Source: Escherichia virus TH15
Direction: 5' to 3' (one strand)
Sequence record: MT446392.1
Length of the DNA stretch: 64,000 nucleotides
Shown here: positions 1 to 64,000 of the stretch, piece after piece
How positions within the stretch are numbered: position 1 is the stretch's first letter
Layout of the letters: each line of letters begins with the position of its first letter
Translations under genes and position numbers: made by a program
Notes under the pieces: generated by a model
What the model was told of the DNA's origin: nothing
The model's database searches: none
What the model saw: the letters and a program-made list of their open reading frames with translations, nothing else

Positions 1-43
1 ATAAAATAGATGAAGTAACCCATATTACAGAGACTGTATATAA

Positions 44-904
44 ATGAAAAATTATCAAGACTTGATTCAAACTGTATTTGACATTGGCTATCAGACTGAC
101 GACCGCACAGGGACTGGTACTATCGCGACATTTGGCACCAAAGTTGAGTGGGACATGTCTGAAGGCTTCCCTGCAACGACCGTTAAACGTTTGGCATACA
201 AATCTGTGGTTGGTGAGCTTCTGTGGTTCCTGGAAGGTTCTACGAACGTTGAACGTCTTCGTGAAATTACTCATGGCCCTGACTCTGATAAAAAGACTAT
301 CTGGGACCAGAACTTTGAAGCCCAAGGTCGTGCATTAGGTTATGTTGATGGCGAACTGGGTCCAGTATATGGTAAACAGTGGCGCGATTTTGGTGGGGTT
401 GACCAGCTGGTTGAGACCATCGAAAAGGTTAAGAAAGTTCCGACCGACCGTCGTCAGATTGTGTCCGCATGGAACCCGGCTGAACTGAAACAAATGGCTT
501 TGCCTCCTTGTCATCTGCTTTACCAGTTTAACGTACACGATGGTGAACTTGACCTGTTATGGTATCAACGTTCGGTTGATGTATTCCTGGGGCTTCCGTT
601 TGACATTGGTTCTTATGGTACGCTTTTACATATCGTTGCTAAAATGACTAGACTTAAGCCTGGTAAGTTGGTATTCATGGGTGGTAACACGCATATCTAT
701 CTTAACCATATCGAGCAATGCAAAGAAGTTCTTCGTCGTGAACCTAAGACTTTACCAACTCTGAAAATCAATTGGCCAGAGCAATTCCAGCAGTGGGACA
801 CGGAAATGCAGTTATATTGGGTGACTCGTCATATGTCTCCGGGTGATTTTGTTCTGGAAAACTATGAGCCACATCCGACAATCCCAGCACCGATGGCGGT
901 ATAA
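44..904 (+). CDS. td: thymidylate synthase, uninterrupted (no group I intron)
   Basis: 286-aa ORF, same length as T4 Td as recalled; ThyA-type sequence (PPCH..QFNV, DLLWYQRS); ATG at 44. Confidence 0.93.
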   Translation: MKNYQDLIQTVFDIGYQTDDRTGTGTIATFGTKVEWDMSEGFPATTVKRLAYKSVVGELLWFLEGSTNVERLREITHGPDSDKKTIWDQNFEAQGRALGYVDGELGPVYGKQWRDFGGVDQLVETIEKVKKVPTDRRQIVSAWNPAELKQMALPPCHLLYQFNVHDGELDLLWYQRSVDVFLGLPFDIGSYGTLLHIVAKMTRLKPGKLVFMGGNTHIYLNHIEQCKEVLRREPKTLPTLKINWPEQFQQWDTEMQLYWVTRHMSPGDFVLENYEPHPTIPAPMAV

Positions 905-1107
905 TGAATATTCGTATAGTAAACAATAGATACGGCACCCGTGAGGTGCTGTTTGAAAAAATGAATATAAGTCTCGATGAACTGCCTAAAGAGAAAACAA
1001 CGATTTTTGTTCAGGGTAAAGAACTTTATGTTATGCGTGTGATTAAATCATATGAATATCACGATTTAACCCAGCACCAGTCTATCTGGTTTATTGTCGA
1101 GGTCTAA
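904..1107 (+). CDS. hypothetical protein, 67 aa
   Basis: ORF whose ATG overlaps the td stop (TAATG), suggesting translational coupling. Confidence 0.45.
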   Translation: MNIRIVNNRYGTREVLFEKMNISLDELPKEKTTIFVQGKELYVMRVIKSYEYHDLTQHQSIWFIVEV

Positions 1108-1172
1108 TGAAAATTCAAATTGCCGGTATTTTATTTCTGGTCGTAATGGTCGGACTTAACTTCCTACTATGA
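1107..1172 (+). CDS. putative 21-aa hydrophobic micropeptide (MKIQIAGILFLVVMVGLNFLL)
   Basis: ATG overlaps the stop of the 904 ORF and its TGA overlaps the ATG of the 1169 ORF; single predicted TM helix; below the ORF-track cutoff. Confidence 0.3.
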   Translation: MKIQIAGILFLVVMVGLNFLL

Positions 1173-1468
1173 AAGCCTGTCGGGTTGTTAACAAATATCA
1201 ATCCGACTTTGATGTGAATATTCAACGGGGTACCATGTGGGGAAACCCATATAAAGATGGTACCCGAGAAGAAAACATAAAGAACTTTAAAGAATATTTC
1301 ATATCAAAGATTAAATCGGGTGAAATCAAAAGAGAACACCTTGAAACCCTACGCGGAATGCGATTGGCCTGTACATGCAAACCAAAAGCATGCCATGGCG
1401 ATGTTATCGCCCTGGTCGTTAACAAACTTTTCAAAGATACCTTTTCGCTCGAGGATTTGGGAGCATAA
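1169..1468 (+). CDS. DUF4326-like protein
   Basis: 99-aa ORF with GNPY...ACTCKPKACHGDVI motif typical of DUF4326. Confidence 0.55.
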   Translation: MKACRVVNKYQSDFDVNIQRGTMWGNPYKDGTREENIKNFKEYFISKIKSGEIKREHLETLRGMRLACTCKPKACHGDVIALVVNKLFKDTFSLEDLGA

Positions 1469-1527
1469 ATACGATTCCGCTTCAGGGCACTGTGATATAA
1501 TTATTTAAAATTTAATGAGAGGAAATT

Positions 1528-1773
1528 ATGAATTTACGATTTAAACGCCAGACTGGCGAAGTCATTTTTGAAATGCTGCAATTTACCGAACAGGATTTAC
1601 CGGCACCAAATTCTTATATCACTATTGACGGAATCAAATTTCTGGCCAAACGTCATGAACGTGTCTACTGTCATGATTCAGCCGGTGACGTCCAGTCATA
1701 TTTTGACATCACCATCCAGTCAGAAGAAGAATATAATGATGAAATGTCTTCGGAACTGCCAGAGTCAATTTAA
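1528..1773 (+). CDS. hypothetical protein, 81 aa
   Basis: ORF with GAGAGGA RBS 6 nt upstream of ATG. Confidence 0.55.
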   Translation: MNLRFKRQTGEVIFEMLQFTEQDLPAPNSYITIDGIKFLAKRHERVYCHDSAGDVQSYFDITIQSEEEYNDEMSSELPESI

Positions 1774-1806
1774 GGTTCCCAACCCTTTTGAACTATAGAG
1801 GAAAAC

Positions 1807-4062
1807 ATGCAAGTACAAAAAAGTAGTGGTGTCTCTCAAGATTTTGATGGCCAGAAAATTATTAAAGTTCTTTCCTGGTCATGTGAAGGAACTAATATCG
1901 ACCCGTATGAATTATACGAAACAATCAAACCACATCTGCGCGATGGTATGACTACCCGCGATATTCAGACGGTTATCATCAAAGTGTCTGCTGGGCTTAT
2001 TTCGGTCGAAGAACCGGATTATCAATATGTTGCAGCGAAGGCTACGATGTTTGCTCTGCGTAAAGATGTTTATGGGCAATTCGAGCCACGTTCTTTTATT
2101 GACCAGATTTCTTATTGTGTTAATGAAGGCAAATATGACCCGGAACTGTTGTCAAGCTACTCCGCCGAAGAGATTACTTATCTGGAATCTCGTATCAAGC
2201 ACGAACGCGATTTTGACCTGACTTATGCAGGCGCGATGCAGTTGAAAGAGAAATACCTGGTTAAAGATAAAACCACTGGTAAAATCTACGAGACTCCACA
2301 ATTCGCTATCATGGCTATCGGCATGGCACTGTACCAGGATGAACCAACGGACCGTCTGAAGCACATTTGCCGTTTTTATGATGCAGTATCCACAAGACAG
2401 GTTTCGTTGCCCACACCTATCATGGCGGGCGCCAGAACACCCACCAGGCAGTTCAGTTCCTGCGTGGTTATCGAAGCTGCAGACTCCCTGAAGTCAATCA
2501 ATAAGACTGCCAATTCAATCATCGAATATATCAGTAAGCGTGCGGGTATCGGCATCAACGTTGGTATGATTCGTGCTGAAGGTTCGAAAATCGGTATGGG
2601 TGAAGTTCGTCATACTGGTGTTATTCCGTTCTGGAAACATTTCCAAACGGCTGTTAAATCCTGTTCACAAGGTGGAATCCGTGGCGGCGCTGCTACTGCT
2701 TATTATCCTTTATGGCATTTGGAAGTTGAAAATTTACTCGTTCTGAAGAACAACAAGGGCGTTGAAGAAAACCGCATCAGACATATGGACTATGGTGTCC
2801 AGTTGAATAACATGATGATGGAACGTCTGGCTAAGAATGATTACATCACTCTGTTTAGTCCACATGAAGCTGGTGGTGAATTGTATTATTCATATTTTGA
2901 TAACCCGGATAAATTCCGCGAGTTATATGAAGCCTTAGAAAAAGACCCGACAGTTCGTAAGAAACGTATCAAAGCAAAAGACCTGTTCGAATTATTCATG
3001 ACCGAACGTTCCGGCACTGCCCGAGTTTATCCACAGTTCGTTGATAACGTGAATGACTATACTCCGTTCATCCGCGATAAGGCTCCGATTCGTCAATCAA
3101 ACCTTTGTTGTGAAATTGCAATCCCGACTACTGATGTAAACAGCGAAGATGCTGAAATCGGATTGTGCACATTGTCTGCATTTGTTCTGGATAGTTTTGA
3201 CTGGCAGGACCAAGATAAGATTAACGAGCTGGCTGAAGTTCAAGTTCGTGCTCTTGATAATCTGTTGGACTACCAAGGTTATCCGGTTAAAGAAGCTCTG
3301 AAAGCCAAAAAACGTCGCAACTTGGGCGTTGGTGTTACCAACTACGCTGCATGGCTGGCAAGCAATTTCGCTTCCTACGCCGATGCAAACGATTTAACCC
3401 ATGAATTATTTGAGAGATTACAATATGGCCTTATCCGAGCATCCATCAAGCTCGCCAAAGAAAAAGGACCTTGCGAATATTATTCAGACACTCGTTGGGC
3501 TCGAGGCGAATTACCTATCGACTGGTACAATAAAAAGATTGACCAAATCGCAGCTCCAAACTACGTTTGTGACTGGGCGCAGCTGCGGGAAGACCTGGTT
3601 GCACATGGCATCCGTAATAGCACCTTATCTGCGCTCATGCCTTGCGAGTCGAGCAGCCAAGTTTCAAATAGTACCAACGGTATCGAACCTCCGCGTGGTC
3701 CAGTAAGTATTAAGGAAAGTAAAGAAGGTTCCTTTAACCAGGTTGTTCCAAATATCGAGCATAATAAAGGATTGTACGATTACGCATGGGTACTGGCTAA
3801 ACAAGGTAATAAACCTTATCTGACTCAAGTCGCGATTATGTTGAAATGGATTTGTCAGTCAGCATCAGCAAACACTTATTATGACCCGCAGAATTATCCG
3901 AAAGGAAAAGTTCCGATGTCAGTTATGCTTGACGACTTGATGTACGGTTGGTATTATGGAATCAAGAATTTTTACTATCACAATACTCGTGATGGCTCGG
4001 GAACTGACGATTACGAATTGGAAATGCCAAAAGCTGATGATTGCTCGGCATGTAAACTGTAA
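1807..4062 (+). CDS. nrdA: ribonucleotide reductase large subunit
   Basis: 751-aa ORF (T4 NrdA is about 754 aa); RBS GAGGAAAA; position after td. Confidence 0.93.
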   Translation: MQVQKSSGVSQDFDGQKIIKVLSWSCEGTNIDPYELYETIKPHLRDGMTTRDIQTVIIKVSAGLISVEEPDYQYVAAKATMFALRKDVYGQFEPRSFIDQISYCVNEGKYDPELLSSYSAEEITYLESRIKHERDFDLTYAGAMQLKEKYLVKDKTTGKIYETPQFAIMAIGMALYQDEPTDRLKHICRFYDAVSTRQVSLPTPIMAGARTPTRQFSSCVVIEAADSLKSINKTANSIIEYISKRAGIGINVGMIRAEGSKIGMGEVRHTGVIPFWKHFQTAVKSCSQGGIRGGAATAYYPLWHLEVENLLVLKNNKGVEENRIRHMDYGVQLNNMMMERLAKNDYITLFSPHEAGGELYYSYFDNPDKFRELYEALEKDPTVRKKRIKAKDLFELFMTERSGTARVYPQFVDNVNDYTPFIRDKAPIRQSNLCCEIAIPTTDVNSEDAEIGLCTLSAFVLDSFDWQDQDKINELAEVQVRALDNLLDYQGYPVKEALKAKKRRNLGVGVTNYAAWLASNFASYADANDLTHELFERLQYGLIRASIKLAKEKGPCEYYSDTRWARGELPIDWYNKKIDQIAAPNYVCDWAQLREDLVAHGIRNSTLSALMPCESSSQVSNSTNGIEPPRGPVSIKESKEGSFNQVVPNIEHNKGLYDYAWVLAKQGNKPYLTQVAIMLKWICQSASANTYYDPQNYPKGKVPMSVMLDDLMYGWYYGIKNFYYHNTRDGSGTDDYELEMPKADDCSACKL

Positions 4063-4790
4063 TGAATTATCAAAACATTTATAATAATTTAATATCCCGG
4101 GGTAAAACCCGGGAACCTTTAGCCGAATATAAAGAGATTCATCATATTATCCCAAGATGTATGGGTGGTACTGATGAAAAGACAAACCTTGTCGAGTTAA
4201 CAGCTCGAGAACATTTTATTGCTCATTTACTTTTATGCAAAATAAATCCCGGTCATTTTGGATTAGTCTCGGCCCTAACTTTAATGGCAACAGATAAAGC
4301 TGGAAATCGTATTAATAATAAATTGTATAGTTTCCATCGAAAGCTATTTGCCAAAGCAAATTCCGAATTCTTTAAGGAACACTGGAAAAATAACCCACAC
4401 CCCCGCGGTATGTTGGGTAAGCATCACAGTGAAGAATCTAAACAAATTGTAAGCGAAAAGAATAAGTTAGCTGTTCCATCTACAGAAATTTATCAATTTA
4501 CTCTCGATGGTGAATTTGTTGAAAAATTTAGGTCATTACAAGAGGCGGCGAGGACTGTAAATGGAAACGCGTCAAACATCAAGTATTGTGCAAGTGGAAA
4601 ATTTCAATATGCGTATGGATTTAGATGGTCATATTCGCTTCAACCCACATTTGATAAAATAACTCCACGACAATATAAAGGTGCCCGTGGTAAAATCTGT
4701 ATTAATGACGGGTTTACAAATAAATTAATTGAATCCTCTGAAATTATCCCCGATGGATGGGTCAGAGGAAGGATAAAGGTTAATAAATGA
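4062..4790 (+). CDS. mobE: freestanding HNH homing endonuclease, MobE-like
   Basis: 242-aa ORF with HHIIPRCMGG...N...H HNH motif; sits between nrdA and nrdB as mobE does in T4; start and stop overlap neighbours (ATGA). Confidence 0.75.
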   Translation: MNYQNIYNNLISRGKTREPLAEYKEIHHIIPRCMGGTDEKTNLVELTAREHFIAHLLLCKINPGHFGLVSALTLMATDKAGNRINNKLYSFHRKLFAKANSEFFKEHWKNNPHPRGMLGKHHSEESKQIVSEKNKLAVPSTEIYQFTLDGEFVEKFRSLQEAARTVNGNASNIKYCASGKFQYAYGFRWSYSLQPTFDKITPRQYKGARGKICINDGFTNKLIESSEIIPDGWVRGRIKVNK

Positions 4791-5965
4791 GTACAGTTTT
4801 TAACACCAAACAAGTCGATGTTTTGGAGGAGCCGATGTTCTTCGGTTCCGGATTGGGCATCGCCCGTTATGATATCCAACGTCATAAGGTATTTGAAGAA
4901 CTTACTGAAAAATCCCTCTCATTTTTCTGGCGGCCAGAGGAAGTCAACCTGATGATGGATGGAGCCCAATTTAATAAGCTTCCTGAACATCAACAAAATA
5001 TTTTTACCAACAACCTGAAATACCAATCACTTCTGGATAGTATCCAGGGTCGTGCTCCAGCTGCAGCATTAGCCGCATTAGTTTCCGACCCAAGTCTTGA
5101 TACATGGATTCAGACCTGGACATTCAGCGAGACAATTCACTCTCGTTCTTATACGCACATAATGCGAAATCTCTATACGGACCCGGCGAAGGTATTCGAC
5201 GAAATCCTGTTAGATGATGCAATTATGAAGCGCGCAGAATCTATCGGTCATTACTATGATGATGTTCTGAATAAAACTCGTCAATGGCAAAACCAGATTG
5301 CTTTTGTTGAACTGGCCAAAGAAACTCCCGAAGCGGACGAACGTTTGGAACGAGCTATCAAACAAGAAGCTATTGCCAAACGAGCATTGATGAAGTCTCT
5401 TTATCTCTGTCTGCACGTTATTAACGCCCTGGAAGCTATTCGTTTTTATGTATCTTTTGCTTGTACTTTCAACTTCCATAAAAACATGGAAATCATGGAA
5501 GGTAATGCGAAGATAATGAAGTTCATCGCCCGTGATGAACAGCTCCACCTTAAGGGGACCCAATATATTCTTCGTCAGTTGCAGACTGGCACCGACGGTG
5601 ACGAATGGGTTAAAATTGCTCAAGAATGTGAAGCAGAAGCCGCAGCTATTTTCATGGAAGTTAATCGCCAGGAAAAAGAATGGGCCGTGCATCTGTTTAA
5701 AGATGGTGGACTCCCTGGGCTGAGCGTCGAGATTCTTAACCGGTTCATCGATTACCTGACAGTTTCTCGTATGAAGCAATGCGGTCTCCCTTGTGAAATC
5801 GTGTTAGAATCTACTAAGCACCCGATTCCATGGATTCGCGAATATCTCAATTCTGATAATGTGCAATCAGCACCACAAGAAGTTGAGTTGTCCGCTTACC
5901 TGGTAGCCCAGATTGACAATGACGTCGATGAGAATGTTCTTGCTGGTTTCCGTAAATATCTATAA
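4787..5965 (+). CDS. nrdB: ribonucleotide reductase small subunit, uninterrupted
   Basis: 392-aa ORF; diiron R2-type sequence; no intron or I-TevIII-like insert. Confidence 0.93.
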   Translation: MSTVFNTKQVDVLEEPMFFGSGLGIARYDIQRHKVFEELTEKSLSFFWRPEEVNLMMDGAQFNKLPEHQQNIFTNNLKYQSLLDSIQGRAPAAALAALVSDPSLDTWIQTWTFSETIHSRSYTHIMRNLYTDPAKVFDEILLDDAIMKRAESIGHYYDDVLNKTRQWQNQIAFVELAKETPEADERLERAIKQEAIAKRALMKSLYLCLHVINALEAIRFYVSFACTFNFHKNMEIMEGNAKIMKFIARDEQLHLKGTQYILRQLQTGTDGDEWVKIAQECEAEAAAIFMEVNRQEKEWAVHLFKDGGLPGLSVEILNRFIDYLTVSRMKQCGLPCEIVLESTKHPIPWIREYLNSDNVQSAPQEVELSAYLVAQIDNDVDENVLAGFRKYL

Positions 5966-5967
5966 GG

Positions 5968-5988
5968 AAAGGGCTTCGGCCCTTTTTG
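5968..5988 (+). terminator. rho-independent terminator (GGGCUUCGGCCC + U-run)
   Basis: GC stem with UUCG tetraloop followed by TTTTT directly after the nrdB stop. Confidence 0.7.
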
Positions 5989-5991
5989 TCT

Positions 5992-6402
5992 ATGAAACAA
6001 ATCGCTGACGAATACAGTTTTATAAAATATGCGGAGTTAGAGTTAGTCGATGGTAAAATCCCTATCCTTACTCTCGCAAACAAGAAAAATGTTATCTACG
6101 CTATTTCAGTTGACGACGAACTAGTGTATATTGGTAAGACGAACAACCTGAAGAAGCGAATCAATTATTACCGGACTGCAATCAATCGTATAGAACAAAC
6201 GAGTGATTCAAACAAATCCCGGATGATACATGAAGCTTTACAAGAAGGCAAAAAGGTGGTATTCTATGCACGACAATGTTTCAATCTGTCAATGACCAAT
6301 GAACTTGGTACGATGTCAGTCGAAACGATGTCTCTGGAAGAGCCGATGTTCATCAAGCTTTTTAATCCCCCGTGGAATTACCAACATAAGGTGAAGAAAT
6401 GA
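5992..6402 (+). CDS. denA: endonuclease II (GIY-YIG family)
   Basis: 136 aa from ATG at 5992 (track start 5986 is TTG inside the terminator); VIYAISVDDELVYIGKT GIY-YIG motif; T4 EndoII is 136 aa. Confidence 0.85.
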   Translation: MKQIADEYSFIKYAELELVDGKIPILTLANKKNVIYAISVDDELVYIGKTNNLKKRINYYRTAINRIEQTSDSNKSRMIHEALQEGKKVVFYARQCFNLSMTNELGTMSVETMSLEEPMFIKLFNPPWNYQHKVKK

Positions 6403-7535
6403 TTGAATTATATGATAACTTAATGAAGCTTTGCGCTGAATCCGATAAAGGTAAGTTTTTCTATACGGATTTTGTTTCTCCATTTGAAACTAAGTTCCGC
6501 ATCTTTAGCTATAACTATGCTTCCTATAGCGATTGGCTCCTTGATGATGCATTAGAGTGCCGCGGCATTATGTTTGAAATGGATGCAGATGGCCCAGTTC
6601 GTATTGCAGCTCGTCCTATGGAAAAGTTCTTTAACTTGGGCGAAAATCCGTTGACCATGGATATCAATATGGATGAAGTTGCGCTGGTCATGACCAAGGC
6701 TGATGGCTCTCTTGTCTCCACTTATATGGACCAGACCAACATTGCCTTTAAATCAAAGGGGTCAATCAAAAGCTCCCAGGCAGCAGAAGCACTACAGGTA
6801 TTCAAACAAGAACACCGTATAGCTTTCCGTGAGCGCGTAACTGAAATTACTGAAGCTGGTTATACATGCAATATGGAATATGTTGCACCAACCAACCGCA
6901 TTGTTTTGCCTTACCAGGAACGTGACCTGATTTTACTGAACGTTCGCCATAATGAAACTGGTGAATATATCCCTTATCAGGATTTGTTTAAAGATGCCGC
7001 GCTTCGCCCATTCCTGGTTGAAGCATATGACCCGGCTACAATTGAAAACGTCCGTGATATGAAAGAGATTGAAGGCTTTGTCTATGAGCTGGCTGACGGT
7101 CGCAAATTTAAAGTTAAGACAGAATGGTATTGTGCTTTACACCATACCAAGGATTCTGTTAACAATAACCAGCGTCTTTTTGAAGTTGTTGTTGCAGGCG
7201 GTGCAGATGATGTTATTGCCATGTTTACTGGCGATGATTATGCTCGTGAAAAAGTTAATGCCTTTACCATTGCACATCTGGATTATCTGTCCAATACCCT
7301 GGGACTGTTGCTTGATGCCCAGAAACAGTTGGCGGGAAAAGACCGACGCGAGTTTGCGATTAAAGGTCAAGAGTTGTGTAAACCATATCCGGGTTTGTTC
7401 TCCGTATTAATGAACACCTATCAACGTCCCCAGGAAACAGAGCAAACCATCGCTCAAATCAATAATGTTTTCCTTAAAAATCATAAACTTTACATCCCGG
7501 TGGACTACCAAGCGGATGTAATCCTGCCTGAATAA
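6399..7535 (+). CDS. rnlA: RNA ligase 1
   Basis: 378-aa ORF; nucleotidyltransferase KxDG motif (MTKADGSL); T4 gp63 is 374 aa. Confidence 0.9.
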   Translation: MIELYDNLMKLCAESDKGKFFYTDFVSPFETKFRIFSYNYASYSDWLLDDALECRGIMFEMDADGPVRIAARPMEKFFNLGENPLTMDINMDEVALVMTKADGSLVSTYMDQTNIAFKSKGSIKSSQAAEALQVFKQEHRIAFRERVTEITEAGYTCNMEYVAPTNRIVLPYQERDLILLNVRHNETGEYIPYQDLFKDAALRPFLVEAYDPATIENVRDMKEIEGFVYELADGRKFKVKTEWYCALHHTKDSVNNNQRLFEVVVAGGADDVIAMFTGDDYAREKVNAFTIAHLDYLSNTLGLLLDAQKQLAGKDRREFAIKGQELCKPYPGLFSVLMNTYQRPQETEQTIAQINNVFLKNHKLYIPVDYQADVILPE

Positions 7536-7539
7536 TAAA

Positions 7540-7562
7540 AAGGGGTGTACAAGCCCCTTCTT
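7540..7562 (+). terminator. putative terminator hairpin
   Basis: GGGG-TGTACAAG-CCCC hairpin then T-rich tract after rnlA stop. Confidence 0.5.
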
Positions 7563-7605
7563 TCTATACATAATGGTTCCATCAACTACTGATGAGGACC
7601 AAACC

Positions 7606-7839
7606 ATGTTAAACTTAATTACAAATGACAGAGTTACAAAGGCATATGGTGACAGAAATGATGGAATCTATGTCTACAAGGGAGACCGCCGGATTGGTTT
7701 CATTACTGACCTGAAGGCCAAATTGTTAAAAGAACTGAAAGACCAAACAGGTGATTCTGGGTTTAGAGCAAGAGCTAAAAAGAAAGATGAGCGCCTGGGT
7801 GCAAACTCTTTTGGTCCTAGAGGTTATAACCGCTATTGA
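7606..7839 (+). CDS. Alc N-terminal-domain paralog, 77 aa
   Basis: About 65% identity over 37 aa with the N-terminus of the downstream alc ORF (YGDR.DGIYVYKG...GF.TDL); GAGGAC RBS before ATG 7606 (alternative ATG at 7573). Confidence 0.5.
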   Translation: MLNLITNDRVTKAYGDRNDGIYVYKGDRRIGFITDLKAKLLKELKDQTGDSGFRARAKKKDERLGANSFGPRGYNRY

Positions 7840-7849
7840 GGAAAATATT

Positions 7850-8353
7850 ATGAATATGCAACTGATTTCAAATGATATGATTGTTGATGTATATGGTGAC
7901 CGCCATGACGGAATCTATGTTTATAAGGGTTCCAAAAATGTTGGGTTCCTTACTGACTTAAGAAAGAAACTGGCGTCTGATAATAAGTTGAAGACCAAAC
8001 AGAAGGAATATCGCAATAAGAAATCAGAAGAGCGGAAAGAAGCCCTTCATGAATCTGTTCCAGAAATGGTTGACTTCTTAAAGAACCATTTGGTTAAATA
8101 TGATGCAGAAGTGTTCATCAATCAGACCCAACCTAATGTGCATATCAATGGATGTGTTTGTTATGTTGTGGTTGAACCCCTGACACTTCAACACCGCCTG
8201 GGAATTAAACACCCAGTGTTAACCCAGGATGATATGGCGGATGAAGTTGGTAATCAGTTCCGCATTTCAGCATCTGACAGTACAAATCACATCCTCCTGA
8301 ATGGTTTATCCCAGGATGATATTGTTGAGGTAATCATCAAGTTATGCAAATAA
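7850..8353 (+). CDS. alc: Alc-like host transcription shut-off protein
   Basis: 167 aa from ATG 7850 with GAGG RBS (track start 7751 lies in the upstream gene); T4 Alc is 167 aa and lies between rnlA and pseT.3. Confidence 0.6.
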   Translation: MNMQLISNDMIVDVYGDRHDGIYVYKGSKNVGFLTDLRKKLASDNKLKTKQKEYRNKKSEERKEALHESVPEMVDFLKNHLVKYDAEVFINQTQPNVHINGCVCYVVVEPLTLQHRLGIKHPVLTQDDMADEVGNQFRISASDSTNHILLNGLSQDDIVEVIIKLCK

Positions 8354-8697
8354 GTAATCTAACTGCAGGGCTTATGCTCGCCCTGGTAGTAACTGCTGGT
8401 AGTGGTTTCTATCTAAAAGCAAAAGTGGATAATCTCAAGACAGAGGTGGCTGCGGTCACCAAAGTTGCAGAAGATAACGCGAAAAATCTACAATCAATAA
8501 AAGACCAGGTTAATCAAATTAATCTCCTTGACCAGGAGCGCCAGGAATATGTTGAACTTCTGCAAAAGGAAAATGATAAACTTCGTGCAGACGCAAAACG
8601 TGCTAAGGTTGTGGCGGCTAAGCCTAAATTAGTTGAAAAACAGATTAATCAGTCCTTTGATAAGTTTGCCCAGGACTTCCAGGAGCTCACCAAATGA
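8344..8697 (+). CDS. pseT.3: i-spanin (inner-membrane spanin, Rz-like)
   Basis: N-terminal TM helix (LTAGLMLALVVTAGSGFYL) followed by a charged coiled-coil domain; position matches T4 pseT.3. Confidence 0.65.
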   Translation: MQISNLTAGLMLALVVTAGSGFYLKAKVDNLKTEVAAVTKVAEDNAKNLQSIKDQVNQINLLDQERQEYVELLQKENDKLRADAKRAKVVAAKPKLVEKQINQSFDKFAQDFQELTK

Positions 8698-8984
8698 TGA
8701 AATCTATCATGGCAGTATGTTTGGCTATTGGACTTGTTTCATGCGCCCAGAAGCCTGTTGTGGAGCCCACAATTCAAGTTCATCCTAATTGGCCACAGAC
8801 ATTAATGGAATACCGTCAGCAATGGGAAGTGAAGGTAATTGACGGTCAACCATGGGTTGGTATGCCTTTTGAAGCATCGCAAGAATTCCGGATTTGGATG
8901 AATGATGTAAAAAGGTATGTACATGACCAAAAAGGTATGTTATGTTATTATCGTTCTGAACTAAAAGAGGAGCGTTGCAAATGA
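8694..8984 (+). CDS. pseT.2: o-spanin (outer-membrane lipoprotein, Rz1-like)
   Basis: Signal peptide with lipobox LVSC; small Pro-rich periplasmic protein with C-terminal Cys; position matches T4 pseT.2. Confidence 0.65.
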   Translation: MMKSIMAVCLAIGLVSCAQKPVVEPTIQVHPNWPQTLMEYRQQWEVKVIDGQPWVGMPFEASQEFRIWMNDVKRYVHDQKGMLCYYRSELKEERCK

Positions 8985-9148
8985 TAGAGACCTGTAGCCT
9001 TGGTTGGGATATTGTTAGATTTGGTGCATTCTGTTTTTGTTTTGGGATTGCGGCCACTTTATGTGTTCAAGGTCTTTTTGGAAAGTAGTGTACAAACTCA
9101 TGGGAGCAGAGTATAATGCTCCTACGGATAATAATTGAGGAAATAATT

Positions 9149-10364
<1,216 letters not shown>

Positions 10365-10365
<1 letters not shown>

Positions 10366-10565
10366 TGAACAATATCGAAAAGATTTTTCGCAAGATTGAA
10401 GAAATTGAAAAAGGTTATGAATACTTTTTCAGCGTATGGCCGCTAACTGATGGACGTATCGGTCTGGATGTGATGGACTATCAAGATGAAGACAAGGTTG
10501 ATGGCGGTATCTTTACCTCCGCCACGGCCCTCCTGGACTTCCTGGAAGAGCATTATGTACGATAA
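10365..10565 (+). CDS. hypothetical protein, 66 aa
   Basis: ORF with ATG overlapping pseT stop. Confidence 0.45.
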
Positions 10566-10770
10566 ACACGATGAAATTAAAGAGGAAGCATACGGCTTCC
10601 TTAACAAACTAGCTGGGCAAGGAATGTCACCTGCCCTGATTAATGAACTGGTAAAAATTCGTAATGATATGAACACAAGATATAAAGGTGAATATCATGT
10701 AGAGTTTGCACCGCTGGTCGAAATCACCGACCGATTCGTTGTTGATGTTCGGGTTCACACCGTTCATTAA
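10555..10770 (+). CDS. hypothetical protein, 71 aa
   Basis: ORF from ATG 10555 overlapping the previous stop by 11 nt. Confidence 0.45.
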   Translation: MYDKHDEIKEEAYGFLNKLAGQGMSPALINELVKIRNDMNTRYKGEYHVEFAPLVEITDRFVVDVRVHTVH

Positions 10771-10795
10771 CGCTTTAAAAATTTTATGTTATAAT
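10771..10795 (+). promoter_or_regulatory. putative middle-type promoter (GCTTTA box, 12-nt spacer, TATAAT)
   Basis: cGCTTTA at 10771-10777 and TATAAT at 10790-10795, followed by GGGTCTAGGTCC cassette. Confidence 0.4.
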
Positions 10796-10841
10796 GGGTC
10801 TAGGTCCTTTGGATAACCCCAATAACTAAGCGAGAAAAGAA

Positions 10842-11120
10842 ATGTTTCCTACATATTCTGAAATTGTTAAAGTAGTTTTTAGTCAGATTGTATCTGACTA
10901 TCTATACGAAAGCGTCGACGTGTCGACTGAACTAAAAGTGCACGGTCGTTTGTCTGCTATTCTGGAAATCATGTTCCCGGATGCAGTTGATGCAATCACT
11001 GTTCAACTCACGCCTGGTGCGGCATTTGCAATTGTTCCATTTAAAATCGATAACCACATTTTGGCTATTTCATGCAAAATGGACTTCCAGAAACAAACGG
11101 TAGTTGTCGAAGCAATTTAA
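10842..11120 (+). CDS. hypothetical protein, 92 aa
   Basis: ORF downstream of the promoter-like cassette. Confidence 0.5.
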   Translation: MFPTYSEIVKVVFSQIVSDYLYESVDVSTELKVHGRLSAILEIMFPDAVDAITVQLTPGAAFAIVPFKIDNHILAISCKMDFQKQTVVVEAI

Positions 11121-11122
11121 GT

Positions 11123-11151
11123 GTTTACTTTCACCATGGATGGTGTATAAT
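11123..11151 (+). promoter_or_regulatory. putative early promoter (GTTTAC -35, 17 nt, TATAAT -10)
   Basis: GTTTAC 11123-11128 and TATAAT 11146-11151; T4 early promoter -35 is GTTTAC-like. Confidence 0.5.
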
Positions 11152-11180
11152 GAATTTCATCAACACATGAGGAAAACAAA

Positions 11181-11723
11181 ATGAGTAATTTCTTTGAAGA
11201 AGGTAAGTTTTACAAATTTGTATCTGAAAATGCCAAAAAACAGTTTGTCGCTGGTGGATGGGCAGCTAATTACCAAATTGCTAGATACATCGGTATGACT
11301 CCGTTTGAAGTTAAGATTGTCCCTGATAATATTAGCGGCGGAAGAAAGGTTTGTGAGATTCGTTTGATTGATGAAAATAATTTTGTGGATTTGGCAAAAA
11401 TATCTGATGCACAAAACAGACATCATGGAGCAATATTTGTTTCCAATGGTCCTTTGTCAGATGAATTTGAATATTTCATCCAGGTAGAAGTTGGTATTAA
11501 GCCAGAAGTTGAGCCTGTACCAGCGAAACTTGCATCAGTTTGGAAATTGCTTGTGGTTAAAAATGGCAAGATTGAGATTAACTCTCGTCATACGTCAAAA
11601 GAATACGCGGAAGACGAAGCAGAGCGGCTGTTAAACCGTGGTACTGCAGAAGATTGCTATATTATCAAGGGCGATATCACAAAAGCTTCTATCGTTAAAC
11701 AAGTAAAACAGGAGACAATCTGA
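11181..11723 (+). CDS. hypothetical protein, 180 aa
   Basis: ORF with strong RBS GAGGAAAACAAA-ATG. Confidence 0.6.
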   Translation: MSNFFEEGKFYKFVSENAKKQFVAGGWAANYQIARYIGMTPFEVKIVPDNISGGRKVCEIRLIDENNFVDLAKISDAQNRHHGAIFVSNGPLSDEFEYFIQVEVGIKPEVEPVPAKLASVWKLLVVKNGKIEINSRHTSKEYAEDEAERLLNRGTAEDCYIIKGDITKASIVKQVKQETI

Positions 11724-11956
11724 TGCTTAGCGAAACCCCAATTACTGTTGAAGAGTTTCACGAAAAAGTGAAGGCATTTGCTCAAGCGATGATTAACCAC
11801 GTATCACAGCGATTTCCTGATGCGACTCTGAAAGTTATTCAGGAATCTGCACGCAGTTTTATGATTGTCATTAATCCAAAAGATGGTGACCAGTTTACTC
11901 AATTGAAATTGGGTTCTGACGGTCTGGTTGAAGCACAGCGAGTGTACATTCAATGA
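11723..11956 (+). CDS. hypothetical protein, 77 aa
   Basis: ORF translationally coupled (ATGA overlap). Confidence 0.5.
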   Translation: MLSETPITVEEFHEKVKAFAQAMINHVSQRFPDATLKVIQESARSFMIVINPKDGDQFTQLKLGSDGLVEAQRVYIQ

Positions 11957-12288
11957 TGAATTTGATGGATATTTTCCAGGAAGCACTTAAAAATGATTTA
12001 GGTGACCATCGTAAGTTGGACCCGGAGACAACTGCATTTATCAAAGTAACGCTTGCAAATGATGCTCTGTTTAAAAGTATTCACCCAAGTAATTATGATG
12101 CGGTTGTTATTACAGAAGCTCCTGTAGAAATTGGTGAGCGAATGTTTGGGGTGATTTTTGATGATAAGAAAAAACGCTTCAGTGATGGTGATAGTATAAT
12201 TACAACACATGTTAAGAGCATTACTAAATTGCGACATGAATTATATCGTGTTGAAACTATTAAAACCAATTATCTCGTGGTGATGTAA
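11953..12288 (+). CDS. hypothetical protein, 111 aa
   Basis: ORF translationally coupled to neighbours. Confidence 0.5.
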   Translation: MMNLMDIFQEALKNDLGDHRKLDPETTAFIKVTLANDALFKSIHPSNYDAVVITEAPVEIGERMFGVIFDDKKKRFSDGDSIITTHVKSITKLRHELYRVETIKTNYLVVM

Positions 12289-12870
12289 ATGAAACCAACT
12301 ACTGTTCTGCAAATCGCGTACCTTGTATCTCAAGAATCAAAATGCTGCTCCTGGAAAGTGGGAGCTGTTATTGAAAAGAATGGACGCATTATTTCTACAG
12401 GGTATAATGGTTCCCCTGCGGGTGGGGTCAACTGTTGCGAGCATGCGGAAGAGCAAGGTTGGTTACTGAATAAACCTAAACCTGTTCTCGTCCCCGGCCA
12501 CAAGCCAGAATGTGTGAGATTCAGTAAGGTTGACCGTTTTGTATTGGCGAAAGCCCATCGCGAAGAACATTCTGCATGGTCAAAGAACAATGAAATCCAC
12601 GCAGAACTTAATGCAATTTTGTTTGCGGCAAGGATGGGGTCGTCAATTGAGGGAGCGACTATGTACGTGACGCTTTCTCCTTGTCCTGATTGCGCAAAGG
12701 CAATTTCGCAATCAGGAATCAAGAAATTGGTTTACTGTGAAACGTATGACAAGAATATTCCTGGTTGGGATGATATCCTGAAGAATGCAGGAATTGAGGT
12801 GTTCAATGTGCCTAAGCGTAGTCTAGACAAATTGAACTGGGAAAACATTAACGAATTTTGTGGTGAATAA
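12289..12870 (+). CDS. cd: dCMP deaminase
   Basis: 193-aa ORF; cytidine/dCMP deaminase zinc motifs (HAE...SPCPDC); T4 Cd is 193 aa. Confidence 0.9.
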   Translation: MKPTTVLQIAYLVSQESKCCSWKVGAVIEKNGRIISTGYNGSPAGGVNCCEHAEEQGWLLNKPKPVLVPGHKPECVRFSKVDRFVLAKAHREEHSAWSKNNEIHAELNAILFAARMGSSIEGATMYVTLSPCPDCAKAISQSGIKKLVYCETYDKNIPGWDDILKNAGIEVFNVPKRSLDKLNWENINEFCGE

Positions 12871-13103
12871 TGAAATTTCGATTAGTTAAGTTTTCAGGTC
12901 TGAACTCAAAAGGCGAAAGCTTAGTAGCCTATTCAGTAGAATACAAAAAGTACTTTTTCTCTCGCTGGAAATCGTACTATAAATCCGAGTGGGTTCGCCC
13001 CGAAATGAACTATAAAACGGTGCCTATTCTTGAAAATTGTCATAGCCTATTAAGAGCTCTAAAAGAGCGTAATGCAACAACCATTAAAACTGTTTTGGAA
13101 TAA
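12870..13103 (+). CDS. hypothetical protein, 77 aa
   Basis: ORF, ATG overlapping cd stop. Confidence 0.45.
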   Translation: MKFRLVKFSGLNSKGESLVAYSVEYKKYFFSRWKSYYKSEWVRPEMNYKTVPILENCHSLLRALKERNATTIKTVLE

Positions 13104-13105
13104 TT

Positions 13106-13405
13106 ATGATTTTAACTGAACAAGAAACAATTCGTCTCCGTGAAAAAGTCAAGACTATCTTGTCTGTTGGCTTTCACGAAGTTCTGTTTGAAAAAGCAGA
13201 TGGCAGCATCCGTCGTATGACTTGTACTCGCGACCTGGACCTGCTGCCGTATAAAGAAATCCAGGCCCCTGGGCCAGAAGCTAGTAAAGAACCGGTTAGC
13301 TATATCCGGGTATTTGATACCAAGCTTAATGAGTGGCGTTCATTTTGTTTCAATAAATTGGTTTCTGTGAATGGATTACAGACCGAGACTCTGCTCGTCC
13401 TTTAA
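13106..13405 (+). CDS. hypothetical protein, 99 aa
   Basis: ORF between cd and gene 31. Confidence 0.5.
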   Translation: MILTEQETIRLREKVKTILSVGFHEVLFEKADGSIRRMTCTRDLDLLPYKEIQAPGPEASKEPVSYIRVFDTKLNEWRSFCFNKLVSVNGLQTETLLVL

Positions 13406-13430
13406 TGCTTCAAACAACGCGTGTTATTAT
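13404..13430 (+). promoter_or_regulatory. putative MotA-type middle promoter for gene 31
   Basis: aaTGCTTcA box 13404-13412, 12-nt spacer, TATTAT 13425-13430. Confidence 0.45.
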
Positions 13431-13460
13431 TAATACATGACCAAACAACATGGATTAAAT

Positions 13461-13784
13461 ATGGAATTACCAATTAAAGCAGTAGGTGAATATATTATTT
13501 TGGTTTCTGAGCCAAAGCAAGCTGGCGATGAAGAAACTACGGCATCAGGTATCGTTATCGGAAAACTCCATCAGGGTGAAATCCCAGAGATGTGTGAAGT
13601 ATTTTCGATTGGTCAAGATGTTCCTGAAGGCTTCTGTGAAGTAGGCGATTTGACTCCTCTTCCGGTTGGCAAGATTGCAAACGTTCCACATCCTCTGGTT
13701 GCTCTGGGGCTTAAGCAGGCTAAAGAAGTTAAGCAGAAATTTGTGACCTGCCATTATAAAGCTGTTCCTTGTCTTTATAAGTAA
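13461..13784 (+). CDS. 31: head assembly co-chaperonin (GroES-like)
   Basis: 107 aa from ATG 13461 (track ATG 13437 lies at the predicted transcript start); [13 protein letters not shown]...[13 protein letters not shown] resembles T4 gp31 (111 aa). Confidence 0.8.
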
Positions 13785-13941
13785 AATTAGCGTTATAAAT
13801 AATAATATGGATTGGCTGCCGGACCAGTTAGTTAACCGGAGAATCCTAAACGGTGGACTACAACTGAGAGACTTGCCGAAAGGAAGTGAAATTCAGAAGA
13901 ACGTGTCCACCAAATATTCACCTCATATTGAGGCTTCTAAA

Positions 13942-14196
13942 ATGTCTTTAAACAAACAATTACAACACGCTCTTGAACTGCAACGCACTGCATGGAATAA
14001 CGGTCACGAAAACTATGGCGCATCTATTGATGTTGAAGCCGAAGCACTGGAAATTCTGCAGTATTTCAAACATCTTAACCCGGTACAAACCGACCTTCGC
14101 GCTGTACTCGAAGCTAAAGATGAATTGAAATATGCTAAGCCGCTGGCATCTGCTGCGCGTAAAGCTGTTCGACATTTTGTCGTTACTCTGAAGTAA
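13942..14196 (+). CDS. rIII: lysis inhibition accessory protein rIII
   Basis: 84 aa from ATG 13942 with GAGG RBS; T4 rIII is 82 aa; the track's N-terminal extension from 13807 has no RBS and begins at a TATAAATA box. Confidence 0.7.
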   Translation: MSLNKQLQHALELQRTAWNNGHENYGASIDVEAEALEILQYFKHLNPVQTDLRAVLEAKDELKYAKPLASAARKAVRHFVVTLK

Positions 14197-14594
14197 GTTT
14201 TAGGTGATTCGCTACCTTAAGTGCGGCTAGAAAATCGAGGAGCCGTCGAACTGTCTGATTAATGATTTGCGAATCATTATAGTTTTAAGACCCCGGCAGT
14301 TTTACGGTGTACCTCTTGAATGTTATTTTATAGCGGCAAGTGCATGCTACCCCGAGGTGATGGCCAATCGGGAGTACGCCTCAAGGCCTATATATCCATC
14401 AGTATATATCTTATCCTCGAGTAATCGGACCCGGAACCTTTAAGCTAACGGTGTGCAACAGATAAGAGCTATAAAGTATGATGGCGAGGTTTATGGTTAT
14501 CCTGCCGTTAAATATCCGAAACCTAATGTTCCCTTCGAGGGCTTGCGCAGGCAATGTCAATAAGTCCTGCATTCTATTTTAAAGAGAATTTAAT
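14197..14594. other. ORF-free intergenic region with several hairpins (candidate structured RNA or leader)
   Basis: About 400 bp with no ORF of 60 aa or more on either strand; contains an 8-bp inverted repeat TAATGATT-tgcg-AATCATTA (14258-14277) and other GC-rich short stems. Confidence 0.35.
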
Positions 14595-14756
14595 ATGGCT
14601 AAGAAAGAAGTTAAAGTTGTTGATGGCTCCTCCAAACGCGCTGGTTACAAGCGTGCGTCCAACAAGCGAATCAATCAGGTGGCTGATAAACTTCAGGCTC
14701 GTGCTCGTGCGGTATTGCGTGCCGATGCAGCTTGCTTTGGTAAGCCGAAAGCGTAA
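14595..14756 (+). CDS. small basic protein, 53 aa (MAKKEVKVVDGSSKRAGYKRASNKRINQ...)
   Basis: ATG 14595 with AAAGAGA RBS; Lys/Arg-rich; immediately followed by a strong terminator; below the ORF-track cutoff. Confidence 0.45.
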   Translation: MAKKEVKVVDGSSKRAGYKRASNKRINQVADKLQARARAVLRADAACFGKPKA

Positions 14757-14760
14757 GTTC

Positions 14761-14788
14761 AGGGACTCTTCGGAGTCCCTTTTTTTTA
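14761..14788 (+). terminator. rho-independent terminator (GGGACUCUUCGGAGUCCC + U8)
   Basis: 18-nt perfect hairpin with UUCG loop followed by eight T. Confidence 0.8.
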
Positions 14789-14872
14789 TTTTCATAAAAG
14801 AGTGTACAACAGGATTTGCCCAGTGCATAATGATTCCATACTGAGTTACACAATAAAACACTGGAGAATAAA

Positions 14873-15241
14873 ATGAAAATCAATCTTAACTCATACATCA
14901 AAGGCAAAGACCACGACGGTTACAAAGCCATTGAAACTAAAGAGATGCAATGGCACTTGTATAAAGAACAGTTTGAATTTGTTGGTTGCATGACTCCTGA
15001 AGGTCCTTCTGATGACTTCTCTTGGAAAATTATGGTAACAAACTTTTTTACTGGTGATACCTACGAACTGAAAACTTTGATTTTGGGTAAGATTCGTTGT
15101 AAGACCTATGAAGATGAAGAAACTGGTTATTCTGAAGATGTTACATGGTATCAAAATGGTCGCACTACTGCTGATGATTTGATTGAAAAAATGAAAGCTA
15201 ATGGTGAATTAAATTTAGATAATTGGATTAAAGTCGCATAA
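14873..15241 (+). CDS. hypothetical protein, 122 aa
   Basis: ORF with RBS cassette CTGGAGAATAAA-ATG. Confidence 0.55.
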   Translation: MKINLNSYIKGKDHDGYKAIETKEMQWHLYKEQFEFVGCMTPEGPSDDFSWKIMVTNFFTGDTYELKTLILGKIRCKTYEDEETGYSEDVTWYQNGRTTADDLIEKMKANGELNLDNWIKVA

Positions 15242-15245
15242 AACA

Positions 15246-15287
15246 GTTTACTTTGGTACAGGTTATGATATTATAGACCTGTACCAA
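15246..15287 (+). promoter_or_regulatory. putative early promoter overlapped by an 11-bp perfect inverted repeat
   Basis: GTTTAC 15246-15251, TATTAT about 17 nt downstream; IR TTGGTACAGGT (15254-15264) / ACCTGTACCAA (15277-15287). Confidence 0.45.
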
Positions 15288-15312
15288 CAAATGAAAACAA
15301 CTGGAGAATAAA

Positions 15313-15678
15313 ATGAACTACATCAACTTTGAACGCAAATATGTTTCCAACTGCATCCCAGGTTCTTCTGAAGTTATTTGCTTGTGGAAACATCAAAACG
15401 GTTCAGTGTGTGAAATTGAACAATATATGACTCCTAACTACGTTTATATGCGATTTGAAAATGGTATCACTCTTTCAATTACTAAGGAAGGTTCCAACTT
15501 TAAAATCGCATTAGATGATGATTTCCGTGAACGTGATTTAGGGACTCATCCTTGCTGGAATGGTGTTAATCGCAAGCTCCTGGTTAAAACTTGGATTCGT
15601 CACATCCTGAGCAGCAAAGTAAAACCTGAACACCTGGAAGCAATCTTTGATGTAGTTCTTAATGAATTTGATATCTAA
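15313..15678 (+). CDS. hypothetical protein, 121 aa
   Basis: ORF with the same RBS cassette as the 14873 ORF. Confidence 0.55.
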   Translation: MNYINFERKYVSNCIPGSSEVICLWKHQNGSVCEIEQYMTPNYVYMRFENGITLSITKEGSNFKIALDDDFRERDLGTHPCWNGVNRKLLVKTWIRHILSSKVKPEHLEAIFDVVLNEFDI

Positions 15679-15715
15679 TCTTAAATGGGGCGAAAGCCCC
15701 CTTGAGGAAAATACT

Positions 15716-16003
15716 ATGTTTATGACTACTTACTTTGATACACGTAAAAATTTCTGTGAAGTTGTTTTCTCTAAAGCTGGTCCAGGTGTACCTGCTGATA
15801 AGCAACCAACTAAAGAATCTATTAAAAACTATGTGGATATAGTTTGCCCGGTAGAATTTCGTACTGTTAATGGACGTGATACCCTGGCAATCACCAAGCT
15901 CAACCATGATATCAATATCGACTCAAGTGTTGCCCGTGAAGTCAATACCTCTGATATTAATGGCGGTAATGTTAAATCACACGGTTTCCAGATGAGGTTT
16001 TAA
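15716..16003 (+). CDS. hypothetical protein, 95 aa
   Basis: ORF from ATG 15716 with GAGGA RBS (track start 15662 overlaps the upstream gene); preceded by hairpin GGGGCGAAAGCCCC. Confidence 0.5.
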   Translation: MFMTTYFDTRKNFCEVVFSKAGPGVPADKQPTKESIKNYVDIVCPVEFRTVNGRDTLAITKLNHDINIDSSVAREVNTSDINGGNVKSHGFQMRF

Positions 16004-16197
16004 TGCAACTATTCTTATCACAAACAGTTCAGTTAAAAGGTGTGGGTATTCCTGGAATGATTTCAAAGGTCCTGCCTGCGTTTAAATTAGACAATACCCA
16101 AATTAAAGAAGCATATGCAGTCTTGTGGGTTGACGGAACTGAAGACGTTCGCATGGGTGGTGAGTTGTCTGTAATCAAATGTTTAAAGCGAGGATAA
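16003..16197 (+). CDS. hypothetical protein, 64 aa
   Basis: ORF with ATGA overlap. Confidence 0.45.
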   Translation: MQLFLSQTVQLKGVGIPGMISKVLPAFKLDNTQIKEAYAVLWVDGTEDVRMGGELSVIKCLKRG

Positions 16198-16198
16198 T

Positions 16199-16411
16199 AT
16201 GTTTAAGAAACTGATTCAGAAAATTTTGGGAACAGAAATGGTTGAAGTGACTTATCGCGTGACTGACGTAAGTCCATGGGCCCGAAATACTGAACCATAT
16301 ACTAAAACAATTAAAATGCTGAAATCTGACGGCGGATTATCTATTAAAGACCGTCTACCTGGTTATGGTCATTGGGCTGATGTAGATATTATCAGTGTCA
16401 AAGATGTCTGA
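16199..16411 (+). CDS. hypothetical protein, 70 aa
   Basis: ORF. Confidence 0.45.
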   Translation: MFKKLIQKILGTEMVEVTYRVTDVSPWARNTEPYTKTIKMLKSDGGLSIKDRLPGYGHWADVDIISVKDV

Positions 16412-16862
16412 GTTAGAAATCAGAAGTAATTTTCCGTGGCCATCATGTGCATTAAGCAACTTTGCTAAATGGCCTTTTGTTATGGAGGGTATCCAGTTTG
16501 GAGGTCTTGAAGGCTTCTTACAAGGGTGCAAGGTGAGAAATCATGAACAACAAAAACGTATATTTGGGATGTCCGGATTGGCCGCCCAGCAAAGTGGAAG
16601 AGCTTATGCAAGAGCTGCGGACCGTGGGACGCTTTTCTGGCTTGGAATTCCCTTTTCAAGATACTCTGCAGCATGGAAAGAGTTGTATACAAATGCATAT
16701 TTTGAAGCAGCGCTCCAGAACCAAGGATTCCGCGATGCGTTACAATCCACAAAAGGCAAAGTTTTAAAGCATTCGATGGCGAGTCACCTTACTGTTCATG
16801 ATACAATATTGACTGAACAAGAATTTATTGACATACTTAACCAATTGAGAGATGCATTATGA
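16395..16862 (+). CDS. NADAR (YbiA/DUF1768)-family protein
   Basis: 155-aa ORF with LSNF...PF..EG..F...E.FLQ..K pattern typical of NADAR/YbiA domains. Confidence 0.6.
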   Translation: MSKMSELEIRSNFPWPSCALSNFAKWPFVMEGIQFGGLEGFLQGCKVRNHEQQKRIFGMSGLAAQQSGRAYARAADRGTLFWLGIPFSRYSAAWKELYTNAYFEAALQNQGFRDALQSTKGKVLKHSMASHLTVHDTILTEQEFIDILNQLRDAL

Positions 16863-17683
16863 AACCCGTTATTTTAACAGATATTGATGGCGTATGTTTG
16901 TCATGGCAGTCTGGCTTGCCTTATTTCGCTCAAAAATATAATTTACCCCTGGAACACATCCTTAAGATGATTCAGGATGAAAAATTTGTGACCCCTGGTA
17001 AACTCTTCAATTGTGATGAAGAGTTGGGCGCGCAGTTGATTGAAAAATATAACTGTTCGGACTTTATTCGCTATTTGTCTCCTTATGCGGATGCATTAAG
17101 GGTTATTAATAACATCAAAGAGCAATATGATTTTGTGGCTGTAACAGCCCTGGGTGATTCTATTGATGCTCGCCTGAATCGTCAATTCAACCTGAATGCT
17201 TTGTTCCCTGGGGCATTTAAAGAAGTGATGATGTGTGGTCATACAGCCTCTAAAGAGGAGTTATTTCAGAAGGCAAAAGACAAATATAATGTCATTTGTT
17301 ATATTGATGACCTTGCGCACCATTGCGACCATGCGAGTGAAATTCTTGAGGTTCCGGTTTATTGGATGGCCCGCGGTGAACGTGATGCTATTCCTAAAAC
17401 AGCTTCCAAAGTTTTTAATTGGGACGATGTTGCCGGACAGCTTAAACTGAAACACAAAGATGAACCGGTCAAACCAGAATTCACCCCAGATGAACTCCGT
17501 AAACTGGAAGAGCTGTTTCGTGAAACTCGCCGTCTTCAACAACAAATGCAACAAGGCTGGCAGCCAGGTCAACAATGGACTCCTGGATATAATCCAGCAT
17601 ATCCATATCAATATGGTCAGCGCGTAGGTACTGGCATTGAATACTGGTACAATCAACCAACTGGTGGACAAGGGGGTAATTGA
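16859..17683 (+). CDS. HAD-like hydrolase / nucleotidase-like protein with Q/P/G/Y-rich C-terminal tail
   Basis: 274-aa ORF; N-terminal ILTDIDGV (HAD motif I); C-terminus QQQMQQGWQPGQQWTPGYNPAYPYQYGQ low complexity. Confidence 0.55.
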   Translation: MKPVILTDIDGVCLSWQSGLPYFAQKYNLPLEHILKMIQDEKFVTPGKLFNCDEELGAQLIEKYNCSDFIRYLSPYADALRVINNIKEQYDFVAVTALGDSIDARLNRQFNLNALFPGAFKEVMMCGHTASKEELFQKAKDKYNVICYIDDLAHHCDHASEILEVPVYWMARGERDAIPKTASKVFNWDDVAGQLKLKHKDEPVKPEFTPDELRKLEELFRETRRLQQQMQQGWQPGQQWTPGYNPAYPYQYGQRVGTGIEYWYNQPTGGQGGN

Positions 17684-17961
17684 TGTTTGTCGTTCATACT
17701 ATTTCAGACCGTGGTCCTGTCACCACAATGGATTACGGTCATGTTAACCAGTTTATTCGTCATGTGAATCATAATTACTCGTTTGATATTAATCCGGCAA
17801 AAGATAATCCCGTTTGGCGTGAATGTGTTGAGCAAGGATTTATCTATGTTCACTTCATGACTAAAATGAAACCAGATGGTGCCACGAAATTTGTGTTCAC
17901 TTATCATAAGCGTCTGGATTTGCTTTTGGAAGACGTGGCATATAATAGAGCCAACGACTAA
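17680..17961 (+). CDS. hypothetical protein, 93 aa
   Basis: ORF, ATGA overlap with upstream gene. Confidence 0.5.
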   Translation: MMFVVHTISDRGPVTTMDYGHVNQFIRHVNHNYSFDINPAKDNPVWRECVEQGFIYVHFMTKMKPDGATKFVFTYHKRLDLLLEDVAYNRAND

Positions 17962-17971
17962 GAGGTGATTA

Positions 17972-19504
17972 ATGATTTTAGATATTTTAAATGAAATTGC
18001 TGCAACCGATTCTACGAAAGAGAAACAAGCTATCCTGGAATCGTATTCTGAAAATGAAACGCTTAAACGTGTGTATCGTTTGACATATTCCAAAGGTATT
18101 CAGTTTTATATCAAGAAATGGCCAAAACCTGGGACAACGACTCAAAGCTTTGGCATGTTGAATATAAGTGATATGCTTGACTTTATCGAATTCACATTAG
18201 CACCTCGTAAATTAACAGGTAATGCTGCAATCGAGGAATTATCGGGTTATATTGCTGATGGTAAAAAAGCAGATGTTGAAGTCCTGCGCCGTGTGATGAT
18301 GCGTGACCTGGAATGTGGTGCATCCGTATCGATTGCGAATAAAGTTTGGAAAGGCTTAATTCCTGAACAACCGCAGATGCTCGCTTCTTCCTATGATGAA
18401 GCTGGTATTGCCAAGAACATTAAGTTCCCGGCCTTTGCGCAATTGAAAGCCGACGGCGCTCGGTGCTTTGCAGAAGTTCGTGGCGATGAGTTGGATGATG
18501 TTCGATTGTTATCCCGAGCCGGTAACGAATACCTCAAGCTTGACCTTCTTAAAAAGGAATTGATTGAAGCCACCCGTGAAGCGCGTGAGAGACATCCTGA
18601 GGGCGTTTTGATTGATGGCGAGTTAGTATATCATGAACAGAAAACAGTTGCCCAGGATGATGGTTTGGCCTTTCTTTTTGACGATACAGAGCAAGCCGAG
18701 ACTCAAATTGAATCTGCGGAATCTCGTACTAAGTCAAACGGTCTAGCGAACAAATCATTAAAAGGAACTATCACTGCGGTTGAAGCAGCTGGCATGAAAT
18801 TCCAGGTCTGGGATTATGTTCCGTTGATTGAAGTGTATTCAGATGTTAAAATTCTTAACCCTCTGAAATATGATGTGCGGTTCGCGGTATTAGAGAAGAT
18901 GATTGCAGATAACGTGGTGCTTCATGGCTACGACCGTATGATTCTGATTGAAAACCACGTGGTTAATAACCTCGAAGAAGCCAAAGCCATCTATAAGAAA
19001 TATATTGCTTTAAAGCTCGAAGGTATTATTCTTAAAAACACTGCAGCTCCTTGGGAAAACAAGCGCTCTAAGAATATGTACAAGTTCAAAGAAGTTATTG
19101 ACATCGCTTTGGAAATTATCGGATTCTATGAGCACGAGAAAGACCCAAATAAAATTGGTGGTGTTGTGCTTCAATCTTCTTGCGGTAAAATTGTTACCAA
19201 TTGTGGGTCAGGCTTCAAAGATACAACACAAGTCAAAGACCCGAAGACTAAGAAATGGACTATTATCCCAATTGATGAGCGTCATGAAATGGACCGCGAA
19301 GCTCTTATGATTAAGGCTTGCAAAGGTGAATTAGTTGGAATGATTGCTGATTGTGAATGTAATGGTTGGTTAACTTCTGAAACTCGTAAAGATAATACTG
19401 TTAAACTGTTTCTTCCGATTATCAAAGGGTTCAGATTCGATAAAGATAAGGCAGATACTTTCGAAGAAGTATTTGGCGACTGGTCACAGACGGGGTTAAA
19501 ATAA
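17972..19504 (+). CDS. 30: ATP-dependent DNA ligase
   Basis: 510-aa ORF; MILDILNEIA...KADGAR (KxDG adenylation motif); closely resembles T4 gp30 (487 aa) as recalled. Confidence 0.93.
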   Translation: MILDILNEIAATDSTKEKQAILESYSENETLKRVYRLTYSKGIQFYIKKWPKPGTTTQSFGMLNISDMLDFIEFTLAPRKLTGNAAIEELSGYIADGKKADVEVLRRVMMRDLECGASVSIANKVWKGLIPEQPQMLASSYDEAGIAKNIKFPAFAQLKADGARCFAEVRGDELDDVRLLSRAGNEYLKLDLLKKELIEATREARERHPEGVLIDGELVYHEQKTVAQDDGLAFLFDDTEQAETQIESAESRTKSNGLANKSLKGTITAVEAAGMKFQVWDYVPLIEVYSDVKILNPLKYDVRFAVLEKMIADNVVLHGYDRMILIENHVVNNLEEAKAIYKKYIALKLEGIILKNTAAPWENKRSKNMYKFKEVIDIALEIIGFYEHEKDPNKIGGVVLQSSCGKIVTNCGSGFKDTTQVKDPKTKKWTIIPIDERHEMDREALMIKACKGELVGMIADCECNGWLTSETRKDNTVKLFLPIIKGFRFDKDKADTFEEVFGDWSQTGLK

Positions 19505-19505
19505 C

Positions 19506-19528
19506 AAAAGGGCTTCGGCCCTTTTTTA
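19506..19528 (+). terminator. rho-independent terminator (GGGCUUCGGCCC + U6)
   Basis: Same hairpin sequence as at 5971-5982. Confidence 0.8.
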
Positions 19529-19529
19529 G

Positions 19530-19537
19530 TATAAATA
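19530..19537 (+). promoter_or_regulatory. late promoter TATAAATA upstream of alt
   Basis: Exact TATAAATA 26 nt upstream of the alt ATG. Confidence 0.5.
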
Positions 19538-19562
19538 CATCATATTTTATAAGGAACCTATT

Positions 19563-21614
19563 ATGTCTGAACAATTAAATGAACTCTTTGACAAATATAT
19601 CGAAACCTTCGGTTATCCTGTCATTAATATGAATCCAAAATACAAGGTCCCACAGGTTTGGCAATTCGGTGTTCCTGGGACCAATTCTCTTATGGCCCGT
19701 TTGATGCAATTCACGGGCAAAGAAACAGTTAAACAATATAAACGTGGTGATGCAATTGCCGAGGTATTCCTGCTCTCCGGGACTTCACACGGTCATGCTG
19801 TTCCTCTGAAGGGTGGCCTAGGTGAAAAACCTCTTGATGCGATTAACCTGATTTTTACCACAGTCTGGGAAAGTATCAAACTAGGCAAACCTGATGTAGT
19901 CTTGTTCCGTTTCCCCTCCAAAAAGATGAAAGGTCAAGAGCAAGCTGTTATTCGTATTATGAATCGACTGATTCAAATGAAAACTTCCGGGCGTTATCAT
20001 GTTCTTCCGAATGCATCTGGTCTCGGTAAAAAGAACGCTTATGTAATTATGTACAAAAAGGGTGTTGACCTACTGTCGGTTGATGGTATGCCTCCAGTCC
20101 CTGAGAAATATCAAAAAGTCACAACAAAAGTTGGCGACGTATTCACCAATAAAGATAACGGTGCACAAGTCTCCAAACAAGAAATCGCAGCCGAAGTTCT
20201 GATTGATGCCGCAAACAAAAAGACCGATGCTTCTGTTGCACAGAAAACTAAAATCAGTCGCCGAGCTATTGCACAAGCCCAGTATGCACCAAATGAGAAT
20301 GTCCCAGAAGGTTGGGATGAAATTGATGCAGAAGCTGCTAAATTTAGTCGACCTGCGACTGCTGAATTAATTGATGATGCCGAAGAACTGGAAATTTTTG
20401 TTCGACCTTCTGAAACGAATACTATGGCACGTATGCGCGCAGCAGATATGGCTATGCGAGCAAATGGTGTTTGGAAAGAAGAAATTCGTGTTGAAGACAC
20501 TGACCCAATTTTTAACCGTATGCACCGTGAACTTAAACGTGCTCCAGTCGGCAGTATGAAGCAGATGCAGATTTTTGCCGAATCATGTGCAGAAATTCTT
20601 AACCTTCGTAAAGCTGCATTTATCGAAAGAAAAATGAATGATGCTCCCCCTAACCTGGATGCAGCCACTTATGCAGCCACGCTCTGGGAAGAAGAATACA
20701 CAAGCGCCATTCGTGTTGCAGTTAAAGACTTTGCCGAAGAAGCATCAGAAAATACTCTTAATTTCACAGCAGGGTATACTGACAACCGTTTCCATTATGG
20801 CCAGCGAGAAGCAATTGCAGATTATTGTGGAGCAAACTATGTCGATATTAATAATTATTTGATGGGTAATTATTATGAAGAAGATGCTGAATTCCTAAAT
20901 CTGGACAGAGTTGTCGAAACAATTAAGGAATTGGATTCGGCCTTTGAAATTGGACATAAGTTGCCACCCGATACAACTCTTTGGCGTGGTCAATATTTAA
21001 ATGTTCCTACATTTAATAAAATTAAGCAATCGAAATTATTTTATTTCAGGAACTATGTATCAACGTCGTTTAAACCGATTATCTTTGGTGGCTGGGTGGC
21101 GAACGTTGCTATGGCCGCAGTTCATCAGGACTATCGTGATGGGACATCTTTCCAGGCTGATGACGAAATTGTTTTACCAAATATTCCGGGTGCAAACCCA
21201 GATAACGCAATGATTCATGTTGGTTGGAAAATTTCTGGGGCGGACTTAATTAACGTAATTGTTCCCGGCGAATTGTCAGGAAACCCGACCGAGCAAGAAG
21301 TTATTCTTCCTCGTGGAACTATAGTTAAGATTACAAAGATTACGGATGCGTCGTATCAAGGAAATGCGAACGTCAAAATGCTGGAAGCGGATATCCAGAC
21401 CACTGACCAACTGGATGAAAATGCAGTTATCTATGATGGTGATGTGTTGATGGAAACTGGCGAGCTTGTCGTTTATAAAGGCGAGGAACCAGAAGAATCT
21501 GTTGACTTCGCATCGTTTGCATCCTCCAGGGTGACGAAGAAAGTCAACCAAGGCCTTGGTATTCTTGCTAGTTGTATTAATTTGGAAAGTATTCCTCCTA
21601 AATTCCTTTCATAG
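19563..21614 (+). CDS. alt: ADP-ribosyltransferase Alt (virion-packaged)
   Basis: 683-aa ORF (T4 Alt 682 aa); position next to gene 30; N-terminal sequence resembles T4 Alt as recalled. Confidence 0.85.
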   Translation: MSEQLNELFDKYIETFGYPVINMNPKYKVPQVWQFGVPGTNSLMARLMQFTGKETVKQYKRGDAIAEVFLLSGTSHGHAVPLKGGLGEKPLDAINLIFTTVWESIKLGKPDVVLFRFPSKKMKGQEQAVIRIMNRLIQMKTSGRYHVLPNASGLGKKNAYVIMYKKGVDLLSVDGMPPVPEKYQKVTTKVGDVFTNKDNGAQVSKQEIAAEVLIDAANKKTDASVAQKTKISRRAIAQAQYAPNENVPEGWDEIDAEAAKFSRPATAELIDDAEELEIFVRPSETNTMARMRAADMAMRANGVWKEEIRVEDTDPIFNRMHRELKRAPVGSMKQMQIFAESCAEILNLRKAAFIERKMNDAPPNLDAATYAATLWEEEYTSAIRVAVKDFAEEASENTLNFTAGYTDNRFHYGQREAIADYCGANYVDINNYLMGNYYEEDAEFLNLDRVVETIKELDSAFEIGHKLPPDTTLWRGQYLNVPTFNKIKQSKLFYFRNYVSTSFKPIIFGGWVANVAMAAVHQDYRDGTSFQADDEIVLPNIPGANPDNAMIHVGWKISGADLINVIVPGELSGNPTEQEVILPRGTIVKITKITDASYQGNANVKMLEADIQTTDQLDENAVIYDGDVLMETGELVVYKGEEPEESVDFASFASSRVTKKVNQGLGILASCINLESIPPKFLS

Positions 21615-21616
21615 GG

Positions 21617-21646
21617 GTTTACAAGCACAAGGAAGTGCGATACAAT
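21617..21646 (+). promoter_or_regulatory. putative early promoter (GTTTAC, 18 nt, TACAAT)
   Basis: GTTTAC 21617-21622, TACAAT 21641-21646. Confidence 0.45.
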
Positions 21647-21677
21647 GTTCATATCAATTGTACATGAGGAAAACAAA

Positions 21678-21968
21678 ATGAAATCATCTTTTCGCTTTAA
21701 TGGTCAGGAACTGGTAGTTGAGAATGTTATCCCAGCTTCAGAAGAGTTTGACAGCGCAGTGGGTAATGAATTACGCCGCGTGTTTGGTGAAGATAAGAAG
21801 TTTGACCTTCGCCCTGTTGAAAACTTTGTAAATTCTGAACAAACAGAAAATATTTTTAATGGTATAGTAACTGGGCAGCTTGAATCTGAAACGCCAATTG
21901 CGATTACAGTCTTTGTTAAGAAAGAAGCTGTAATGACTGTAGCAGGTTTCATTTCATTCCGCAAATAA
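21678..21968 (+). CDS. hypothetical protein, 96 aa (alt-adjacent)
   Basis: ATG 21678 with RBS cassette ACATGAGGAAAACAAA-ATG identical to that at 11165-11183. Confidence 0.55.
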   Translation: MKSSFRFNGQELVVENVIPASEEFDSAVGNELRRVFGEDKKFDLRPVENFVNSEQTENIFNGIVTGQLESETPIAITVFVKKEAVMTVAGFISFRK

Positions 21969-21997
21969 AAAAGGGACCTTCGGGTCCCTTTCTTTTT
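21967..21997. terminator. bidirectional terminator (GGGACCUUCGGGUCCC)
   Basis: Hairpin flanked by A-run and T-run between convergent + ORF and gene 54. Confidence 0.75.
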
Positions 21998-22955
21998 ATA
22001 ATATACGTTGACTTCCACCAGAGACTGCTCTCCCAGAACCAGTGAACGTATTGTACAGACTTGTTAATCCAGATTGGGCACCAGACAGGCGACTCAATTT
22101 GGCAACTTCTGCGTTCAAGTTGTTATCTGAACTAATACCAGATACACCCTTAATAACCTTATCTTCCAACCATTCTAATGCAGCATTTCTTCCCACCGCC
22201 CCAGTTGACATAACGCGATAAGCAAAAGTCACATCAAATGTAGCTATCTGATTATCCCCTTCATAGCTCAATTCAGGCGCAGATACACTTACAGGAACAC
22301 AACCAGTTAACATAACAACCGTGTGTGGCAATCCATTACGTGAGTGAAGGTTGACCTGAATATCTGCTTCAACATCTTCAGGCAAAGCTCTTAGCTGGGT
22401 AACTGGGTCCTGTACAGAGTTAACCCAATCGTTAAATGCTCTGAAGTTCCCTGCCTCTGAATCCATTCTAAAGCTTAATACCAACGGAGAATATTCTCTC
22501 CCTGTTATCTTGATATTTGGTGCGTTATGGTTAAGGTCCATTTCGTAGTTCAATGTGTTGTCCGGAAGCTTAACGGAGTGAACTAATAGCCCGGCCGTTG
22601 GATAAGCCATATTAAAGAAATCAAGCAGGTAAGTACCAACCTCAAATTCCCCTAATAATGATTGCACAACACGGTTACTCATTGCCCCAATAAGATATTT
22701 GCTTATACCGGATTTACGAATAAGCTTTTGAGTTCCTGCAGTAACAAGAGTTGTTATTCCCTGGGTTAAGTCGCCTTGTGTTAAACCAAACCAATCCGAG
22801 TTAACAGGAAGGTTGCTGAATAATGCACCACCGAACTGGTCCAGAAGATTCTGGGATTTAGAGGAAGGCGCGGTCGCGAAGACCACGCTAAAAAGGTTAT
22901 TCCTCTGCAAGTCGATATTAATCGCTTGTGTTTGAAATTCTTGTAAAGTAAACAT
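21996..22955 (-). CDS. 54: baseplate tail-tube initiator
   Basis: 319-aa ORF (T4 gp54 320 aa); tail-tube fold family; synteny. Confidence 0.88.
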   Translation of the reverse strand: MFTLQEFQTQAINIDLQRNNLFSVVFATAPSSKSQNLLDQFGGALFSNLPVNSDWFGLTQGDLTQGITTLVTAGTQKLIRKSGISKYLIGAMSNRVVQSLLGEFEVGTYLLDFFNMAYPTAGLLVHSVKLPDNTLNYEMDLNHNAPNIKITGREYSPLVLSFRMDSEAGNFRAFNDWVNSVQDPVTQLRALPEDVEADIQVNLHSRNGLPHTVVMLTGCVPVSVSAPELSYEGDNQIATFDVTFAYRVMSTGAVGRNAALEWLEDKVIKGVSGISSDNNLNAEVAKLSRLSGAQSGLTSLYNTFTGSGRAVSGGSQRIL

Positions 22956-24049
22956 TAGAAACCTTCCGCATATAATGAGCCACGGTTAAGCGTAATGATT
23001 TCACGGAAAGTGATTTCAAGTACAAAAGTCGATGGCAGGTTAGGAGCAATAGCTAATCCACCGAAATGACCATCCGGAGATTTATCGAATCTTATGCTCT
23101 GAATCTGACATGGCCCAAATAGCTCACCACGGCCATCGTATGAGCTTGTATCACCAAAGTTACGGATATACCAGATAGTAGGGTTAGAGACCACCAGAAC
23201 GTTCGTTAAGAAGCTTGTTATCTCTTCACCGAGCAACTTACCGTCAAAGTTATCGATTGCTTCCTTTTTGAAGGTGGATTTATACCACGTATCGATTTTA
23301 TCTTTCAGCTCGGAAGCAAACGAACTTTTACCGGTTTCCCCATATGAGTAATAGTTAAAAATCTCGTATATCTTCACTATCTGGATTAAGTCTTGCGCGC
23401 TACGTGGAGTCATTTCCCATGTGTAAACTTTTGTCCTGTTATCCGGACCAGCATACATGCTTCTTGCCGTTGTGTAAATCTGTTCGCCATGGTCGGCCAT
23501 TACACCGTTTGTAACTGATTCGAGTGCGCCAAAAACTGCAGTCGATGCGATGTTACTAAGAATACCAGTAGCTGAGCCGCCGCCTTTCGTAATAAGAGAT
23601 TCGCCAACATCATTGAATCGATGCGATACGGATTCTACATCAGACTTCGAACGAGGCAACAGGATATTTGCAACAGCGTTCGAATCAAAACTTTTACCTG
23701 TTGAACCGGAACCGGTTAATTTTGATTTAGCAAAAGATGTTAAACTTTTAACCGGGTTAAATGAAGCACCATTGGAAACTTTCTTTAATGAAGTCAATTG
23801 GCTTGACCGGTCTGAGCGTAATTCCGGAGATGTTCTTGAACTGAAATTGTATGCCGTGAATAACAGACCATTTTTATAAAGGTCATTAACTCGCATATCA
23901 TCTGAAGAATCATTACCGGAAGCTCGTTCTGCTGGATATTGTGCCACAATAGTAGCTTGAGTCTGGGCAGCTTTTGACTGCCCAGCGGAGGTCTTAGAAC
24001 CTCCGTTAAATAAACCCGCAATATCTAAATCGAGTTCTTTTACTTTCAT
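22955..24049 (-). CDS. 48: baseplate tail-tube cap / junction protein
   Basis: 364-aa ORF, same length as T4 gp48; synteny. Confidence 0.88.
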   Translation of the reverse strand: MKVKELDLDIAGLFNGGSKTSAGQSKAAQTQATIVAQYPAERASGNDSSDDMRVNDLYKNGLLFTAYNFSSRTSPELRSDRSSQLTSLKKVSNGASFNPVKSLTSFAKSKLTGSGSTGKSFDSNAVANILLPRSKSDVESVSHRFNDVGESLITKGGGSATGILSNIASTAVFGALESVTNGVMADHGEQIYTTARSMYAGPDNRTKVYTWEMTPRSAQDLIQIVKIYEIFNYYSYGETGKSSFASELKDKIDTWYKSTFKKEAIDNFDGKLLGEEITSFLTNVLVVSNPTIWYIRNFGDTSSYDGRGELFGPCQIQSIRFDKSPDGHFGGLAIAPNLPSTFVLEITFREIITLNRGSLYAEGF

Positions 24050-24057
24050 GTTATTCC

Positions 24058-25803
24058 TTAGTTAATTCTCGTGGCCTGTCTCATGCCAGGGGCAGGGGTT
24101 GAACTTTGAGGAGGCATATTGTATTGCGTCCTGGAAGTCTTCTGAATATTATTGACTGTGTTAATTTGGGCCTGAGCCGGTGCATCCTTGTATTTATTTT
24201 CTTTGGCCTTCATACCTTCGTCAACCTTCGCAGCTTGTTGTGCGTCCGGAGAAGTCTTAACATCTGGCGGTTTAACTTTCGGTTCGTCTTTGAACTTCTC
24301 AAGAGACTTATCGAGTTTTTCCAACAGGGCGCGCATATTCAGGTCTTTCGGAGCTCCACCTTTTGCCATAGCAGGGTCAGCTAATTGTTTTTCAATGTTA
24401 GCTCTCATTTCCAGCGCATTCTTTTTATCGGTTGCGTCTGGCTTCATTAGGTTGTCGGCAGTTTGGGTCAAACGAATAATATCAGCCTGCGCTTTGTCAC
24501 GCTTCTTGAAATAGTCCAGACGTTCTTCTTCCGGAAGGTCTCTGAAGCTTGTGTCAATACCACCCGCGCGAAGCTGGTCAGCTTGTTCCTTGGTAAGGTT
24601 ACCATATTTTTCGGCTTGATTAATTAGTTCAGGTTTATCCTTATACTTCTTATTCATCTTCTCTGCAGCTTCCATTGCTTCGGCCGAACGTTTGTCATGA
24701 TATTTTGCTATCTTGGTTTGGTCTTCATCATCCAGAGTTGCCCCTGTATTTTGCTGATAAGACATCAAAGCTGAGGCCTCCACATTATCTGCTAAATCGC
24801 CCATCCCAGGGATTTTACTTAAGATAGCCGAGATTAATTTTGAAATACCAAGCATAAGAAGTTGAGCCATATTCTTCGTTAAGTTAACCATCCCACGGAT
24901 AATAGCTTCTGCCAGCCCAAGCCAATTTCTTTCACTAAACATTGCTTCAGCATTCTTAGCCCAAGTCATTAATCCTTCGAGTAATGGCCCCCATTCTTTG
25001 AACTTATCATTAAATTCTTTCCAACCAGCTTCAAATTGCTTCATGAAATACTGGAAGTAAACTCGTATTGCATCGATGCCGAATACCAACAACAATAATC
25101 CGCCTATTAATTTAGCTGCTTCAGCTGCCGCAGTTATTGTGTATTTGAACAACATCCCTGAGATTCGGTCGGCTACAGAAACCGATGCCTTAAATCCTTT
25201 TTCGGTTATCTTCGAAAGAGTGTCAAGCTTATCGCCGAGAGACCAAGTATTAGTCTCTTTACCTTCTGCATCATTCTTTGGCTGCTCCGGTTCCGGTATG
25301 AAGTCTGCATCTGGCTTTTGTTCTTCGGGTGGTATAAGCGCTGGAACGCTCGCTGTGGGCTTATTCTCTTCAGGCTCTGGTAATGCATCCTCAACGGGTT
25401 TAAGGCTTTCAGAACCAGCCATAGGAGACGTGACGCCTATTTTACCGCTTATCATTGCGCTGAGTTTGTCGAGCTTATCCGAGAGAATATCCGTGAGGTT
25501 TTTAATCCCTTGTTGAGTCTTCTCGGTGGCTTCAGCCGTCAGTTCGACCCCAGCACTGATATCCTGGAGGACTCCATTATTGGTTTGGATATTCTCGATA
25601 ATCTGATTACCCTTATCCTCAATAGCTTCCGATACAAGTTCGGTCGCAGCCTGAGTATTTGTAAGAGTCGTATTCAGATTCGATAGTTCATCATTCTGTT
25701 CAGCAGAGAGGGCTTCCGCCCTCCTTTGTGGTGCTAATTCTTCGATAAGCTTTTTATTCGGTCCACCGCGTCTGAAGCTCGTTTGTTCGGAGTTCTTATT
25801 CAT
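24058..25803 (-). CDS. 29: tail tape-measure / baseplate hub protein
   Basis: 581-aa ORF (T4 gp29 590 aa); alpha-helical, Ala/Lys-rich; synteny. Confidence 0.88.
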   Translation of the reverse strand: MNKNSEQTSFRRGGPNKKLIEELAPQRRAEALSAEQNDELSNLNTTLTNTQAATELVSEAIEDKGNQIIENIQTNNGVLQDISAGVELTAEATEKTQQGIKNLTDILSDKLDKLSAMISGKIGVTSPMAGSESLKPVEDALPEPEENKPTASVPALIPPEEQKPDADFIPEPEQPKNDAEGKETNTWSLGDKLDTLSKITEKGFKASVSVADRISGMLFKYTITAAAEAAKLIGGLLLLVFGIDAIRVYFQYFMKQFEAGWKEFNDKFKEWGPLLEGLMTWAKNAEAMFSERNWLGLAEAIIRGMVNLTKNMAQLLMLGISKLISAILSKIPGMGDLADNVEASALMSYQQNTGATLDDEDQTKIAKYHDKRSAEAMEAAEKMNKKYKDKPELINQAEKYGNLTKEQADQLRAGGIDTSFRDLPEEERLDYFKKRDKAQADIIRLTQTADNLMKPDATDKKNALEMRANIEKQLADPAMAKGGAPKDLNMRALLEKLDKSLEKFKDEPKVKPPDVKTSPDAQQAAKVDEGMKAKENKYKDAPAQAQINTVNNIQKTSRTQYNMPPQSSTPAPGMRQATRIN

Positions 25804-26314
25804 TTAGGAGTTCCATTATTTTCAGTAACCCCTTAACAGGACCATTCGGGCCCGGGATTGCTAATGTGCTTGTGATATCGTCTGCCCACTTAGCAACAAA
25901 AGCAGGCATATCCAGAAAGTCTGGAACATCTTCCCCGAGATAAAGAGTCTCCAGAAGATTGTCAACTGGTCCGAATTCTTCATACGGTTTATTCGAGCGG
26001 AATTTAAATGTCTTTCCTTGATAAGAGAATTCAAGACGCTGGCAGATATAAACATCATCCAGCTTATATGTAAATCCATTAATCTCGCGTTTGTCTTTTA
26101 GCTTACCATTGAATTCCAGAAGATGTAAGGATACAAAGTCGGATTCGGCTGCTGTAAGATTAGGGAATATCGATTGCATAACCTTTCTTAATGCAGCGTA
26201 AGGGTTGGCCTCGTTTTTAATCAGATTGTGATGCTTGAGTCCAAGCTTAGGAACGTGAATCTCTTTATCACCCAGCTGTATTTTCTTCGTCGGCAGAATC
26301 AGTTTTAAGTTCAT
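25796..26314 (-). CDS. 28: baseplate distal hub subunit
   Basis: 172 aa from ATG at 26314 with GAAGG RBS (track start 26356 has no RBS); T4 gp28 177 aa. Confidence 0.75.
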
Positions 26315-27437
26315 TTTTAACCTTCGGTGGTTCTTCAACTTCGATAGGCTTACCATTGGTAAACATATAGAGGTTTGTAATTGATGTATTGTTACTCACT
26401 TCATGAATAACTTCGTCTACGTAAAAATCATATTTGAATTGGTTCTTAGGGTCAAAGAAATTTATCTTATCACCCGGGGTTAATTCAAAGTTCCCGTACG
26501 TTTTGCAATGTGCGTAACCGTCATACTGAGACATGGTTATTAATCGTTGTGCTTCCTCGAAACCATTTCGGTACGTGTAATCCGAATAGCCTCCGGAACG
26601 AGATACCAGAATACTGTTTTGACCTTCCCCAAAAGTTATTCTGGTTGCATTCTTGTCAAGGAATGAATGTGCATACACGGTTGCGTTTTCGTATGGTTTT
26701 CTTGTGTGTTGGTTTGCCTTTGTTAACCATTCAAAATCGAAGGCTAACGGAGCATCGAGGTTTTGCACGAATTGGCCAATCAATCGAGGTTCACCCACCA
26801 CAAAATTAATTGGCTCTTGGGCGGTTAACCATTCATAATCCTGGATACTTATGCCATCGATATCTTCCCATACAAAAACAAATTTATCGGTTTCTACGGC
26901 CAGGCCAACTTCCCTTATGAATTCCATATATTGGTTCATCGAATCACACCATGGAACATTAGGAGCATAAACGTTTATGCCGTTTATCGGAGGAGCAAGT
27001 AATGGTCGGTCCTGATAAATTACCCCGGTCATTTCGACTAATGTTTCTTGTACACTCGGGTAAAACATACGACTAAATTTCAGGTCTTCAATTTCGTGAA
27101 TCGGCGCCAGTTGAATTGTAATTATGTTATCACCCTTTGAATCCACAGAAACCGCAAAGTGCTTGCTTCCGTATATCCTGGATTGGGTTCGGTCAGAGTT
27201 GGCATTCTTAACAGAAATCTGAATAATTTGTTCACCATTCATTTTTGTATGTAAATTCTTTGTGTCGTAGAATTGCAACAGCCCTTCGTTTCTTCCATAA
27301 AGGGAATCACGCATGGTTAACGTTGTAAATGTTGCAGCCAGTTCTACAAAACGGTGTTCAAGCCAGGCATCATAATCTTCATAAAGGCGTATGCTGATAT
27401 TAGGAAAGCCTTCGCGCTGCATAGATTTAGCTGTCAT
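26268..27437 (-). CDS. 27: baseplate hub subunit
   Basis: 389-aa ORF (T4 gp27 391 aa); synteny. Confidence 0.88.
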
Positions 27438-28186
27438 TTCTTCAAGTCCTTCTCAACTAACGATAAAGCGATACCTCGCTCGATAGGAATCATGTGCATG
27501 ATGCTATCCAGTGAATATTGATTCTTTACCAGCAAGTGGTTAATTTGATAAAATACAAAGACTTCATCCGGGTTAAGGATAAGCTTAAAGACATCAATCA
27601 AGTCTGTATATTCGGTTTTGTGCTTTTCGCAACAACCATATGTAAATGGAAGATAAATCGAGTGCATTTTCTTAAGGAGCTCTTCGAGACTCTCTATATC
27701 AATTGCATCGATAACTTGCATCTTCGTTTCTTCAGGAAGGTCTTCCCAATTGTACTTTTGTTCTGAGTCTTCGACAGTCTGGATGGTGTTTAGAACAAGC
27801 TCCGACTTATCTTTATATTCCACTTCAGGGAACTTAAATTGTATTTTTATCCCTGCGGTTTCCATCGTTGGATTTATCAATGGACCTTGACTCATGTTAA
27901 ACAAAGTCTGCTTTGTCTTTTTACATTTTTGACATTCGAACGCTACCGGGACTTTTGTCTTGCCGATAGAGGAAGTGAATACCTTCAGGAATATGTAAGG
28001 TCTCCATGCTTTCGGATACTCTCCAAAATAATCTTCTAACAGTTCGTCTAATAATTGTTTTTGTTCTTCGACGGGTTTGTTGTTCATGTCGTTTCGCACA
28101 AGCAGTAAATCACGGTAATCAGCGACTGTAAACGGTTTGAAACGATGAACTCCGTCTGGCATTTCACATCTTACGATATTGGCCAT
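27434..28186 (-). CDS. 51: baseplate hub assembly protein
   Basis: 250-aa ORF (T4 gp51 249 aa); Cys-rich; synteny. Confidence 0.85.
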
Positions 28187-28210
28187 AGAATCCCCTTTTA
28201 TCTTTATTGA

Positions 28211-28222
28211 TATTTATAAATA
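28211..28222. promoter_or_regulatory. palindromic late-promoter element TATTTATAAATA (TATAAATA on both strands)
   Basis: Perfect 12-bp palindrome between divergent genes 51 and 26. Confidence 0.45.
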
Positions 28223-28239
28223 CAGTAAAGGAGCAAATT

Positions 28240-28863
28240 ATGACTTATGAATTTATTGTCCAAATTAAAAATAAAACTATAAATTGTAGGGCTTTTACCT
28301 TGCGCGAATATAAAGATTTGCTTCAGGCAAAATTAGAAAAGCGTATGGAACCTGCAATAATTGAACTGCTTAATAAATGCACTGATGCTAAAGGGTTAAA
28401 CAAACAGGAAGCCGAGCTGCTTCTTATTAATCTCTGGGCAAATAGTCTCGGAGCTGTCAACGTCGAGCATACATGGGTATGTGAGTGTGGAAAGGAACAA
28501 GATATTCCGGTAACGATTAGCCGTGCGAGCATCGTGGACGAGTCTGAAGTTATTCGTGATTTTGGGTCGTTTAAAATTAAATTCCGTTATCCTGGACTGT
28601 TTGAAGACGGTGATAAAGGAAAAATGATTGCTTGTTGCATTGAATATATTATCACGGAAGGTGGCGAGCGCATCGTGGTTGATGACTTAAATGAAGCCGA
28701 AATCGAGGACCTGTACAACGCAATTACCCTCGATGATATCAATGCACTAACGGAAGAACTTCTCAAGCCACAGGTCCAAATGGCTATTCCTATCTCTTGT
28801 GAGTGTGGAGCGCATTCTGTCCATGTAATTAAGGGGCTTAAAGAATTCTTTAAGTTTATGTAA
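28240..28863 (+). CDS. 26: baseplate hub subunit
   Basis: 207 aa from ATG 28240 with AAGGAG RBS (T4 gp26 208 aa). Confidence 0.82.
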   Translation: MTYEFIVQIKNKTINCRAFTLREYKDLLQAKLEKRMEPAIIELLNKCTDAKGLNKQEAELLLINLWANSLGAVNVEHTWVCECGKEQDIPVTISRASIVDESEVIRDFGSFKIKFRYPGLFEDGDKGKMIACCIEYIITEGGERIVVDDLNEAEIEDLYNAITLDDINALTEELLKPQVQMAIPISCECGAHSVHVIKGLKEFFKFM

Positions 28864-29253
28864 ATGAATATAAACAAAATGTATAGCGATGTGTCTCCTG
28901 ACTTGTCAATGAGTTGGGATAAAGACGTTGCTAAAGTAACTGGTGCAAGGTCTGTTAAGAACAGTCTTCTGGGAATAATCACCACAAGAAAAGGGTCAAG
29001 GCCTTTTATGCCTGAATTTGGATGTGATATAAGTAATCAGCTTTTTGAGAATATCACTCCATTAATCACAGATACCATTAAACGCAACATCGTCTCCGCT
29101 GTGCGGAACTTCGAACCAAGGATAAGCAATTTGCAGGTTGCAGTTGTCCCTATGTATGATGATAACTCCATCATCGTAACGGTTCAGTTCAGCATTGTTG
29201 ATGACCCTGACACCCTCGAACAAATCAGGATTCAGTTAAGTCAAAACGGTTAA
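28864..29253 (+). CDS. 25: baseplate wedge subunit
   Basis: 129-aa ORF (T4 gp25 132 aa); synteny. Confidence 0.88.
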   Translation: MNINKMYSDVSPDLSMSWDKDVAKVTGARSVKNSLLGIITTRKGSRPFMPEFGCDISNQLFENITPLITDTIKRNIVSAVRNFEPRISNLQVAVVPMYDDNSIIVTVQFSIVDDPDTLEQIRIQLSQNG

Positions 29254-29278
29254 TGCTTTAATTTTATGGCTGTATAAT
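29252..29278 (+). promoter_or_regulatory. MotA-type middle promoter for uvsY
   Basis: aaTGCTTTA 29252-29260, 12-nt spacer, TATAAT 29273-29278, then GGTTCTAGACCC cassette. Confidence 0.55.
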
Positions 29279-29306
29279 GGTTCTAGACCCTTACATTGGA
29301 TACATT

Positions 29307-29741
29307 ATGAAAACAGAGATTGAATATAAGTTGGAAGTATTTCAGGATGAGTTGGATGCAGATTTAAAAATTGATGGTACACAAATTCAATATGAAACAC
29401 AAAACAACGTTTTGTTGCATAGCAAATGGTTGAGATTGTATACCAACTGCAAGAAAGAAATAATGCGTCTTGAGATTCAGAAGAAAACTGCACTGAAAAA
29501 ACGACTAGACCATTATACAGGAAGGGGTGACCCAGGGGAAGAAGTATGCATGGATGTGTACGAGAAGTCAGAATTGAAAACAGTCATGGCCGCAGATTCA
29601 AGCGTGCTTAAGATTGATACTTCAATTCAATATTGGGCACTGCTCCAGGACTTCTGTAGCGCTGCATTAGATGGTGTTAAGTCGCGAAGTTTCGCACTTA
29701 AACATATGTTAGAAATAAGACAATTCGAGGCAGGTAAATGA
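29307..29741 (+). CDS. uvsY: recombination mediator UvsY
   Basis: 144 aa from ATG 29307 (track ATG 29277 lies inside the -10 box); resembles T4 UvsY (137 aa) as recalled. Confidence 0.85.
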   Translation: MKTEIEYKLEVFQDELDADLKIDGTQIQYETQNNVLLHSKWLRLYTNCKKEIMRLEIQKKTALKKRLDHYTGRGDPGEEVCMDVYEKSELKTVMAADSSVLKIDTSIQYWALLQDFCSAALDGVKSRSFALKHMLEIRQFEAGK

Positions 29742-29842
29742 TTGGTTGTCGTAAAGCAAATATTAGAAAACCATTAAAACCTTCTGAAGAGAAGATGCGT
29801 AAATTTCAACAGTTTATTAATGCCGCATTAAAGAAGCACTAA
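29738..29842 (+). CDS. small basic ORF, 34 aa (uvsY.-1 position)
   Basis: ATG overlapping uvsY stop; below track cutoff. Confidence 0.3.
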   Translation: MIGCRKANIRKPLKPSEEKMRKFQQFINAALKKH

Positions 29843-29874
29843 ATAGATATGTAAGTTTAACTGAGGAGACAATC

Positions 29875-30042
29875 ATGTCAGATAAGATTTGTGTTGTCTG
29901 TAAAACTCCAATCGATTCTGCATTGGTTGTGGATACAGACCAAGGTCCGGTGCATCCGGGCGCCTGTTATAATTATGTTCAGAGTTTGCCAGTTACGGAA
30001 AATACAGAAGAGCAACTGAACGAGACCCAACTTTTAATTTAG
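29875..30042 (+). CDS. small Cys-containing ORF, 55 aa (uvsY.-2 position)
   Basis: GAGGAG RBS; CVVC...PGAC motif suggests a mini zinc-binding fold. Confidence 0.4.
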   Translation: MSDKICVVCKTPIDSALVVDTDQGPVHPGACYNYVQSLPVTENTEEQLNETQLLI

Positions 30043-30099
30043 CTAGTGTTGTTAACCATTTTGGTTTTGCCCCTTCCTTTTTGGTTGGGGCCTTTTTAT

Positions 30100-30327
30100 T
30101 TAGAAATCTTCGTCTTCTTCGTCGTCCATATCCTCAAGCTCGGCACGTTTACCTGCTAGAGCATCGCGAACACTGATATCATCGGAATCTTTCAATTCAG
30201 CTTCTTTGCTGCGCTTTTTATAATAACTTTCCAGCTCCTTCAGACCGTCCATAGTCTGACAAGAACCTATCTTAGACATGAAGCTTTCAATTGTCGCTTC
30301 ATACATAATTTCTTCAAATGACTTCAT
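30100..30327 (-). CDS. uvsW.1: hypothetical acidic protein, 75 aa (uvsW.1 position)
   Basis: ORF with AGGTGGA RBS; ATG overlaps uvsW stop. Confidence 0.6.
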   Translation of the reverse strand: MKSFEEIMYEATIESFMSKIGSCQTMDGLKELESYYKKRSKEAELKDSDDISVRDALAGKRAELEDMDDEEDEDF

Positions 30328-31826
30328 TATATTTCCACCTGTTTAATGATATAATTGAATTTTTCGTCTGCATACCGCTGAATACGTTCTAATGCATGTT
30401 TCAGTGCAAAGTTCAAGTGAACATATTTCTTTTTAGCGTTTGCTGTTTTAGGTTTGACCCCCATGTCGTCCACGATGTCCCACACGTTTGCGGTCGATTT
30501 GGATTCATGTTTTCGAAGTACACGACCAATTGTCTGGAGTACAATTACCTTTGACTTGACCGGGTGAGCGAAAATAATATGATGGAGGTTTTTAACGGAA
30601 ATCCCCGTCGAGAATACACCATATGAAGCTACAACGATAATTCCCTTTCCATTCTCTGCCATGACCTTTAATGCGTTACGTGTTTCTGTATCAACTTCCC
30701 CGGAAACATAATACACTTTCTCATGACCTGCTTCCTTAAGCATTTCAAACATCGATTTACCGTGCTCGATATTCTTAAACATCAAAAAGACGTTTTCATC
30801 TTTTTTAGCAAGCTTGAGCGCAAGGTTTGTTACCCATTTATTTCGGCGTGTAGCTTTTGTAATTACCTTGATTTCATCTTGGTAAGATTTGCCTTTCATT
30901 TTAACGGTGAATTCATCAGGGTAACGAAGGAAAATACTATTTATCTTAAGGTCAGTAACTTGGCCTTCATCCATTAATTGGGATGTGGATACTGGTTTAA
31001 AGATATCACCAAACAGACCCATATATTGCATAAGGTTTGCTTTGCCGTCACGGAGAGAACCAGAGAGACCAAATTTAAACATACAATTAGTCAGGCCTTC
31101 GATAACAGTCGAAATGGATTTACCAGTAGCCATATGGCATTCATCATTCATAAACTGACCGAACTGTGAAAACCATTCTTTAGGTTGTTTTACTGCCGTC
31201 TGATAAGTAGACACATAAATCATTGCATCCGAATCACGTTTAGTTCCGGAACGGATACCGAGACAAGCTTCTCGAGGGAACAATCTATAATCAACAAAGT
31301 CATTAATCATCTGGTCAACGAGCGCAGTTGTAGGTACAAGGATAAGAACCTTGCCTTCATAGTTCTCAAGATAATATCGCGCCAGAAGCGCCTGGATGAG
31401 GCTTTTACCTGCAGACGTAGGTAAGTTCAATATTTTTCTTCTGTTGACCAGACCGTCGTATACGGCGTCTGTTTGGTACCAATGGGGAGTAATCTTGGTA
31501 TGGCCTGAATAGATTTCTTTTGACTCGACCCATTTATCAAAATCCGCACGAGAGATTTCCTCTTTCTCGGTGATTTGAGGGTCAATCCAAAATGAATAAC
31601 CAAACTGGTCAGCGAATTTTTTAATCTGGTTAACTAAGCCGTACGGTAATTTACGGTTATAATCCAGGAGACGGATACGTCCGTCCCAAACTCCCGCTTT
31701 GAATTTAGGGTTAAACCGATAGTTTTCGGCTTCAAAACTGAAATAGTCACGGAGTTCATAGAAGATACTATCTTCACATTCAACATGTACATGACTAAAA
31801 TTTAAAAAGTTGATTTTGATATCCAT
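30327..31826 (-). CDS. uvsW: DNA/RNA helicase UvsW (SF2)
   Basis: 499 aa from ATG at 31826 (track start 31865 is a TTG); Walker A LPTSAGKS, DECH box; resembles T4 UvsW as recalled. Confidence 0.88.
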   Translation of the reverse strand: MDIKINFLNFSHVHVECEDSIFYELRDYFSFEAENYRFNPKFKAGVWDGRIRLLDYNRKLPYGLVNQIKKFADQFGYSFWIDPQITEKEEISRADFDKWVESKEIYSGHTKITPHWYQTDAVYDGLVNRRKILNLPTSAGKSLIQALLARYYLENYEGKVLILVPTTALVDQMINDFVDYRLFPREACLGIRSGTKRDSDAMIYVSTYQTAVKQPKEWFSQFGQFMNDECHMATGKSISTVIEGLTNCMFKFGLSGSLRDGKANLMQYMGLFGDIFKPVSTSQLMDEGQVTDLKINSIFLRYPDEFTVKMKGKSYQDEIKVITKATRRNKWVTNLALKLAKKDENVFLMFKNIEHGKSMFEMLKEAGHEKVYYVSGEVDTETRNALKVMAENGKGIIVVASYGVFSTGISVKNLHHIIFAHPVKSKVIVLQTIGRVLRKHESKSTANVWDIVDDMGVKPKTANAKKKYVHLNFALKHALERIQRYADEKFNYIIKQVEI

Positions 31827-31880
31827 GATGATTCCAAGGTAATAAATATATCTATATTTATACAATAACCGAGGTTCATT

Positions 31881-32561
31881 ATGATTGATAAGAACTATAT
31901 TGAGGAAATTCGTGTCCTCGAGAAAAAAGAAGCCAAAGAAAAATTAGCTGAATATGCATCATCGCTTGGTGTTGATGTTAAGAAAACAAAAACTTTCGAT
32001 AATATGTTGATTGACCTGGAAGCAGGCCTTAAGGCGTTTGCTGACATGCCTATGCCAGATGATAATGAAGGCCTGAGCATTACAGACCTTATCGATGCCG
32101 ATGATGAATTGTCTGGTGCTAAATTTGATGGTGATGATTCAGCCAAAGAAGAAGCCAAGCTCTTATTTGATGCTCCAGAAGCACCGGTTGAAGTAGTCGA
32201 AGTTACCCAGGAAGTTGTTCCTGAACCAGAAGTTAAACTCGTTGAAATTGAAGTACCATTTGTCTCCAAAGACTTTGAAGAAGCTGTTGCTCAAATCATC
32301 GAAGCTGAAACTCTTAAATTTACACTACCTAAAAACTTTAGCCCTAACCTGCTTATGTTGGGCAAAGCTCCTGGATACTGCACTCTCCCTTGGTGGATTT
32401 ACCAGTGGATTAAAGAGACTCCAGATTGGAAAGAACGTCCTACCTCTTTTGCTCATGCAAGCGCGCATCAAACTCTGTTTAGTCTGATTTATTATATCAA
32501 TCGCGATGGTTCGATTCTTATTCGCGAAACTCGCAACTCTTCTTTTGTTCGTTTAAATTAA
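31881..32561 (+). CDS. inh: Inh-like protein (inhibitor of prohead protease), acidic
   Basis: 226-aa ORF located between uvsW and hoc as inh is in T4; no motif verification. Confidence 0.55.
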   Translation: MIDKNYIEEIRVLEKKEAKEKLAEYASSLGVDVKKTKTFDNMLIDLEAGLKAFADMPMPDDNEGLSITDLIDADDELSGAKFDGDDSAKEEAKLLFDAPEAPVEVVEVTQEVVPEPEVKLVEIEVPFVSKDFEEAVAQIIEAETLKFTLPKNFSPNLLMLGKAPGYCTLPWWIYQWIKETPDWKERPTSFAHASAHQTLFSLIYYINRDGSILIRETRNSSFVRLN

Positions 32562-32563
32562 TA

Positions 32564-32586
32564 AGGGACCCTTCTGGTCCTTTTTA
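32564..32586 (+). terminator. putative terminator hairpin + U5
   Basis: GGGACC-cttct-GGTCCT followed by TTTTT. Confidence 0.5.
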
Positions 32587-32595
32587 GGAGATAAT

Positions 32596-33723
32596 ATGGC
32601 TTTTATTGTATCTATTGCAGGTTCAGCCTCAATGAAAATTGGCGATAGCGCCAACTATACCGCTACTGCATCAGGAGCAGCGGTGGAAGGAACTGTCACA
32701 TATGTATGGACTATTGATGGCGCCTCAAATCCAGAATCAACTAACGTTCTTCGTTATACGGGTACTGCTCCCGCGGGAAAGAAAATTTTAAAAGTAGTCG
32801 CGACTTCCACACCGGCTGAAGGTGAGCCTGAAGTAGCCGAAAATACTTTTGAAGTAAATGTATCTAATAAAACTATGAGTATTTCTTTAGCTTTGGACCC
32901 AGTTTCTGTATCTAAAGAAATTGGCCAATCTCAAGTTGTTACTGCTAACGTAACAGGTGCTCCTTCTGGAGCCACGATTGCTTATGTTTGGAAACGCAAT
33001 TCTAATGTAATCGCAGGTCAAACTGGTAAAACTATTACCGTAACCGAAGCAGCAGAAGCAAATTATACTTTGAACTGTGAAGTTACGGTTACTGCTCCTG
33101 AATATGATTCAGCTACTGCTACTAAAGGCGCGACGGTAACTTTTGCCAAGAAAACAATGTCAGGTGTTTCTGTTGTTTTAACACCGGAATCAATTAATGT
33201 TCCTAAAGATACACCAGCATCATTTAAGGCCGATGTAGTCGGTGCACCGAGTGAAGCATCCGGTGTTTATACATGGAAAAAAGATGGTTCTCCTGTTGAA
33301 GGTTCAACTTCCACTTTGACAATTGATACAAGTACCGAAGGTTCTCAAGTCATTGAAGTTTCGGTTGTTGTTTCTGCGCCCGATTATAAATCAGTAACAG
33401 TGACAACAACAGGTAATGTTACTATAACAGCTAAAGTTGCGCCGGAACCAGAAGGGGAACTTCCATATATTCATCCATTACCAGTTCGCAATTCAGCATA
33501 TATTTGGGCCGGTTGGTGGGTTATGGATGAGATTCAGAAGATGACTCTTGCTGGTAAAGACTGGAAAACCGATGAACCTGATAGTAATTATTATCTTCAT
33601 CGATACACTCTTGCCAAAATGCTTAATGATTATCCAGAGGTTGATGTACAAGAATCTCGCAATGGTCGAATTATTCATCGCACCGCGCTTGACGCTGGTA
33701 TTATCTACGACTACGTATATTAA
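32596..33723 (+). CDS. hoc: highly immunogenic outer capsid protein Hoc
   Basis: 375-aa ORF (T4 Hoc 376 aa); Ig-like repeats and conserved C-terminal capsid-binding region (GWWVMDEIQK...EVDVQESRNG). Confidence 0.85.
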   Translation: MAFIVSIAGSASMKIGDSANYTATASGAAVEGTVTYVWTIDGASNPESTNVLRYTGTAPAGKKILKVVATSTPAEGEPEVAENTFEVNVSNKTMSISLALDPVSVSKEIGQSQVVTANVTGAPSGATIAYVWKRNSNVIAGQTGKTITVTEAAEANYTLNCEVTVTAPEYDSATATKGATVTFAKKTMSGVSVVLTPESINVPKDTPASFKADVVGAPSEASGVYTWKKDGSPVEGSTSTLTIDTSTEGSQVIEVSVVVSAPDYKSVTVTTTGNVTITAKVAPEPEGELPYIHPLPVRNSAYIWAGWWVMDEIQKMTLAGKDWKTDEPDSNYYLHRYTLAKMLNDYPEVDVQESRNGRIIHRTALDAGIIYDYVY

Positions 33724-33752
33724 AAAAGAAAGGGCCTTGCGGCCCTTTTTTA
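33724..33752. terminator. bidirectional terminator (GGGCCUUGCGGCCC)
   Basis: Hairpin flanked by A6 and T6 between convergent hoc and hoc-like gene. Confidence 0.8.
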
Positions 33753-33753
33753 T

Positions 33754-34620
33754 TTACCAAACTAAATCCTTTTTACCTAAAATATATCCGTTTCTTGATT
33801 CCTGTACTTCAATATCAGGATATTTCTCAAGCATTTCTGCTATCTTAGCAAGCTCACATTTGTATTTAAATCTATCGTGCATAGGATTCTTATGCCATTC
33901 AAAGCCTTCTATCAAAGCCTCTAAAATCTCATCATGAACCCACCAGCCAATCCACATATAAACTTTATTTCGACCACCACTTAAATGACTAAGATGCTCA
34001 TACTGATTAAGGTCATGAACATAGATATCTTTACATTCTATAGTAGTAGAAGGAGGAACTAATTGAATGTCAATTAGAGCTGTTGTTTCTTTATATCCAC
34101 CATGACTAAATGCTGTAGTAGATAATGTATAAGTTCCGTAATAAGAATCATCTTCAACAGTAAGACTAAATTGTTCATCAGTTCCTATTTGAATGCCATT
34201 ACGAAGCCAAACACACTTTCTATGAACCCATGTTGGCTCTACTATACACTGAGGAGCAAAATGGACCTGGCCGCCTATAGGAACTTCTATATAAAGTCTA
34301 GTTTTAAACTGTATTGTCGGTTCTCTAAGTTCTTCGCCTATTTCTAATTGAATTCTATTAGTTCTATACATCTCCCCTGTTGACTTAACGCCTAAAAGAG
34401 CGTAATATTCTCCTTCGGCTGGATAACCGACATCCCATAAATTTAGAGTCCATGGGTTTTCAGAATCCAACTTAGGTATAAGAACTACATCTTTATACCA
34501 TGCTACGTGAATATCATCAGGATGTATATTTACAGGCAAAGAAATCTCGGATAAATCAAATGTAATATCTTGACCTATCTGAGCATAATGAGGACCATGC
34601 ATAACGGCATATAATTTCAT
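33754..34620 (-). CDS. Hoc paralog: novel N-terminal region fused to Hoc-type C-terminal capsid-binding domain
   Basis: 288-aa ORF; C-terminal ~65 aa share YMWIGWWVHDEI...YPDIEVQESRNGYI with Hoc; RBS GGAGA overlaps stop of upstream collagen-like gene. Confidence 0.7.
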   Translation of the reverse strand: MKLYAVMHGPHYAQIGQDITFDLSEISLPVNIHPDDIHVAWYKDVVLIPKLDSENPWTLNLWDVGYPAEGEYYALLGVKSTGEMYRTNRIQLEIGEELREPTIQFKTRLYIEVPIGGQVHFAPQCIVEPTWVHRKCVWLRNGIQIGTDEQFSLTVEDDSYYGTYTLSTTAFSHGGYKETTALIDIQLVPPSTTIECKDIYVHDLNQYEHLSHLSGGRNKVYMWIGWWVHDEILEALIEGFEWHKNPMHDRFKYKCELAKIAEMLEKYPDIEVQESRNGYILGKKDLVW

Positions 34621-34629
34621 GGGTTCTCC

Positions 34630-35949
34630 TTAAGATGCAAATATTATAGGTATACGCCCATGATTATTATTTTTAATAACCTGAATATAGATGTCAGAAT
34701 CAACATAATCATTTAAAGACCCGGTTGGAAGCATTTTTAAAGTATACCAAAAACCTGTGGCTTTATCTATAATTTCTGCAGTTGAACCTTCTCGACACTT
34801 ATCAAAAGAAATGTTATCCCATGTTACCCATGAGCTAGTCAGGTTTAAATTATTATCTGACTTGTTTTCTAAGCCAACCGCGTCATAGTTTGTGGTTCTA
34901 CGATAAGAATATGAAGCTGGCAAAGAGTCATTAAATCTTTTGACACTGATATCAAATGTGTTTTTAGTTGTGACTTTATATTTCATAGAAATATTAGTAT
35001 CAGCTAGTTTGACCGTGGCTTCAGCATTAGGAGAAGACATTGAATTAAAGCTTAAAATAATTTCCCAATATTTCTTAGGTTCAAATGGTTTAAGCTTGTC
35101 ATATAATTCCTCTAATTGAGATTCTGTCAAGCTGCCAATATCAAGAGCAGGGCCTTGAGGGCCTTGTGCACCGTCTATACCATTTTTACCAGGGTCGCCT
35201 TTTAATCCTTGCAGGCCTTGTGGTCCTTGAGGGCCATCTGTTCCAGCAGGACCTTGGTCACCTTTATCTCCTTTATCACCCTTGTCTCCTTTTGCGCCAG
35301 CCGATGCCATTATGGCCCAATCGTCATTTGACGGCAACGGCGGAATACCGGTATGAGTCGTAAGACTAAAATAGGTAGCTCCTTGGTACGCTACGGCGTC
35401 ATTTGGTACATACTCAATAGATATATCATATTCACCTTTCCATATTAATCCTGTTGCTCCTGCGGGGCCCGGGTCGCCTTTAGGACCATCTAGACCATTT
35501 TTACCCGGGTCGCCTTTAGGACCTTGAATACCTTGAATACCTTGAGGGCCGGTAGCCCCATCAATGCCGTTAGTTCCATCAGCCCCTTTAGGACCTTGAA
35601 TACCAGGTGCACCATCCATCCCGTGTACACCTGCCAGGCCTTGGGGACCTTGTAGACCATCTATTCCAGCAGGACCTTGTGGTCCTGGGTCACCTTTTAA
35701 TCCTTGTGGGCCTTGAATGCCCTGGATACCTTGGTCGCCTTTTGGGCCTACTGCGCCATCAGAAATTCCTATAAATGTCTTTGCTTCTTCTGAAGTAGCT
35801 TTAGTTAAAAATTCTAAACTCCAATCGGTAGTTGAACTTGTCGTAATAAGGTCTTCTACTTGTTTTGTATTACCTGCCTCTGGATTTCTAATGGTTTTGC
35901 CAGAAAAGTTACCTCTACCATCATGCCCAAACAATCTTTCGTCAGCCAT
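34630..35949 (-). CDS. collagen-like repeat protein with C-terminal globular domain
   Basis: 439-aa ORF; two uninterrupted Gly-X-Y runs (33 and 16 triplets); late promoter and RBS upstream. Confidence 0.75.
35149..35298 (-). repeat. collagen Gly-X-Y coding repeat, block 2 (16 triplets incl. GDKGDKGDK)
   Basis: Same periodicity; encodes [19 protein letters not shown]... Confidence 0.8.
35449..35748 (-). repeat. collagen Gly-X-Y coding repeat, block 1 (33 triplets)
   Basis: Periodic GGN-NNN-NNN codons visible as CCNNNNNNN periodicity on + strand. Confidence 0.8.
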
Positions 35950-35984
35950 TGTATCTTCTCCAATTTATTTGAATAACACAATTG

Positions 35985-35992
35985 TATTTATA
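35985..35992 (-). promoter_or_regulatory. late promoter TATAAATA for collagen-like/Hoc-like operon
   Basis: Exact TATAAATA on - strand about 35 nt upstream of the collagen-like ATG. Confidence 0.5.
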
Positions 35993-36041
35993 CTGTTTAC
36001 AAGTTAAAAATTCTATGTTAGGATAGCTTCACTAACTCAAC

Positions 36042-36245
36042 ATGAGAATCATTATGGATAAGGTTAAAGTACATTTTTTACATGAATCGGGTATGACATT
36101 TATTGAAATCGCCAAGGTATTGGGCGGGACTGCTAAAGAAATGGCAAAGGCATGGGTTGATGTAGAACACGCCAAAACCAAATTTAAAGCCAAAGAGAAA
36201 GTTGTGTATCGTAAACGTTTGAATAACAAAAAGGTGAAGAAATGA
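36042..36245 (+). CDS. hypothetical basic protein, 67 aa (24.3 position)
   Basis: ORF; possible helix-turn-helix segment (MTFIEIAKVLGGTAKEMAK). Confidence 0.45.
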   Translation: MRIIMDKVKVHFLHESGMTFIEIAKVLGGTAKEMAKAWVDVEHAKTKFKAKEKVVYRKRLNNKKVKK

Positions 36246-36505
36246 CATTCGCAGAAGAACTACGCCAAATGGCCAAAGAGTCACAAGATAAAGTTGCAAA
36301 TGACTTTATTGCTATATTTCGCAAAGTGGCTATTGCCGCCGCCGAGAATGGCAAAGATGCTGTTAATATGGCAGTTTCTGAAAAAGAGTATGAAGAAGGA
36401 AACCGCGCAAAGATATCTGAATTTCTGCGAGCAGAAAAATTTACATCTTTTACCTGGAATTATGACTGGCAAGATAACAAACCAATGCTGTATGTAAAAT
36501 TCTGA
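36242..36505 (+). CDS. hypothetical protein, 87 aa (24.2 position)
   Basis: ORF with ATGA overlap. Confidence 0.5.
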   Translation: MTFAEELRQMAKESQDKVANDFIAIFRKVAIAAAENGKDAVNMAVSEKEYEEGNRAKISEFLRAEKFTSFTWNYDWQDNKPMLYVKF

Positions 36506-36508
36506 CCT

Positions 36509-36537
36509 TTTTGCTTCAAATAAAATTGTGGTATAAT
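36509..36537 (+). promoter_or_regulatory. MotA-type middle promoter for rnlB
   Basis: tTTGCTTcA 36509-36517, 14-nt spacer, TATAAT 36532-36537, then GGTTCTAGACCC cassette. Confidence 0.5.
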
Positions 36538-36634
36538 GGTTCTAGACCCTTTGAGACTATTAATTCCTTTCAGAGAAAGAAAGTATAGTGGGTCTAATTT
36601 ATAATGATATTTATAACATCAAAAGTGAGAGAAT

Positions 36635-37639
36635 ATGTTTAAGAAATATAACAGCCTTGAAAATCACTATAACAACAAGTTCATTGAAAAGATTCGCCTG
36701 CAAGGCTTCACCAGCGGTGAATGGGTAGCTCGTGAGAAAATTCATGGTACCAACTTTTCATTAATTATTGAACAAAATAATGTGACATGTGCGAAACGCA
36801 CTGGACCTATCCTACCTGCAGAAGATTTCTATGGCTACGAAATTGTACTCAAGAACTATGCAGATTCCATTAAAACTGTGCAGAGACTTTTACAGGATAT
36901 TAATTACCAATCATACCAAATTTATGGTGAGTTTGCTGGTACAGGTATCCAGAAGAATGTGGATTATGGCGACAAAGATTTCTATGTGTTTGATATCCGC
37001 GTTACTAAGGAAGATGGCTCTGAATCTGTTTTGACTGATTCATTGATGGAAGCCTTCTGTATTATCCATAAATTTAAGGTTGCCCCACGCCTGGCTACGG
37101 GTAGTTTTGAAGACTTGATTAAGCTCCCTAACGACCTGGATTCTGTGGTTCCTGATTACAATTTTACAGTAGATAATGCGGGTTTGACTACCGCGAATAC
37201 CACCGATTTTGACGCAAAGGTTGAAGGTAAAGTATTCACTGCAGAAGGGTATGTTCTTAAACCTGATACTCCTGCCTGGTTACCTAATGGTGAGCGCGTA
37301 GCGATTAAATGTAAGAACTCTAAATTCAGCGAAAAGAAAAAGTCTGATAAGCCTATCAAGGCTGCTGTTGTGTTGTCCCAGGAAGACCTGGACATTTTAT
37401 GGAAGTTTACCGATTATGTGACTGTTAACCGTATCAATAATGTTATCAGTAAAATTGGGGAAGTAACGCCAAAGGATTTTGGAAAGGTAATGGGTTTGAC
37501 TGTTCAAGATATTTTGGAAGAAGCGGGTCGGGAAGGCCTTGAATTAACCCAAACGGAAAATCCTGTTGAAGTTAAAAAGCAACTCATTGCAAATGTAAGA
37601 GATACATTAAGACATGTTTGGATTGCATTAATTAGTTAA
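36635..37639 (+). CDS. rnlB: RNA ligase 2
   Basis: 334-aa ORF, same length as T4 Rnl2; KIHGTN adenylation motif; near-identical N-terminus to T4 Rnl2 as recalled. Confidence 0.9.
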
Positions 37640-37640
37640 T

Positions 37641-37668
37641 AAAAAAGGGCCGCAAGGCCCTTATTCTT
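37641..37668. terminator. bidirectional terminator (GGGCCGCAAGGCCC)
   Basis: Hairpin flanked by A-run and T-run between convergent rnlB and the gene 24 paralog. Confidence 0.7.
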
Positions 37669-38944
37669 TTTCCAGTGGTGGAAGTTTAACACCAAGATAA
37701 GAACTCAATTGGCTTTGGTTAGCCATCTTATCCATATCAGCCCCATCAATAATGCGAGCTTCTTTATCGTCTTTAGCAACGGTATAAGGGTTCGCAGTCA
37801 GTGCATAACGAGCTAACAGTGCAACTGTAGGCTGTAAACTTTCAGGGTCAACGATAACCTTGAATTCCCCAACCGAGGTGTCACCCTCATCATCAACTTC
37901 ACTAAGACCTTCCGTATAAGGCGCATAATACAAAGATGCGACCGTCTGACCTTCACCCATATCGGCATTTACGCCAACAATAACATAATCGCATGGGCTA
38001 TTCATATCTGCATAAAGCGGCAAACCGTTCTTCAGAACGCCATAGGCCAATTCATCCTGGTCGTCCTTTTTCTCAACCCAACCAGAAGCTGCTAAAATAG
38101 CTGCACACCGGGAAGAGGCAACTGCATATGTACCAGCGAACGAAGTCTGACGTTGAACTGCGGAATTCATTTCGCACATATAATAATACAGGGTTCGAGC
38201 CCGGTCTTGCGCATTATCATATCTCGGGTCGGTAAGATTCAATACACCTTTTTCAGAAACACCTTGTACCTTGAAGCGGGAACTAACAGTAATAAGGGAT
38301 TGCAGTACGTCCTTATTAATTTCCTCTGCCATTTGAATGCCAAGGATATTATCAATAAAATCTGTTGCGTCGAAACCATTTGCTTCCAGGTCCTGAGCAA
38401 GCTCAACAGTTAAAGAGGTTTTCAGTTTTCTGGATTTGACTTCGGTCTGCCATTTATCGATACGGAAACCGGCTTCAGCAATTTCAGGATGACCCTGTTC
38501 AAATTTATTAGTGAAAGCTGCATCCGACATCATTCTTATATGGCCAGCAGCAATGGCTTCAGAAATAACTTCACCCAAATCAGTTTCAAGGGTCCCAGCA
38601 AAAGGAGAAGCTTCCAAAACTTTGAATACAACGCTTTCGAACTGGAACATATCGCCGACTGCATAAGCTTCGTCTTTATTTGTAAATTCTGGGATATTCT
38701 TACGCTCGAACATGCCAATCTGGCCTGCAAATGTTGCTCCACCAAGATATGTCATTTTATCATCTGGGTTCAGAACACGAACACCATACAACGCTGCAAC
38801 AGGCTGGGTAGTTTTCTGTTCGGCAACGAGTGCTTTAAAAATTCGTTTATTCGTAGCCTGGGTATAAGAAAGCAAATTAGGACGGGCGACCTGGTTGGCC
38901 GCCGTTAATGTTGATTCGTGAATTAGTGCGTTAATCTTTTGCAT
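37661..38944 (-). CDS. capsid vertex protein paralog (gp24-like, divergent copy)
   Basis: 427-aa ORF, roughly 55% identical by eye to the adjacent gp24; starts immediately after gp24 stop (TAAATG) with GAGG RBS inside the upstream gene. Confidence 0.8.
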   Translation of the reverse strand: MQKINALIHESTLTAANQVARPNLLSYTQATNKRIFKALVAEQKTTQPVAALYGVRVLNPDDKMTYLGGATFAGQIGMFERKNIPEFTNKDEAYAVGDMFQFESVVFKVLEASPFAGTLETDLGEVISEAIAAGHIRMMSDAAFTNKFEQGHPEIAEAGFRIDKWQTEVKSRKLKTSLTVELAQDLEANGFDATDFIDNILGIQMAEEINKDVLQSLITVSSRFKVQGVSEKGVLNLTDPRYDNAQDRARTLYYYMCEMNSAVQRQTSFAGTYAVASSRCAAILAASGWVEKKDDQDELAYGVLKNGLPLYADMNSPCDYVIVGVNADMGEGQTVASLYYAPYTEGLSEVDDEGDTSVGEFKVIVDPESLQPTVALLARYALTANPYTVAKDDKEARIIDGADMDKMANQSQLSSYLGVKLPPLEKE

Positions 38945-40225
38945 TTACGCCTCATAAATGATTGGCGGAAGTTTAACACCGAGCAGATAAGACATATTGC
39001 TCTGGCCGGCCATTAAATCCATATTAGTTGCATCGATAATACGAGCTTCTTTGTCGTCTTTAGCAACGGTGTAAGGGTTAGCTGAAAGTGCATATCGAAC
39101 CATCAGGGAGATAGATGGCTGCAAGCTGTCTGGGTCCACAATGACCTTAAATGCACCTACGTGTTCTTCATCATCTAAGTCCAGGCCTTCGGTATAAGGA
39201 GCATAGAAGATTGAGCCTACGACTTCGTTTCCGCCATAATTTTCTTTAACGCCAACGGTTACATAATCTAATGGACTGTTAACATCACAGAATACAGGAA
39301 GACCATTAATCAAATAACCATACGCGGTTTCCGGGAGCCATTGTTCATCTTCAGGTTTATGTTTCAACCAACCGGAACCGGCGAGCATCGCGGCCACACG
39401 ACTTGAGGCAACAACGAATGTACCAGAGTAAGATGTAGTTTTCTGAATTTCAGAGTTCATTTCGCACACCAGTTCGTACAGTTTACGTGCGCCTTCTGGA
39501 GCTGAATCATATGTCAAATCGATGAAACCTTTATCAGAAACGCCAGTGACTTTATAACGCTTGGAAACGGTAATCAGAGACTGAAGAACATCTTTGTTAA
39601 TTTCATCTGCCATAGTAGTTGCAAGCAGGTCTTCCAGGAAAGCAGGAGCATTAAAACCGTTTGCTTCCATATCCTGTGCAAGTTCAACAGTCAGTGCAGT
39701 TTTCAATTTACGGGATTTAACAGGAGCATTCCATTTATTAACCTGGAATACAGCGTTACTAATTTCAACATCACCAGCTTCAAATTTCTCGGTGTGTGCA
39801 GCATCAGGAACTAAACGAATAGTCGATGCAATAAGACCTTCTTGCAGAACATCAGATAATACTGTTTCTGTAGTCGTTGCAAATGGATTATCCACCAGAG
39901 CTTTGTAAACGATATTTTGATATTTTACATATTCGCCTTTAGCAACAGGTTGAGTAGCTGTAGCTAATTCTGGAATAGTTGTACGGTCTTTAGAACCGAC
40001 TTCACCACCATAAGTAGCACCAGTCTGGAAACTGAATTCATTATCAGGAGTAAGATATTTAACACCGTACAGCGCAGCAACAGGCTGGTTAGTACGTTGT
40101 TCAGCGATGATATCGCGGTAAATCAATTTAGTTGTAGCGCGGGTCAAAGCAACAAGATTCGGGCGGCCTAATGAGTTGCTGGATGTAGTAGTTGACTCGC
40201 GCAGCAGTTCGTTAATCTTTGCCAT
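38945..40225 (-). CDS. 24: capsid vertex protein gp24
   Basis: 426-aa ORF (T4 gp24 427 aa); N-terminus MAKINELLRESTTT matches T4 gp24 as recalled. Confidence 0.9.
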   Translation of the reverse strand: MAKINELLRESTTTSSNSLGRPNLVALTRATTKLIYRDIIAEQRTNQPVAALYGVKYLTPDNEFSFQTGATYGGEVGSKDRTTIPELATATQPVAKGEYVKYQNIVYKALVDNPFATTTETVLSDVLQEGLIASTIRLVPDAAHTEKFEAGDVEISNAVFQVNKWNAPVKSRKLKTALTVELAQDMEANGFNAPAFLEDLLATTMADEINKDVLQSLITVSKRYKVTGVSDKGFIDLTYDSAPEGARKLYELVCEMNSEIQKTTSYSGTFVVASSRVAAMLAGSGWLKHKPEDEQWLPETAYGYLINGLPVFCDVNSPLDYVTVGVKENYGGNEVVGSIFYAPYTEGLDLDDEEHVGAFKVIVDPDSLQPSISLMVRYALSANPYTVAKDDKEARIIDATNMDLMAGQSNMSYLLGVKLPPIIYEA

Positions 40226-40250
40226 TGCGCTTTCCTTTTGTGATATACTT

Positions 40251-40258
40251 TATTTATA
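40251..40258 (-). promoter_or_regulatory. late promoter TATAAATA for gene 24
   Basis: Exact TATAAATA on - strand 26 nt upstream of ATG. Confidence 0.5.
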
Positions 40259-40264
40259 AAAGTT

Positions 40265-40294
40265 GTTTACACTCTAGTTGAACTGAGTTATAAT
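40265..40294 (+). promoter_or_regulatory. putative early promoter for segD-like gene
   Basis: GTTTAC 40265-40270, 18-nt spacer, TATAAT 40289-40294, then GAGGAG RBS. Confidence 0.45.
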
Positions 40295-40318
40295 TTTGAT
40301 ATTAGAGGAGACTAAATT

Positions 40319-40978
40319 ATGCATTATTTAATTTACAAAATAACTAACTTGATAAATCATAAAATTTATATTGGGGCGCACGCCACAGAAAACGTGTATG
40401 ACTCCTATATGGGGTCGGGAGTCAACATTGTCAAATCCATCAAAAAACATGGTATTAAGAACTTTAAAAAAGAAATTTTGTTTGTTTTTGATACTTCATA
40501 TGAAATGTATGAGAAAGAAGCTGAACTTGTTAATGAACAATTTGTGCTTAGAGCTGATACATACAATGCAGCTATTGGCGGCAAGGGAAATCCAATTATT
40601 GTTAAACTACAAGACCCTTCATACAGAAAAATGATTTCAGAAAAGACAAAAGCAGGTATGACCGTAGAAGTAAAGCGGAAAATATCAATAGCAAAAACAG
40701 GAGTCAAACAGTCACAAGAGCTTATTGATAAACGTACGGCGGGTGTCAAAAAATATTTAGAAACACACCAGCATCACAACAAAAATAAACCAATAAGCGA
40801 TAGCCACCGCAAAGCAATTTCAGAAAAATTAAAAGGGATTAAAAAACTTATTAAGATTTCAATCAAAGGTAAGACTTTTGATAACCCAGATTTTGCTGCT
40901 GAACATTTTGGCGTTTCTCCAAAAACAATACGCAATTGGATAAATTCAGATAAACACCCAGACTGCTTCAAACAATAA
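40319..40978 (+). CDS. segD: GIY-YIG homing endonuclease, SegD-like
   Basis: 219-aa ORF; [25 protein letters not shown] motif, repeated K..G...S.E linker modules, C-terminal HTH-like; between genes 23 and 24 like T4 segD. Confidence 0.78.
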
Positions 40979-41000
40979 AAAAGGGACTCCGAAGAGTCCC
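40977..41000 (-). terminator. rho-independent terminator for gene 23 (GGGACUCUUCGGAGUCCC + U6)
   Basis: Reverse complement of the 14762-14779 hairpin; U-run on - strand overlaps the segD-like stop codon. Confidence 0.75.
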
Positions 41001-41016
41001 TGAAATTTATTAAGGA

Positions 41017-42576
41017 TTAAATTCCCTTAACATATACACGTCTAAAGTAACCGTTCAAGCCGAGGCTGTTAACGATGTCCGGCATACCGTTTTGAATACG
41101 CTTGGTCGGAGCCTGAGCTGCCGGGTCAGCGAACGGGTTAATACCGATACCGTAACGGGTTTTGAAGCCCATAACCGGCTGGAAGTTTTTCGGGTCAGAG
41201 CCACGCAGCGGTGTCAGTGCAACATATGGTGCGTAGTAGATACCAGCATCCATTTCGTTAGCACCTTTGTAACCGATGGTGAAGTAATCTGCGCGAGCAT
41301 ACTGGTCGATATAGACACGGTATTTGCCACCCAGAACACCAGCGAACACAGCTTTAGTGGTGTCAACGTTGAAACCTTTACCCAGACCCTGAGCAGCATA
41401 AGATACGGAGGTATCAACTGCAGCCAGTACGTTAACTACGTTACGGGAAGCGATGATGAAGTTACCTGCACCACGACCGGTCTGACGAGCGATTTCAGCA
41501 GCTTCTTTGTCAATCTGGAACAGTAAAGCTTTGAAGCTTTCACCAGCCCAACGAGCGCCACGGATATCAATCGGGTCCTGGAAGTCAAACACACCAGCTT
41601 TAGCGCCAACGGTGTTGGTCATACCAGATTTACCAACCTGTGCGGAGTAGTTAATCCAATCGATAACTTCGCGGTTGATTTCCAGCATAATTTCAGTAGC
41701 CAGAATACCACTCAATTCAGCATCAGCGTCCATACCGTGAACAGCGCGCAGGTCCTGTGCCAGTTCGATAGAGTAGCTTGCTTTCAGCTGACGGGATTTA
41801 GCTTCGATAACTTGTTTATCGATGCGGAAGCCCATTTCGTTCCACGGGTTATCCTGAGAACCGTTGAAACCTTCCTGCAGTTCGGCGATAGAGGTAGCCA
41901 TACCTTCAGCGATTTCTGCCAGTTTACCAGCTTCGAGCAGTTTGGTAACTTCAGCGTCAAGTTTAGCAGCATCAGTAGCGGCGGCATCAACGGTTACAGC
42001 TTCAACAGCCTGGTAGTGTGCGGAACCGGTTGCTTCGAAGAAGTGAGAATAAATTTTACCAACGGTAAGAACTTTGCTTGCAGCCAGAGCTTCGAAAGCT
42101 TCAGCAGCGCCCTGACCGGAGAACATAGCGTTCGGAGCATACATCGGGTGGAAAGCTTCTTTAGCACCAGCAGCTACAGGGTCTTTACCGTAAACTGCAC
42201 GCAGGGCAAATACCTGGCCAGTCGGGTTGTTCAGAGGCTGGACGCCACAAATATCAAACGCAATCAGATGCGGGATAGCACGACGAACCATACCCATAAC
42301 TGCCGGCCCAATCTGAGTTACTGCACCAGAGGTCTGGCCAGCAGCGATATTGGTAGCATCATAACCATGGTCACCACCGATTTCAGCTTCGGTCAGGAAA
42401 GAACCAAATGCTTCGGAGATTTTTTCGTCACGGTATTCTGGAGCGGTCAGGATATCTTGTTCCTGGTTTTCAAAGATTTTAGCGATGATAGCTTGTTTAG
42501 AAGCACCAACGATTTCAGGAAGAGCTTCATTTTCCAGCAGAGCGGACCATTTTTGTACTAATGCATTCTTTTTCAT
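41017..42576 (-). CDS. 23: major capsid protein
   Basis: 519-aa ORF (T4 gp23 521 aa); synteny and sequence resemblance as recalled. Confidence 0.92.
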   Translation of the reverse strand: MKKNALVQKWSALLENEALPEIVGASKQAIIAKIFENQEQDILTAPEYRDEKISEAFGSFLTEAEIGGDHGYDATNIAAGQTSGAVTQIGPAVMGMVRRAIPHLIAFDICGVQPLNNPTGQVFALRAVYGKDPVAAGAKEAFHPMYAPNAMFSGQGAAEAFEALAASKVLTVGKIYSHFFEATGSAHYQAVEAVTVDAAATDAAKLDAEVTKLLEAGKLAEIAEGMATSIAELQEGFNGSQDNPWNEMGFRIDKQVIEAKSRQLKASYSIELAQDLRAVHGMDADAELSGILATEIMLEINREVIDWINYSAQVGKSGMTNTVGAKAGVFDFQDPIDIRGARWAGESFKALLFQIDKEAAEIARQTGRGAGNFIIASRNVVNVLAAVDTSVSYAAQGLGKGFNVDTTKAVFAGVLGGKYRVYIDQYARADYFTIGYKGANEMDAGIYYAPYVALTPLRGSDPKNFQPVMGFKTRYGIGINPFADPAAQAPTKRIQNGMPDIVNSLGLNGYFRRVYVKGI

Positions 42577-42597
42577 GTGTTGTATAACCTTATTAAA

Positions 42598-43416
42598 TTA
42601 AGAAATTCGTGATGCTGCGAGAGCAGACAAGTCCGCGAAGGACAGGGTAGGCTTGGCGCCTTTTTCTTCAACTGCTTCTGAAATGTAATTCAGTGCCGCA
42701 GCATCGTCTACATTTTTATTTATAGCGGCTTCGGTGATTGGTTTTTCGGTGGGTTCTACCTGACCTTTAACCATTTCAACAATAGCGCCAATTTTGGTAC
42801 CGAATGCATCAGAGTAATCCATGCCTTCTACCAGAGAACCAACTTTTTCTTTCTGAGATTCAGTCAGGTCTTTGGTTGCTTCAGTCAACGCAACTTCACG
42901 TTGGACATAATTGATATAAGCATCACGCTTAGAAACTTCTTCGAACAGACTAGCGGTTTCTTCTTTCTGTTCAGCCAGTTCTTCCTGCATTTCTGCAACA
43001 ACATCAACAGATTCTTCTGGAACAACAACGTTGTGCTCAACGAACAGTTCTTTCATGCCGGTAAACATGGATTCGAACAGGTCAGCTTTAATGCCACGGT
43101 CGACAGCCAGTTTGTTTTCAGCAAGCCATTCTTTAGCAACGTGGTCCAGGAATTTAGCTGCAGATTCTTTCAGTTTTTTCTCTGCTTTTTCGTCGGATTC
43201 TTCTTTATTCTTTTCGACTTCTTCTTCAGCTTTTTCAGCGATGGCGTGAATGTGAGATTCTGCCAGTTTGATGGCGTGTTGCTTGACGGTAGCTTCGAAT
43301 ACAGTGCCGAAGGTAGCTTTCGCTTCCGGGGACAAATTAACTGATTCGAAAATACTATCAAGAGCAACGGAAGCATCGATATTCTGAGCTTCAGAAATGA
43401 GTTGTTCTTTAAGCAT
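42598..43416 (-). CDS. 22: prohead core scaffold protein
   Basis: 272-aa acidic alpha-helical ORF (T4 gp22 269 aa). Confidence 0.88.
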   Translation of the reverse strand: MLKEQLISEAQNIDASVALDSIFESVNLSPEAKATFGTVFEATVKQHAIKLAESHIHAIAEKAEEEVEKNKEESDEKAEKKLKESAAKFLDHVAKEWLAENKLAVDRGIKADLFESMFTGMKELFVEHNVVVPEESVDVVAEMQEELAEQKEETASLFEEVSKRDAYINYVQREVALTEATKDLTESQKEKVGSLVEGMDYSDAFGTKIGAIVEMVKGQVEPTEKPITEAAINKNVDDAAALNYISEAVEEKGAKPTLSFADLSALAASRIS

Positions 43417-43448
43417 TTTGTAGTCCTGTTGTTAAGATATACATTTAT

Positions 43449-44087
43449 TTATAACGTCTTTAAAGCCTCTGCGAGAGCCATAAAGGCGTCATCGGCACTG
43501 GTATCGGCTTCCGCCGTTTGTGATTCTGTAATCTGCTTCGGTTTGACCCAAGCGTCCGGAGCACTCGGCCCCCATACTGCATCCACTCCAACCGTCAATT
43601 TAAAACCTTCGTTGACGATACTATAACCTTTGGCTGATTTAGTCAAGGAACCAAGTCCACGACTAGATACACCCGGAATCCAACCTGCTCTTATATTTGC
43701 GGCAAGTTTATCACCTGGGCCATGGTCGCCTTCAATAATTCGTGCACGTCCATATACATCATTTCCTTTCCACCACATTTCTTCAATAATAATTGCGGCT
43801 TGCATAGGGTCGACGTTCGCACGGGGTGGATGGTTTAATTCTCCAAGTGACTGCTTGGTTTCAACCTGTTCGGCGATATAATCCGCAACGGCTTTTTCCA
43901 AAATATGTTTAGGATAAAGTCGTTTATTACGGTTGACAACTTCAGCTTGTAGGAAAATCCCTTCAATATAAAGTCCAGGTTTTAAACCGCTGCCAGAACC
44001 ATCATGTGATTCCAGCATCGGTACACCATCTTTAATTTCGCCCGGTTGACCCCAGTGTTCGATTAGTAACTCTGGTTTCTGTTCCAT
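43449..44087 (-). CDS. 21: prohead protease
   Basis: 212-aa ORF, same length as T4 gp21. Confidence 0.9.
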   Translation of the reverse strand: MEQKPELLIEHWGQPGEIKDGVPMLESHDGSGSGLKPGLYIEGIFLQAEVVNRNKRLYPKHILEKAVADYIAEQVETKQSLGELNHPPRANVDPMQAAIIIEEMWWKGNDVYGRARIIEGDHGPGDKLAANIRAGWIPGVSSRGLGSLTKSAKGYSIVNEGFKLTVGVDAVWGPSAPDAWVKPKQITESQTAEADTSADDAFMALAEALKTL

Positions 44088-44515
44088 TAATTCAGTCCGA
44101 ATGCTTTACGCTTAGCTCGAGCTTTTTTGCGCTTGCGCTCTGCTCTGATTTGCGTTGATGGGTTTGCACGTTTGGTTTTAGTAGCTTTACGGGCAATTTG
44201 ACGACGTTTTGCTTTAGAAAGACCGGTTGTCTGGAAAGCGTTACGGCTACGAGTAGCACGGTCTTTTGTGCGGGTTAATTCACCGCGGGACGATACATGT
44301 TTAACGATAAATTCGTCAAGCTGAATATCTTCATTCAGTGCACCGATAACGATTGCTTTTTCAATCTCACCGTTGGCAAACATGTTTTCTACAATAATAT
44401 TTATATCGTCCGTTTCTAAGGCTTCGGATAATGAGTCAAATTGTCCCTGAGCTGCTTCTGAAATACTTTCGATATTTTCAAGAGTTAATTCGTAACCTTC
44501 AGGGAGAATAAGCAT
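44087..44515 (-). CDS. 68: prohead core protein
   Basis: 142-aa ORF (T4 gp68 141 aa); basic C-terminus. Confidence 0.8.
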
Positions 44516-44778
44516 TATTCGTCGTCCTCATCGTCTTCATCATCGTCGTCGCCTTCATCGGCATCGTCAGAATCTTTTTTATCTTTCTTCTCGTCCTTGG
44601 TATCTTTATCGTCTTCATCATCTTCTTTAGGCTCTTCGCCTTCAATCATGATGGAACGTGCAATTTCAATCTTACGTTCTTGAATCAAACTACCGCATAC
44701 TGGGCCAATGTTTTCAGCAAAATATTTGCGAACGGCTACGAGGTCGTTTGATTTAATGGCTTCAAATAAATCATCCAT
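44515..44778 (-). CDS. 67: prohead core protein
   Basis: 87-aa ORF with poly-acidic C-terminus (T4 gp67 80 aa). Confidence 0.8.
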
Positions 44779-46352
44779 TAGAAATCCTCTTCTTCTTCTT
44801 CAGGGTTTTGGAAACGAGCCTCTTTGGACTCCAACTCAATTTGCTTAGCTTCTTGGTTGATTTCTTCATCAGACATTTGGAGGAAATCCTTCATTGCAGT
44901 TTGATGCGAAATATATTTACCGATAAACGGTTCAGCCATTGTTAGCATATTGATTCTGCGTTCCATGATTTCTGCGTCTTTCATTTCGGTGAAATAGCTA
45001 TCACGGTTGAACGTAACTTTAATATTATTTAGTTCCTTGTCCCACTCATCCTCTGTGATAACTTTCTTAAGGATAAGGTTTGTTTTCAATGGGTCAAGGA
45101 AAACTTCTTCAAATTTATTCTGGAGCTGACGAATCCACTTAGCAAAATTCAACTCATCACGAGTAATTGTTGCCCCGGCATCAAACATAACACCACTGTT
45201 TTGGTCGTTAGGGATACGAGATAATGGAATTCTCAAGGCTTGATATAGGTTGTTCTTAAACCAGCGAACATCGTCCATATCCGACATACCTTGCGCACCT
45301 GGCAATGTATCAACTTCGGTGACTGCTTTACCATCACGACGTTGTAACCAATAGTCTTCTGTCATAGACATGTTATGTTGTTGGTTTTTGATTTTACCTG
45401 TGGTTGCATCATATACGACACGGTTTTTCATCGTGTTCATAATATGTTGCATGTGTGCTGCTGCCTTACGAGACGGCATGTTTCCTGTGTCGATATAAAA
45501 TACACGACGGTCTGGAGCACGAGTAATACGGTAGATAACTAATGCATCTTCTAATAGTTTTAATTGGTTTGCAGGTTTGATTGCTCGTTGCAGGTATCCG
45601 ATGATATTCTTACCGCAACGATCAAGTAATCCGGAATGCGCATATACAATTGCCGCACGAGGAATTTTTATTTTTGTACCTGCTTCATATATACGACCAT
45701 CGGCACAATAACTTTCATGACCTGTATCGTATACAAAATATTCTCTGTAACCGTCAACAATTTTCGTACCATTTTCCATGCGTGTAACGATTTCACGGAT
45801 GAACTGGATTTGTCTTGGGTCAAGGCGACGAAGTTCTTGAACGCCTTCTTTAATTTTTGAAGGGTTGATAATTTTGTGGAAGAAAATTCGAGAATCCACA
45901 TACCAACGTTTAAAATGGTCAGAGCCTTTACGTTCGAAATTAAGGAGGTTATTCACTTCCAAAAATTCTTCAAGGATTCTATCTTTAATATTCTGACTAA
46001 ATTCAGTAGCATCAAGGTTAAGAGCTACAACATCTTTACCGTCTTCAAATACGATGGCATCAGACACAATCTCTTGAACCGCGTTATCAACTTCATAATT
46101 ATTTAGTAGGTTGCGGTATGTGTCAATTAATTCCCTGGTGTTTTTTACTTCCGGTTCGTTGCTCCCGAACATCTGTTGCATCAATGCATTATACGGGACG
46201 TTTTGTTCTTGTGACTCAATTTCGCGAGCCCCATCATCAAACTTCGGCCCGGTCATTGACTCTAAATTATTTTTTTCTTGTTGCTTATATTCTTGTTCAT
46301 CTTCTTTAGCCCAAGGCTTAAGAAAATTTAGTATTGTATTAAAACCTGCCAT
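44778..46352 (-). CDS. 20: portal vertex protein
   Basis: 524-aa ORF, same length as T4 gp20. Confidence 0.92.
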
Positions 46353-46409
46353 TAGAGTCTCCGAAGTTTGGGAAATGAGGCCGAAGCCTCATAATAACTT
46401 TATTTATAC

Positions 46410-46901
46410 TTATTCCCACCAGTCAATTGCAAACGTAGTTTCGAATGTCTCAATCTCATTATTCGAATCCCAATCCATCTGAACTTCCCCAACGTTAGTT
46501 GGCCACATGCCGGTGATAACAACTTCTTTAGTAACGGTCTTGCCATCACGATGGAACTGGCGAACAGTAGCGGTTTTCTTATAATCAGCAGGAGCTGCAC
46601 CGGTAATTTCGTTGGTCATACCGTGACACATATTTTGCCAATCAACAATTGCTTGACGAACTTTATGAGCATCGTCGTTATAAATCGTAATAGTCCAGTC
46701 ATCAAATGTACGGTCTCCCGCAACGTTGATTTTACGGTTCATGTAACCAACTGGTACTTTTTCTACAATGCCTGCTGGCATCGGGGCTGCTTTACAATGG
46801 AAAGCAAAGTTTTTACCCAGGAATGGGATTTCGACTTCGAACAGGTTAGGGCGAGCAAAGTCACCGGATTCGAAAGCGCGTGTGATATCGGTCAACTCCA
46901 T
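46410..46901 (-). CDS. 19: tail tube protein
   Basis: 163 aa from ATG at 46901 with GAGGA RBS (same length as T4 gp19); track start 46952 lies beyond the late promoter. Confidence 0.85.
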   Translation of the reverse strand: MELTDITRAFESGDFARPNLFEVEIPFLGKNFAFHCKAAPMPAGIVEKVPVGYMNRKINVAGDRTFDDWTITIYNDDAHKVRQAIVDWQNMCHGMTNEITGAAPADYKKTATVRQFHRDGKTVTKEVVITGMWPTNVGEVQMDWDSNNEIETFETTFAIDWWE

Positions 46902-47019
46902 TAAGGAATCCTCTTTATAGACACAGGTCGCGCGTACGCGTCCCTGATGCATGTATTTATACTAGGTAATATGATTCATCATCTCAAGATAATGGCTTCC
47001 CAGAATCAACCACAGGAGC

Positions 47020-47070
47020 CCGTAGAACCGATTATGCTTTTATTTATAACACTGTATAATGGTTCTACGG
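47020..47070 (+). promoter_or_regulatory. promoter-like cassette flanked by 10-bp perfect inverted repeat
   Basis: CCGTAGAACC (47020-47029) ... atGCTTTt ... TATAAT (47055-47060) ... GGTTCTACGG (47061-47070); TATAAATA on - strand at 47041-47048. Confidence 0.4.
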
Positions 47071-47106
47071 TTTTACTGCTAATTAATTCTTTCTAAGCGA
47101 TGATAA

Positions 47107-49086
47107 TTATTGTGGCCCAATCAGCTCATCAAAATCAGCACCAGTGCTTGTGGCTACGAAATTAAGCGTGATGTAGTTGATGCTGCGCGCAGGTTTAAAA
47201 TAAATGCTAGCAACAAACTCATTTCGGTCTATGACCGACGGGGTGTTGTTAGTAGTATCACAAACCACACGACCTTCATAAATGCCACCAAGCGCGCGAA
47301 TACCATCCAAGTATTGAGAAGTTTCCATACGGAATGATGCACGAGTGAAGTTATCGTTAAGCTCAAACAGTTTATATTTGGATGCGTCACCGATATTTTT
47401 CTTCAGCATATTCGTAAGACGGCGAACGTTAATATGGTCCATCGGAGATGGAACTTTAGTTGCAGTCTTATCACCATACAGAACAAAACCATCACCACCT
47501 GCGAAACCAACAACCGGGTTGATAGCTTCTTGATACATGCGGTCACGCTGGGTCTGACGAGGTTCAACAGCCAATTTCAGAACGTTCAAAATCTGACCAC
47601 GGTTATAACCAGCCGGAGACATCCAAGGCTGAGAAACATCATCAGTACGAGCACACAGACCAGCCATATCAGCTGCCAGAGGAACCCAACGGTTAACGTC
47701 GTTATATTTATCATACTGATATTTATAGTTGCCATCAATCGCTGCATAAGTCGTGCTGATATTCATGTTATCAGTATCGAATGTACCACCGCCTGTACGC
47801 CAGTCAATCAGGTTATCCACTGCACGGGTCAGAGGAACATTAACCAACAGCCCTTTCGGAGGAGAAATGAATGCCAGACAATCCTGACGTTCGTCAGCAA
47901 TAGAAACTACGTGCTTCTGAACAGTGGAAGCAGTTGCATCACCTTCACCAGCTACTGCACCAGCAATAAGCAGGTTAATATGCAGAGCTTCACGGTCAGC
48001 GAACAGGTCCCAACCTTGCATCAAATCACCAGCAGTAATCTTATCGTTTGCAGAAATACCACCCGACAGATTGATAATACCGCTGAAGCCTACAGGCCAG
48101 TTACGAGATGTTGCATAGATGTAGTTGGAAGTACCTTTTGCAAAGTAGTCATCCAGGTAAATATTATTACCGTAAACATCTTTTTCGCCCTGCTTAGTAG
48201 ATAGAACAACGTTTTCGACGATTGCACCATCACGGCGAACGATAATTGCATATTGGTTTTCGGACTGGGGTCCATAGTTAAACAATGCACGAGCTACAGA
48301 AGCACGCGTACCACCACCAGGGAAAATATCCAGATTTGTAGTTGCACCTTTTTCGAATTCAGCTTTAGATACGATTTCAACTTCCAGAGTCGAACCAATT
48401 TCACCAGGATAAAGAGCAACAACACCTGGCATTGCATATTTGGCTAAAGATGCCTGGAATTCCAGAGAAGTAATTACTTCTTCACTGTTTTCTGCTTCGG
48501 TCAACAGAATACCTGAATCGGTAACAATTTTACCTACAGTGATTGTACCGGATACACCAGAAGAAGTGGTCGTAACTTCTGCAGTCCACGCACTACCCAA
48601 ATTAGGATACTGATTAATAGTTTTAGCAAATGCAATAATCTTATTGGTAGGAATAAAGATTGCCAGAATTTTACCATCAACATCAACCTTGGTCACACGG
48701 CCAGCTGGTTCAACGACCGTCTGGTTATGCTTAACCTGGATAACATCACCAACGGCATAGTTTGTACCCGCAGTAACGATGGTAGTTTCAATATTGCCGG
48801 CAACAGGGGATGCGTTTTTAGCTTCGTCGCGGTTAACAACACGTACAGTACGAAGGTCGTTACCATATTGCAGGAAGTTCATCCCACTCATAAAGTAATC
48901 TGCTGTTTCATTATTCGGACCACCAAACAAATCAACAAGTTCAACTTCGTTTGTAATCTGAGTTACCTGGAAAGCTGGGCCCCACTGGAATTTACCAACC
49001 AGCGCCGCACGACCCGTCGCGTTACGAACAACAGTGCTTTGGACCGTTGTTTCTTTGAGCTCAATGCCCGGGGATAATAAAGCCAT
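47107..49086 (-). CDS. 18: tail sheath protein
   Basis: 659-aa ORF, same length as T4 gp18; N-terminus ALLSPGIELKETTVQSTVV matches as recalled. Confidence 0.93.
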   Translation of the reverse strand: MALLSPGIELKETTVQSTVVRNATGRAALVGKFQWGPAFQVTQITNEVELVDLFGGPNNETADYFMSGMNFLQYGNDLRTVRVVNRDEAKNASPVAGNIETTIVTAGTNYAVGDVIQVKHNQTVVEPAGRVTKVDVDGKILAIFIPTNKIIAFAKTINQYPNLGSAWTAEVTTTSSGVSGTITVGKIVTDSGILLTEAENSEEVITSLEFQASLAKYAMPGVVALYPGEIGSTLEVEIVSKAEFEKGATTNLDIFPGGGTRASVARALFNYGPQSENQYAIIVRRDGAIVENVVLSTKQGEKDVYGNNIYLDDYFAKGTSNYIYATSRNWPVGFSGIINLSGGISANDKITAGDLMQGWDLFADREALHINLLIAGAVAGEGDATASTVQKHVVSIADERQDCLAFISPPKGLLVNVPLTRAVDNLIDWRTGGGTFDTDNMNISTTYAAIDGNYKYQYDKYNDVNRWVPLAADMAGLCARTDDVSQPWMSPAGYNRGQILNVLKLAVEPRQTQRDRMYQEAINPVVGFAGGDGFVLYGDKTATKVPSPMDHINVRRLTNMLKKNIGDASKYKLFELNDNFTRASFRMETSQYLDGIRALGGIYEGRVVCDTTNNTPSVIDRNEFVASIYFKPARSINYITLNFVATSTGADFDELIGPQ

Positions 49087-49118
49087 TTTGAGTCCTCTAA
49101 TAGTTTGCTTTACTTTAT

Positions 49119-51422
<2,304 letters not shown>

Positions 51423-51426
<4 letters not shown>

Positions 51427-52298
51427 AATGGTACCTTATTTTGTCGCGGTGCTGGGGGTGCCGGGTCAACCGGTACAGGAATATCCTGCGAATATGTTTG
51501 AATGGATTCACCTTGCCAGTCTTCTTGGTCAACGCCTCGTGGAACGGCTTCCGAGTCAACAGATTCGAAATTACCTTCCGGAGCAAGCTCTCTGGAATTT
51601 GCAAAGAAGTCAAGATAGATAGTACGGATTTCTCCGGCCACTTCTTTAACCGGTGGATATAACCAGCCGTTAACTTCGAACATAATAGACCATTCGAGTC
51701 TACGACGAGTCATTGCATCACCTTCAATTTGCTCATCCATAGCAATGGACTGAAGCACGATTCTTATATCACGTTCGAATGTAATTTCATTCGTGTAAAG
51801 TTCGGTGATAGTTGTATTAAAATGTGGCTGGAAGTATGGCATGATTTGTTCGATAATCTGGAACATATCATCTTGGTGCCTTGTATATATCCCAAGCTCA
51901 AAAATCATTTTGACCGGTACAGGAGAATATTGAGATATCTGCTTGCGAGGGTCGTTATTAGCAAATCGCGCCTGTGTGTGATTCTGGAGAGCCGTTTTAT
52001 ATTGCCCGTTATACATCAAGTCAACAAGATGTAAGTTCATACGGGGCAATACGGTCTCGATTTTAGCCTTCTGAGCAGCACGTTCTTGTGGTGACATGTC
52101 AGGAGTCGGTGTATTCTGAATTGCGGTCCATTTTCCAAGCTGCATCATGAATTTTTCTTTTGATGCATAGGAAATAGGGACCTTAATATATTTAAGTCCA
52201 GTGTCTTCTCTGGTTCTGGCCACTTGTACATGGGAAAATAAATCGCCCATTAAAACGATATAGCGACGCAGAGACGAATTATAAAAATGCCCAAACAA
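51423..52298 (-). CDS. 15: tail sheath stabiliser / tail terminator
   Basis: 291-aa ORF; N-terminus [13 protein letters not shown] resembles T4 gp15. Confidence 0.85.
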
Positions 52299-52341
52299 AG
52301 TAACCTCCAGGCGCCCAGTTCGGGCGCATTAATAAATGTAT

Positions 52342-53127
52342 TTATTCATCAAAGAAACTATCGTCAAAGCTATCCTGTTTTGCCTTAGGCGGTGACTCGA
52401 GCCCTCGTCCATTCTGCACAAAATATGGTTTAACATATTCAGCTGCTTCTGCATTAATCTCATCAGATTCTGCATAAGGGATATCACTGATATCTGTAAG
52501 GCCATCGATATTGTGGATTGGTTGCAAATCGAGCTCACTGAATTCTGGAATATTAATACCTTCATTTCGTTGCAATTCAGGTTTAAGCTCTTCTCCGGAG
52601 TAAATGTATTTGCTCGCGGTGATTTTACGGATGGCGTTTTGACCTACCTGATAGAACGGGTCATAAGGCTGTACCCAGGTTATTTCGAACAGACTGTTAT
52701 CGAGAGGGAAATAAATCAAATCCCCTGCAATAGGTTCGGTGCCGTTGCATTGATGTTTAAACAGATTAGGGTTAATCGACACTGTGATTTCATCATTCAC
52801 AGTCATACCAAATTTACTGAAGATGGAACCATCACCCTGATAAGCATCGAACGTATCCAGATAACCAGCAAATTTCCATGCTTTATCAAATTTGCTCTGG
52901 AGGTCTTCGCCGAATAACAAATCTGGTTTAACGAATTGTCTTGGGATGTAATAGAGAGACATTCCGCGCATCTGAATACTTTCAGCAACAATAGCATCGG
53001 CTAAAGTCTGGGTATTTTCATGATGCATAAAGTTTACATAAGGGTTCAATATCTCTGTGGCATTGGTATTGTCATACCCGGTCCCGTCTTCGAGCCGGGC
53101 GAATAAGTTCGCGTCATATGTAGCCAT
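52342..53127 (-). CDS. 14: neck protein
   Basis: 261-aa ORF (T4 gp14 256 aa); synteny. Confidence 0.85.
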
Positions 53128-54065
53128 TAGCCCACCAATATAGGAGTCGGTGCATCCAGCAGGTCAAGTTCTTCGCGGAGACGTTCTTTTTCCATACGAG
53201 CTTCTTCGATTAAACGAACACCATCGACCGTAACTCCACCTGGCATCATCATCCCTTGGTGTTTAGCCAATACGTTGCCGTTAACTTCCTTAACAAGCGC
53301 CGTGGCATAGTCTTTCACCCAACGGTTGTTATATGCACCATCTTGAAGCCCAAGGTCCTCGCCAGCTCTCATACCGCTTATTCTGCGTGCCGGGTTATCC
53401 CACTGTGCACCGGCATTCCACGGATTATCACAATCAGCCGAGGTAAAACCATAACCAGCTGTATTGCCAACCATTGAATCCACACCGTTATATGATTTGG
53501 TATAAACTTCAATTACAATCACATCCCCTTGACGGAAGTTGCCCATAATTTTAAGTTGTTCGGTATCATCGTTATACCAGTAATCCGGAAGCGGAACCAT
53601 CAGGTCTTGCATCATCGAACGATATTGCATAAGCTGTGTAAAATAACCAAGGTCTGCACCAAAGGCATTTGGACCAAAGCTATTACATGAGCTACCCATC
53701 CCACCGTTAATCCCGGCAAGTCCCAGAACGAAATCTGTAAACCATGGATATGTGGCTTGCCCGTCCATTGAAGTTAATGAACCGACGTTAGTACGAATAA
53801 TCTGCGTTACTGCAAAAATATTACGTCCTTTTAAATCGAAAACACCATCGCGGAATTTCTGTTGTGAAACTTCATCATGACCGATATAAAAAGCCTGATA
53901 ACCTTTGTTATATCCATTATAATGATATTCACCGTATAATTCTAATGCACGCTGGATGCAATCATAGACTTGGTCGGTCGTAACTTCGATATTCGTGATT
54001 GGAGCACCAAGACGACGAAGGATTGCATCTTTTAATTGTTTCGGGTTGTATGATTCAGTTGCCAT
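53127..54065 (-). CDS. 13: neck protein
   Basis: 312-aa ORF (T4 gp13 309 aa); late promoter TATAAATA on - strand at 54085-54092. Confidence 0.85.
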
Positions 54066-54093
54066 ATGTTTTCCTCTTTACTGTATTTATACG

Positions 54094-54116
54094 AAAAAAG
54101 GGCCGAAGCCCTTTTG
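54094..54116 (-). terminator. rho-independent terminator after wac (GGGCUUCGGCCC on - strand)
   Basis: Same hairpin as at 5971-5982 and 19510-19521, here in reverse orientation with U-run on - strand. Confidence 0.7.
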
Positions 54117-56141
54117 TTATGGTCCAACAGTCACGAATGTAGACAAAAGAACCCATGCATTATCAACAAGCACGTAAGGGAGACCATCAGCCGCAGGAGC
54201 GACAGGAGGCCTTTTGGTGAGCTCTGTTTCCAAGGCTGATACTTTACCTTCCAAAGTAGTTATCTTCGTCTCGGCTGCATCCAGGCGACCAGGGAGCGGA
54301 GTTACTGTACCTTCAAGAGTTGTCACACGATCAGTTAACGGTGTAATTTTTGCAGTATCGAGTTTAATTGCAGTGATTTCCCCTTCCGCCGAAGTCATTC
54401 GACCGGTCAAGGTTACCAAACCGCCTTTGTTTGTTTCGATATTTGCTTTAATGGTAACCAGCTCACCTTCAACATTGCTAACGTCTAAAGCTAAAGCAGT
54501 GACATCATCATCGGTCGTAGATGTTTTAGTTTCCAATGCGGTTATTTTACCATCAACAGTCGTATCCTTCGTTTCTAATGCAGTAATTCGACCATCTTGT
54601 TCCGTATCTTTATTTTGCAGAGCGAGAACATCTGCCTTAATATTCGTAACGGAAGTGTTCAATGCACCATAACGAGTATCTAACGAACTGATTGCCGTAT
54701 CATTATCATCGACACGACCAGTTAATGTTGTTACGCGTCCATCAGTTGTTACCAATGAAGCTTTAACTGCATCAACTTCGGTTGTGGAATCGATAATTTC
54801 AGACCAGGCACCTTGCTTGCGACCGTATAACTTGTTGTCCAATGGCGCATCGTTCAACTTGGATGCCATCAACATATCCAAGTTAATTACGACTGGAAGA
54901 ACACCACGTTCAGCCACAGTAGCACCGTTAGGGTTAGTCCCGTTCATCTGGCTAGTTAAAGTCAAAATAGAACCTTTCATACCAGTGCTATTTGTACCAA
55001 TTTCAGCCTGCACATCCTGAAGACCTGATGCAGTTTCATTAGCCAGCGTAGTGGTTGCATTCAACTTATACGTGATGGTGTTTGGCTCCGGAGATTGCTC
55101 TGTACCGATTCTCTGAGAAAGCCATGCAGTGGTCCCGCGTAAACCGGAGCTTGAATCCTGACCAACAACAGCCTGCAATCCATTAACATCCGAGCGCAAA
55201 GCACTGATTCGACCATTAATTGTTAATGGTTCCAGAGCGGTGCCGATATCAGCTTCGACCTTAGTAAGTCTTGGTTTGATATTCGCAATATCTGTTTCAT
55301 TGACCGAAACACGCCCACCAAGATTTTCAACGCGAGTTGTAATTGCAAGCCCGGTACCAAAACCGATAGCTTCTTGAATATTGGTAATATCTTCGTCAAT
55401 TTCGACTACTTTGTCATCAAGAGTATTCAGTCGAACAAATACAGCCGGTTTACCTACTGCTAAAGTCGACTCACCCAATTCTTCGCGAATTTTAATTACT
55501 TTTACGTTAAGAGAACCAACATCAGAATCATGGTAATTATCCTCAAGAGTCTTAATACGAACTCCATGGGCAACAATAGCCGAACTGTTATCGAGGATAC
55601 GACGTTTCATGCCTTTTGACGGATTACCAATAACCTGTAGACCATTTATATCCTGGTCAACATACTGACCCAATTCATTTTTAATCCATACAAGGTCATT
55701 ACGAACTGTGCGATAATACGAATCGGTTAACGGGTCATAAACACCAACATCTTCTTTTAACTTTGTAAGACCTTCGGATGTTTCGCTTGACAGCAATTCG
55801 GTATTAAATTGACGTTCATCAAGGTCAAGAATATCCGTACGGTTTTTTTCAATTTGCTTAACAACTTCCGTGTTAGTTGTTATATCCAAAGCTTCCTGGA
55901 TATTATTGACGTTATCAATAATTTCATTGATTTTTTCTTTAGATGTATTTGAGTTGTCGTCGAGTGTATCTACGTTTATTTGAACGCCAACCGCGGCGGC
56001 GTTCAAATTACCATCATGACCATATTTGGTACTGGCCGCAGTCATACAATCGCCGTTTTGTATCCAACGAATTCTCTGTTGACCTTCGTCTGGAATACCG
56101 ATGCTATACGGCAGTTCTTTGAGACTGAGTTTATTAATCAT
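54117..56141 (-). CDS. wac: fibritin (whisker / neck fibre), extended coiled coil
   Basis: 674-aa ORF; heptad-repeat-rich; C-terminal foldon-like ...PYVLVDNAWVLLSTFV; T4 fibritin is 487 aa. Confidence 0.85.
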   Translation of the reverse strand: MINKLSLKELPYSIGIPDEGQQRIRWIQNGDCMTAASTKYGHDGNLNAAAVGVQINVDTLDDNSNTSKEKINEIIDNVNNIQEALDITTNTEVVKQIEKNRTDILDLDERQFNTELLSSETSEGLTKLKEDVGVYDPLTDSYYRTVRNDLVWIKNELGQYVDQDINGLQVIGNPSKGMKRRILDNSSAIVAHGVRIKTLEDNYHDSDVGSLNVKVIKIREELGESTLAVGKPAVFVRLNTLDDKVVEIDEDITNIQEAIGFGTGLAITTRVENLGGRVSVNETDIANIKPRLTKVEADIGTALEPLTINGRISALRSDVNGLQAVVGQDSSSGLRGTTAWLSQRIGTEQSPEPNTITYKLNATTTLANETASGLQDVQAEIGTNSTGMKGSILTLTSQMNGTNPNGATVAERGVLPVVINLDMLMASKLNDAPLDNKLYGRKQGAWSEIIDSTTEVDAVKASLVTTDGRVTTLTGRVDDNDTAISSLDTRYGALNTSVTNIKADVLALQNKDTEQDGRITALETKDTTVDGKITALETKTSTTDDDVTALALDVSNVEGELVTIKANIETNKGGLVTLTGRMTSAEGEITAIKLDTAKITPLTDRVTTLEGTVTPLPGRLDAAETKITTLEGKVSALETELTKRPPVAPAADGLPYVLVDNAWVLLSTFVTVGP

Positions 56142-56149
56142 TTTGGTCC

Positions 56150-57700
56150 TTAATAGTGAACTTTAATAATATAGTTTAAAGACATATTCCAAGGTCTTGT
56201 TTCATATCCGATAAGGCCTTCACGGTTTAACGTTCCGAGAGAATCACGACCACCACCTAATTCAAATCCATCATTTGTGAAATACGAAGCATTATCCCAG
56301 TCTGAATATTTTCTGGTACCAAGATAACCTTGATAAACTGACGCACCAAATGGAGCTTCATTGCGTTGATATTCGCCCCAACCTCCGGCGTGTTTGTGAT
56401 AAGACATCTGCTGAGCTTGTACACCACCGACCCAAGAACCATCACAACCAACACCCAAGCGGTCTTTACCATAACCATCTTGACCCCGGTTATTCAGAAT
56501 ATGACCGCCTGTACCTGCGCCACGAACGAATAAGCCGCGCATATCAGGAACGCCAGGGTTATTCCAGTCACCACCAAAACGAGCCCCAACAGTATTTCGA
56601 TAGTCAGGGAATTGGTCGCCATTAACAGTACCACCATGACACATAATCCAACCAGGAGGAGCGCTATCACCTGCAAACATCATCACGGTTCCGACAGGAA
56701 CACGTTCGGAAGCATAACGCTGTGTAGAAAGTAATTGACCGCCCATATGAGCCGTAGTGGAGTCAAAATTGCCAGTGGAAATATAATCTAAAGAAAGACT
56801 TCCATTAATTCGTTGACCACCTCGAGTGTTAATTACATCTGCGTTCCAAGCCAGGGCTCCAGCTCCATCACCACCAGGAGCAATCCCAGCCTGAGTAGTT
56901 AATCTAACGACGCCACGAATATCGGTTGTAGCACCACGACCATTAAGAGTTGCACCAGTTACCGCAACACCATCAGCACTGTTATTGATTTCTGACTGAT
57001 TACCCAGACGAATAATCCCTGCGCGGTCTTGTGTTGCTGTACGAGCATTTAAACCAGCCGGAGAAATCGCCACGCCGTCACCCAGAGTTCCTGCTTGTAC
57101 TTCAGCATTTGTAGCAATTCGCACTAAACCGGAAACAGTTTGTGTAGCAGTTGAATAAGTCGGAAGAGCGGCGGTTGCTTTACCAATTGCCAGAGCAACT
57201 TTCAACGGAGACATGGCGGTTGTGTCGTCTGTACCAGCTAAAGCTGCATCTTCGGTGCTAATACGAAGAACACCCAGATTATTTTCGGTACCGACACGAA
57301 CAGTAAAAACATCATCAATTGTTGCTTTTAATGAAGATGGAACAATAGCTGCATCGGTTACTGTCCCTGCTATTGCTTCGGCATTAGTTGCATAACGGGT
57401 AATACCTACATAAGTTTCGGTAGCTTGTGTAGGGATGTCTAAACGAGCTTTTAAGGTCGCCGGAGTAACAGCAGAGTCTGGACTAATACCATCAATAACT
57501 TCTTGTGTGGTGGCTAGTCTGATGAGTCCTGCGGTCGTTTCGGAAGAGGCTGGGATATATCCATCTAACGCAATTTTATTAAGAGACCCCAAAGCCTCTT
57601 GTACGTTGGTAACAGTCGACGGGAAAGCTGTTCCCGTCGGGTCGAATGTTTTATATTCGGATTTATCGCTAATGTGTTTTAGCGTGTTAGTCGTTGTCAT
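56150..57700 (-). CDS. 12: short tail fibre
   Basis: 516-aa ORF (T4 gp12 527 aa); C-terminal receptor-binding region resembles gp12. Confidence 0.88.
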   Translation of the reverse strand: MTTTNTLKHISDKSEYKTFDPTGTAFPSTVTNVQEALGSLNKIALDGYIPASSETTAGLIRLATTQEVIDGISPDSAVTPATLKARLDIPTQATETYVGITRYATNAEAIAGTVTDAAIVPSSLKATIDDVFTVRVGTENNLGVLRISTEDAALAGTDDTTAMSPLKVALAIGKATAALPTYSTATQTVSGLVRIATNAEVQAGTLGDGVAISPAGLNARTATQDRAGIIRLGNQSEINNSADGVAVTGATLNGRGATTDIRGVVRLTTQAGIAPGGDGAGALAWNADVINTRGGQRINGSLSLDYISTGNFDSTTAHMGGQLLSTQRYASERVPVGTVMMFAGDSAPPGWIMCHGGTVNGDQFPDYRNTVGARFGGDWNNPGVPDMRGLFVRGAGTGGHILNNRGQDGYGKDRLGVGCDGSWVGGVQAQQMSYHKHAGGWGEYQRNEAPFGASVYQGYLGTRKYSDWDNASYFTNDGFELGGGRDSLGTLNREGLIGYETRPWNMSLNYIIKVHY

Positions 57701-58365
57701 TACGATACTCGCTTATAATGGTAAAGTGAAATTGCGCCATTTGCTGTGCCACCGGATAATGTCTGGGTTGAAGTTCCAAGATATTCCCAGGAACCATAAC
57801 CACCACGCGGTTGCTGTGTAATAGTCTGGCTAAGCGTACAACCATATTGAGCGAAAGGCGCAAAATTATGGTTTTGATAGTCGTTATATGTAATATTTAA
57901 TATAGACTGGTCCACACTATCAATTGCAGAGCTTGACACGATTAAACTATCAGCAACAGCCGTCAACAAAGCATCGTTAACCTTGGAAGCGACCAATACA
58001 GCTGAATCCCCAACAATAACCTCAACAGGAATACCAAAAATGAAAAATAAAACAGTATCACCGACCCCGGCACCAGAAATAGACCCGGTGAATTTAATTT
58101 TATCCGACTGGCTGATTGCTGCCGGAGAAAGGTTATTTGTATTAGTAATTACACTACCAACCGGAAGCTCATATCGAAACGCAATATCATCTATTGCGCT
58201 CTGAACTGTTGGGTAAAAAATACCTTCGGTTGTCTGTGTTGCGGATGGCCCACCGATTGCTCGTTGGCCCATCACAGCCGTAATATTTTTTGATGTATTT
58301 TGAAATTCTAAGTAACTAGCATGGCGGGAAATTACTCCAGCCTTTTTATTCGTTAATGTTTTCAT
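57700..58365 (-). CDS. 11: baseplate wedge / short-fibre attachment protein
   Basis: 221-aa ORF (T4 gp11 219 aa); synteny. Confidence 0.85.
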   Translation of the reverse strand: MKTLTNKKAGVISRHASYLEFQNTSKNITAVMGQRAIGGPSATQTTEGIFYPTVQSAIDDIAFRYELPVGSVITNTNNLSPAAISQSDKIKFTGSISGAGVGDTVLFFIFGIPVEVIVGDSAVLVASKVNDALLTAVADSLIVSSSAIDSVDQSILNITYNDYQNHNFAPFAQYGCTLSQTITQQPRGGYGSWEYLGTSTQTLSGGTANGAISLYHYKRVS

Positions 58366-60176
58366 TAAGCAATCCTTACCCAGCGATGAGCAATCAAATA
58401 TGGAGGCATTGTATAAACCGGTTGAGCTTGAGGGTCTTGTGCCTGATTAATGGTGGCTTTATCTTCTCTGTATTTGGTATAAGCTGGACCTTGTGCATCT
58501 GGGTCTACCTGACAACCACCGACGACAATTGGACCATTATCATCAACAACCAAAACTTTCTCATCAGTTTCAAGTTTAGGTACATTTATATCTTTAATAT
58601 GAACTTCAACGCTACCGCCTGTGCCACCTGCCGTCGCTTGTGGGTTACCACCAGAATCCAGGTCGTTATTGTTTGTATGGAAGTTTGAGGCAGGGTCATC
58701 CGACCAGGCAACAATTACGCGTTCTTTAAGACGTTTCCATGAACCAAACCCCATATAAGTAACCGGGTTATTTGGGTTAACCGTATTTTCGTAAATTGTA
58801 CCAACAGGGTAGAATAATTCAAAGATAGCACCAACAGAAGATGGAACAACTTCTTGAAGACCAACTGGCTCAACGTTCGGTGCAAATGGATTATCAAAAT
58901 CTGTAATACGTACACGACCGGTTAGGCTCAATGTATTTCCCTGAGAAACATAAAGAGTATCAGTCTCATCACGGATTTCATCCATGGTCATAGTTGTGCC
59001 GATATCGTTATTGTACCAAATGACCGACAGAATATCACCGTCTTCAAATTCACGATAAATGCTAATACCTTCAATACGGTTGTCATCATCAAATTGTAGC
59101 AAATAATCCTGGGTTGATTCGGACCAACTACCACCATTCGCACTACATTCCGCAGCAGTAGAACCTTGTGCACCTTCACAATAAAATACTGGAGTTCCTG
59201 CAGTACCGGCTTGATGTTGTAAAATACTGTTAATGAATACCTGACATGCGTTTGGGTTAATTGGACTACCTGGAGAAATACCAAGTTCTTCAATTGTAAA
59301 TGTGTGTTTGGATGTCAAATCTGTAACAATCAAAGAACCATTAATTGTTGTTTCTTTAGTCCTGTCCTGGCTACGAACAAGTACATCACGGCGGTTATAT
59401 GAACTACGCCATTGAGCAATACCATCATTAAATGTTCGGATGATAACCGTATCACCTTCAGCACATGGCATTTTTAGACGGATACTTTTACCGTCAAGCG
59501 CAACAATTTCACCGGGGTTTGCACCCGGGGAACCGAATTCAGCATTCGCCGGGTCAAAAATATCGTCTTTACCATAAAACAAGTCGTTACCACGATGTTT
59601 GACTTCTAAGTTCGATACACTATACGGAATAGCACCAAAAACGTTGATAAAGTCAGTTTGACCTTCAGTTGCAATAAACTGTTGGGATGCAACTGTGGCA
59701 ACGTCGTTATTTGAAATTTTATCGACTTGTTTATTATCAATATATTCCCAGCGACCTGGTGAACAATATACAAGTTCGAGGTCAGCCAAGTTGCGTTTAA
59801 TTTCTACTGGGTTTGGTGAGCCTTTAATTGTATCCCCGACTGCAGGAACAATTGTCACTGGGTTGATTTGCCATGTAGCAAACACATCACGCAAACGAAT
59901 TACATAATTGTATTCTTGAGTTGTCCCTTTCGGAAGGACAACTCGAACTGCGCCAGCTGATGTATCGATGGTATAGCTTCGACCCATAACAGCAGACAAC
60001 TCGGTGCCTTCTTGCGTAGTCCAGGTTTTCCATGCCCCGGCCGCGTGAGGATTTTCACCGTCACCCAGCTGATAATAAAGGTCATCAAAGTTATTGTTTA
60101 TTTTTTGACCACCGAGACGAAGGTAATCACCAGTACCATCATCAACCATATTGCCAATTTTTAAATTCTGTTTCAT
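58365..60176 (-). CDS. 10: baseplate wedge protein
   Basis: 603-aa ORF (T4 gp10 602 aa); synteny. Confidence 0.88.
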   Translation of the reverse strand: MKQNLKIGNMVDDGTGDYLRLGGQKINNNFDDLYYQLGDGENPHAAGAWKTWTTQEGTELSAVMGRSYTIDTSAGAVRVVLPKGTTQEYNYVIRLRDVFATWQINPVTIVPAVGDTIKGSPNPVEIKRNLADLELVYCSPGRWEYIDNKQVDKISNNDVATVASQQFIATEGQTDFINVFGAIPYSVSNLEVKHRGNDLFYGKDDIFDPANAEFGSPGANPGEIVALDGKSIRLKMPCAEGDTVIIRTFNDGIAQWRSSYNRRDVLVRSQDRTKETTINGSLIVTDLTSKHTFTIEELGISPGSPINPNACQVFINSILQHQAGTAGTPVFYCEGAQGSTAAECSANGGSWSESTQDYLLQFDDDNRIEGISIYREFEDGDILSVIWYNNDIGTTMTMDEIRDETDTLYVSQGNTLSLTGRVRITDFDNPFAPNVEPVGLQEVVPSSVGAIFELFYPVGTIYENTVNPNNPVTYMGFGSWKRLKERVIVAWSDDPASNFHTNNNDLDSGGNPQATAGGTGGSVEVHIKDINVPKLETDEKVLVVDDNGPIVVGGCQVDPDAQGPAYTKYREDKATINQAQDPQAQPVYTMPPYLIAHRWVRIA

Positions 60177-61045
60177 TATACCGGTACTCCGATTGTTTGG
60201 GCGGAAATTACTTTAATAGCGAGCTTCATGGCAGTGGGTGAGCTTATAGCCGCCTGGATGATGTCCTGATTATCAATTCTAAAATCGATGGCGTATATCT
60301 CATCTTCTTCACTAGCTTGTCCACGTCTGATTACAGCGTATTCTGTGCTATATACCTTGCGGTCTTTAAGGTCGATATAAAGTAATATTTCTGATGCTTT
60401 GTATTTAGTTTCGTCTGTTGAAATAGCTGTCAGCATCAATTTTATAGTTTTATAATCTGCACGGAAAGCGATTGGAATATCACGAACAACCGAGCTCATA
60501 TTATATGTTTTGTCGAGCAATACAGATTGGTTGCCAAACATACTTTCGATTTTGTAGTCCCAGGTCCCTACGCCGTTGGCATCGTCAATACACCACAATG
60601 TAATTTTTGTATAAGGTTGGGTAAATTTCATTTTGTTTGTTGCAGCGGTCAGGAACGAATCTGTGCCTTGCAGTTCAACTTCCAGTGGCATCGAGGTAGA
60701 TAATGAACCGTTGGAGTTAATAAAGATAATGCCTTCACCCGCTTTACCTTTTGCAATTCTTGCAGTAACAACTCCTTCTGCAGTATTGACATCACGCATA
60801 GAGCCGAGAGCAACAGTTGAGTTCCATTCGATGATATTTGTAGCTTTTTGATAGTAGCCAGTCGCATGAAGTACCTGGGAGTTTTCTCCATTGTTCACAG
60901 AGTACAGACGCTGGTCACCGAATGTATTATACAAACTGTCTAAATCCACGTTCAGTTTACGACCGCCTTCATATAGAATATCACCGGTGCTGGCGTTACC
61001 AATCTCGCCGATGTCTACTAATAATTTTGGGGTTTGATTAATCAT
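60176..61045 (-). CDS. 9: baseplate wedge / long tail fibre socket
   Basis: 289-aa ORF (T4 gp9 288 aa); late promoter TATAAATA on - strand at 61073-61080. Confidence 0.88.
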   Translation of the reverse strand: MINQTPKLLVDIGEIGNASTGDILYEGGRKLNVDLDSLYNTFGDQRLYSVNNGENSQVLHATGYYQKATNIIEWNSTVALGSMRDVNTAEGVVTARIAKGKAGEGIIFINSNGSLSTSMPLEVELQGTDSFLTAATNKMKFTQPYTKITLWCIDDANGVGTWDYKIESMFGNQSVLLDKTYNMSSVVRDIPIAFRADYKTIKLMLTAISTDETKYKASEILLYIDLKDRKVYSTEYAVIRRGQASEEDEIYAIDFRIDNQDIIQAAISSPTAMKLAIKVISAQTIGVPV

Positions 61046-61083
61046 AGGTAAGCCTCGTTATTGATATAGCTATATTTATAAAA

Positions 61084-61108
61084 TAAAAAAGGGACCCGAA
61101 GGTCCCTT
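61084..61108 (-). terminator. rho-independent terminator after gene 8 (GGGACCUUCGGGUCCC on - strand)
   Basis: Reverse complement of the 21973-21988 hairpin, U-run on - strand. Confidence 0.7.
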
Positions 61109-61109
61109 G

Positions 61110-62114
61110 TTAGAATTCAAAAATAATATTAACTTCTTCTGTCTGGTCCATTGCACGGATAATCGGCGGACGGTTTTCCATGTAAATCATTTCCCCAGAA
61201 TGACGGTCCAAATCAATCGCATCATAGTATTCTTTGATTGCTTTGATATTTGGGTCATTAGGGTGAACTTTTACTTCCAATGGGTTAGCAATAATCGACA
61301 GCTGACGGAAACCTTTGTTACCTGGTAAACTAAATTCCGGGAAGTAAATGGAATCCATGAATGCTTTAAATCGAATCGTATAACCTTTAATTCGATAAAT
61401 CAATCCATAATCATTTTGCTGCCAGCTGATATTGTCTGCATATCCCCAACGAACAGGGTCTTCCTCAATTTCTTCCGGCCATGGAACAACGATATATTCG
61501 TTTGTGCATCGGTTGATAGACACATCCGGTGGAATCTCATACAAATATTCCCACAGATAACCATCGCCCATATCAACTCTTCCTTCGGTATCACCTGTAC
61601 CTGCGGGGGCACGGGTTGAGTTAAATTCTGCAGTCCAGCGACCACCGAGTTTTAAGCATTCTTCTTTATTGATAATTGAATAAATGGAGCAAGTACCAAC
61701 ATCCGGAACATCAACACAACGATAAACCATCCAACCTTTACCAACATCTGTTCGGTTATATGGTGCGCTGTTAGCTACAACAATTTCACCGACTTGGAAG
61801 TTCAACGGATTAGGATATCTTATATCACCCCAGTCTTTGCGAGGGACAACACAGTCAAGCATTGATTTGTAAACCTTAACGGCGCCCATCATATTTGTCC
61901 ATGTATCTTCAACACCTTGCGCTGTATCAACAGGATAAGGAGGGGCGAACCCCGGGTCATTCTCATTCGATGCCCAGGGTTCAGCGCGACCGAACGTCAC
62001 ATACATAGTGTTTTCGTCCGGTTCGTTGCCAATCATTTTATAGAAATTATACATTTTTTCCGTTCGAAATTTGGAGGTAATTATCGAACGGTAAACTACA
62101 GTTGAATTATTCAT
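61110..62114 (-). CDS. 8: baseplate wedge protein
   Basis: 334-aa ORF, same length as T4 gp8. Confidence 0.88.
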   Translation of the reverse strand: MNNSTVVYRSIITSKFRTEKMYNFYKMIGNEPDENTMYVTFGRAEPWASNENDPGFAPPYPVDTAQGVEDTWTNMMGAVKVYKSMLDCVVPRKDWGDIRYPNPLNFQVGEIVVANSAPYNRTDVGKGWMVYRCVDVPDVGTCSIYSIINKEECLKLGGRWTAEFNSTRAPAGTGDTEGRVDMGDGYLWEYLYEIPPDVSINRCTNEYIVVPWPEEIEEDPVRWGYADNISWQQNDYGLIYRIKGYTIRFKAFMDSIYFPEFSLPGNKGFRQLSIIANPLEVKVHPNDPNIKAIKEYYDAIDLDRHSGEMIYMENRPPIIRAMDQTEEVNIIFEF

Positions 62115-64000
62115 TTACTTTTACCTGTGTCGGGTCTCTAGGGTCACGTGGATTTCCAATATCATCCTTAAGACGTTGATTAACCAAATTGCGCCAGTTA
62201 GAAAATGTAACCGCAGACTGGTCAAACAATGGACTGTACTTTTTACGACGTTCAGAAGGAAGAGTTCCATGGAAATCCGAGAAATCGTTTTCTGCATCGT
62301 AATCGGCCGGTAATGGGAACGGCAATCCAGCATTAGGAGCAATATTATATACTGCTTCACCAGTGACTGGGTTTTTCTCAATATTACCATCAACACCGAT
62401 AACTGCGATACGGTCGCACCATTCAGACGGAATACCAGACGACCAACGATAGTTGTTCAATTTGTTGATGATTGTCTCAGTGTGTTTTAATGACAAACCC
62501 GCGTTAACAAACATCGTCAATAATGTAATTCCAACAAATCCAAATCCAACCGGATGCACAAAACGCAAAACGTCATTGCGATAACGGGAGGTAGGCAGAC
62601 TTGATTTAATAGTCATCACATAATAAGAACGATTTCGGTTGATATAGTCAATATTGTTGCTTAACAATTCTTTACCGCGAACACCCTGAACAATCATACC
62701 TTCGAAAGAAGTTCGTTCGGATTTAATTTCTTGACCGACAATAAAGCGTCCAAGCAAGTTATGGATTGTTATACGCCATCTCAATTTACCCTGTTTATAG
62801 TCACGCTCCATATAAGTTACGTTACTACGGCCAGTTGGGGTGTAAATGGTTTGCCCTACGATATCTTCACTGATATTATCAGATTCAACAATTATGTCGT
62901 ATTCGGTTCCATTCTTGGATTCGATATCAATTTCAACGTCTTCATTGTACAACAATTTAAACAAGAATTTGTAAGACGCTTCAGTCCCCTTGGTTGCCCA
63001 GAAATCTGATTGACGGGCTTCGAAAAACCTTACAACTTCATCACGCTTGGTTTTTGACAAATAAATGTTTCTTTTGTACATCTCACTCCACAAGTATTCC
63101 CATGCATCTTCTTCACGAGGATATTGGTTGCGGATAAGATTTAAAAGGTTGTTGTAATACGTACCAGAGCCATCACTGATAAACTGCAAATAGTATTCAC
63201 AGAATTTTTCAAAGTTGGAATCTTGTAGCAAGTAACTATCCGGTACCATTTTAGTTAACAACGGGCGCAAGTCCGGGTCTTTTTCCTGATTATCATTATC
63301 AGGAGTCCATGGAATATCGTGTTCCTGGTTTTGTAATTCAGCAGTGAACATAATTTCTTTTGGTTTCCAGATAAGGCGAACTTCATCACGCATACGATAG
63401 TCGAATTCAAAATAACCAATAAGTTCCCCTGTATTTTTATGTAACATAATACCGGAAGCATATTTTTTAAAGCCATTAAATTCGATGTTAGGCGCTGTTA
63501 CTGTTACTTGACCTTTGTTCCAATATTCATGCACAATACGTTCCGGGGATGAACCGCCGAATGTATCGATAATTTTTTGATACAACATATCGTTGTACAC
63601 AACCAGAGCTCGGTCAGAAGTCGTAATCCAACAACGAGTATCATCGCGTCTTGACCAGTTGAAAAATGGTTCAGCGTAATAAGTCATTCGACCTGGTTTA
63701 AATTCTTCCCAGCCTGAATCTTTATTTGACCTAAAACTCATCATCAAATAATGCTTGTCATGTATCCATTGTTCGTCGTACACATATTTGACTGCGCTAT
63801 TAACTTCATCAGGGTATTTTTCAGGTAATGCAGTATCTGGTTCCACGGAATAATGGAAGTTACTTGAACTGATAAAAAGTTCAATTCCATCAGTTGACAT
63901 GCTTGTGTAACCATGTTCAATACGGCGACGTTCGTCTTCTGTGTTACCAAAAACTCGTGTCCATGTATCGGTATCAGTATTTAATTTATAAACGCCCTTC
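62107..64000 (-). CDS. 7: baseplate wedge initiator, partial (N-terminus beyond window end)
   Basis: Reading frame stays open from 63900 to the window edge (no stop in frame); T4 gp7 is 1032 aa; synteny. Confidence 0.85.
   Translation of the reverse strand, partial: KGVYKLNTDTDTWTRVFGNTEDERRRIEHGYTSMSTDGIELFISSSNFHYSVEPDTALPEKYPDEVNSAVKYVYDEQWIHDKHYLMMSFRSNKDSGWEEFKPGRMTYYAEPFFNWSRRDDTRCWITTSDRALVVYNDMLYQKIIDTFGGSSPERIVHEYWNKGQVTVTAPNIEFNGFKKYASGIMLHKNTGELIGYFEFDYRMRDEVRLIWKPKEIMFTAELQNQEHDIPWTPDNDNQEKDPDLRPLLTKMVPDSYLLQDSNFEKFCEYYLQFISDGSGTYYNNLLNLIRNQYPREEDAWEYLWSEMYKRNIYLSKTKRDEVVRFFEARQSDFWATKGTEASYKFLFKLLYNEDVEIDIESKNGTEYDIIVESDNISEDIVGQTIYTPTGRSNVTYMERDYKQGKLRWRITIHNLLGRFIVGQEIKSERTSFEGMIVQGVRGKELLSNNIDYINRNRSYYVMTIKSSLPTSRYRNDVLRFVHPVGFGFVGITLLTMFVNAGLSLKHTETIINKLNNYRWSSGIPSEWCDRIAVIGVDGNIEKNPVTGEAVYNIAPNAGLPFPLPADYDAENDFSDFHGTLPSERRKKYSPLFDQSAVTFSNWRNLVNQRLKDDIGNPRDPRDPTQVKVNE

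Follow-up and report, generated by a model that had tools for sequence, protein, structure and literature searches.

The interval between the thymidylate synthase gene td and the ribonucleotide reductase gene nrdA of Escherichia virus TH15 contains a 21-codon ORF (positions 1107–1172, plus strand) which, judged by comparison with related phages, is a genuine protein-coding gene absent from the databases and genome records searched. Its predicted product belongs to an already known kind, the small hydrophobic proteins, in which it constitutes a new family. We estimate a probability of about 0.78 that the gene is real, that its peptide is the selected product and that this peptide is embedded in the membrane, all three taken together; the estimate leaves out the specific molecular target. 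The window analysed is a stretch of 64 000 nucleotides of record MT446392.1, from a Gaprivervirus with 98.5 per cent identity to VR26.

All genes of the locus are on the plus strand. The uninterrupted td ORF (44–904; 286 amino acids), annotated as td in VR26 and other relatives, ends with TAA at 902–904. One base of this stop codon is shared with the ATG of a 67-amino acid ORF (ORF67, 904–1107; TAATG junction at 902–906). The stop codon of ORF67 (TAA, 1105–1107) in turn shares one base with the ATG of the micropeptide gene (MKIQIAGILFLVVMVGLNFLL; TAATG junction at 1105–1109), and the micropeptide stop codon (TGA, 1170–1172) overlaps by 4 nt the ATG of a 99-amino acid DUF4326 ORF (1169–1468; ATGA junction at 1169–1172). 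ORF81 (1528–1773; 81 amino acids) has its own Shine–Dalgarno sequence (GAGAGGAAATT ATG) and is situated outside this chain of overlapping stop and start codons. The nrdA gene (1807–4062), also annotated as such in relatives, marks the 3′ limit of the variable interval. The four ORFs of the chain, as read from the sequence, have the coordinates and sequences given in the first-pass annotation. Its description of the whole chain as ATGA-coupled is accurate for the micropeptide/DUF4326 junction, whereas the two upstream junctions are of the one-base TAATG type. Stop/start overlap is also present in all of the relatives examined.

The label 'DUF4326-like', previously proposed for the ORF downstream of the micropeptide, proved correct: the ORF matches Pfam PF14216 (E = 7e-22, 78.3 bits, cut-off 25) and is a homologue of T4 NrdA.1, with 68 per cent identity to the T4 protein and 92 per cent to that of JS98. 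ORF67 has no match in Pfam and falls into phrog_2458 (E = 5.6e-19), a family of T4 NrdA.2-like proteins. The same family includes ORF81 (E = 4.6e-27), which is also recognized by Pfam as DUF5496 (E = 1.4e-8, 35.1 bits, cut-off 27). Pairwise alignment of ORF67 with ORF81 gives 26 per cent identity (E = 5e-5); by sequence, the two are distant paralogues.

These three ORFs behave as presence/absence cassettes that are joined exactly at the start and stop codons of the micropeptide gene. ORF67 is missing from PSD2001, TH54, VR7 and SP18; DUF4326 from VR7, SP18, IME08 and MX01; and ORF81 from VR20, TH54, VR7 and SP18. A different cassette, of 75 amino acids, is inserted upstream of the micropeptide in some relatives. 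In VR7, SP18, IME08 and MX01, td is followed through a TAATG or ATGA junction by the micropeptide, which ends with TAA, then by an intergenic region and nrdA. The micropeptide ORF is the sole constant element of the td–nrdA interval. A middle-promoter-like motif occurs 3′ of the last coupled ORF. Hyperplastic regions of T4-type genomes reportedly undergo modular shuffling of cassettes, and the td–nrdA interval likewise gains and loses small ORF cassettes among close relatives; its cassette edges, however, are the overlapping TAATG/ATGA codons of a constant micro-gene and not promoter–stem-loop elements.

Conservation of the 21-codon frame in related phages, which the first-pass annotation had suggested as a check, is clear. 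Of the 28 genomes read, 27 have an intact ORF, and these represent three genera: 10 Gaprivervirus and 12 Dhakavirus genomes, in all of which it has exactly 21 codons, and five Gelderlandvirus genomes with a homologue of 25 or 36 codons. In the 28th genome it is broken by Ns at an assembly gap. A tblastn search found the micropeptide once per genome, adjoining td, in 81 phage records of Gaprivervirus and Dhakavirus; the Gaprivervirus-type peptide was found in 34 records, a number similar to that of the Gaprivervirus-type td (31 at ≥80% coverage). In every genome examined, the micropeptide ORF directly follows either td or a cassette that has been inserted behind td, and the preceding stop codon overlaps its ATG.

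Beyond these genera the gene was not encountered. In T4, nrdA.2 begins 20 nt after td and is followed by nrdA.1, with no small hydrophobic ORF. Among 80 td-anchored IMG/VR loci, the family is found solely in Gaprivervirus, Dhakavirus and Gelderlandvirus; where other T4-like loci of this set have an ORF coupled downstream of td, it is of the DUF5496, DUF4326 or another type. Scanning IMG/VR with a degenerate pattern returned the known genomes and 10 chance matches (no ATG or a very short frame), a metagenome scan matched one Gaprivervirus contig and no others, and a DNA-level search of E. coli genomes gave no match. As far as sampled, the family therefore appears limited to three genera of T4-like enterobacterial phages. 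Since T4 and most other T4-like genera are devoid of the gene, a T4-type life cycle can be completed without it.

The window alone provides a moderate case against chance origin. Among its 410 ATG-initiated ORFs of 15–40 codons, six have a mean Kyte–Doolittle hydropathy of at least 1.8, the micropeptide being one of them. The five others, in a genome of 41 per cent GC, might suggest a functionless open frame arising by chance in a spacer. Two of them were checked and both are inside long genes, so that we also discarded the idea of a paralogous family of small hydrophobic ORFs in the window; among the ORFs checked, only the micropeptide exactly fills an intergenic gap. Its intact and syntenic presence in 27 of 28 genomes from three genera effectively refutes the chance frame, and the comparative evidence as a whole places the ORF far beyond chance.

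The pattern of substitutions shows, at the level of sequence comparison, that purifying selection has acted on the micropeptide. In 14 distinct nucleotide versions, the variable sites are distributed 10/3/14 over the three codon positions (the probability of three or fewer at position 2 is 9e-4). Between Gaprivervirus and Dhakavirus, pS is 0.67, pN is 0.15 and the median dN/dS is 0.11, a ratio that is noisy at 21 codons and for which synonymous sites are near saturation between the genera. The approximately 14 amino acid replacements in codons 3–21 are all to apolar or small residues, against a chance expectation of 56 per cent. The identity of the micropeptide between the two genera is 71–76%, as compared with 67–69% for the Td enzyme. 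Aligned in a fixed register, the Gelderlandvirus peptide agrees at nine of 20 positions (P = 1.5e-4 to 3.7e-4 by shuffling). An ORF of under 50 codons that has its own start and is selected at the protein level would be expected of a small single-pass inner-membrane protein, and the micropeptide ORF, with its conserved ATG, has these properties.

These observations support, from conservation and coding periodicity (dN/dS of about 0.1), the earlier proposal that the 21-codon frame is translated and is not a spacer. The argument originally advanced for it, perfect overlaps on both sides, fares less well: the overlaps are real, but of the 68 junctions between same-strand genes in the window, 24 have ATGA or TAATG overlaps, which, being so common in this genome, are by themselves weak evidence of translation.

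The same data bear on the proposal that the 66 nt act in cis, as a promoter, an RNA structure or a recombination site, with an incidental reading frame. The exact insertion of cassettes at both ends of the ORF would fit such an element, as would the middle-promoter-like motif mentioned above. However, the sequence varies with a three-base period and most of all at third positions, its predicted fold is no better than that of shuffled sequence (z = +1.14), scans of the ORF showed no site resembling a promoter or terminator, and the region has no match in Rfam at E ≤ 1. Moreover, in Gelderlandvirus the nucleotide identity is just 53 per cent, yet the character of the peptide and its end-motif are retained. 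We regard a cis-acting element as very improbable.

It is also highly improbable that the true product is read in another frame. In Dhakavirus, the DUF4326 frame is open upstream into td, and the GenBank records of JS98 and IME08 annotate this overlapping frame as an N-terminally extended 'nrdA.1'. The extended frame is nevertheless closed by stop codons in all Gaprivervirus genomes, neither of the two other frames is open in both members of any of the 49 Gaprivervirus–Dhakavirus pairs, and the alternative frame of IME08 is a 55-amino acid ORF without a DUF4326 domain. At each junction, the micropeptide is read in the −1 frame with respect to the ORF before it, which would permit a frameshift fusion producing a membrane-anchored Td. 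Such a fusion is contradicted by the lack of a slippery heptamer at any junction and by the ATG, which it would not need and which is kept in every genome; its partner would also change wherever ORF67 or the 75-amino acid cassette is inserted.

Translation of the micropeptide would proceed by re-initiation: ribosomes that terminate ORF67, or td where this cassette is missing, would restart at the overlapping micropeptide AUG. In this window, re-initiation may be aided by a Shine–Dalgarno-like GAGG (1099–1102, plus strand) within the 3′ end of ORF67, 4 nt before the ATG. VR7-type and Dhakavirus genomes have at best weak G-rich matches after td, and the yield of micropeptide in these phages may therefore be low. 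Ribosomes stopping at the UGA (1170–1172) could similarly restart at the AUG at 1169–1171 and feed the DUF4326 gene. As the 14 nt upstream of DUF4326 (CTTAACTTCCTACT) contain no purine-rich Shine–Dalgarno sequence, its expression may depend on coupling to the micropeptide, the ORF of which would then also serve as a relay in this window.

Relaying could conceivably be its only role, with the translation of 66 nt carrying ribosomes from td or ORF67 to DUF4326, or shielding the mRNA from Rho or RNases, and the peptide an irrelevant by-product. The absence of a Shine–Dalgarno sequence before DUF4326, the ATG of which overlaps the micropeptide TGA, agrees with this proposal, as does the habitual use of overlap coupling in this genome. 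For a relay, however, any sense codons should do, yet the second codon position is near-frozen, dN/dS is low and the replacements are apolar. The length is invariant in two genera, and phages that have no gene coupled after the ORF (VR7, SP18, IME08, MX01 and VR5) keep it with length and sequence unaltered. We consider a role confined to relaying improbable.

The micropeptide, fMet/Met-KIQIAGILFLVVMVGLNFLL, consists of a Met-Lys N-terminus followed by an apolar segment of 17–19 residues. The conserved residues include a small one (G or S) at position 16, an invariant L17-N18 and the C-terminal L21. The mean Kyte–Doolittle hydropathy is 2.12 for the whole peptide and rises to 2.68 in its last 17 residues; the classical threshold for a membrane segment is about 1.6. 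The apolar stretch I3–L21 comprises 19 residues, sufficient to span the bilayer, and Lys2 is the sole charged residue, placing the charge on one side. A single transmembrane helix is therefore predicted from hydropathy, and the peptide is probably membrane-embedded.

Several other classes of small hydrophobic product were considered and rejected. Assignment as a holin is contradicted by the location, between td and nrdA in the early/middle region of nucleotide metabolism and not in a late lysis cassette, and by the end of the peptide (…GLNFLL), which lacks a charged hydrophilic C-terminal tail. A signal peptide or lipoprotein precursor is at odds with the stop codon directly after the apolar segment and with the lack of a lipobox. 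A regulatory leader peptide is not consistent with the absence of a stable RNA structure or with the maintenance of the ORF without a coupled downstream gene.

The ribosome tunnel shields about 35 amino acids (PMC12648545). With 21 residues, the micropeptide is shorter than the exit tunnel and so would be released before emerging from the ribosome, then enter the inner membrane post-translationally. The 27-amino acid YohP of E. coli enters the membrane after translation by way of SRP together with SecYEG or YidC (PMC7549839). Like the micropeptide, YohP and YkgR (33 amino acids) are encoded by stand-alone ORFs and amount essentially to a single transmembrane helix preceded by a minimal polar cap at the N-terminus; proteins this short cannot be targeted by SRP during translation, and their insertion is expected to follow it (PMC7549839; reviewed in PMC12648545). 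The micropeptide differs from them in having no homology, in being phage-encoded and shorter, in the stop/start overlap with an enzyme gene and in that its membrane location is predicted. The N-terminal Met-Lys would probably remain in the cytoplasm, with the C-terminus reaching the periplasmic face.

Once in the bilayer, the peptide would most likely engage in helix–helix contacts, through residue 16, L17-N18 and the positions F10-L11. From composition and analogy, we infer two candidate modes of action. The peptide may well bind and modulate an inner-membrane protein of the host or the phage, although we rate this somewhat below even odds; self-association into a leaky oligomer is a more tentative suggestion, and some other mode of action accounts for the remainder. 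In E. coli, MgtS, AcrZ and KdpF are intramembrane regulatory micropeptides with the same proposed docking mode. Sarcolipin and other regulins (PMC8396278) offer a further parallel, by analogy only and with no homology, in that the proposed shared action is the docking of a single helix on a larger membrane protein. Among phages, Gp11 of Staphylococcus phage PhiNM1 is an early small membrane protein directed against MurG and DivIC of the host (PMC11237401). The micropeptide gene likewise belongs to the early region of a phage genome, and its product is a putative small membrane protein presumed to act on membrane proteins of the host, but it is unrelated to Gp11 in sequence, host and phage family.

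Alternatively, the peptide might be a toxin-like membrane depolariser of the IbsC/ShoB/TisB kind, used for early host shut-down or for blocking superinfection, which we think unlikely. Polar residues in apolar helices drive helix oligomerisation, and the micropeptide has a conserved Asn inside its apolar segment. In size and composition it resembles IbsC (19 amino acids, almost all transmembrane helix), and many peptides of this kind depolarise the inner membrane (PMC12648545). With IbsC, ShoB, TisB and DinQ (PMC12648545) it has in common its length, its almost complete hydrophobicity and a polar residue that might promote oligomerisation, but the micropeptide has no homology to them or to any other toxin family, has no detected antisense RNA partner and is encoded in the sense orientation within a polycistronic early phage operon. 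Neither an antisense promoter nor an RNA antitoxin signal was seen; the minus strand near 1107–1172 contains no promoter-like site in consensus scans, which are a weak test. Early in infection, DNA synthesis in T4-type phages relies on ATP and an energised membrane, and cotranslation with td would deliver a depolarising peptide at just that time. The DNA-level search of E. coli genomes also found no homologue.

A more specific version of the binding mode, which is doubtful, would make the micropeptide a td-linked effector, docking within the membrane on one specific host inner-membrane protein and produced by re-initiation in fixed proportion to thymidylate synthase. Candidate targets for such an effector include a transporter of nucleosides or ions, a protease such as FtsH, and a membrane-bound defence sensor. 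If true, this would establish 'regulin-like' micropeptides of phages as a new family and assign a first function to one of the T4-type phage genes of under 30 codons that annotation misses.

The micropeptide has no match in Pfam at E ≤ 1 or in NCBIfam at E ≤ 10, and nothing significant in PHROGs (best E = 0.26). It is unannotated in all of the annotated GenBank records examined, and an exact look-up of seven variants in a collection of 15 billion proteins found none of them. Gene callers drop ORFs shorter than about 30 codons, which explains its absence from these records and from the collection. In the literature on T4 ribosome profiling and small proteins we found nothing on the td–nrdA locus, the phage small-gene catalogue of Fremin et al. 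being outside the search, and no Ribo-seq, proteomic or genetic study of these phages was retrieved.

Small hydrophobic proteins are familiar from bacteria, and bulk predictions of them exist for phages, so the micropeptide is no surprise in kind. It indicates that even the heavily studied T4-like phages hold conserved genes that are invisible to annotation, and that some therapy-relevant phages of E. coli and Salmonella (JS98, S16 and relatives) carry an uncharacterised, putatively membrane-active peptide. The gene is a tractable target for knockout and expression, and the locus provides a clean natural case of cassette swapping exactly at overlapping stop and start codons. As conserved as the adjoining enzyme, the micropeptide outlasts all cassette turnover around it and presumably confers a selectable benefit on these phages.

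The td–nrdA interval of the window carries, all on the plus strand, an uninterrupted td (44..904), a 67-aa ORF (ORF67, 904..1107), a 21-codon ORF encoding the micropeptide MKIQIAGILFLVVMVGLNFLL (1107..1172), a 99-aa ORF (1169..1468), an 81-aa ORF (ORF81, 1528..1773) and nrdA (1807..4062). The final A of the td stop TAA (902-904) is the first base of the ORF67 ATG, that of the ORF67 stop TAA (1105-1107) is the first base of the micropeptide ATG, and the micropeptide TGA (1170-1172) is combined with the ATG of the 99-aa ORF in one ATGA. The chain of overlapping ORFs after td is as described in the first-pass annotation, except for its general label 'ATGA', since TAATG is the overlap at two of the three junctions. 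The 99-aa ORF, there called DUF4326-like, is an unambiguous member of DUF4326 (Pfam, E=7e-22), with T4 NrdA.1 as a homologue (68% identity); for this domain, a role as a rhodanese-phosphatase-like processor of ADP-ribose derivatives has been suggested (PMC9503650). The T4 NrdA.2/DUF5496/phrog_2458 family has two distant paralogues here, ORF67 and ORF81. In some Gelderlandvirus phages (CGG4-1, STP4-a), as in T4, an I-TevI-type homing endonuclease intron interrupts td.

Stop/start overlaps alone are little proof of translation. ATGA- or TAATG-type overlaps occur at 24 of the 68 same-strand junctions in a greedy gene map of the window, and 6 of its 410 short ATG ORFs are equally hydrophobic. The five besides the micropeptide ORF are located at 53877..53939 (+), 34644..34712 (-), 55502..55567 (-), 26667..26726 (+) and 32506..32556 (+); the two that were checked are both embedded in long ORFs, antisense or in an alternative frame, and seem to have arisen by chance from the T-rich composition. 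From the window alone, the case for translation of the micropeptide is only moderate.

The window belongs to Gaprivervirus (Tevenvirinae) and is 98.5% identical to phage VR26 over 700..1900. The td–nrdA interval was compared among relatives chosen for their differing architectures. The order td–ORF67–micropeptide–DUF4326–ORF81–nrdA is found in the window, VR26 and DK-13; VR20 lacks ORF81, PSD2001 lacks ORF67, TH54 lacks both, and VR7 and SP18 have the micropeptide ORF alone between td and nrdA. This ORF is intact in every Gaprivervirus combination compared, and the cassette joints fall precisely on its start and stop codons. In VR7, td-TAATG-micropeptide-TAA is followed by atacgattccgc..., the sequence after the DUF4326 stop of the window. 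Among close relatives, each of ORF67, DUF4326 and ORF81 can be present or absent independently of the others (window 904..1773), and the edges coincide exactly with stop/start codons. The 5' end ATGAAWATTC is common to ORF67 (MNIRI) and the micropeptide ORF (MKIQI) and may have served recombination as a microhomology.

With a 116-nt region as query, blastn reached Dhakavirus at 70-76% identity. In this genus, td ends in ATGA with MKIQI[A/I][G/C]TLFLVIM[V/I]GLN[L/F][V/I]L, exactly 21 codons, followed by TAATG-NrdA.1 (JS98, Bp7, MN04, dhaeg and 04086) or by TAA and an intergenic region (IME08, MX01, Esco_phi_B-01 and VR5). The DUF4326 proteins of the window and JS98 (566..856 of the JS98 locus) are 92% identical, whereas the flanking Td is only approximately 69% identical and the micropeptide 76%, which suggests, at the sequence level, a recent exchange of this cassette between the two genera.

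Downstream of the last coupled ORF, the window contains GCTTCA, 11 nt and TATAAT (1479..1501, TATAAT at 1496-1501). IME08-type phages (loci L010/L011, about 575..610) have TGCTTAA, 12 nt and TAGAAT directly 3' of the micropeptide stop. The motif resembles a T4 MotA-dependent middle promoter. VR7 and SP18 (about 585..625) have instead a 9-bp GC-rich hairpin and a T-run before nrdA.

When IMG/VR was swept with td as the anchor, Gelderlandvirus emerged as a third lineage (Salmonella phages STML-198, STP4-a, SEA1, S16 and CGG4-1), with the order td-ATGA-MTAMNKLTI[A/T]LIIFL[I/V]I[I/M]ISLNLFL. S16 and CGG4-1 carry a 75-aa cassette between td and the small ORF, which begins 11 codons earlier, again with an ATGA overlap, and is 36 codons long (683..793). 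The extra N-terminus, MITRFVNDTGS, is similar to the beginning of the MITKF... cassette ORF after td in another locus (L033); judged by sequence, it looks like a recombination scar from the cassette insertion. When aligned from the C-terminus, the peptide of Gelderlandvirus has 9 of 20 positions in common with those of the other genera (shuffle P = 1.5e-4 and 3.7e-4), the common pattern being K...I...FL...(G/S)LNxxL-stop.

There are 81 phage records with a tblastn match to the 21-mer, one match each, and all matches with underlying annotation adjoin td. The Gaprivervirus-type peptide is present in 34 of these records; a Gaprivervirus-type td is carried by 31 records, a similar number. The small ORF is absent from T4 and from the other T4-like genera sampled as td-anchored IMG/VR loci, in which the td-coupled ORF, where present, is of DUF5496, DUF4326 or other type. 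Degenerate-pattern scans of IMG/VR and a metagenome collection gave just one more Gaprivervirus contig.

Among 14 distinct nucleotide versions from Gaprivervirus and Dhakavirus, variable sites are distributed 10/3/14 over codon positions 1/2/3 (P = 9e-4 for three or fewer at position 2). Between the two genera, pS is 0.67 and pN 0.15 (median dN/dS 0.11), and the other two frames are open in both members of 0 of 49 pairs. The approximately 14 replacements in codons 3-21 are all among apolar or small residues (56% expected by chance; simple product about 3e-4). M1, I3, Q4, I5, F10, L11, M14, G16, L17, N18 and L21 are invariant in these genera, and K2 is replaced (by N) in SP18 only; Gelderlandvirus retains K, I5, F10, L11, L17, N18 and L21, with S for G16. 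Between genera, conservation of the peptide matches that of Td (71-76% versus 67-69%). In the micropeptide region, no RNA fold was significant (z=+1.14), neither promoter- nor terminator-like sites lay within it, and Rfam gave no match. From these patterns we conclude that the small ORF is a protein-coding gene whose product itself, beyond mere translation, is under selection. The proposal that the frame is translated rather than spacer is supported by its coding-type substitutions and by its conservation, intact in Gaprivervirus and Dhakavirus and with a homologue in Gelderlandvirus.

The small ORF is annotated in none of the annotated GenBank records fetched. JS98 'nrdA.1' (EF469154, locus positions 464..859) has its start at an ATG within td, and its frame across the micropeptide region is the wrong one; IME08 'nrdA.1' (HM071924, 437..604) is just that wrong-frame 55-aa ORF, without the DUF4326 domain; and for VR26_247 (KP007362, 562..708), the homologue of ORF67, the annotated start is an internal ATG, not the td-coupled ATG at 505. 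All three are likely mis-annotations. A 15-billion-protein collection contains none of seven peptide variants, the 36-aa S16 form among them, and the micropeptide has no family match in Pfam, NCBIfam or PHROG.

Termination–reinitiation from ORF67 (from td in other phages) would bring ribosomes to the micropeptide AUG, probably aided in the window by GAGG at 1099-1102. The small ORF may also hand ribosomes on to DUF4326, which has no SD upstream in the window. The mean Kyte–Doolittle hydropathy of the micropeptide is 2.12, and 2.68 over the last 17 residues. Since the exit tunnel shields approximately 35 residues (PMC12648545) and the 21-residue chain would be released while still within it, membrane insertion would be post-translational, by analogy with YohP, which uses SRP with YidC or SecYEG (PMC7549839). 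Lys2 would be cytoplasmic by the positive-inside rule.

The invariant L-N, which follows G or S, a small residue, close to the predicted periplasmic end, and the fixed length suggest specific helix packing, and for this reason we favour a modulator that acts within the membrane on a host or phage membrane protein (probability about 0.4). A depolarising oligomer of the IbsC/TisB type is less likely; the requirement of T4-type phages for an energised cell during td expression counts against it. Among phages, PhiNM1 Gp11 is a precedent for a small membrane effector made early (PMC11237401). These comparisons gave no functional link of the micropeptide to Td or DUF4326, and it is found both with and without the latter.

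The observation is real, and its original interpretation is supported. The micropeptide constitutes a new family of narrow distribution, predicted to belong to a well-known kind, the small single-pass membrane proteins missed by annotation, and is not a new kind of system. Micro-genes of this sort are expected in phage genomes; the comparative case for this one is unusually clean, and the td–nrdA locus clearly illustrates how cassettes are exchanged where stop and start codons overlap.

What the first reader, a model, noticed from the sequence alone, without database searches (positions are those of the whole stretch)
7573..8353. Partial duplication of the alc N-terminal domain as a separate upstream ORF
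The 77-88-aa ORF upstream of alc shares about 65% identity over ~37 residues with the Alc-like N-terminus (NDRVTKAYGDRNDGIYVYKGDRRIGFITDLKAKL versus NDMIVDVYGDRHDGIYVYKGSKNVGFLTDLRKKL). It then diverges into a Lys/Arg-rich tail. This is a stand-alone copy of one domain of a transcription shut-off factor and could act as a modulator or decoy. The alc call itself rests on length (167 aa) and position only.
Basis: seen in the sequence. Interest (0 to 1): 0.45.

Follow-up and report, generated by a model that had tools for sequence, protein, structure and literature searches.

The report
Short conserved paralog of phage Alc
A T4-like phage carries, just upstream of its host-transcription shut-off gene alc, a small conserved gene copied from the front end of alc and given a new tail; the gene is real and under selection, public records already annotate it, and its function is unknown.

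Summary
The window comes from a Gaprivervirus (98.7% identical to phage VR26). The ORF at 7850-8353 is a true full-length Alc (Pfam PF17527, E=4e-51). The ORF at 7606-7839 (77 aa from the ATG that has a Shine-Dalgarno sequence, not the 88-aa form) is homologous to Alc residues 1 to about 62 (BLASTP E=5e-18).

It is not a decaying remnant. It is intact in all 17 genomes compared, with dN/dS of 0.10, the same as its neighbours. It also occurs in three deeper metagenomic lineages. It is absent from the next-closest Alc lineages, from T4 and from two further lineages checked, where rnlA runs straight into alc.

All four lineages share a basic C-terminal tail that Alc lacks: R-x-G-x-x-N-[ST]-F-G-P-x-G-x-N-[KR]-[FY] at the C-terminus. 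This tail is the most constrained part of the protein (dN/dS 0.013).

AlphaFold shows that the copied piece is Alc's N-terminal helix plus beta-hairpin module and the start of its long charged helix. The C-terminal alpha/beta domain is missing.

The paralog is already annotated ("alcb" in SP18, 2010; phrog_17715). Its mechanism is inferred only: probably an early protein docking where Alc's N-module docks. A pure decoy is unlikely because the novel tail is so constrained.

The parts
7540..7559 (+). G+C-rich hairpin (AAGGGGT-GTACAA-GCCCCTT) followed by CTTTCT, directly after the rnlA stop codon (7533-7535). It looks like a terminator.
   Evidence: Consensus scan. Nearly invariant in the 17 Gaprivervirus genomes. 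Function inferred.
7545..7574 (+). Promoter-like element: -35-like GTGTAC/TGTACA, a 17-18 nt spacer, and -10-like CATAAT (7569-7574). It overlaps the hairpin.
   Evidence: the scan alone is not above chance (3 sites found, 2.9 expected). Support comes from position: GTTTAC...TA..AT elements occupy the same place after rnlA in T4, L017, L019, L020 and L023. The intergenic region is also nearly invariant. That GTTTAC is the T4 early -35 consensus is from my own knowledge.
7594..7598 (+). Shine-Dalgarno sequence GAGGA of the short gene, 7 nt before ATG 7606.
   Evidence: Read from the sequence. Conserved in 16 of 17 genomes and in L017 and L019.
7606..7839 (+). Short Alc paralog (77 aa; equals SP18 'alcb', VR7 ORF243c, phrog_17715).
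   Evidence: Intact at 234 nt in all 17 genomes, dN/dS 0.10.
7606..7743 (+). Codons 1-46: the Alc-homologous N-module (helix 7-14, beta-hairpin 22-32, start of the long helix).
   Evidence: AF2 pLDDT above 90 for residues 11-40. Alc profile match. Retains the family-invariant residues I5, G15, D19, G20, I21, G31 and the near-invariant D35, L36.
7744..7836 (+). Codons 47-77: basic tail (net charge +5) with the motif RLGANSFGPRGYNRY at the C-terminus. Predicted to be disordered.
   Evidence: dN/dS 0.013 (pS 0.20, pN 0.003), including an AGA/CGG Arg-to-Arg change at codon 72. Motif shared by four lineages. pLDDT below 50.
7838..7842 (+). Shine-Dalgarno sequence GAGGA of alc, overlapping the TGA stop codon (7837-7839) of the short gene.
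   Evidence: Read from the sequence. In most other Gapriverviruses the arrangement is TAA-TGAGGAAAA, i.e. a 3-nt difference.
7850..8353 (+). alc, full-length inhibitor of host transcription (167 aa).
   Evidence: Pfam PF17527 E=4.3e-51 and phrog_1253 E=4.3e-75. AF2 pLDDT 92: N-module, helix 34-80, alpha/beta domain 87-166.

Best explanation
SHOWN. 7606-7839 is a real protein-coding gene under selection. It arose once, in the ancestor of Gaprivervirus and a few related uncultured lineages, by duplication of the 5' part of alc (ribosome-binding site plus about 60 codons). It then acquired a new basic C-terminal peptide with a conserved motif. It is the first gene after the early-type promoter-like element that directly precedes alc in T4 and other relatives. 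It lies 10-13 nt upstream of alc, and in this window its stop codon overlaps the alc Shine-Dalgarno sequence.

INFERRED. It is made together with Alc immediately after infection. Through the retained N-module it docks on whatever partner Alc's N-module docks on. That module is the best-conserved part of the Alc family, and its partner is most plausibly host RNA polymerase, since rpoB dispensable-region-I mutations block Alc. Lacking Alc's C-terminal alpha/beta domain, the short protein cannot do what full Alc does. Instead it brings a basic, aromatic, probably disordered tail to that site. It would therefore be an accessory or modulator of Alc-type host-transcription takeover, not a passive decoy.
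For: Homology.

Selection: intact in 17 of 17 genomes; dN/dS is 0.10, against alc 0.107, rnlA 0.073 and pseT.3 0.098. The tail has dN/dS 0.013, with 12 codons carrying synonymous variation and a single nonsynonymous variant.

Depth: 77/78-aa orthologs sit between rnlA and alc in L017, L018 and L019, where Alc is 79-80% identical to the window's Alc. A fourth lineage is P0045. These orthologs are only about 47-63% identical to each other, yet they keep the length, the N-module invariants and the tail motif.

Single origin: absent from the next-closest Alc lineages (62-63% identical to the window's Alc) and also from T4, L028 and L029, where rnlA abuts alc.

Expression signals.

Structure. The N-module is the most conserved segment across 25 Alc proteins (majority fraction 0.74, against 0.64 for the helix and 0.69 for the C-domain).

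Literature: Alc requires RNAP beta dispensable region I, and its mechanism is unknown (PMC2988021).
Against: There is no expression, binding or phenotype data for this protein. Which part of Alc contacts RNA polymerase is not known, so 'same docking site' is a guess. The promoter-like site does not exceed chance on its own. One metagenomic variant (P0002, one contig) has a frameshifted tail. This could be an assembly error, or it could mean the tail is dispensable. Amino-acid variants of the short gene do not track the two deep alleles of the Alc N-terminus in Gaprivervirus, so there is no sign of co-evolution between the two proteins.
Confidence: 0.45

Rival explanations
1. The protein has a new function and acts independently of Alc and of Alc's target. 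For example, it could be a small basic nucleic-acid-binding or other host-takeover early protein, with the Alc-like module serving only as a folded scaffold for the tail.
For: pI about 10 and net charge +6 to +8 in all four lineages, against pI 6.4 for Alc. The tail is the most constrained part. Between lineages the Alc-like part has diverged as far as paralogs have (26/45 identical). No co-variation with Alc alleles.
Against: It keeps the family-invariant N-module residues. It is adjacent to alc and probably co-transcribed with it in every lineage. It has never been found apart from alc.
Confidence: 0.25
2. It is mainly a leader ORF. Translating it up to the alc ribosome-binding site sets the level or timing of Alc synthesis (translational coupling), and the peptide itself matters little.
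For: The stop codon overlaps or abuts the alc SD (TGAGGAAAA; TAATGAGGAAAA in other members) in every lineage seen. The 77/78-codon length is constant.
Against: Strong amino-acid-level purifying selection, including a multi-nucleotide Arg-to-Arg codon change. The peptide motif is conserved across lineages whose DNA is saturated with change. alc has its own strong SD, and in relatives it is translated without any such leader.
Confidence: 0.15
3. It is a non-functional remnant of a partial tandem duplication of alc, on its way to being lost.
For: It covers only the first third or so of Alc. One contig has a frameshifted tail (P0002).
Against: Intact in 17 of 17 genomes with dN/dS 0.10. Tail dN/dS 0.013. 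Retained in four lineages that are 47-63% identical. Has its own SD. All 33 public Gaprivervirus-type records carry the region, and 34 records give full-length tblastn matches at 90% identity or more.
Confidence: 0.03

Closest known systems
T4 Alc (gene alc/unf; Pfam PF17527, phrog_1253)
   Same: The short protein is homologous to Alc residues 1 to about 62. It has the same N-terminal helix plus beta-hairpin module and the same invariant residues (YGD..DGI.V.KG...G...DL). It sits in the same early transcription unit after rnlA.
   Different: It is 77 aa instead of 165-170 aa. It lacks the second half of the long charged helix and the whole C-terminal alpha/beta domain. It has a basic C-terminal motif peptide that no Alc has. 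It is basic (pI 10) where Alc is mildly acidic (pI 6.4). The activity that defines Alc, termination on cytosine DNA, cannot be assumed for it.
SP18 'alcb' (YP_003934864), VR7 ORF243c (YP_004063924), phrog_17715
   Same: This is the same gene: 95-99% identical protein, same position, and an end-to-end match to the 77-position PHROG profile (E=5.8e-54).
   Different: No difference of substance. The public annotation ('inhibitor of host transcription') is a name transferred from Alc, not a tested function.
Truncated-paralog regulators ('microproteins', e.g. Id proteins versus bHLH factors); a functional analogy from my own knowledge
   Same: A small protein keeps only the interaction module of a larger paralog and is produced alongside it.
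   Different: Classic microproteins work purely by sequestration and have no added effector part. Here the added tail is the most constrained region. No interaction has been shown.
Small T4 early proteins that bind RNA polymerase (AsiA, RpbA, gp33, Mrh)
   Same: Similar size class, early expression, and a plausible target in host RNA polymerase.

Membership tests
Alc (Pfam PF17527): ORF 7850-8353 | Full-length match to the family profile above the gathering score | tested here: met
   173.5 bits against a cut-off of 25, E=4.3e-51, residues 1-166 on profile positions 1-176 of 177. phrog_1253 E=4.3e-75.
Alc (Pfam PF17527): ORF 7850-8353 | Conserved position rnlA -> alc -> pseT.3/pseT.2 -> pseT | tested here: met
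   Gene order in the window is the same as in T4, apart from the extra short gene.
Alc (Pfam PF17527): ORF 7850-8353 | Terminates transcription on cytosine-containing DNA and depends on RNAP beta dispensable region I | not testable with these tools
   This is a biochemical property, known for T4 Alc only (PMC2988021).
Alc (Pfam PF17527): short ORF 7606-7839 | Sequence match to the family profile above the gathering score | tested here: met
   39.9 bits against a cut-off of 25, E=4.4e-10, but only profile positions 3-62 of 177.
Alc (Pfam PF17527): short ORF 7606-7839 | Full architecture: N-module, long helix and C-terminal alpha/beta domain, about 165-170 aa | tested here: not met
   77 aa. No remnant of the remainder in any frame. 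AF2 gives only the N-module plus a helix. Every full Alc found in complete form is 162-171 aa; the few other lengths in the list are longer ORF calls (179-189 aa) or a 109-aa fragment from a 942-nt contig. It is therefore a homolog of part of Alc, not an Alc.
phrog_17715 (short Alc-like protein of Gapriverviruses) | End-to-end match to the 77-position profile | tested here: met
   E=5.8e-54, residues 1-77 on profile positions 1-77 of 77.
PRC-barrel domain (the annotation of this gene in phage EAWsc9, PQ341120) | Match to a PRC-barrel profile or fold | tested here: not met
   [not shown]

The most novel reading that the evidence does not exclude
The short paralog is an Alc-tuning factor tied to the unusual DNA chemistry of this clade. 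Gapriverviruses keep alc, denA, denB and the dCTPase gene, but they are reported to lack dCMP hydroxymethylase (gene 42), and I confirmed its absence at the syntenic site in VR7. The only clade known to carry the extra Alc N-module gene is thus the clade whose own DNA may not carry the hydroxymethylcytosine that normally exempts phage DNA from Alc. On this reading the small protein would occupy the Alc docking site on RNA polymerase, or bind Alc, and would re-set which templates are spared.
Probability: 0.1. Interest if true: 0.6.

Novelty: already known. Interest (0 to 1): 0.27.

Why it matters
Alc is a classic but mechanistically unsolved factor. It makes host RNA polymerase terminate on ordinary cytosine DNA while sparing modified phage DNA. 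No structure is available, and nobody knows which part of Alc touches the polymerase. A naturally occurring, selected, stand-alone copy of Alc's N-terminal module gives a ready-made dissection of the protein: whatever the 77-aa protein binds is a strong candidate for the partner of Alc's N-module. The conserved tail motif is a defined target for mutation. The gain is modest. The gene is already in the databases, it is confined to one genus plus a few uncultured relatives, and nothing here shows what it does.

Tried and rejected
1. Frameshifted remnant of the rest of alc inside or after the short ORF. An Alc profile searched against all three frames of 7536-7860 finds only the in-frame N-terminal match. 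A 12-nt exact match lying 5 nt out of register (7739-7750 vs 7991-8002) hints at a local frameshift origin for the tail. The distal DNA alignment is not significant, however (36 of 500 shuffles score as high), so this is left undecided.

2. Recent gene conversion between the paralogs. Paralog nucleotide identity is 55-61% in every genome, no higher within a genome than between genomes. Rejected.

3. Donor lineage of the duplication. Identity of the short ORF to Alc N-termini is flat across genera at 30-43%, which is uninformative. Only the exact 'DGIYVYKG' string weakly favours the clade's own Alc.

4. Wider family. I ran phmmer against 1.84 billion representatives, two word-indexed searches, IMG/VR and a metagenome scan. 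These found only four short-paralog lineages. The other hits were full Alc proteins, a frameshifted T4-type alc (P0039, phage G28), and Bacteroidetes-type surface repeat proteins that share a beta-hairpin motif (P0034, P0036). I judge the last group to be motif resemblance summed over 9-12 repeats, not homology.

6. PDB by sequence: no solved Alc structure.

7. PRC-barrel annotation: not supported.

8. NCBIfam: no model for either protein.

9. Literature: no paper in the library discusses the short paralog, and I found none on an Alc structure.

Full report
**What the window is.** The 1.1-kb stretch around the finding is 98.7% identical to Escherichia phage vB_EcoM_VR26. It is 92.7-98.5% identical to 32 other records of the same kind (VR25, VR7, SP18, VR20 and others); those whose records I inspected are classified as genus Gaprivervirus, Tevenvirinae. 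The local gene order on the + strand is:
- rnlA, 6399-7535
- the short ORF
- alc, 7850-8353
- pseT.3, 8344-8697
- pseT.2, 8694-8984
- a variable ORF, 9116-9460
- pseT, 9457-10365

This is the T4 order with one extra gene.

**Check of the observation.** Both ORFs and both quoted peptides are present.
- BLASTP of the short protein against the 167-aa protein gives 48% identity over 62 residues, E=5e-18.
- The quoted core is 21/34 identical.
- The 167-aa ORF is a full-length Alc: PF17527, 173.5 bits, E=4.3e-51, and phrog_1253, E=4.3e-75. It is 56% identical to T4-type Alc.
- The short ORF itself passes the Pfam ALC gathering score (39.9 bits against 25), but only over profile positions 3-62 of 177.
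- At the DNA level an in-frame repeat survives: 65 nt at 74% and 17 nt at 88%, both at offset 247.

**Which start codon.** ATG 7606 (77 aa) is preceded by GAGGA at a 7-nt spacing. It also matches the 77-position profile phrog_17715 end to end (E=5.8e-54). ATG 7573 (88 aa) has no SD and lies inside the -10-like hexamer CATAAT (7569-7574). A transcript from that promoter would therefore not contain it. An upstream ATG also sits within the -10-like element in L017 and L019, but in L019 it is out of frame (sequences).

**Is it a gene or a remnant?** I extracted the locus from 16 related genomes.
- The short ORF is 234 nt and intact in all 17 genomes, counting the window.
- Nei-Gojobori dN/dS is 0.10. 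This is indistinguishable from alc (0.107), pseT.3 (0.098), pseT.2 (0.102) and rnlA (0.073).
- Split in two, the Alc-like part (codons 1-46) has dN/dS 0.27. The tail (codons 47-77) has pS 0.20, pN 0.003 and dN/dS 0.013. Twelve tail codons carry synonymous variation, including an AGA/CGG Arg-to-Arg change at codon 72, and there is a single nonsynonymous variant.

So the part with no counterpart in Alc is the part under the strongest protein-level constraint.

**Phylogenetic depth.** Searches of very large protein sets with the short protein, or with an alignment of its orthologs, find only four lineages:
- A: the Gapriverviruses.
- B: P0044, on loci L017 and L018.
- C: P0035, on locus L019.
- D: P0045.

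Lineages B and C lie on metagenomic contigs whose Alc is 79-80% identical to the window's. In both, the 77/78-aa gene sits between rnlA and alc. The next-closest Alc lineages (P0009 at 63%, P0007 at 62%) have rnlA running directly into alc, as do T4 and two further lineages, L028 and L029. This fits one duplication in the common ancestor of lineages A-D.

The orthologs are only 47-63% identical to each other. They nevertheless keep three things:
- the length;
- the N-module residues that are invariant or nearly so in Alc (I5, G15, D19, G20, I21, G31, D35, L36);
- a tail with net charge +4 to +5 and the pattern G-F...basic...R-x-G-x-x-N-[ST]-F-G-P-x-G-x-N-[KR]-[FY] at the C-terminus.

No Alc protein has this tail.

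**Structure.** AlphaFold2 on Alc with a 25-sequence alignment gives mean pLDDT 92. The model has three parts:
- a small N-terminal module: helix 8-15 and a beta-hairpin at 23-33;
- one long helix, 34-80; residues 37-68 are 56% charged and only 22% hydrophobic, so it looks like a rigid single helix and not a coiled coil (inference);
- an alpha/beta domain, 87-166.

The short protein is predicted to have the same N-module (pLDDT above 90 for residues 11-40) and a helix running on from it. Confidence falls below 50 from residue 52. In lineages B-D, prolines follow the conserved G-F, so the helix probably ends near residue 48. Across the Alc family the N-module is the most conserved segment, which argues that it contacts a conserved partner.

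**Expression context.** The 70-nt rnlA-to-short-gene spacer is almost invariant in 17 genomes: five substitutions, mostly confined to a single sequence variant, plus one indel. Synonymous sites in the flanking genes differ by 12-28%. The spacer holds three elements:
- a G+C-rich hairpin followed by a T-rich run (7540-7559);
- a -35/-10-like pair (7545-7574);
- the SD.

The consensus scan alone is not above chance. However, a GTTTAC...TA..AT pair lies at the equivalent place after rnlA in T4, L017, L019, L020 and L023. From my own knowledge, GTTTAC is the T4 early -35 consensus and alc is an early gene. The short gene has thus been inserted between alc and its early promoter-like element, and it would be the first gene translated from that transcript. 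Its stop codon overlaps the alc SD (TGAGGAAAA) in this window. In most other members the arrangement is TAATGAGGAAAA.

**Mechanism.**
- Shown: homology to the Alc N-terminus, purifying selection, a single origin, a conserved novel tail, and co-location with alc.
- Inferred: early co-expression; docking through the shared module on the partner of Alc's N-module; and the tail as an added effector or anchoring peptide.

The literature available here says that Alc's mechanism is unknown, that it appears to bind neither DNA nor RNA, and that mutations in RNAP beta dispensable region I abolish its action (PMC2988021). If the C-terminal domain is the template-sensing part and the N-module is the polymerase-docking part, the short protein would sit on the polymerase without that sensor. 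This is a hypothesis. I give it about 0.45. The gene-level conclusions I put above 0.9.

Rivals:
- An Alc-independent new function (0.25).
- A leader ORF that sets Alc translation (0.15). The peptide-level constraint argues against this.
- A decaying remnant (0.03). This is effectively excluded.

**Context that could raise interest.** Two papers report that Gapriverviruses keep alc, denA, denB and the dCTPase gene but lack any known enzyme for making hydroxymethylcytosine (PMC8056088; PMC12115623). I confirmed that VR7 has the order uvsX, ORF049c, 42.1, imm, 43, with no gene 42 or beta-gt at the T4 position. The extra Alc-module gene and the missing hydroxymethylase thus coincide in one clade. 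That is a single evolutionary event, so it is a correlation of one. Whether lineages B-D also lack gene 42 is unknown.

**Novelty and verdict.** The duplication is already recorded. SP18's GenBank entry names the two genes alcb and alca, and describes alcb as 'similar to N-terminal region of bacteriophage JS98 Alc'. VR7, P896, UPEC01 and others annotate it as an inhibitor of host transcription. PHROGs has a dedicated family. No paper in the searchable library discusses it. What this analysis adds:
- the selection evidence;
- the deeper lineages;
- the conserved tail motif;
- the structural delimitation of what was copied.

The finding is correct and tidy, and it is a useful handle on Alc. It is ordinary in kind, being a retained partial paralog in a phage, and its function remains unknown.

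Noticed in passing
window 4062-4790 (+): A 242-aa ORF with a NUMOD1 domain (PF07453, E=1e-7) lies between nrdA (1807-4062) and nrdB (4787-5965). SP18 has no gene between nrdA and nrdB. It is probably a mobile homing-endonuclease insertion, in the same slot as mobE in T4.
   Followed up: partly
window 7850-8029 (alc codons 1-60) versus 8030-8350: Among Gapriverviruses the first 60 codons of alc exist as two deep alleles (pS 0.34, pN 0.047; about 13 amino-acid differences). The rest of the gene is almost invariant (pS 0.075, pN 0.002). This is a mosaic patch limited to the very module that was duplicated. It is not derived from the short gene (paralog nucleotide identity about 58%).
   Followed up: partly
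L026 (VR7 NC_014792 19000-33000), outside the window: VR7 has the order uvsX, ORF049c, 42.1, imm, 43, with no dCMP hydroxymethylase (gene 42) or beta-glucosyltransferase at the T4 position. This agrees with two papers saying Gapriverviruses lack known hmC synthesis while keeping alc, denA, denB and gene 56. The nature of their DNA bases appears to be unresolved.
   Followed up: partly
[not shown]
   Followed up: no
window 7540-7574: The terminator-like hairpin after rnlA holds the -35-like hexamer of the downstream promoter-like element in its loop and 3' arm (AAGGGGT-GTACAA-GCCCCTT). The whole spacer is nearly invariant in 17 genomes. T4 has the promoter element at this place but no such hairpin.
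   Followed up: partly
window 8985-9456: The stretch between pseT.2 and pseT varies among Gapriverviruses. The window has one 114-aa ORF (9116-9460, no Pfam or NCBIfam hit). VR7 has two ORFs (160 and 99 aa). SP18 has one of 118 aa. P896 and P8 have an extra 35-aa ORF.
   Followed up: no
P0034, P0036 (database proteins, not in the window): phmmer with the 77-aa protein hits surface-repeat proteins of 1100-1400 aa, 9-12 times each, on the motif 'NGDGTYTYVNERGVSVIIDVPADV', which resembles Alc's 'NDGIYVYKGDRRIGFITDL' beta-hairpin. This is probably convergent motif similarity inflated by repeat number.
   Followed up: partly
P0039 (63 aa; phage vB_EcoM-G28) and P0002 (75 aa; one ENA contig): There are natural or assembly-derived frameshift variants. 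One is a T4-type alc truncated after residue 48. The other is a Gaprivervirus short paralog whose tail is replaced after residue 55.
   Followed up: no
window 1169-1468 (+): A 99-aa ORF with DUF4326 (PF14216, E=7e-22) lies between td (44-904, thymidylate synthase) and nrdA.
   Followed up: no

What the first reader, a model, noticed from the sequence alone, without database searches (positions are those of the whole stretch)
14197..14790. 400-bp ORF-free region followed by a tiny basic ORF and a strong terminator
The rest of the window is densely packed with overlapping genes, but between rIII and the 30.x cluster there are ~400 bp with no ORF of 60 aa or more on either strand. The stretch contains several short stems, including the 8-bp inverted repeat TAATGATT/AATCATTA at 14258-14277. 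It is followed by a 53-aa Lys/Arg-rich ORF (14595-14756) with its own RBS and a perfect terminator hairpin. The noncoding stretch could be a structured RNA, a long regulatory leader for the small basic protein, or a decayed gene.
Basis: partly seen in the sequence, partly recalled or inferred. Interest (0 to 1): 0.55.

Follow-up and report, generated by a model that had tools for sequence, protein, structure and literature searches.

The report
Modular structured RNA leader in T4-like phages
The 400-base "empty" stretch between phage genes rIII and 30.9 is a chain of conserved folded RNA modules, not a dead gene; none is in Rfam or was found described in the papers searched, and one is a complex 153-base domain found in about 400 T4-like phages.

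Summary
Window 14197-14594 has no ORF of 60 aa or more. It is followed by the 53-aa basic gene 30.9 (14595-14756) and a strong terminator (14761-14780). The window is a Gaprivervirus, about 98% identical to phage VR26.

The gap is not a decayed gene. Reading frames are not conserved and indels are not multiples of three. It is a + strand mosaic of independently folding RNA modules:
- a hairpin (M1)
- a 79-nt irregular hairpin (A)
- a 153-nt domain (B)
- an H-type pseudoknot (PK)
- three further hairpins, the last covering the 30.9 ribosome-binding site

B has seven helices, a GNRA hairpin and a 6-bp kissing loop. Of its pair cells, 94.8% are standard pairs, against 27-46% in slid controls, and 24 of 45 pairs show compensatory changes. 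The kissing loop is paired in 138 of 138 cells.

PK occurs in every 30.9-bearing locus examined. It is absent where 30.9 is absent.

Modules are gained, lost and reordered between genera. T4 itself has M1, A and PK in an unannotated 244-nt gap.

Rfam has no match, and the papers searched describe nothing like it.

Function is inferred, not shown. The most likely role is a cis-acting post-transcriptional control region for 30.9. Domain B could be a new sensor or ncRNA class.

The parts
13942..14196 (+). rIII coding sequence (probable true start; 84 aa), upstream neighbour. The gap is its 3' untranslated region.
   Evidence: Alignment with T4, JS10, KP01 and PEi26 rIII. Records that start it at 13807 add a non-conserved N-terminus.
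14203..14230 (+). Module M1: short hairpin (stem CGC/GCG here) with a conserved 9-10-nt loop UACCUUAAGU.
   Evidence: Read directly from 43 unique spacers. The stem changes CGC/GCG to CAC/GUG (T4), UGC/GCA (KP01) and AGC/GCU (L042), while the loop URCYWWAGU is kept. Its position differs between genera. No formal count was made.
14237..14315 (+). Module A: 79-nt irregular hairpin. Stems are GAGG/CCUC, GCCGU/ACGGU, GAACUGUC/GGCAGUUU and UAAUGAUU/AAUCAUUA, with a UGCG loop. Also present in T4.
   Evidence: RNAalifold on 17 sequences gives 25 pairs, 7 with compensatory changes, and G-U pairs invariant at two positions. G-U cells number 52 against 7 A-C, which favours the + strand. Single-sequence z-score -2.89.
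14325..14477 (+). Domain B: 153-nt RNA domain closed by stem P1 (14326-14334 with 14468-14476), with seven helices around a multi-way junction.
   Evidence: 94.8% of 1034 cells paired, against 27-46% in slid controls; 24 of 45 pairs have double changes; 0 of 500 shuffles reach this. Covariance model R1 hits the window once, at 182 bits. A divergent copy in L117 scores 106 bits and has compensatory changes in P2 and P5b. The single-sequence centroid fold gives the same helices.
14358..14363 (+). Loop of helix P3a (UGAUGG), 5' half of the kissing-loop interaction in domain B.
   Evidence: Pairs with 14396-14401. All 138 of 138 cells are Watson-Crick, and 3 of 6 pairs have double changes: UA/CG, GC/AU/UA and GC/AU.
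14396..14401 (+). Whole loop of helix P4 (CCAUCA), 3' half of the kissing-loop interaction in domain B.
   Evidence: The partners are CAAUGA/UCAUUG in EcS1 and Cronus (rows of A5) and in L117, and CUAUGG/CCAUAG in L046.
14417..14428 (+). Helix P5a of domain B: 4-bp hairpin capped by a GNRA tetraloop (GUAA here, GAAA in most relatives).
   Evidence: The stem is UCGA/UCGG here and CCGA/UCGG, CUGA/UCAG, CCA/UGG or CAGA/UCUG in relatives. 100% of cells are paired and 3 of 4 pairs have double changes.
14477..14528 (+). Module PK: H-type pseudoknot. S1 is 14483-14488 with 14501-14506. S2 is loop 14490-14498 with 14520-14528. Conserved UAUGAUG lies at the 5' edge, and CGUUAAA plus an A-rich linker lie between the stems.
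   Evidence: Present in every rIII-30.9 spacer examined. The three outer S1 pairs are 100% paired, the outermost an invariant G-C and the next two with three pair types each. S2 is 78.7% paired in register, against 33-51% when slid. Examples of S2: UUAGUAGUU/AACUACUAA, UUGUGAG/CUCACAA, UUCAAGGUU/AAUCUUGGG. S2 is weaker in the window itself (-3.3 kcal/mol; 5 of 9 pairs ungapped, 7 with a 1-nt bulge).
14528..14545 (+). Hairpin GUUCCC-UUCG-AGGGCUUG with conserved flanks GUW and CUUG.
   Evidence: Single match in the window. Relatives have CCCU/GGGG, CCUCU/GAGGG (L047) and GCCU/AGGC (Cronus). In some phages it follows the rIII stop codon directly.
14547..14570 (+). Variable hairpin (GCAGG / CCUGC, 14-nt loop).
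   Evidence: At the same position other phages carry GGGAGC...GCUCCC, GAACUGG...CCAGUUC or GGUGGAG...CUCCAC, with inserts of different length.
14571..14589 (+). Hairpin AUUCU / AGAAU that covers part of the 30.9 Shine-Dalgarno sequence (AAGAG, 14582-14586).
   Evidence: Read from the sequence. The T4 equivalent is AUUUUC/GAGAAU. Klebsiella-type phages have UCUCCA/UGGAAGA over their own Shine-Dalgarno sequence. Inference only; no formal count was made.
14595..14756 (+). Gene 30.9: 53-aa basic protein of unknown function.
   Evidence: Homologues occur only in T4-like enterobacterial phages (87 clusters). It matches PHROG 1427 and no Pfam family. AlphaFold2 gives a disordered basic N-terminus and one helix at residues 24-47, mean pLDDT 69.
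14761..14790 (+). Intrinsic terminator: 8-bp G+C-rich stem, UUCG loop, U-run.
   Evidence: The same arrangement follows 30.9 in T4.

Best explanation
The rIII-30.9 spacer is transcribed with its flanking genes on the + strand. It forms a long, mosaic, highly structured RNA that is both the 3' untranslated region of rIII and the 5' leader of gene 30.9.

It is built from independently folding modules in this order: M1 hairpin, hairpin A, domain B, pseudoknot PK, two hairpins, and a hairpin over the 30.9 ribosome-binding site.

PK is the invariant core and travels with gene 30.9. The other modules are optional cassettes that recombination adds, removes or reorders.

The most likely function is cis-acting post-transcriptional control of the 30.9 message: translation initiation and/or protection from ribonucleases. 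PK would serve as an operator bound by a protein, and the small basic gp30.9 is the obvious candidate, as in the autoregulation of T4 gene 32 through its leader pseudoknot. Domain B would be an accessory sensing or scaffolding domain.

Shown: the structures, their strand, their conservation, their modularity, and their co-occurrence with 30.9.

Inferred: transcription as one RNA, cis regulation, and any protein or ligand partner.
For: Structure and strand. Domain B has 94.8% of cells paired against 27-46% in slid controls, and 24 of 45 pairs with double changes. Its kissing loop is paired in 138 of 138 cells. Module A has 7 of 25 pairs with compensatory changes. PK stems S1 and S2 covary. G-U cells far outnumber A-C cells: 49 against 7 in B (37 against 0 without outer P1) and 52 against 7 in A.

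Selection. B is 95%, 93% and 81% identical between the window and KP01, PEi26 and Cronus. The flanking rIII coding sequence is 76%, 70% and 66% identical.

Not coding. Indels are not multiples of three. The ORFs opened by the conserved AUG are 3-34 aa or missing. The internal ORFs match no protein family.

One transcription unit. No sigma-70-type promoter or terminator lies inside the gap in the window or in T4. The terminator comes only after 30.9.

Link to 30.9. PK is in every 30.9-bearing spacer. More distant phages that keep rIII but lack 30.9 have no spacer and no PK. A hairpin covers the 30.9 Shine-Dalgarno sequence in several lineages, with different sequences.

Portable leader cassettes. 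A hairpin plus Shine-Dalgarno-hairpin cassette that precedes rIII in the window and in T4 precedes 30.9 in Klebsiella-type, L012-type and Erwinia phages.

Partner candidate. gp30.9 is small, basic and mostly a single helix.
Against: No transcript, processing or binding data were available.

The distance from PK to the 30.9 start codon ranges from about 60 nt to about 290 nt, and module order differs between genera. That is unusual for a composite expression platform. It fits modules that act autonomously.

Domain B is far more elaborate and more conserved than a stabiliser or operator needs to be. It is present or absent with an identical gp30.9 (for example window versus L021 and L023), so it is not tied to the protein's sequence.

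S2 of the pseudoknot is weak in the window and in T4-type sequences.

Thermodynamic stability of the whole gap is not exceptional (z-score -0.4).
Confidence: 0.5

Rival explanations
1. The modules, domain B above all, are cut out of the mRNA or otherwise accumulate as stable non-coding RNA acting in trans. Possible roles are a protein sponge or scaffold, a decoy against a host defence or nuclease, or the RNA partner of gp30.9 in a ribonucleoprotein.
For: B is a closed, autonomous domain with its own P1 stem, a kissing loop, a GNRA hairpin and about 20 invariant unpaired bases. It works in either order relative to PK and independently of the gp30.9 sequence. It is more conserved than the neighbouring genes. 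Module order is free, as expected for independent binding sites.
Against: No promoter of its own was found. There is no evidence of processing sites. The two GGAG motifs in the gap do not fit the RegB site consensus GGAGRAYARAA (against the sequence). B is always in this one locus, single copy, on the sense strand of the operon.
Confidence: 0.27
2. Domain B is a riboswitch-like ligand sensor. Binding in the conserved junction stabilises P1 and changes the folding of the adjacent pseudoknot or leader, and so changes 30.9 expression.
For: The architecture recalls junction-type aptamers: a closing P1, two neighbouring arms joined by a kissing loop, and highly conserved junction bases. In the window-type order, the 3' strand of P1 abuts or overlaps the conserved UAUGAUG at the 5' edge of PK (JS10 GCUAUGAUG, L018 GCUUAUGAUG, EcS1 GUAGUAUGAUG).
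Against: No terminator or Shine-Dalgarno-sequestering platform is coupled to P1. In Klebsiella-type phages B lies after PK and is followed by a different hairpin. No Rfam aptamer matches. The regulated gene gives no hint of a ligand.
Confidence: 0.12
3. The gap is a decayed protein gene, or it encodes small unannotated proteins.
For: Some records annotate 58-aa, 34-aa or 36-aa ORFs here. The motif ATGATG is conserved at 14478-14483.
Against: The internal ORFs match no Pfam or PHROG family. The frame changes between T4, RB33, L032 and the window. The ATG-initiated ORF is 3-34 aa long and is absent in 9 of 43 spacers. Indels of 1, 2 and 7 nt occur within B. Substitutions are compensatory in helices rather than following codon positions.
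Confidence: 0.03
4. The conservation acts on DNA, not RNA: a replication origin, a recombination or packaging signal, or a PeSL-type promoter-terminator cassette that mediates shuffling.
For: Modules have sharp presence/absence boundaries and are reordered between genera. This resembles the cassette shuffling described for PeSLs in T4-type phages (PMC4122927).
Against: G-U pairs are tolerated on the + strand only. A GNRA tetraloop and an all-Watson-Crick kissing loop are features of RNA. No early-promoter consensus lies inside. The modules are single-copy in the 64-kb window, unlike PeSLs.
Confidence: 0.05

Closest known systems
Translational operator pseudoknot in the leader of T4 gene 32 mRNA (autoregulation by gp32)
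   Same: Both are H-type pseudoknots in the 5' leader of a T4-family gene, upstream of its ribosome-binding site. Neither is in Rfam (PMC10690425). Both precede a gene whose product could bind nucleic acid.
   Different: No sequence relation was established. The distance to the start codon varies from about 60 to about 290 nt. Binding by gp30.9 is untested. gp30.9 is a 53-aa single-helix basic protein, not an OB-fold single-stranded-DNA-binding protein.
Junction-type riboswitch aptamers with loop-loop contacts (purine riboswitch architecture)
   Same: Both have a closing P1 stem, neighbouring hairpin arms held by a Watson-Crick kissing loop, and strongly conserved junction nucleotides. This is my own knowledge of the family, compared.
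   Different: B is larger: 153 nt, seven helices and an extra branched arm with a GNRA hairpin. It matches no Rfam model, has no evident expression platform and no known ligand.
PeSL promoter-terminator cassettes of T4-type phages (Arbiol 2010; Comeau 2014, PMC4122927)
   Same: Both are short conserved non-coding cassettes in T4-type genomes associated with modular insertion, deletion and reordering.
   Different: PeSLs are composite early-promoter/stem-loop DNA motifs present in many copies per genome. The modules here have no promoter, are single-copy, and show RNA-type covariation.
RNase III processing hairpins between early genes of phage T7
   Same: Module A is a long irregular intergenic hairpin with internal loops inside a polycistronic phage transcript (my own knowledge of T7, compared).
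   Different: There is no evidence of cleavage and no sequence relation. T4 is not known to depend on RNase III for mRNA processing.
Lambda N protein with its nut (boxB) RNA antitermination system
   Same: Both combine a small basic protein with structured RNA hairpins upstream of a strong terminator.
   Different: The resemblance is purely positional. There is no boxA/boxB motif. A promoter-like site follows the terminator, so read-through is not required.

Membership tests
Any Rfam 15 family (4227 models) | Covariance-model match at or near the gathering score | tested here: not met
   There is no hit inside the gap at E<=10. There is no gathering-level hit in the whole window. Spacers of five other phages give none at E<=1; the only nearby hits are terminator look-alikes.
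tRNA / tmRNA | Cloverleaf or tmRNA detected by ARAGORN | tested here: not met
   0 genes in 64 kb.
H-type RNA pseudoknot | Two helices in which the loop of the first pairs with sequence 3' of it, both supported by covariation | tested here: met
   The three outer S1 pairs are 100% paired, the outermost an invariant G-C and the next two with three pair types each. S2 is 78.7% paired in register against 33-51% when slid, with up to five pair types per position. S2 is weak in the window's own sequence.
Autogenous translational operator (gene 32 type) | The product of the downstream gene binds the leader and represses its own translation | not testable with these tools
   Only co-occurrence of PK with 30.9 and the basic nature of gp30.9 are available.
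Riboswitch | Conserved, covarying aptamer domain | tested here: met
   Domain B.
Riboswitch | Expression platform (terminator/antiterminator or Shine-Dalgarno sequestration) coupled to the aptamer's P1 | tested here: inconclusive
   No terminator or Shine-Dalgarno sequence is next to P1. The 3' strand of P1 overlaps the UAUG at the 5' edge of PK in window-type spacers but not in Klebsiella-type ones.
Riboswitch | Specific ligand binding | not testable with these tools
   -
PeSL cassette | Early sigma-70-type promoter joined to a stem-loop, in many copies per genome | tested here: not met
   No promoter-like site lies in the gap. The modules are single-copy in the window.
RegB endoribonuclease site | Single-stranded GGAGRAYARAA, with C very rare at positions 5-6 (PMC1702504) | tested here: not met
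   The two GGAG motifs in the gap read GGAGCCGUCGA (14239-) and GGAGUACGCCU (14371-). Both lie in helices.
Protein-coding gene or pseudogene | Conserved reading frame or a family match | tested here: not met
Intrinsic terminator (14761-14790) | G+C-rich hairpin followed by a U-run | tested here: met
   It is conserved in T4.

The most novel reading that the evidence does not exclude
Domain B is a new class of functional RNA in T4-type phages. It would be either a ligand-sensing (riboswitch-like) or catalytic domain, or the RNA component of a particle with gp30.9 that acts on host or phage gene expression. Together with the universal pseudoknot, it would be the first such RNA system described for the T4 family. 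[quoted passage not shown]
Probability: 0.25. Interest if true: 0.85.

Novelty: new variant of a known kind. Interest (0 to 1): 0.68.

Why it matters
T4 and its relatives are among the best-studied viruses and are widely used in phage therapy collections. Even so, this spacer is unannotated, or carries spurious ORF calls, in every record examined here, including the 244-nt gap in the T4 reference genome.

The analysis gives testable secondary structures for several RNA elements. One has riboswitch-grade complexity and is more conserved than its neighbouring genes.

It also assigns a concrete context to gene 30.9, an orphan of unknown function.

Finally, it shows that leader RNA modules, not only genes, are shuffled as cassettes between T4-like genera. 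T4 itself carries hairpin A and the pseudoknot, so standard T4 genetics can test the function directly.

Tried and rejected
- Rfam scans of the gap, of the whole window and of five other spacers found nothing.
- ARAGORN found no tRNA or tmRNA.
- Thermodynamic folding of the whole gap on either strand is not significant: z-scores -0.4 and -0.8. The evidence comes from comparison, not from energy.
- Pfam and PHROG searches of the internal ORFs found nothing.
- Pfam, PDB-sequence and AlphaFold analysis of gp30.9 gave no informative relative. The model is a single helix, so no fold search was run.
- A probe for the invariant core of B found no hit in 185,579 bacterial and archaeal genomes, so B is not host-derived.
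- The metagenome probe returned only T4-like contigs plus 5 chance matches.
- A tetraloop-receptor reading of GAUGG...CCUCAAG was dropped when GAUGG proved to pair with the P4 loop.
- RegB sites were rejected against the published consensus.
- A frameshift or read-through role for the pseudoknot was rejected. By my count from the spacers, its distance from the rIII stop codon ranges from about 8 to about 280 nt.
- A leader-peptide reading of the conserved AUGAUG was rejected.
- A MotA-box or late-promoter reading of GGGCUUGCG and UAUAAAGU was not pursued. The matches are poor and are not conserved in relatives (read directly).
- Literature searches found no description of RNA elements in this spacer. 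One possibly relevant paper (Driukas and Nivinskas 2003, Biologija, on expression of rIII and 30.9) is not in the library.

Full report
**What the window is**

The window is a T4-like phage of the genus Gaprivervirus, about 98% identical to vB_EcoM_VR26 over this region. On the + strand the genes run cd, 31.2, 31.1, 31, rIII, then the gap, then 30.9, then 30.8 and so on. The 53-aa basic ORF at 14595-14756 is gene 30.9.

**The observation**

- No ORF of 60 aa or more lies within 14197-14553 on either strand. This is one of the two longest such stretches in 64 kb; only 3.1% of the window is uncovered.
- The other stretch (29742-30099) holds small ORFs that look coding. The rIII-30.9 gap is therefore the largest apparently non-coding region in the window.
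- The 8-bp inverted repeat exists at 14260-14267 and 14272-14279, 2 nt to the right of the coordinates given.
- The terminator at 14761-14780 has an 8-bp stem, a UUCG loop and a T-run.

**Conservation and modularity**

Parts of the gap match 994 phage records, mostly at 80-99% identity. These include T4, T2 and T6 and phages of Klebsiella, Enterobacter, Edwardsiella, Yersinia, Serratia and Erwinia. Only 178 records cover at least 80% of the gap.

Alignment of seven spacers and of 43 unique rIII-30.9 spacers shows blocks with sharp boundaries:

| Module | Window coordinates |
|---|---|
| M1 | 14203-14230 |
| A | 14237-14315 |
| B | 14325-14477 |
| PK | 14477-14528 |
| hairpin | 14528-14545 |
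| variable hairpin | 14547-14570 |
| hairpin over the 30.9 Shine-Dalgarno sequence | 14571-14589 |

- T4 has M1, A, PK and the 3' hairpins but not B. RB33 has only PK and the 3' hairpins.
- Some close relatives of the window (L021, L023) carry a different 51-nt hairpin in place of B (sequences).
- Klebsiella and Edwardsiella phages have the order PK, M1, B, hairpins.
- Spacer length ranges from about 120 to 437 nt.
- The reference T4 genome has an unannotated 244-nt gap here.

**Domain B**

- Twenty-three distinct copies were aligned and tested against a seven-helix structure.
  - 94.8% of 1034 cells form standard pairs, against 27-46% when the 3' partners are slid by 1-3 columns.
  - 24 of 45 pairs show changes on both sides, against 6-10 in the slid controls.
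  - None of 500 column shuffles reaches the observed values.
- The closing stem P1 varies freely in sequence but stays paired: UUUAUAGC/GCUAUAAA here, UAAAC/GUUUA in Klebsiella phages, CAUAUUAC/GUAGUAUG in EcS1.
- Helix P5a is capped by a GNRA tetraloop.
- A scan for covarying columns outside the nested structure found that the P3a loop YGAUGG pairs with the entire P4 loop CCAUCR. All 138 of 138 cells are Watson-Crick, and three of six pairs change on both sides.
- A more divergent copy in L117 (106 bits with model R1) adds compensatory changes in the two helices that had been invariant, P2 and P5b.
- G-U cells outnumber A-C cells 49 to 7, or 37 to 0 without the outer part of P1. The folded strand is therefore the + strand.
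- Indels of 1, 2 and 7 nt occur within B.
- B is 95%, 93% and 81% identical between the window and KP01, PEi26 and Cronus. The rIII coding sequence is 76%, 70% and 66% identical.
- B occurs once per genome, in 406 phage records, and is never annotated as RNA.
- It occurs once in this window.
- Its invariant core GCUAACGGUGUGCAACAG is found only in T4-like contigs in IMG/VR and in metagenomes. It is absent from 185,579 prokaryotic genomes.

**Module A**

A is a 79-nt irregular hairpin. Of 25 predicted pairs, 7 have compensatory changes, for example GAACUGUC/GGCAGUUU to GAAUUAUC/GAUAAUUU, and UAAUGAUU/AAUCAUUA to UAUCGAUU/AAUCGAUA. Two G-U pairs are invariant. The single-sequence z-score is -2.89.

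**Pseudoknot PK**

- Every spacer contains the pattern UAUGAUG - S1 - GUUNNNNGKUAUC - S1' - CGUWAAA - A-rich linker - S2' (L117 has CGUUAAU).
- The three outer S1 pairs are always paired. The outermost is an invariant G-C, and the next two each show three pair types.
- S2 pairs the hairpin loop with sequence after the linker. It is 78.7% paired in register against 33-51% when slid. Clear compensations in several lineages, read from the per-sequence partners listed, include UUAGUAGUU/AACUACUAA, UUGUGAG/CUCACAA, UUCAAGGUU/AAUCUUGGG and UUGGUAGUU/AACUGCUAA.
- In the window and in T4-type sequences S2 is weaker. A shifted pairing AGGUUU/AAACCU is an alternative (direct reading).
- The conserved AUG does not open a conserved ORF. 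The products are 3-34 aa long, in different frames in T4, RB33 and L032, and 9 spacers lack the AUG.

**Context**

- No sigma-70-type promoter or terminator lies inside the gap in the window or in T4. The terminator follows 30.9, and a promoter-like site follows the terminator.
- More distant T4-like phages that keep rIII but have no 30.9 have neither the spacer nor PK. All 30.9-bearing loci examined have PK. PK therefore travels with 30.9.
- gp30.9 homologues are restricted to T4-like enterobacterial phages. They have no Pfam family or solved relative. The predicted structure is a basic disordered N-terminus plus one helix.
- The gp31-rIII spacer of the window holds a hairpin (13855-13912) followed by a Shine-Dalgarno-sequestering hairpin. 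In Klebsiella-type and L012-type phages and in Erwinia phage Cronus, a homologous hairpin lies just upstream of 30.9 instead. In Cronus the homologous Shine-Dalgarno hairpin follows it as well. The closing stems covary. Leader RNA modules are therefore exchanged between genes as well as between genomes.

**Interpretation**

The structural claims are well supported: a + strand RNA, several independent domains and one complex domain with tertiary pairing.

The function is inferred. I favour a cis-acting post-transcriptional control region for 30.9, with PK as a protein-bound operator, gp30.9 as the prime candidate partner, and B as an accessory domain. This rests on co-transcription, the PK-30.9 linkage and the Shine-Dalgarno hairpin.

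The free order of the modules, and the complexity and conservation of B, keep two other readings alive: a trans-acting or processed ncRNA, and a riboswitch-like sensor.

A decayed gene and a DNA-level element are unlikely.

**Comparison with what is known**

- Rfam 15 has no match.
- A large screen for viral structured RNAs highlights candidates upstream of gene 32 and turned up nothing for T4-related search terms (PMC10690425).
- PeSL cassettes differ: they are multi-copy promoter-terminator DNA motifs (PMC4122927).
- RegB sites do not fit (PMC1702504).
- I found no description of these elements.

Noticed in passing
window 13785-13941: The gp31-rIII spacer is also a structured leader. It has a late-promoter-like TATAAATA at 13794-13801, a covarying hairpin at 13855-13912 (GGUGGAC/GUCCACC here, GGUAGUC/GACUACC in T4), and a hairpin CCUC(13921-13924)/GAGG(13930-13933) over the rIII Shine-Dalgarno sequence.
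   Followed up: partly
window 13855-13933 versus L005, L012 and L084 (upstream of 30.9): The hairpin (UACAACUGAGAGA...GAAGAACGUG) that precedes rIII in the window and in T4 precedes gene 30.9 in Klebsiella-type, L012-type and Erwinia phages. In Erwinia phage Cronus the Shine-Dalgarno hairpin follows it too. Leader cassettes move between genes.
   Followed up: partly
window 13807-14196: rIII is annotated as 129 aa (start 13807) in SP18- and VR26-type records. Alignment with T4, JS10, KP01 and PEi26 rIII (82-84 aa) points to the ATG at 13942. The extra 45 codons overlap the structured leader.
   Followed up: partly
L117 880-1033 (IMGVR_UViG_2974786931): This is the most divergent copy of domain B found (106 bits). 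Its compensatory changes support helices P2 and P5b, and its kissing loop is CAAUGA/UCAUUG.
   Followed up: yes
phage records hit: gp30.9 is named '1,4-alpha-glucan branching enzyme, GH-13-type' in several automatically annotated phage records, and the name has reached UniRef. For a 58-72-aa basic protein this must be an annotation artefact.
   Followed up: no
window 29742-30099: This is the second-longest stretch without a 60-aa ORF. It holds a 33-aa ORF (29739-29842) and a 55-aa Cys-rich ORF (29875-30042), then a terminator-like hairpin, so it is probably coding.
   Followed up: partly
window 35147-35757: There are eight overlapping copies of a GGN/CCN-rich repeat with spacings in multiples of 9 nt. 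It looks like a collagen-like Gly-X-Y region in a gene on the - strand.
   Followed up: no
window 29272-29292 and 36531-36551: An exact 21-nt repeat GTATAATGGTTCTAGACCCTT occurs twice, with a weaker third copy at 10789. It contains a TATAAT-like hexamer and may be a repeated promoter cassette.
   Followed up: no
window 21964, 33722, 37638, 61082 (and 5957, 19496): A family of palindromic terminator-like hairpins (AAAAAAGGGNCC...GGNCCCUUU) flanked by A-runs and T-runs. They may be bidirectional terminators.
   Followed up: no

What the first reader, a model, noticed from the sequence alone, without database searches (positions are those of the whole stretch)
14761..14788. Families of sequence-identical UUCG-type terminator hairpins reused in both orientations
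GGGCTTCGGCCC occurs at 5971-5982 and 19510-19521 on the + strand and as its complement at 54100-54111. GGGACTCTTCGGAGTCCC occurs at 14762-14779 and as its complement at 40983-41000. GGGACCTTCGGGTCCC occurs at 21973-21988 and as its complement at 61091-61106. GGGCCTTGCGGCCC occurs at 33732-33745 and as its complement at 37647-37660. Several are flanked by A-runs and T-runs and sit between convergent genes, so they can terminate in both directions. Identical 12-18-nt hairpins at distant loci are potential recombination hot spots.
Basis: seen in the sequence. Interest (0 to 1): 0.3.

Follow-up and report, generated by a model that had tools for sequence, protein, structure and literature searches.

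The report
T4-type phage UUCG/GNRA terminator hairpins
These are the short, very stable RNA hairpins that T4-like phages place just after genes to stop transcription and protect mRNA ends, a feature known since 1988, and their identical copies mostly reflect a narrow design template.

Summary
All four hairpin sequences occur exactly where stated.

The window is a T4-like myovirus, 92-96% identical to phages VR7/VR25/VR26. Every one reads UUCG or GCAA on the sense strand of the gene ending upstream, so "both orientations" only mirrors gene orientation. Nine of the ten have U-tracts, four sit at convergent junctions, and four adjoin late-promoter boxes.

In T4 and about 30 relatives, 77% of distinct orthologous post-stop segments have a strong hairpin, against 2.2% in controls. 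Stems covary and loops switch between UUCG and GNRA. At co-directional junctions, sense-strand loop bias is 39:2. These are the classical T4 C(UUCG)G terminator/stabiliser hairpins described by Tuerk et al. 1988.

Against the terminator "grammar" as null, the window shows 6 identical pairs where about 1.4 are expected. Across clades there is only weak within-genome homogenisation. Homology breakpoints are not significantly enriched at hairpins (P=0.14).

Verdict: real, ordinary and already known. Occasional copying between terminators remains possible but is unproven.

The parts
5968..5985 (+). Hairpin AAAGGGC-UUCG-GCCCUUU, 2 nt after the nrdB stop codon (5963-5965) and 6 nt before the denA ATG (5992). 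An AAGGA motif lies just 5' of it.
   Evidence: (dG -9.7); gene identities from the VR7 annotation
14761..14788 (+). The flagged site: hairpin AGGGACUC-UUCG-GAGUCCCU plus a U7 tract, 4 nt after the stop codon of gene 30.9 (ORF 14595-14756) and upstream of gene 30.8.
   Evidence: dG -13.6; conserved across clades with covarying stems
14803..14831 (+). Early-promoter-like site (TGTACA, 17-nt spacer, CATAAT) just downstream of the 14761 hairpin. Together the two form a terminator plus early-promoter (PeSL-like) arrangement ahead of gene 30.8.
   Evidence: relatives have GTTTACA at the same place; PeSL description in PMC2839356
15687..15700 (+). Additional GNRA-capped hairpin GGGGC-GAAA-GCCCC in the 30.7-30.6 intergenic region, with no U-tract.
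   Evidence: gene order
19506..19537 (+). Hairpin AAAAGGGC-UUCG-GCCCUUUU (19506-19525), 1 nt after the stop codon of gene 30 (DNA ligase), followed by the late-promoter box TATAAATA (19530-19537) ahead of alt.
21970..21991 (.). Hairpin at a convergent junction: AAAGGGACC-UUCG-GGUCCCUUU on the alt.-3 sense strand, reading CGAA on the gene 54 strand. U-rich tails on both strands.
33729..33748 (.). Hairpin at a convergent junction: AAAGGGCC-GCAA-GGCCCUUU on the minus strand (after the hoc-like ORF 33754-34620), reading UUGC on the hoc strand. It lies at the left edge of a variable segment.
37645..37662 (.). Hairpin at a convergent junction: AAGGGCC-GCAA-GGCCCUU on the rnlB sense strand, reading UUGC on the gene 24(2) strand. 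The terminator scan called it on both strands.
40982..41001 (-). Gene 23 (major capsid protein) terminator AGGGACUC-UUCG-GAGUCCCU plus U5, 15 nt after the stop codon. It is convergent with a Seg-like GIY-YIG ORF (40319-40978).
46375..46408 (-). It has no U-tract. A late-promoter box (46401-46408) lies upstream of it, so it would sit near the 5' end of the gene 20 late transcript.
54084..54115 (-). Hairpin AAAAGGGC-UUCG-GCCCUUUU (54096-54115), 1 nt after the wac stop codon, followed by the late-promoter box TATAAATA (54084-54091) ahead of gene 13. It matches the 19506 cassette at 38 of 39 positions.
61073..61108 (-). Hairpin AAGGGACC-UUCG-GGUCCCUU (61089-61108), 1 nt after the gene 8 stop codon, then a U-tract and the late-promoter box (61073-61080) ahead of gene 9.

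Best explanation
These are the intrinsic (Rho-independent) terminator/attenuator and mRNA-end-stabilising hairpins typical of T4-type phages.

**How they work.** When the host RNA polymerase transcribes past a stop codon, the RNA folds into a short G+C-rich stem. The stem is closed by a C-G pair and capped by an unusually stable tetraloop, C(UUCG)G or a GNRA loop such as GCAA. Where a U-tract follows, part of the transcription terminates there. The same hairpin at the 3' end, or in one case near the 5' end, of an mRNA slows exonucleolytic decay.

**Variants by context.**
- At four convergent gene junctions, an A-run on one side and a T-run on the other let a single palindrome serve both strands.
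- At three junctions the hairpin is immediately followed by a late promoter (TATAAATA), and at one by an early promoter. These insulate the downstream gene and restart its transcription.

**Why copies are identical.** The main reason is that the functional template is very narrow: A-run, GGG, a few mostly purine bases, C, tetraloop, the complementary arm, then a U-run. Short stems therefore recur by convergence. Occasional ectopic copying or template switching between such cassettes probably adds to this.

**Shown versus inferred.**
- Shown: anatomy, position, conservation, covariation and strand bias.
- Inferred: termination and stabilisation activity, from sequence and from published work on T4.
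For: **Identity of the genome.** The window is a T4-like phage.

**Anatomy and orientation.**
- Ten perfect-stem tetraloop hairpins lie 0-17 nt after stop codons, all reading UUCG or GCAA on the sense strand of the upstream gene.
- dG ranges from -9.7 to -14.2 kcal/mol, and U-tracts follow nine of the ten.
- All 8 hairpin-forming CTTCGG motifs in the window are on the sense strand. The other 35 occurrences form no hairpin.

**Conservation.**
- T4 has a hairpin at every orthologous junction, with different stems and loops.
- Across about 30 T4-like genomes, 77% of distinct orthologous post-stop 45-mers carry a strong hairpin, against 2.2% of shuffles and of random windows.
- All 10 stem positions of the gene 23 terminator show changes on both sides.

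**Strand selection.**
- At co-directional junctions, stable loops are on the sense strand 39 times and on the antisense strand twice (P=8e-10).
- Reverse-complemented loops are tolerated mainly at convergent junctions, which account for 10 of 11 cases.

**Promoter context.** Late-promoter boxes are strand-biased (16 on the minus strand, 3 on the plus strand), and four adjoin hairpins.

**Literature.**
- CUUCGG hairpins are especially abundant in T4 intergenic regions and stop reverse transcriptase (PMC8948821, citing Tuerk et al. 1988).
- In T4 the hairpin-forming copies are confined to the sense strand (PMC7165471).
- Stem-loops of T4-type regulatory cassettes terminate as well as rrnB T1 in a lacZ reporter (PMC2839356).

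**Convergence as the source of identity.** 3.2% of non-orthologous pairs from different clades share an identical core arm.
Against: - No transcript 3'-end data exist for this phage, so termination efficiency is inferred.
- The hairpin at 46375 lacks a U-tract. Those at 19506 and 54096 have only 4 U in the 8 nt after the stem, although 4 more U are paired inside the stem. Some are therefore likely to be weak attenuators or pure stabilisers.
- The window has more identical pairs (6) than the grammar null predicts (about 1.4). Exact shared runs reach 27-28 nt, so convergence alone may not explain everything.
- The covariation alignment was centred on hairpins called separately in each sequence, which inflates the percentage paired. 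One search is the non-circular control.
Confidence: 0.87

Rival explanations
1. The identical copies are true paralogues. Terminator or terminator-promoter cassettes are copied between loci by ectopic homologous recombination, gene conversion or replication template switching, so the hairpins evolve in concert within a genome and can act as recombination sites. This is a PeSL-like mechanism extended to late-promoter cassettes.
For: - The window has 6 identical core-arm pairs where about 1.4 are expected.
- Across nine clade representatives, within-genome hairpins are closer in edit distance than permuted ones (2.16 vs 2.34, P=0.0008).
- Exact shared runs exceed the stems: 28 nt for 30.9 vs 23, and 27 nt plus a further 11 after one mismatch for 30->alt vs wac->13.
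- Only the VR-like clade carries the wac-type cassette a second time, upstream of alt.
- The same junction pair (30.9 and 23) shares a different identical hairpin in another clade.
- Loop inversions, a recognised template-switch signature (PMC8794818), are frequent.
- PeSL-mediated recombination, with crossovers mapped inside a stem-loop, is documented in RB49/phi1 (PMC2839356).
Against: - The count of identical pairs across clades is not significantly above permutation (11 vs 7.4, P=0.10). With the window excluded, the rate of long shared runs within genomes equals the between-clade rate (0.45% vs 0.48% at 20 nt or more).
- Both the alt and gene 13 upstream regions have the same architecture (stop codon, UUCG hairpin, U-tract, late promoter) in nearly all clades. 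The alt hairpin differs from the GGCC-UUCG-GGCC of other clades by only one base-pair flip, so change in place is enough to explain it.
- The whole intergenic region downstream of gene 23 differs from the closest relatives, not just a patch.
- Breakpoints are not significantly enriched at hairpins (P=0.14).
Recombination between inverted copies would invert 4-35 kb segments, and no such inversion appears in the relatives compared.
Confidence: 0.3
2. The hairpins act mainly at the DNA level, for example as cruciform or protein-binding palindromes for replication, packaging or a recombinase, or as REP-like mobile palindromes, rather than in RNA.
For: - The stems are perfect palindromes with a G-run and matching C-run, as noted for PeSL stem-loops. 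The authors of that work speculated about a DNA-binding protein (PMC2839356).
- Some variable segments begin or end within a few nucleotides of a hairpin: 14785, 33757 and 41015.
Against: - A DNA palindrome is indifferent to loop orientation. Yet at co-directional junctions the stable tetraloop is on the sense strand 39 times against 2.
- Loop classes are exactly those that stabilise RNA (UUCG, UNCG, GNRA).
- Stems vary freely in sequence between clades, so no conserved protein-recognition sequence is apparent.
- U-tracts follow on the transcribed strand.
- There are only 2-3 identical copies per genome, unlike REP families.
Confidence: 0.04
3. The repeats are chance coincidences with no function.
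For: The shared units are short, and G+C-rich palindromes are simple sequences.
Against: - None is expected in shuffles.
- All lie just after stop codons.
- Hairpins occupy the same positions in 77% of orthologous segments, against 2.2% of controls.
Confidence: 0.01

Closest known systems
C(UUCG)G hairpins of bacteriophage T4 intercistronic regions (Tuerk et al. 1988, PNAS 85:1364; cited in PMC8948821 and PMC7165471)
   Same: - The same phage group.
- The same motif: a C-G closing pair around UUCG with flanking complementary arms.
- The same intergenic, sense-strand-only distribution.
- T4 itself has hairpins at every orthologous junction.
   Different: - Stem sequences, and often the loop class, differ from T4 at the same junction. 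For example, nrdB->denA and wac->13 are GCAA in T4 but UUCG here, and hoc is UUCG in T4 but GCAA here.
- This genome uses shorter, simpler stems and so shows more exact reuse.
Canonical E. coli intrinsic terminators, including bidirectional terminators at convergent genes
   Same: - G+C-rich stem, a 4-nt loop and a 3' U-tract.
- A-tract and U-tract symmetry at the four convergent junctions.
- The phage relies on the host RNA polymerase (PMC2988021).
   Different: - Six sites lie inside co-directional gene strings and probably only attenuate transcription or stabilise RNA.
- One site lacks a U-tract altogether.
PeSL (promoter-early stem-loop) cassettes of T4-type phages (Arbiol, Comeau, Krisch et al. 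2010, PMC2839356)
   Same: - Stem-loops with a G-run and matching C-run next to promoters, in intergenic regions of T4-type genomes.
- Shown to terminate transcription.
- Proposed and shown to mediate recombination.
- The site at 14761-14831 has the layout of a stem-loop upstream of an early promoter.
   Different: - PeSLs share about 100 bp of similarity and cluster in hyperplastic regions around ORFans. Here identity is limited to 20-39 nt.
- Most sites flank conserved core genes.
- Three are paired with late rather than early promoters.
- No recombination products were observed.
REP/BIME repetitive extragenic palindromes of enterobacteria
   Same: Short intergenic palindromes at gene 3' ends that can stabilise upstream mRNA and attenuate transcription.
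   Different: - REPs are high-copy families with conserved sequence, mobilised by RAYT transposases.
- These hairpins have 2-3 identical copies, vary freely in stem sequence between relatives, and no transposase was looked for here.

Membership tests
Intrinsic (Rho-independent) terminator | G+C-rich stem-loop in the transcript | tested here: met
   Stems of 7-9 bp with 4-5 G-C pairs, dG from -9.7 to -14.2 kcal/mol.
Intrinsic (Rho-independent) terminator | U-rich tract immediately 3' of the stem | tested here: met
   Nine of the ten have at least 4 U in the 8 nt after the stem, in addition to U residues paired inside the stem. The hairpin at 46375-46392 does not.
Intrinsic (Rho-independent) terminator | Located downstream of a coding region on its sense strand | tested here: met
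   All lie 0-17 nt after a stop codon, with the stable loop on that gene's sense strand.
Intrinsic (Rho-independent) terminator | Transcript 3' ends or termination activity at the site | not testable with these tools
   No RNA data are available for this phage, and no genome-wide 3'-end map of T4 was found in the literature searches.
T4 C(UUCG)G hyperstable hairpins (Tuerk 1988) | CUUCGG with flanking complementary arms | tested here: met
   Eight sites fit: 5968, 14761, 19506, 21970, 40982, 46375, 54096 and 61089. The two GCAA sites (33729, 37645) belong instead to the GNRA class.
T4 C(UUCG)G hyperstable hairpins (Tuerk 1988) | Intergenic and on the sense strand only | tested here: met
   All 8 hairpin-forming CTTCGG motifs are on the sense strand, and none of the 35 other occurrences forms a hairpin. 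The same pattern is reported for T4 in PMC7165471.
T4 C(UUCG)G hyperstable hairpins (Tuerk 1988) | Occurs in a T4-type phage at positions shared with T4 | tested here: met
   The window is 92-96% identical to Gaprivervirus phages, and T4 has a hairpin at each orthologous junction.
PeSL regulatory cassette (Arbiol 2010) | Strong sigma-70-like early promoter combined with a stem-loop in one intergenic cassette | tested here: inconclusive
   Only 14761-14831 pairs a stem-loop with an early-promoter-like site. Three other sites pair with late promoters, and the rest have no adjacent promoter.
PeSL regulatory cassette (Arbiol 2010) | About 100 bp of sequence conservation between copies in one genome | tested here: not met
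   The longest exact shared runs are 20-28 nt. The best pair matches at 38 of 39 positions and then diverges.
PeSL regulatory cassette (Arbiol 2010) | Recombination between copies (indels bounded by cassettes, mini-circles) | tested here: inconclusive
   Breakpoints fall at 5 of 12 hairpin-bearing gene ends, against 11 of 55 others (P=0.14). Mini-circles cannot be tested here.
REP-like mobile palindromes | High-copy family with conserved sequence | tested here: not met
   There are 2-3 identical copies per family in 64 kb, and the sequence at orthologous sites varies freely between relatives.

The most novel reading that the evidence does not exclude
Terminator cassettes of T4-like phages do not evolve independently. 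They are occasionally overwritten from one another by ectopic conversion or template switching, including a terminator plus late-promoter unit copied from wac->13 to the region upstream of alt in the VR-like clade. Their palindromes also flip frequently. Flipped loops survive mainly at convergent junctions and are purged at co-directional ones, which would be a natural experiment showing that selection acts on tetraloop identity in the RNA.
Probability: 0.3. Interest if true: 0.4.

Novelty: already known. Interest (0 to 1): 0.15.

Why it matters
The finding mainly serves annotation. It marks transcription-unit boundaries, bidirectional terminators and terminator-promoter insulators in an unannotated T4-like genome, and it provides a set of compact natural terminators with graded stems.

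It does not open a new question. C(UUCG)G hairpins were discovered in T4, and stem-loop cassettes as recombination sites are already published for T4-type phages.

The modest added value is comparative:
- Hairpin positions are conserved while stems and loop classes turn over.
- Loop orientation is under strand-specific selection.
- There is a weak signal of within-genome homogenisation that larger genome sets could test.

Tried and rejected
- **Rfam scan of the whole window at gathering thresholds:** no family matched. This is expected for generic terminators.
- **T4 RefSeq record:** it carries no terminator features, so the orthologous junctions were read directly.
- **Primary sources not held:** the T4 genome review (PMC150520) and Tuerk et al. 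1988 (PMC279771, PubMed 2449689) could not be read. Their content is cited through PMC8948821 and PMC7165471.
- **Genome-wide T4 3'-end mapping:** literature searches found none.
- **Patch conversion of the gene 23 terminator from the 30.9 terminator:** rejected as stated. The whole intergenic region differs from the closest relatives, not just a patch. The same allele, 100% identical over the hairpin and gene 23 end, occurs in another phage that lacks the seg-like insert.
- **The 38/39 identity of 30->alt and wac->13 as proof of copying:** weakened. Both junctions share the same functional architecture in nearly all clades, and the alt hairpin is one base-pair flip away from the form in other clades.
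- **Breakpoint enrichment at hairpins:** there is a trend only (odds ratio 2.9, P=0.14).
- **tRNA scan:** no tRNA genes found.

Full report
**1. The observation**

The flagged site 14761-14788 is an 8-bp stem (AGGGACTC/GAGTCCCT) with a TTCG loop, followed by TTTTTTTATT.

- A further UUCG hairpin lies at 46375-46392 on the minus strand.
- A GAAA-capped hairpin lies at 15687-15700.

The fourth "family" (GGGCCTTGCGGCCC) is not UUCG-type. On the sense strand of the gene it follows, it reads GCAA, a GNRA tetraloop.

**2. What the window is**

The window is a T4-like myovirus, 92-96% identical to the Gaprivervirus phages VR7, VR25 and VR26. It lies in reverse orientation relative to those records. 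Gene identities were transferred from the VR7 and T4 annotations.
- Plus strand, about 1-22000: early genes (td, nrdA, nrdB, denA, rnlA ... 30.9-30.1, 30, alt).
- Minus strand, most of the rest: late structural genes (54, 48, 29 ... 24, 23 ... 20, 19, 18 ... 13, wac, 12-7).

**3. Anatomy of the ten main hairpins**

Each lies 0-17 nt after a stop codon and reads UUCG or GCAA on the sense strand of that gene.

| Site | Strand | Junction | Loop (sense) | Notes |
|---|---|---|---|---|
| 5968-5985 | + | nrdB -> denA | UUCG | 6 nt before the denA ATG |
| 14761-14780 | + | 30.9 -> 30.8 | UUCG | early-promoter-like site at 14803-14831 |
| 19506-19525 | + | 30 -> alt | UUCG | late box TATAAATA 4 nt downstream |
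| 21970-21991 | both | alt.-3 / 54 | UUCG (alt.-3) | convergent |
| 33729-33748 | both | hoc / hoc-like ORF | GCAA (minus strand) | convergent |
| 37645-37662 | both | rnlB / 24(2) | GCAA (rnlB) | convergent |
| 40982-41001 | - | end of gene 23 | UUCG | convergent with a seg-like ORF |
| 46375-46392 | - | 19 -> 20 | UUCG | no U-tract; late box upstream |
| 54096-54115 | - | wac -> 13 | UUCG | late box 4 nt downstream |
| 61089-61108 | - | 8 -> 9 | UUCG | late box 8 nt downstream |

- Predicted stabilities range from -9.7 to -14.2 kcal/mol.
- Nine of the ten are followed by a U-rich tail.
- Because 46375 lacks a U-tract and follows a late-promoter box, it would sit near the 5' end of the gene 20 late transcript.
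- TATAAATA boxes are strongly strand-biased (16 on the minus strand, 3 on the plus strand), as expected for late genes.

"Both orientations" is therefore a DNA-strand description only. On the RNA, all copies have the same orientation.

**4. Comparative evidence**

T4 has a hairpin at every orthologous junction, but with different stems and often a different loop class:
- nrdB->denA and wac->13 are GCAA in T4.
- hoc is UUCG.
- 19->20 and rnlB are GAAA.
- 8->9 is CAUG.

I fetched about 130 loci from T4-like contigs around genes 23, 30 and 10. I located each junction by the C-terminus of the upstream protein and called the strongest hairpin after the stop codon.
- 77% of the 248 distinct orthologous 45-nt post-stop segments carry a strong hairpin, against 2.2% of shuffled versions and 2.2% of random 45-nt windows.
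- Stems change by compensatory substitution. In a loop-centred alignment of 29 distinct gene 23 terminators, all 10 stem positions show changes on both sides, with 72 such cells against 17 in shuffles.
- That alignment was built from hairpins called separately in each sequence, so its percentage paired is partly circular. One search is the independent control.
- At co-directional junctions, 39 distinct hairpins have UUCG, UNCG or GNRA on the sense strand and 2 have the reverse complement (P=8e-10).
- In the window, all 8 hairpin-forming CTTCGG motifs are on the sense strand.

This strand specificity argues for function in RNA rather than DNA.

**5. Relation to what is known**

This is the classical T4 phenomenon.
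- CUUCGG hairpins were described as "especially abundant in T4", predominantly intergenic, and able to stop reverse transcriptase (PMC8948821, citing Tuerk et al. 1988).
- A later analysis of the T4 genome found that hairpin-forming CTTCGG occurs only on the sense strand (PMC7165471).
- Intrinsic terminators are a hairpin followed by a U-rich stretch, and T4 uses the host RNA polymerase (PMC2988021).
- The stem-loops of T4-type promoter-stem-loop cassettes (PeSLs) reduce lacZ expression about as well as the rrnB T1 terminator (PMC2839356).
- From my own knowledge, not checked here: the statistical analysis of E. coli terminators by d'Aubenton Carafa and colleagues (1990) also reported over-representation of UUCG and GNRA-type tetraloops.
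- Rfam has no model for such generic elements, and the scan found none.

**6. Are the identical copies a family?**

Random shuffling is the wrong null, because all these hairpins follow one narrow template: A-run, GGG, a few mostly purine bases, C, tetraloop, the complement, then a U-run.

*Identical core arms.*
- Using one genome from each of nine clades, 3.2% of non-orthologous pairs from different clades already have identical core arms.
- That predicts about 1.4 identical pairs among the window's 45. Six are observed (Poisson P about 0.004). This is post hoc, since the window was flagged for this very property.

*Across all nine representatives.*
- The number of identical within-genome pairs is not significantly above permutation (11 vs 7.4, P=0.10).
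- Within-genome hairpins are slightly closer in edit distance (2.16 vs 2.34, P=0.0008).

*Long shared runs.*
- 28 nt for 30.9 vs 23.
- 27 nt for 30 vs wac, continuing for 11 nt after one mismatch through the late-promoter box.
- With the window excluded, long runs are no more frequent within genomes than between clades.

*Details pointing each way.*
- Only the VR-like clade carries the wac-type cassette a second time, upstream of alt. In another clade the same junction pair (30.9 and 23) shares a different identical hairpin. Both fit occasional ectopic copying.
- Against copying, the regions upstream of alt and of gene 13 have the same architecture (stop codon, UUCG hairpin, U-tract, late promoter) in nearly every clade. 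The alt hairpin here differs from the GGCC-UUCG-GGCC of T4 and the JS98-like phages by a single base-pair flip. Convergence within a tight template is therefore sufficient.

I judge copying possible (about 0.3) but unproven.

**7. Recombination hot spots**

I aligned the window to six close relatives and clustered the ends of homology blocks.
- Some boundaries abut hairpins: 14785, 19503, 33757 and 41015.
- Gene ends with a hairpin are breakpoints in 5 of 12 cases, against 11 of 55 without one (odds ratio 2.9, P=0.14).
- Six hairpins lie inside uninterrupted homology with the six closest relatives compared.
- Mosaic boundaries fall at gene ends in any case.
- The segment next to the gene 23 terminator is a Seg-like GIY-YIG homing-endonuclease gene, in the position of T4 segD. 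The hairpin and gene 23 end occur 100% identical in a phage without this insert. The insert therefore landed beside an existing terminator rather than being delivered by hairpin recombination.
Recombination between inverted copies would invert 4-35 kb, and no such inversion is seen in the relatives compared.

The idea has a real precedent in PeSLs, where crossovers were mapped even within a stem-loop (PMC2839356). But those cassettes share about 100 bp.

**8. Verdict**

- The terminator reading is supported by anatomy, conservation, covariation and strand bias, although termination activity itself is inferred.
- The "both orientations" point is trivial.
- The hot-spot idea is not supported by the breakpoint data.

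The feature is a textbook property of T4-type phages, so novelty is "already known" and interest is low. The most novel reading not excluded is concerted evolution and frequent flipping of terminator palindromes.

Noticed in passing
L005/L018 (hoc junction), L010/L039 (rnlB-24), L084/L086 and L093/L096 (alt.-3/54), L102/L111 (30.9->30.8), L025/L053 and L021/L045 (hoc): Between close relatives with identical stems, the loop is often reverse-complemented: gcaa/ttgc, gtaa/ttac, gaaa/tttc, gtga/tcac, ttcg/cgaa and caag/cttg. Ten of the 11 such pairs are at convergent junctions (Fisher P=0.05). GNRA loops flip freely there (16 vs 15) but UUCG almost never does (27 vs 1). Loop inversion is a known template-switch signature (PMC8794818), but I found no description of it for phage terminators.
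   Followed up: partly
window 5963-5994; L004 (T4 nrdB-denA junction); L105: The nrdB->denA hairpin sits between an AAGGA(G) Shine-Dalgarno-like motif and the denA AUG. The two are 23-24 nt apart unfolded and about 5-7 nt apart if the hairpin forms, in the window, in T4 and in a third clade. This may be another "split Shine-Dalgarno" case like T4 genes 38 and 25 (PMC3014915).
   Followed up: partly
window 40319-40978 (+): A 219-aa ORF with a SegE-type GIY-YIG domain (E=1.5e-5, just above the Pfam cut-off) and a weak C-terminal helix-turn-helix match. It lies between genes 24 and 23, where T4 has segD. Its DNA has no near match in the phage collection, and the nearest relatives have a different small ORF there.
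   Followed up: partly
window 4062-4790 (+): A 242-aa ORF with a NUMOD1 match (above the Pfam cut-off) and a weak HNH match (below it), lying between nrdA and nrdB. It is absent from VR7 at this position, and T4 has mobE here. It is likely a mobile homing-endonuclease gene.
   Followed up: partly
window 14758-14785 vs 40977-41004; L098/L017 and L097/L013 (IMG/VR 2974666281 and 2974737508): The same two junctions (30.9->30.8 and the gene 23 end) share an identical hairpin in two clades, with different sequences: a 28-nt run around GGGACTC in the window and a 25-nt run around GGGAGAC in the other clade. This could be ectopic conversion between terminators or coincidence.
   Followed up: partly
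window 46375-46408 (-): Here the late-promoter box TATAAATA precedes the UUCG hairpin, and no U-tract follows. The hairpin would therefore lie within a few nucleotides of the 5' end of the gene 20 late mRNA. Several other clades share this layout, whereas T4 has the promoter after the hairpin.
   Followed up: partly
window 7540-7574 (+) and 9089-9122 (+): Two hairpins overlap early-promoter-like sites. AAGGGG-tgtacaag-CCCCTT, after rnlA, has a -35-like TGTACA in its loop. GGAGCA-gagtataa-TGCTCC overlaps a TATAAT -10 box. These arrangements match those described for PeSL cassettes.
   Followed up: no
window 33758-35992: This variable segment is absent from, or replaced in, the closest relatives. 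It is bounded on the left by the 33729-33748 hairpin. It holds a hoc-like ORF (33754-34620, no Pfam hit) and a collagen-triple-helix-repeat ORF (34630-35949, Pfam Collagen E=3e-26).
   Followed up: no
L112 (VR26, 8->9 junction) and L080 (VR26, 30->alt junction): VR26 provides natural point variants of two of these hairpins. Its 8->9 hairpin has loop UUUG instead of UUCG, and its gene 30 hairpin has a stem change (GCCCTTTT to GCCTTTTT). These are ready-made comparators for termination assays.
   Followed up: no
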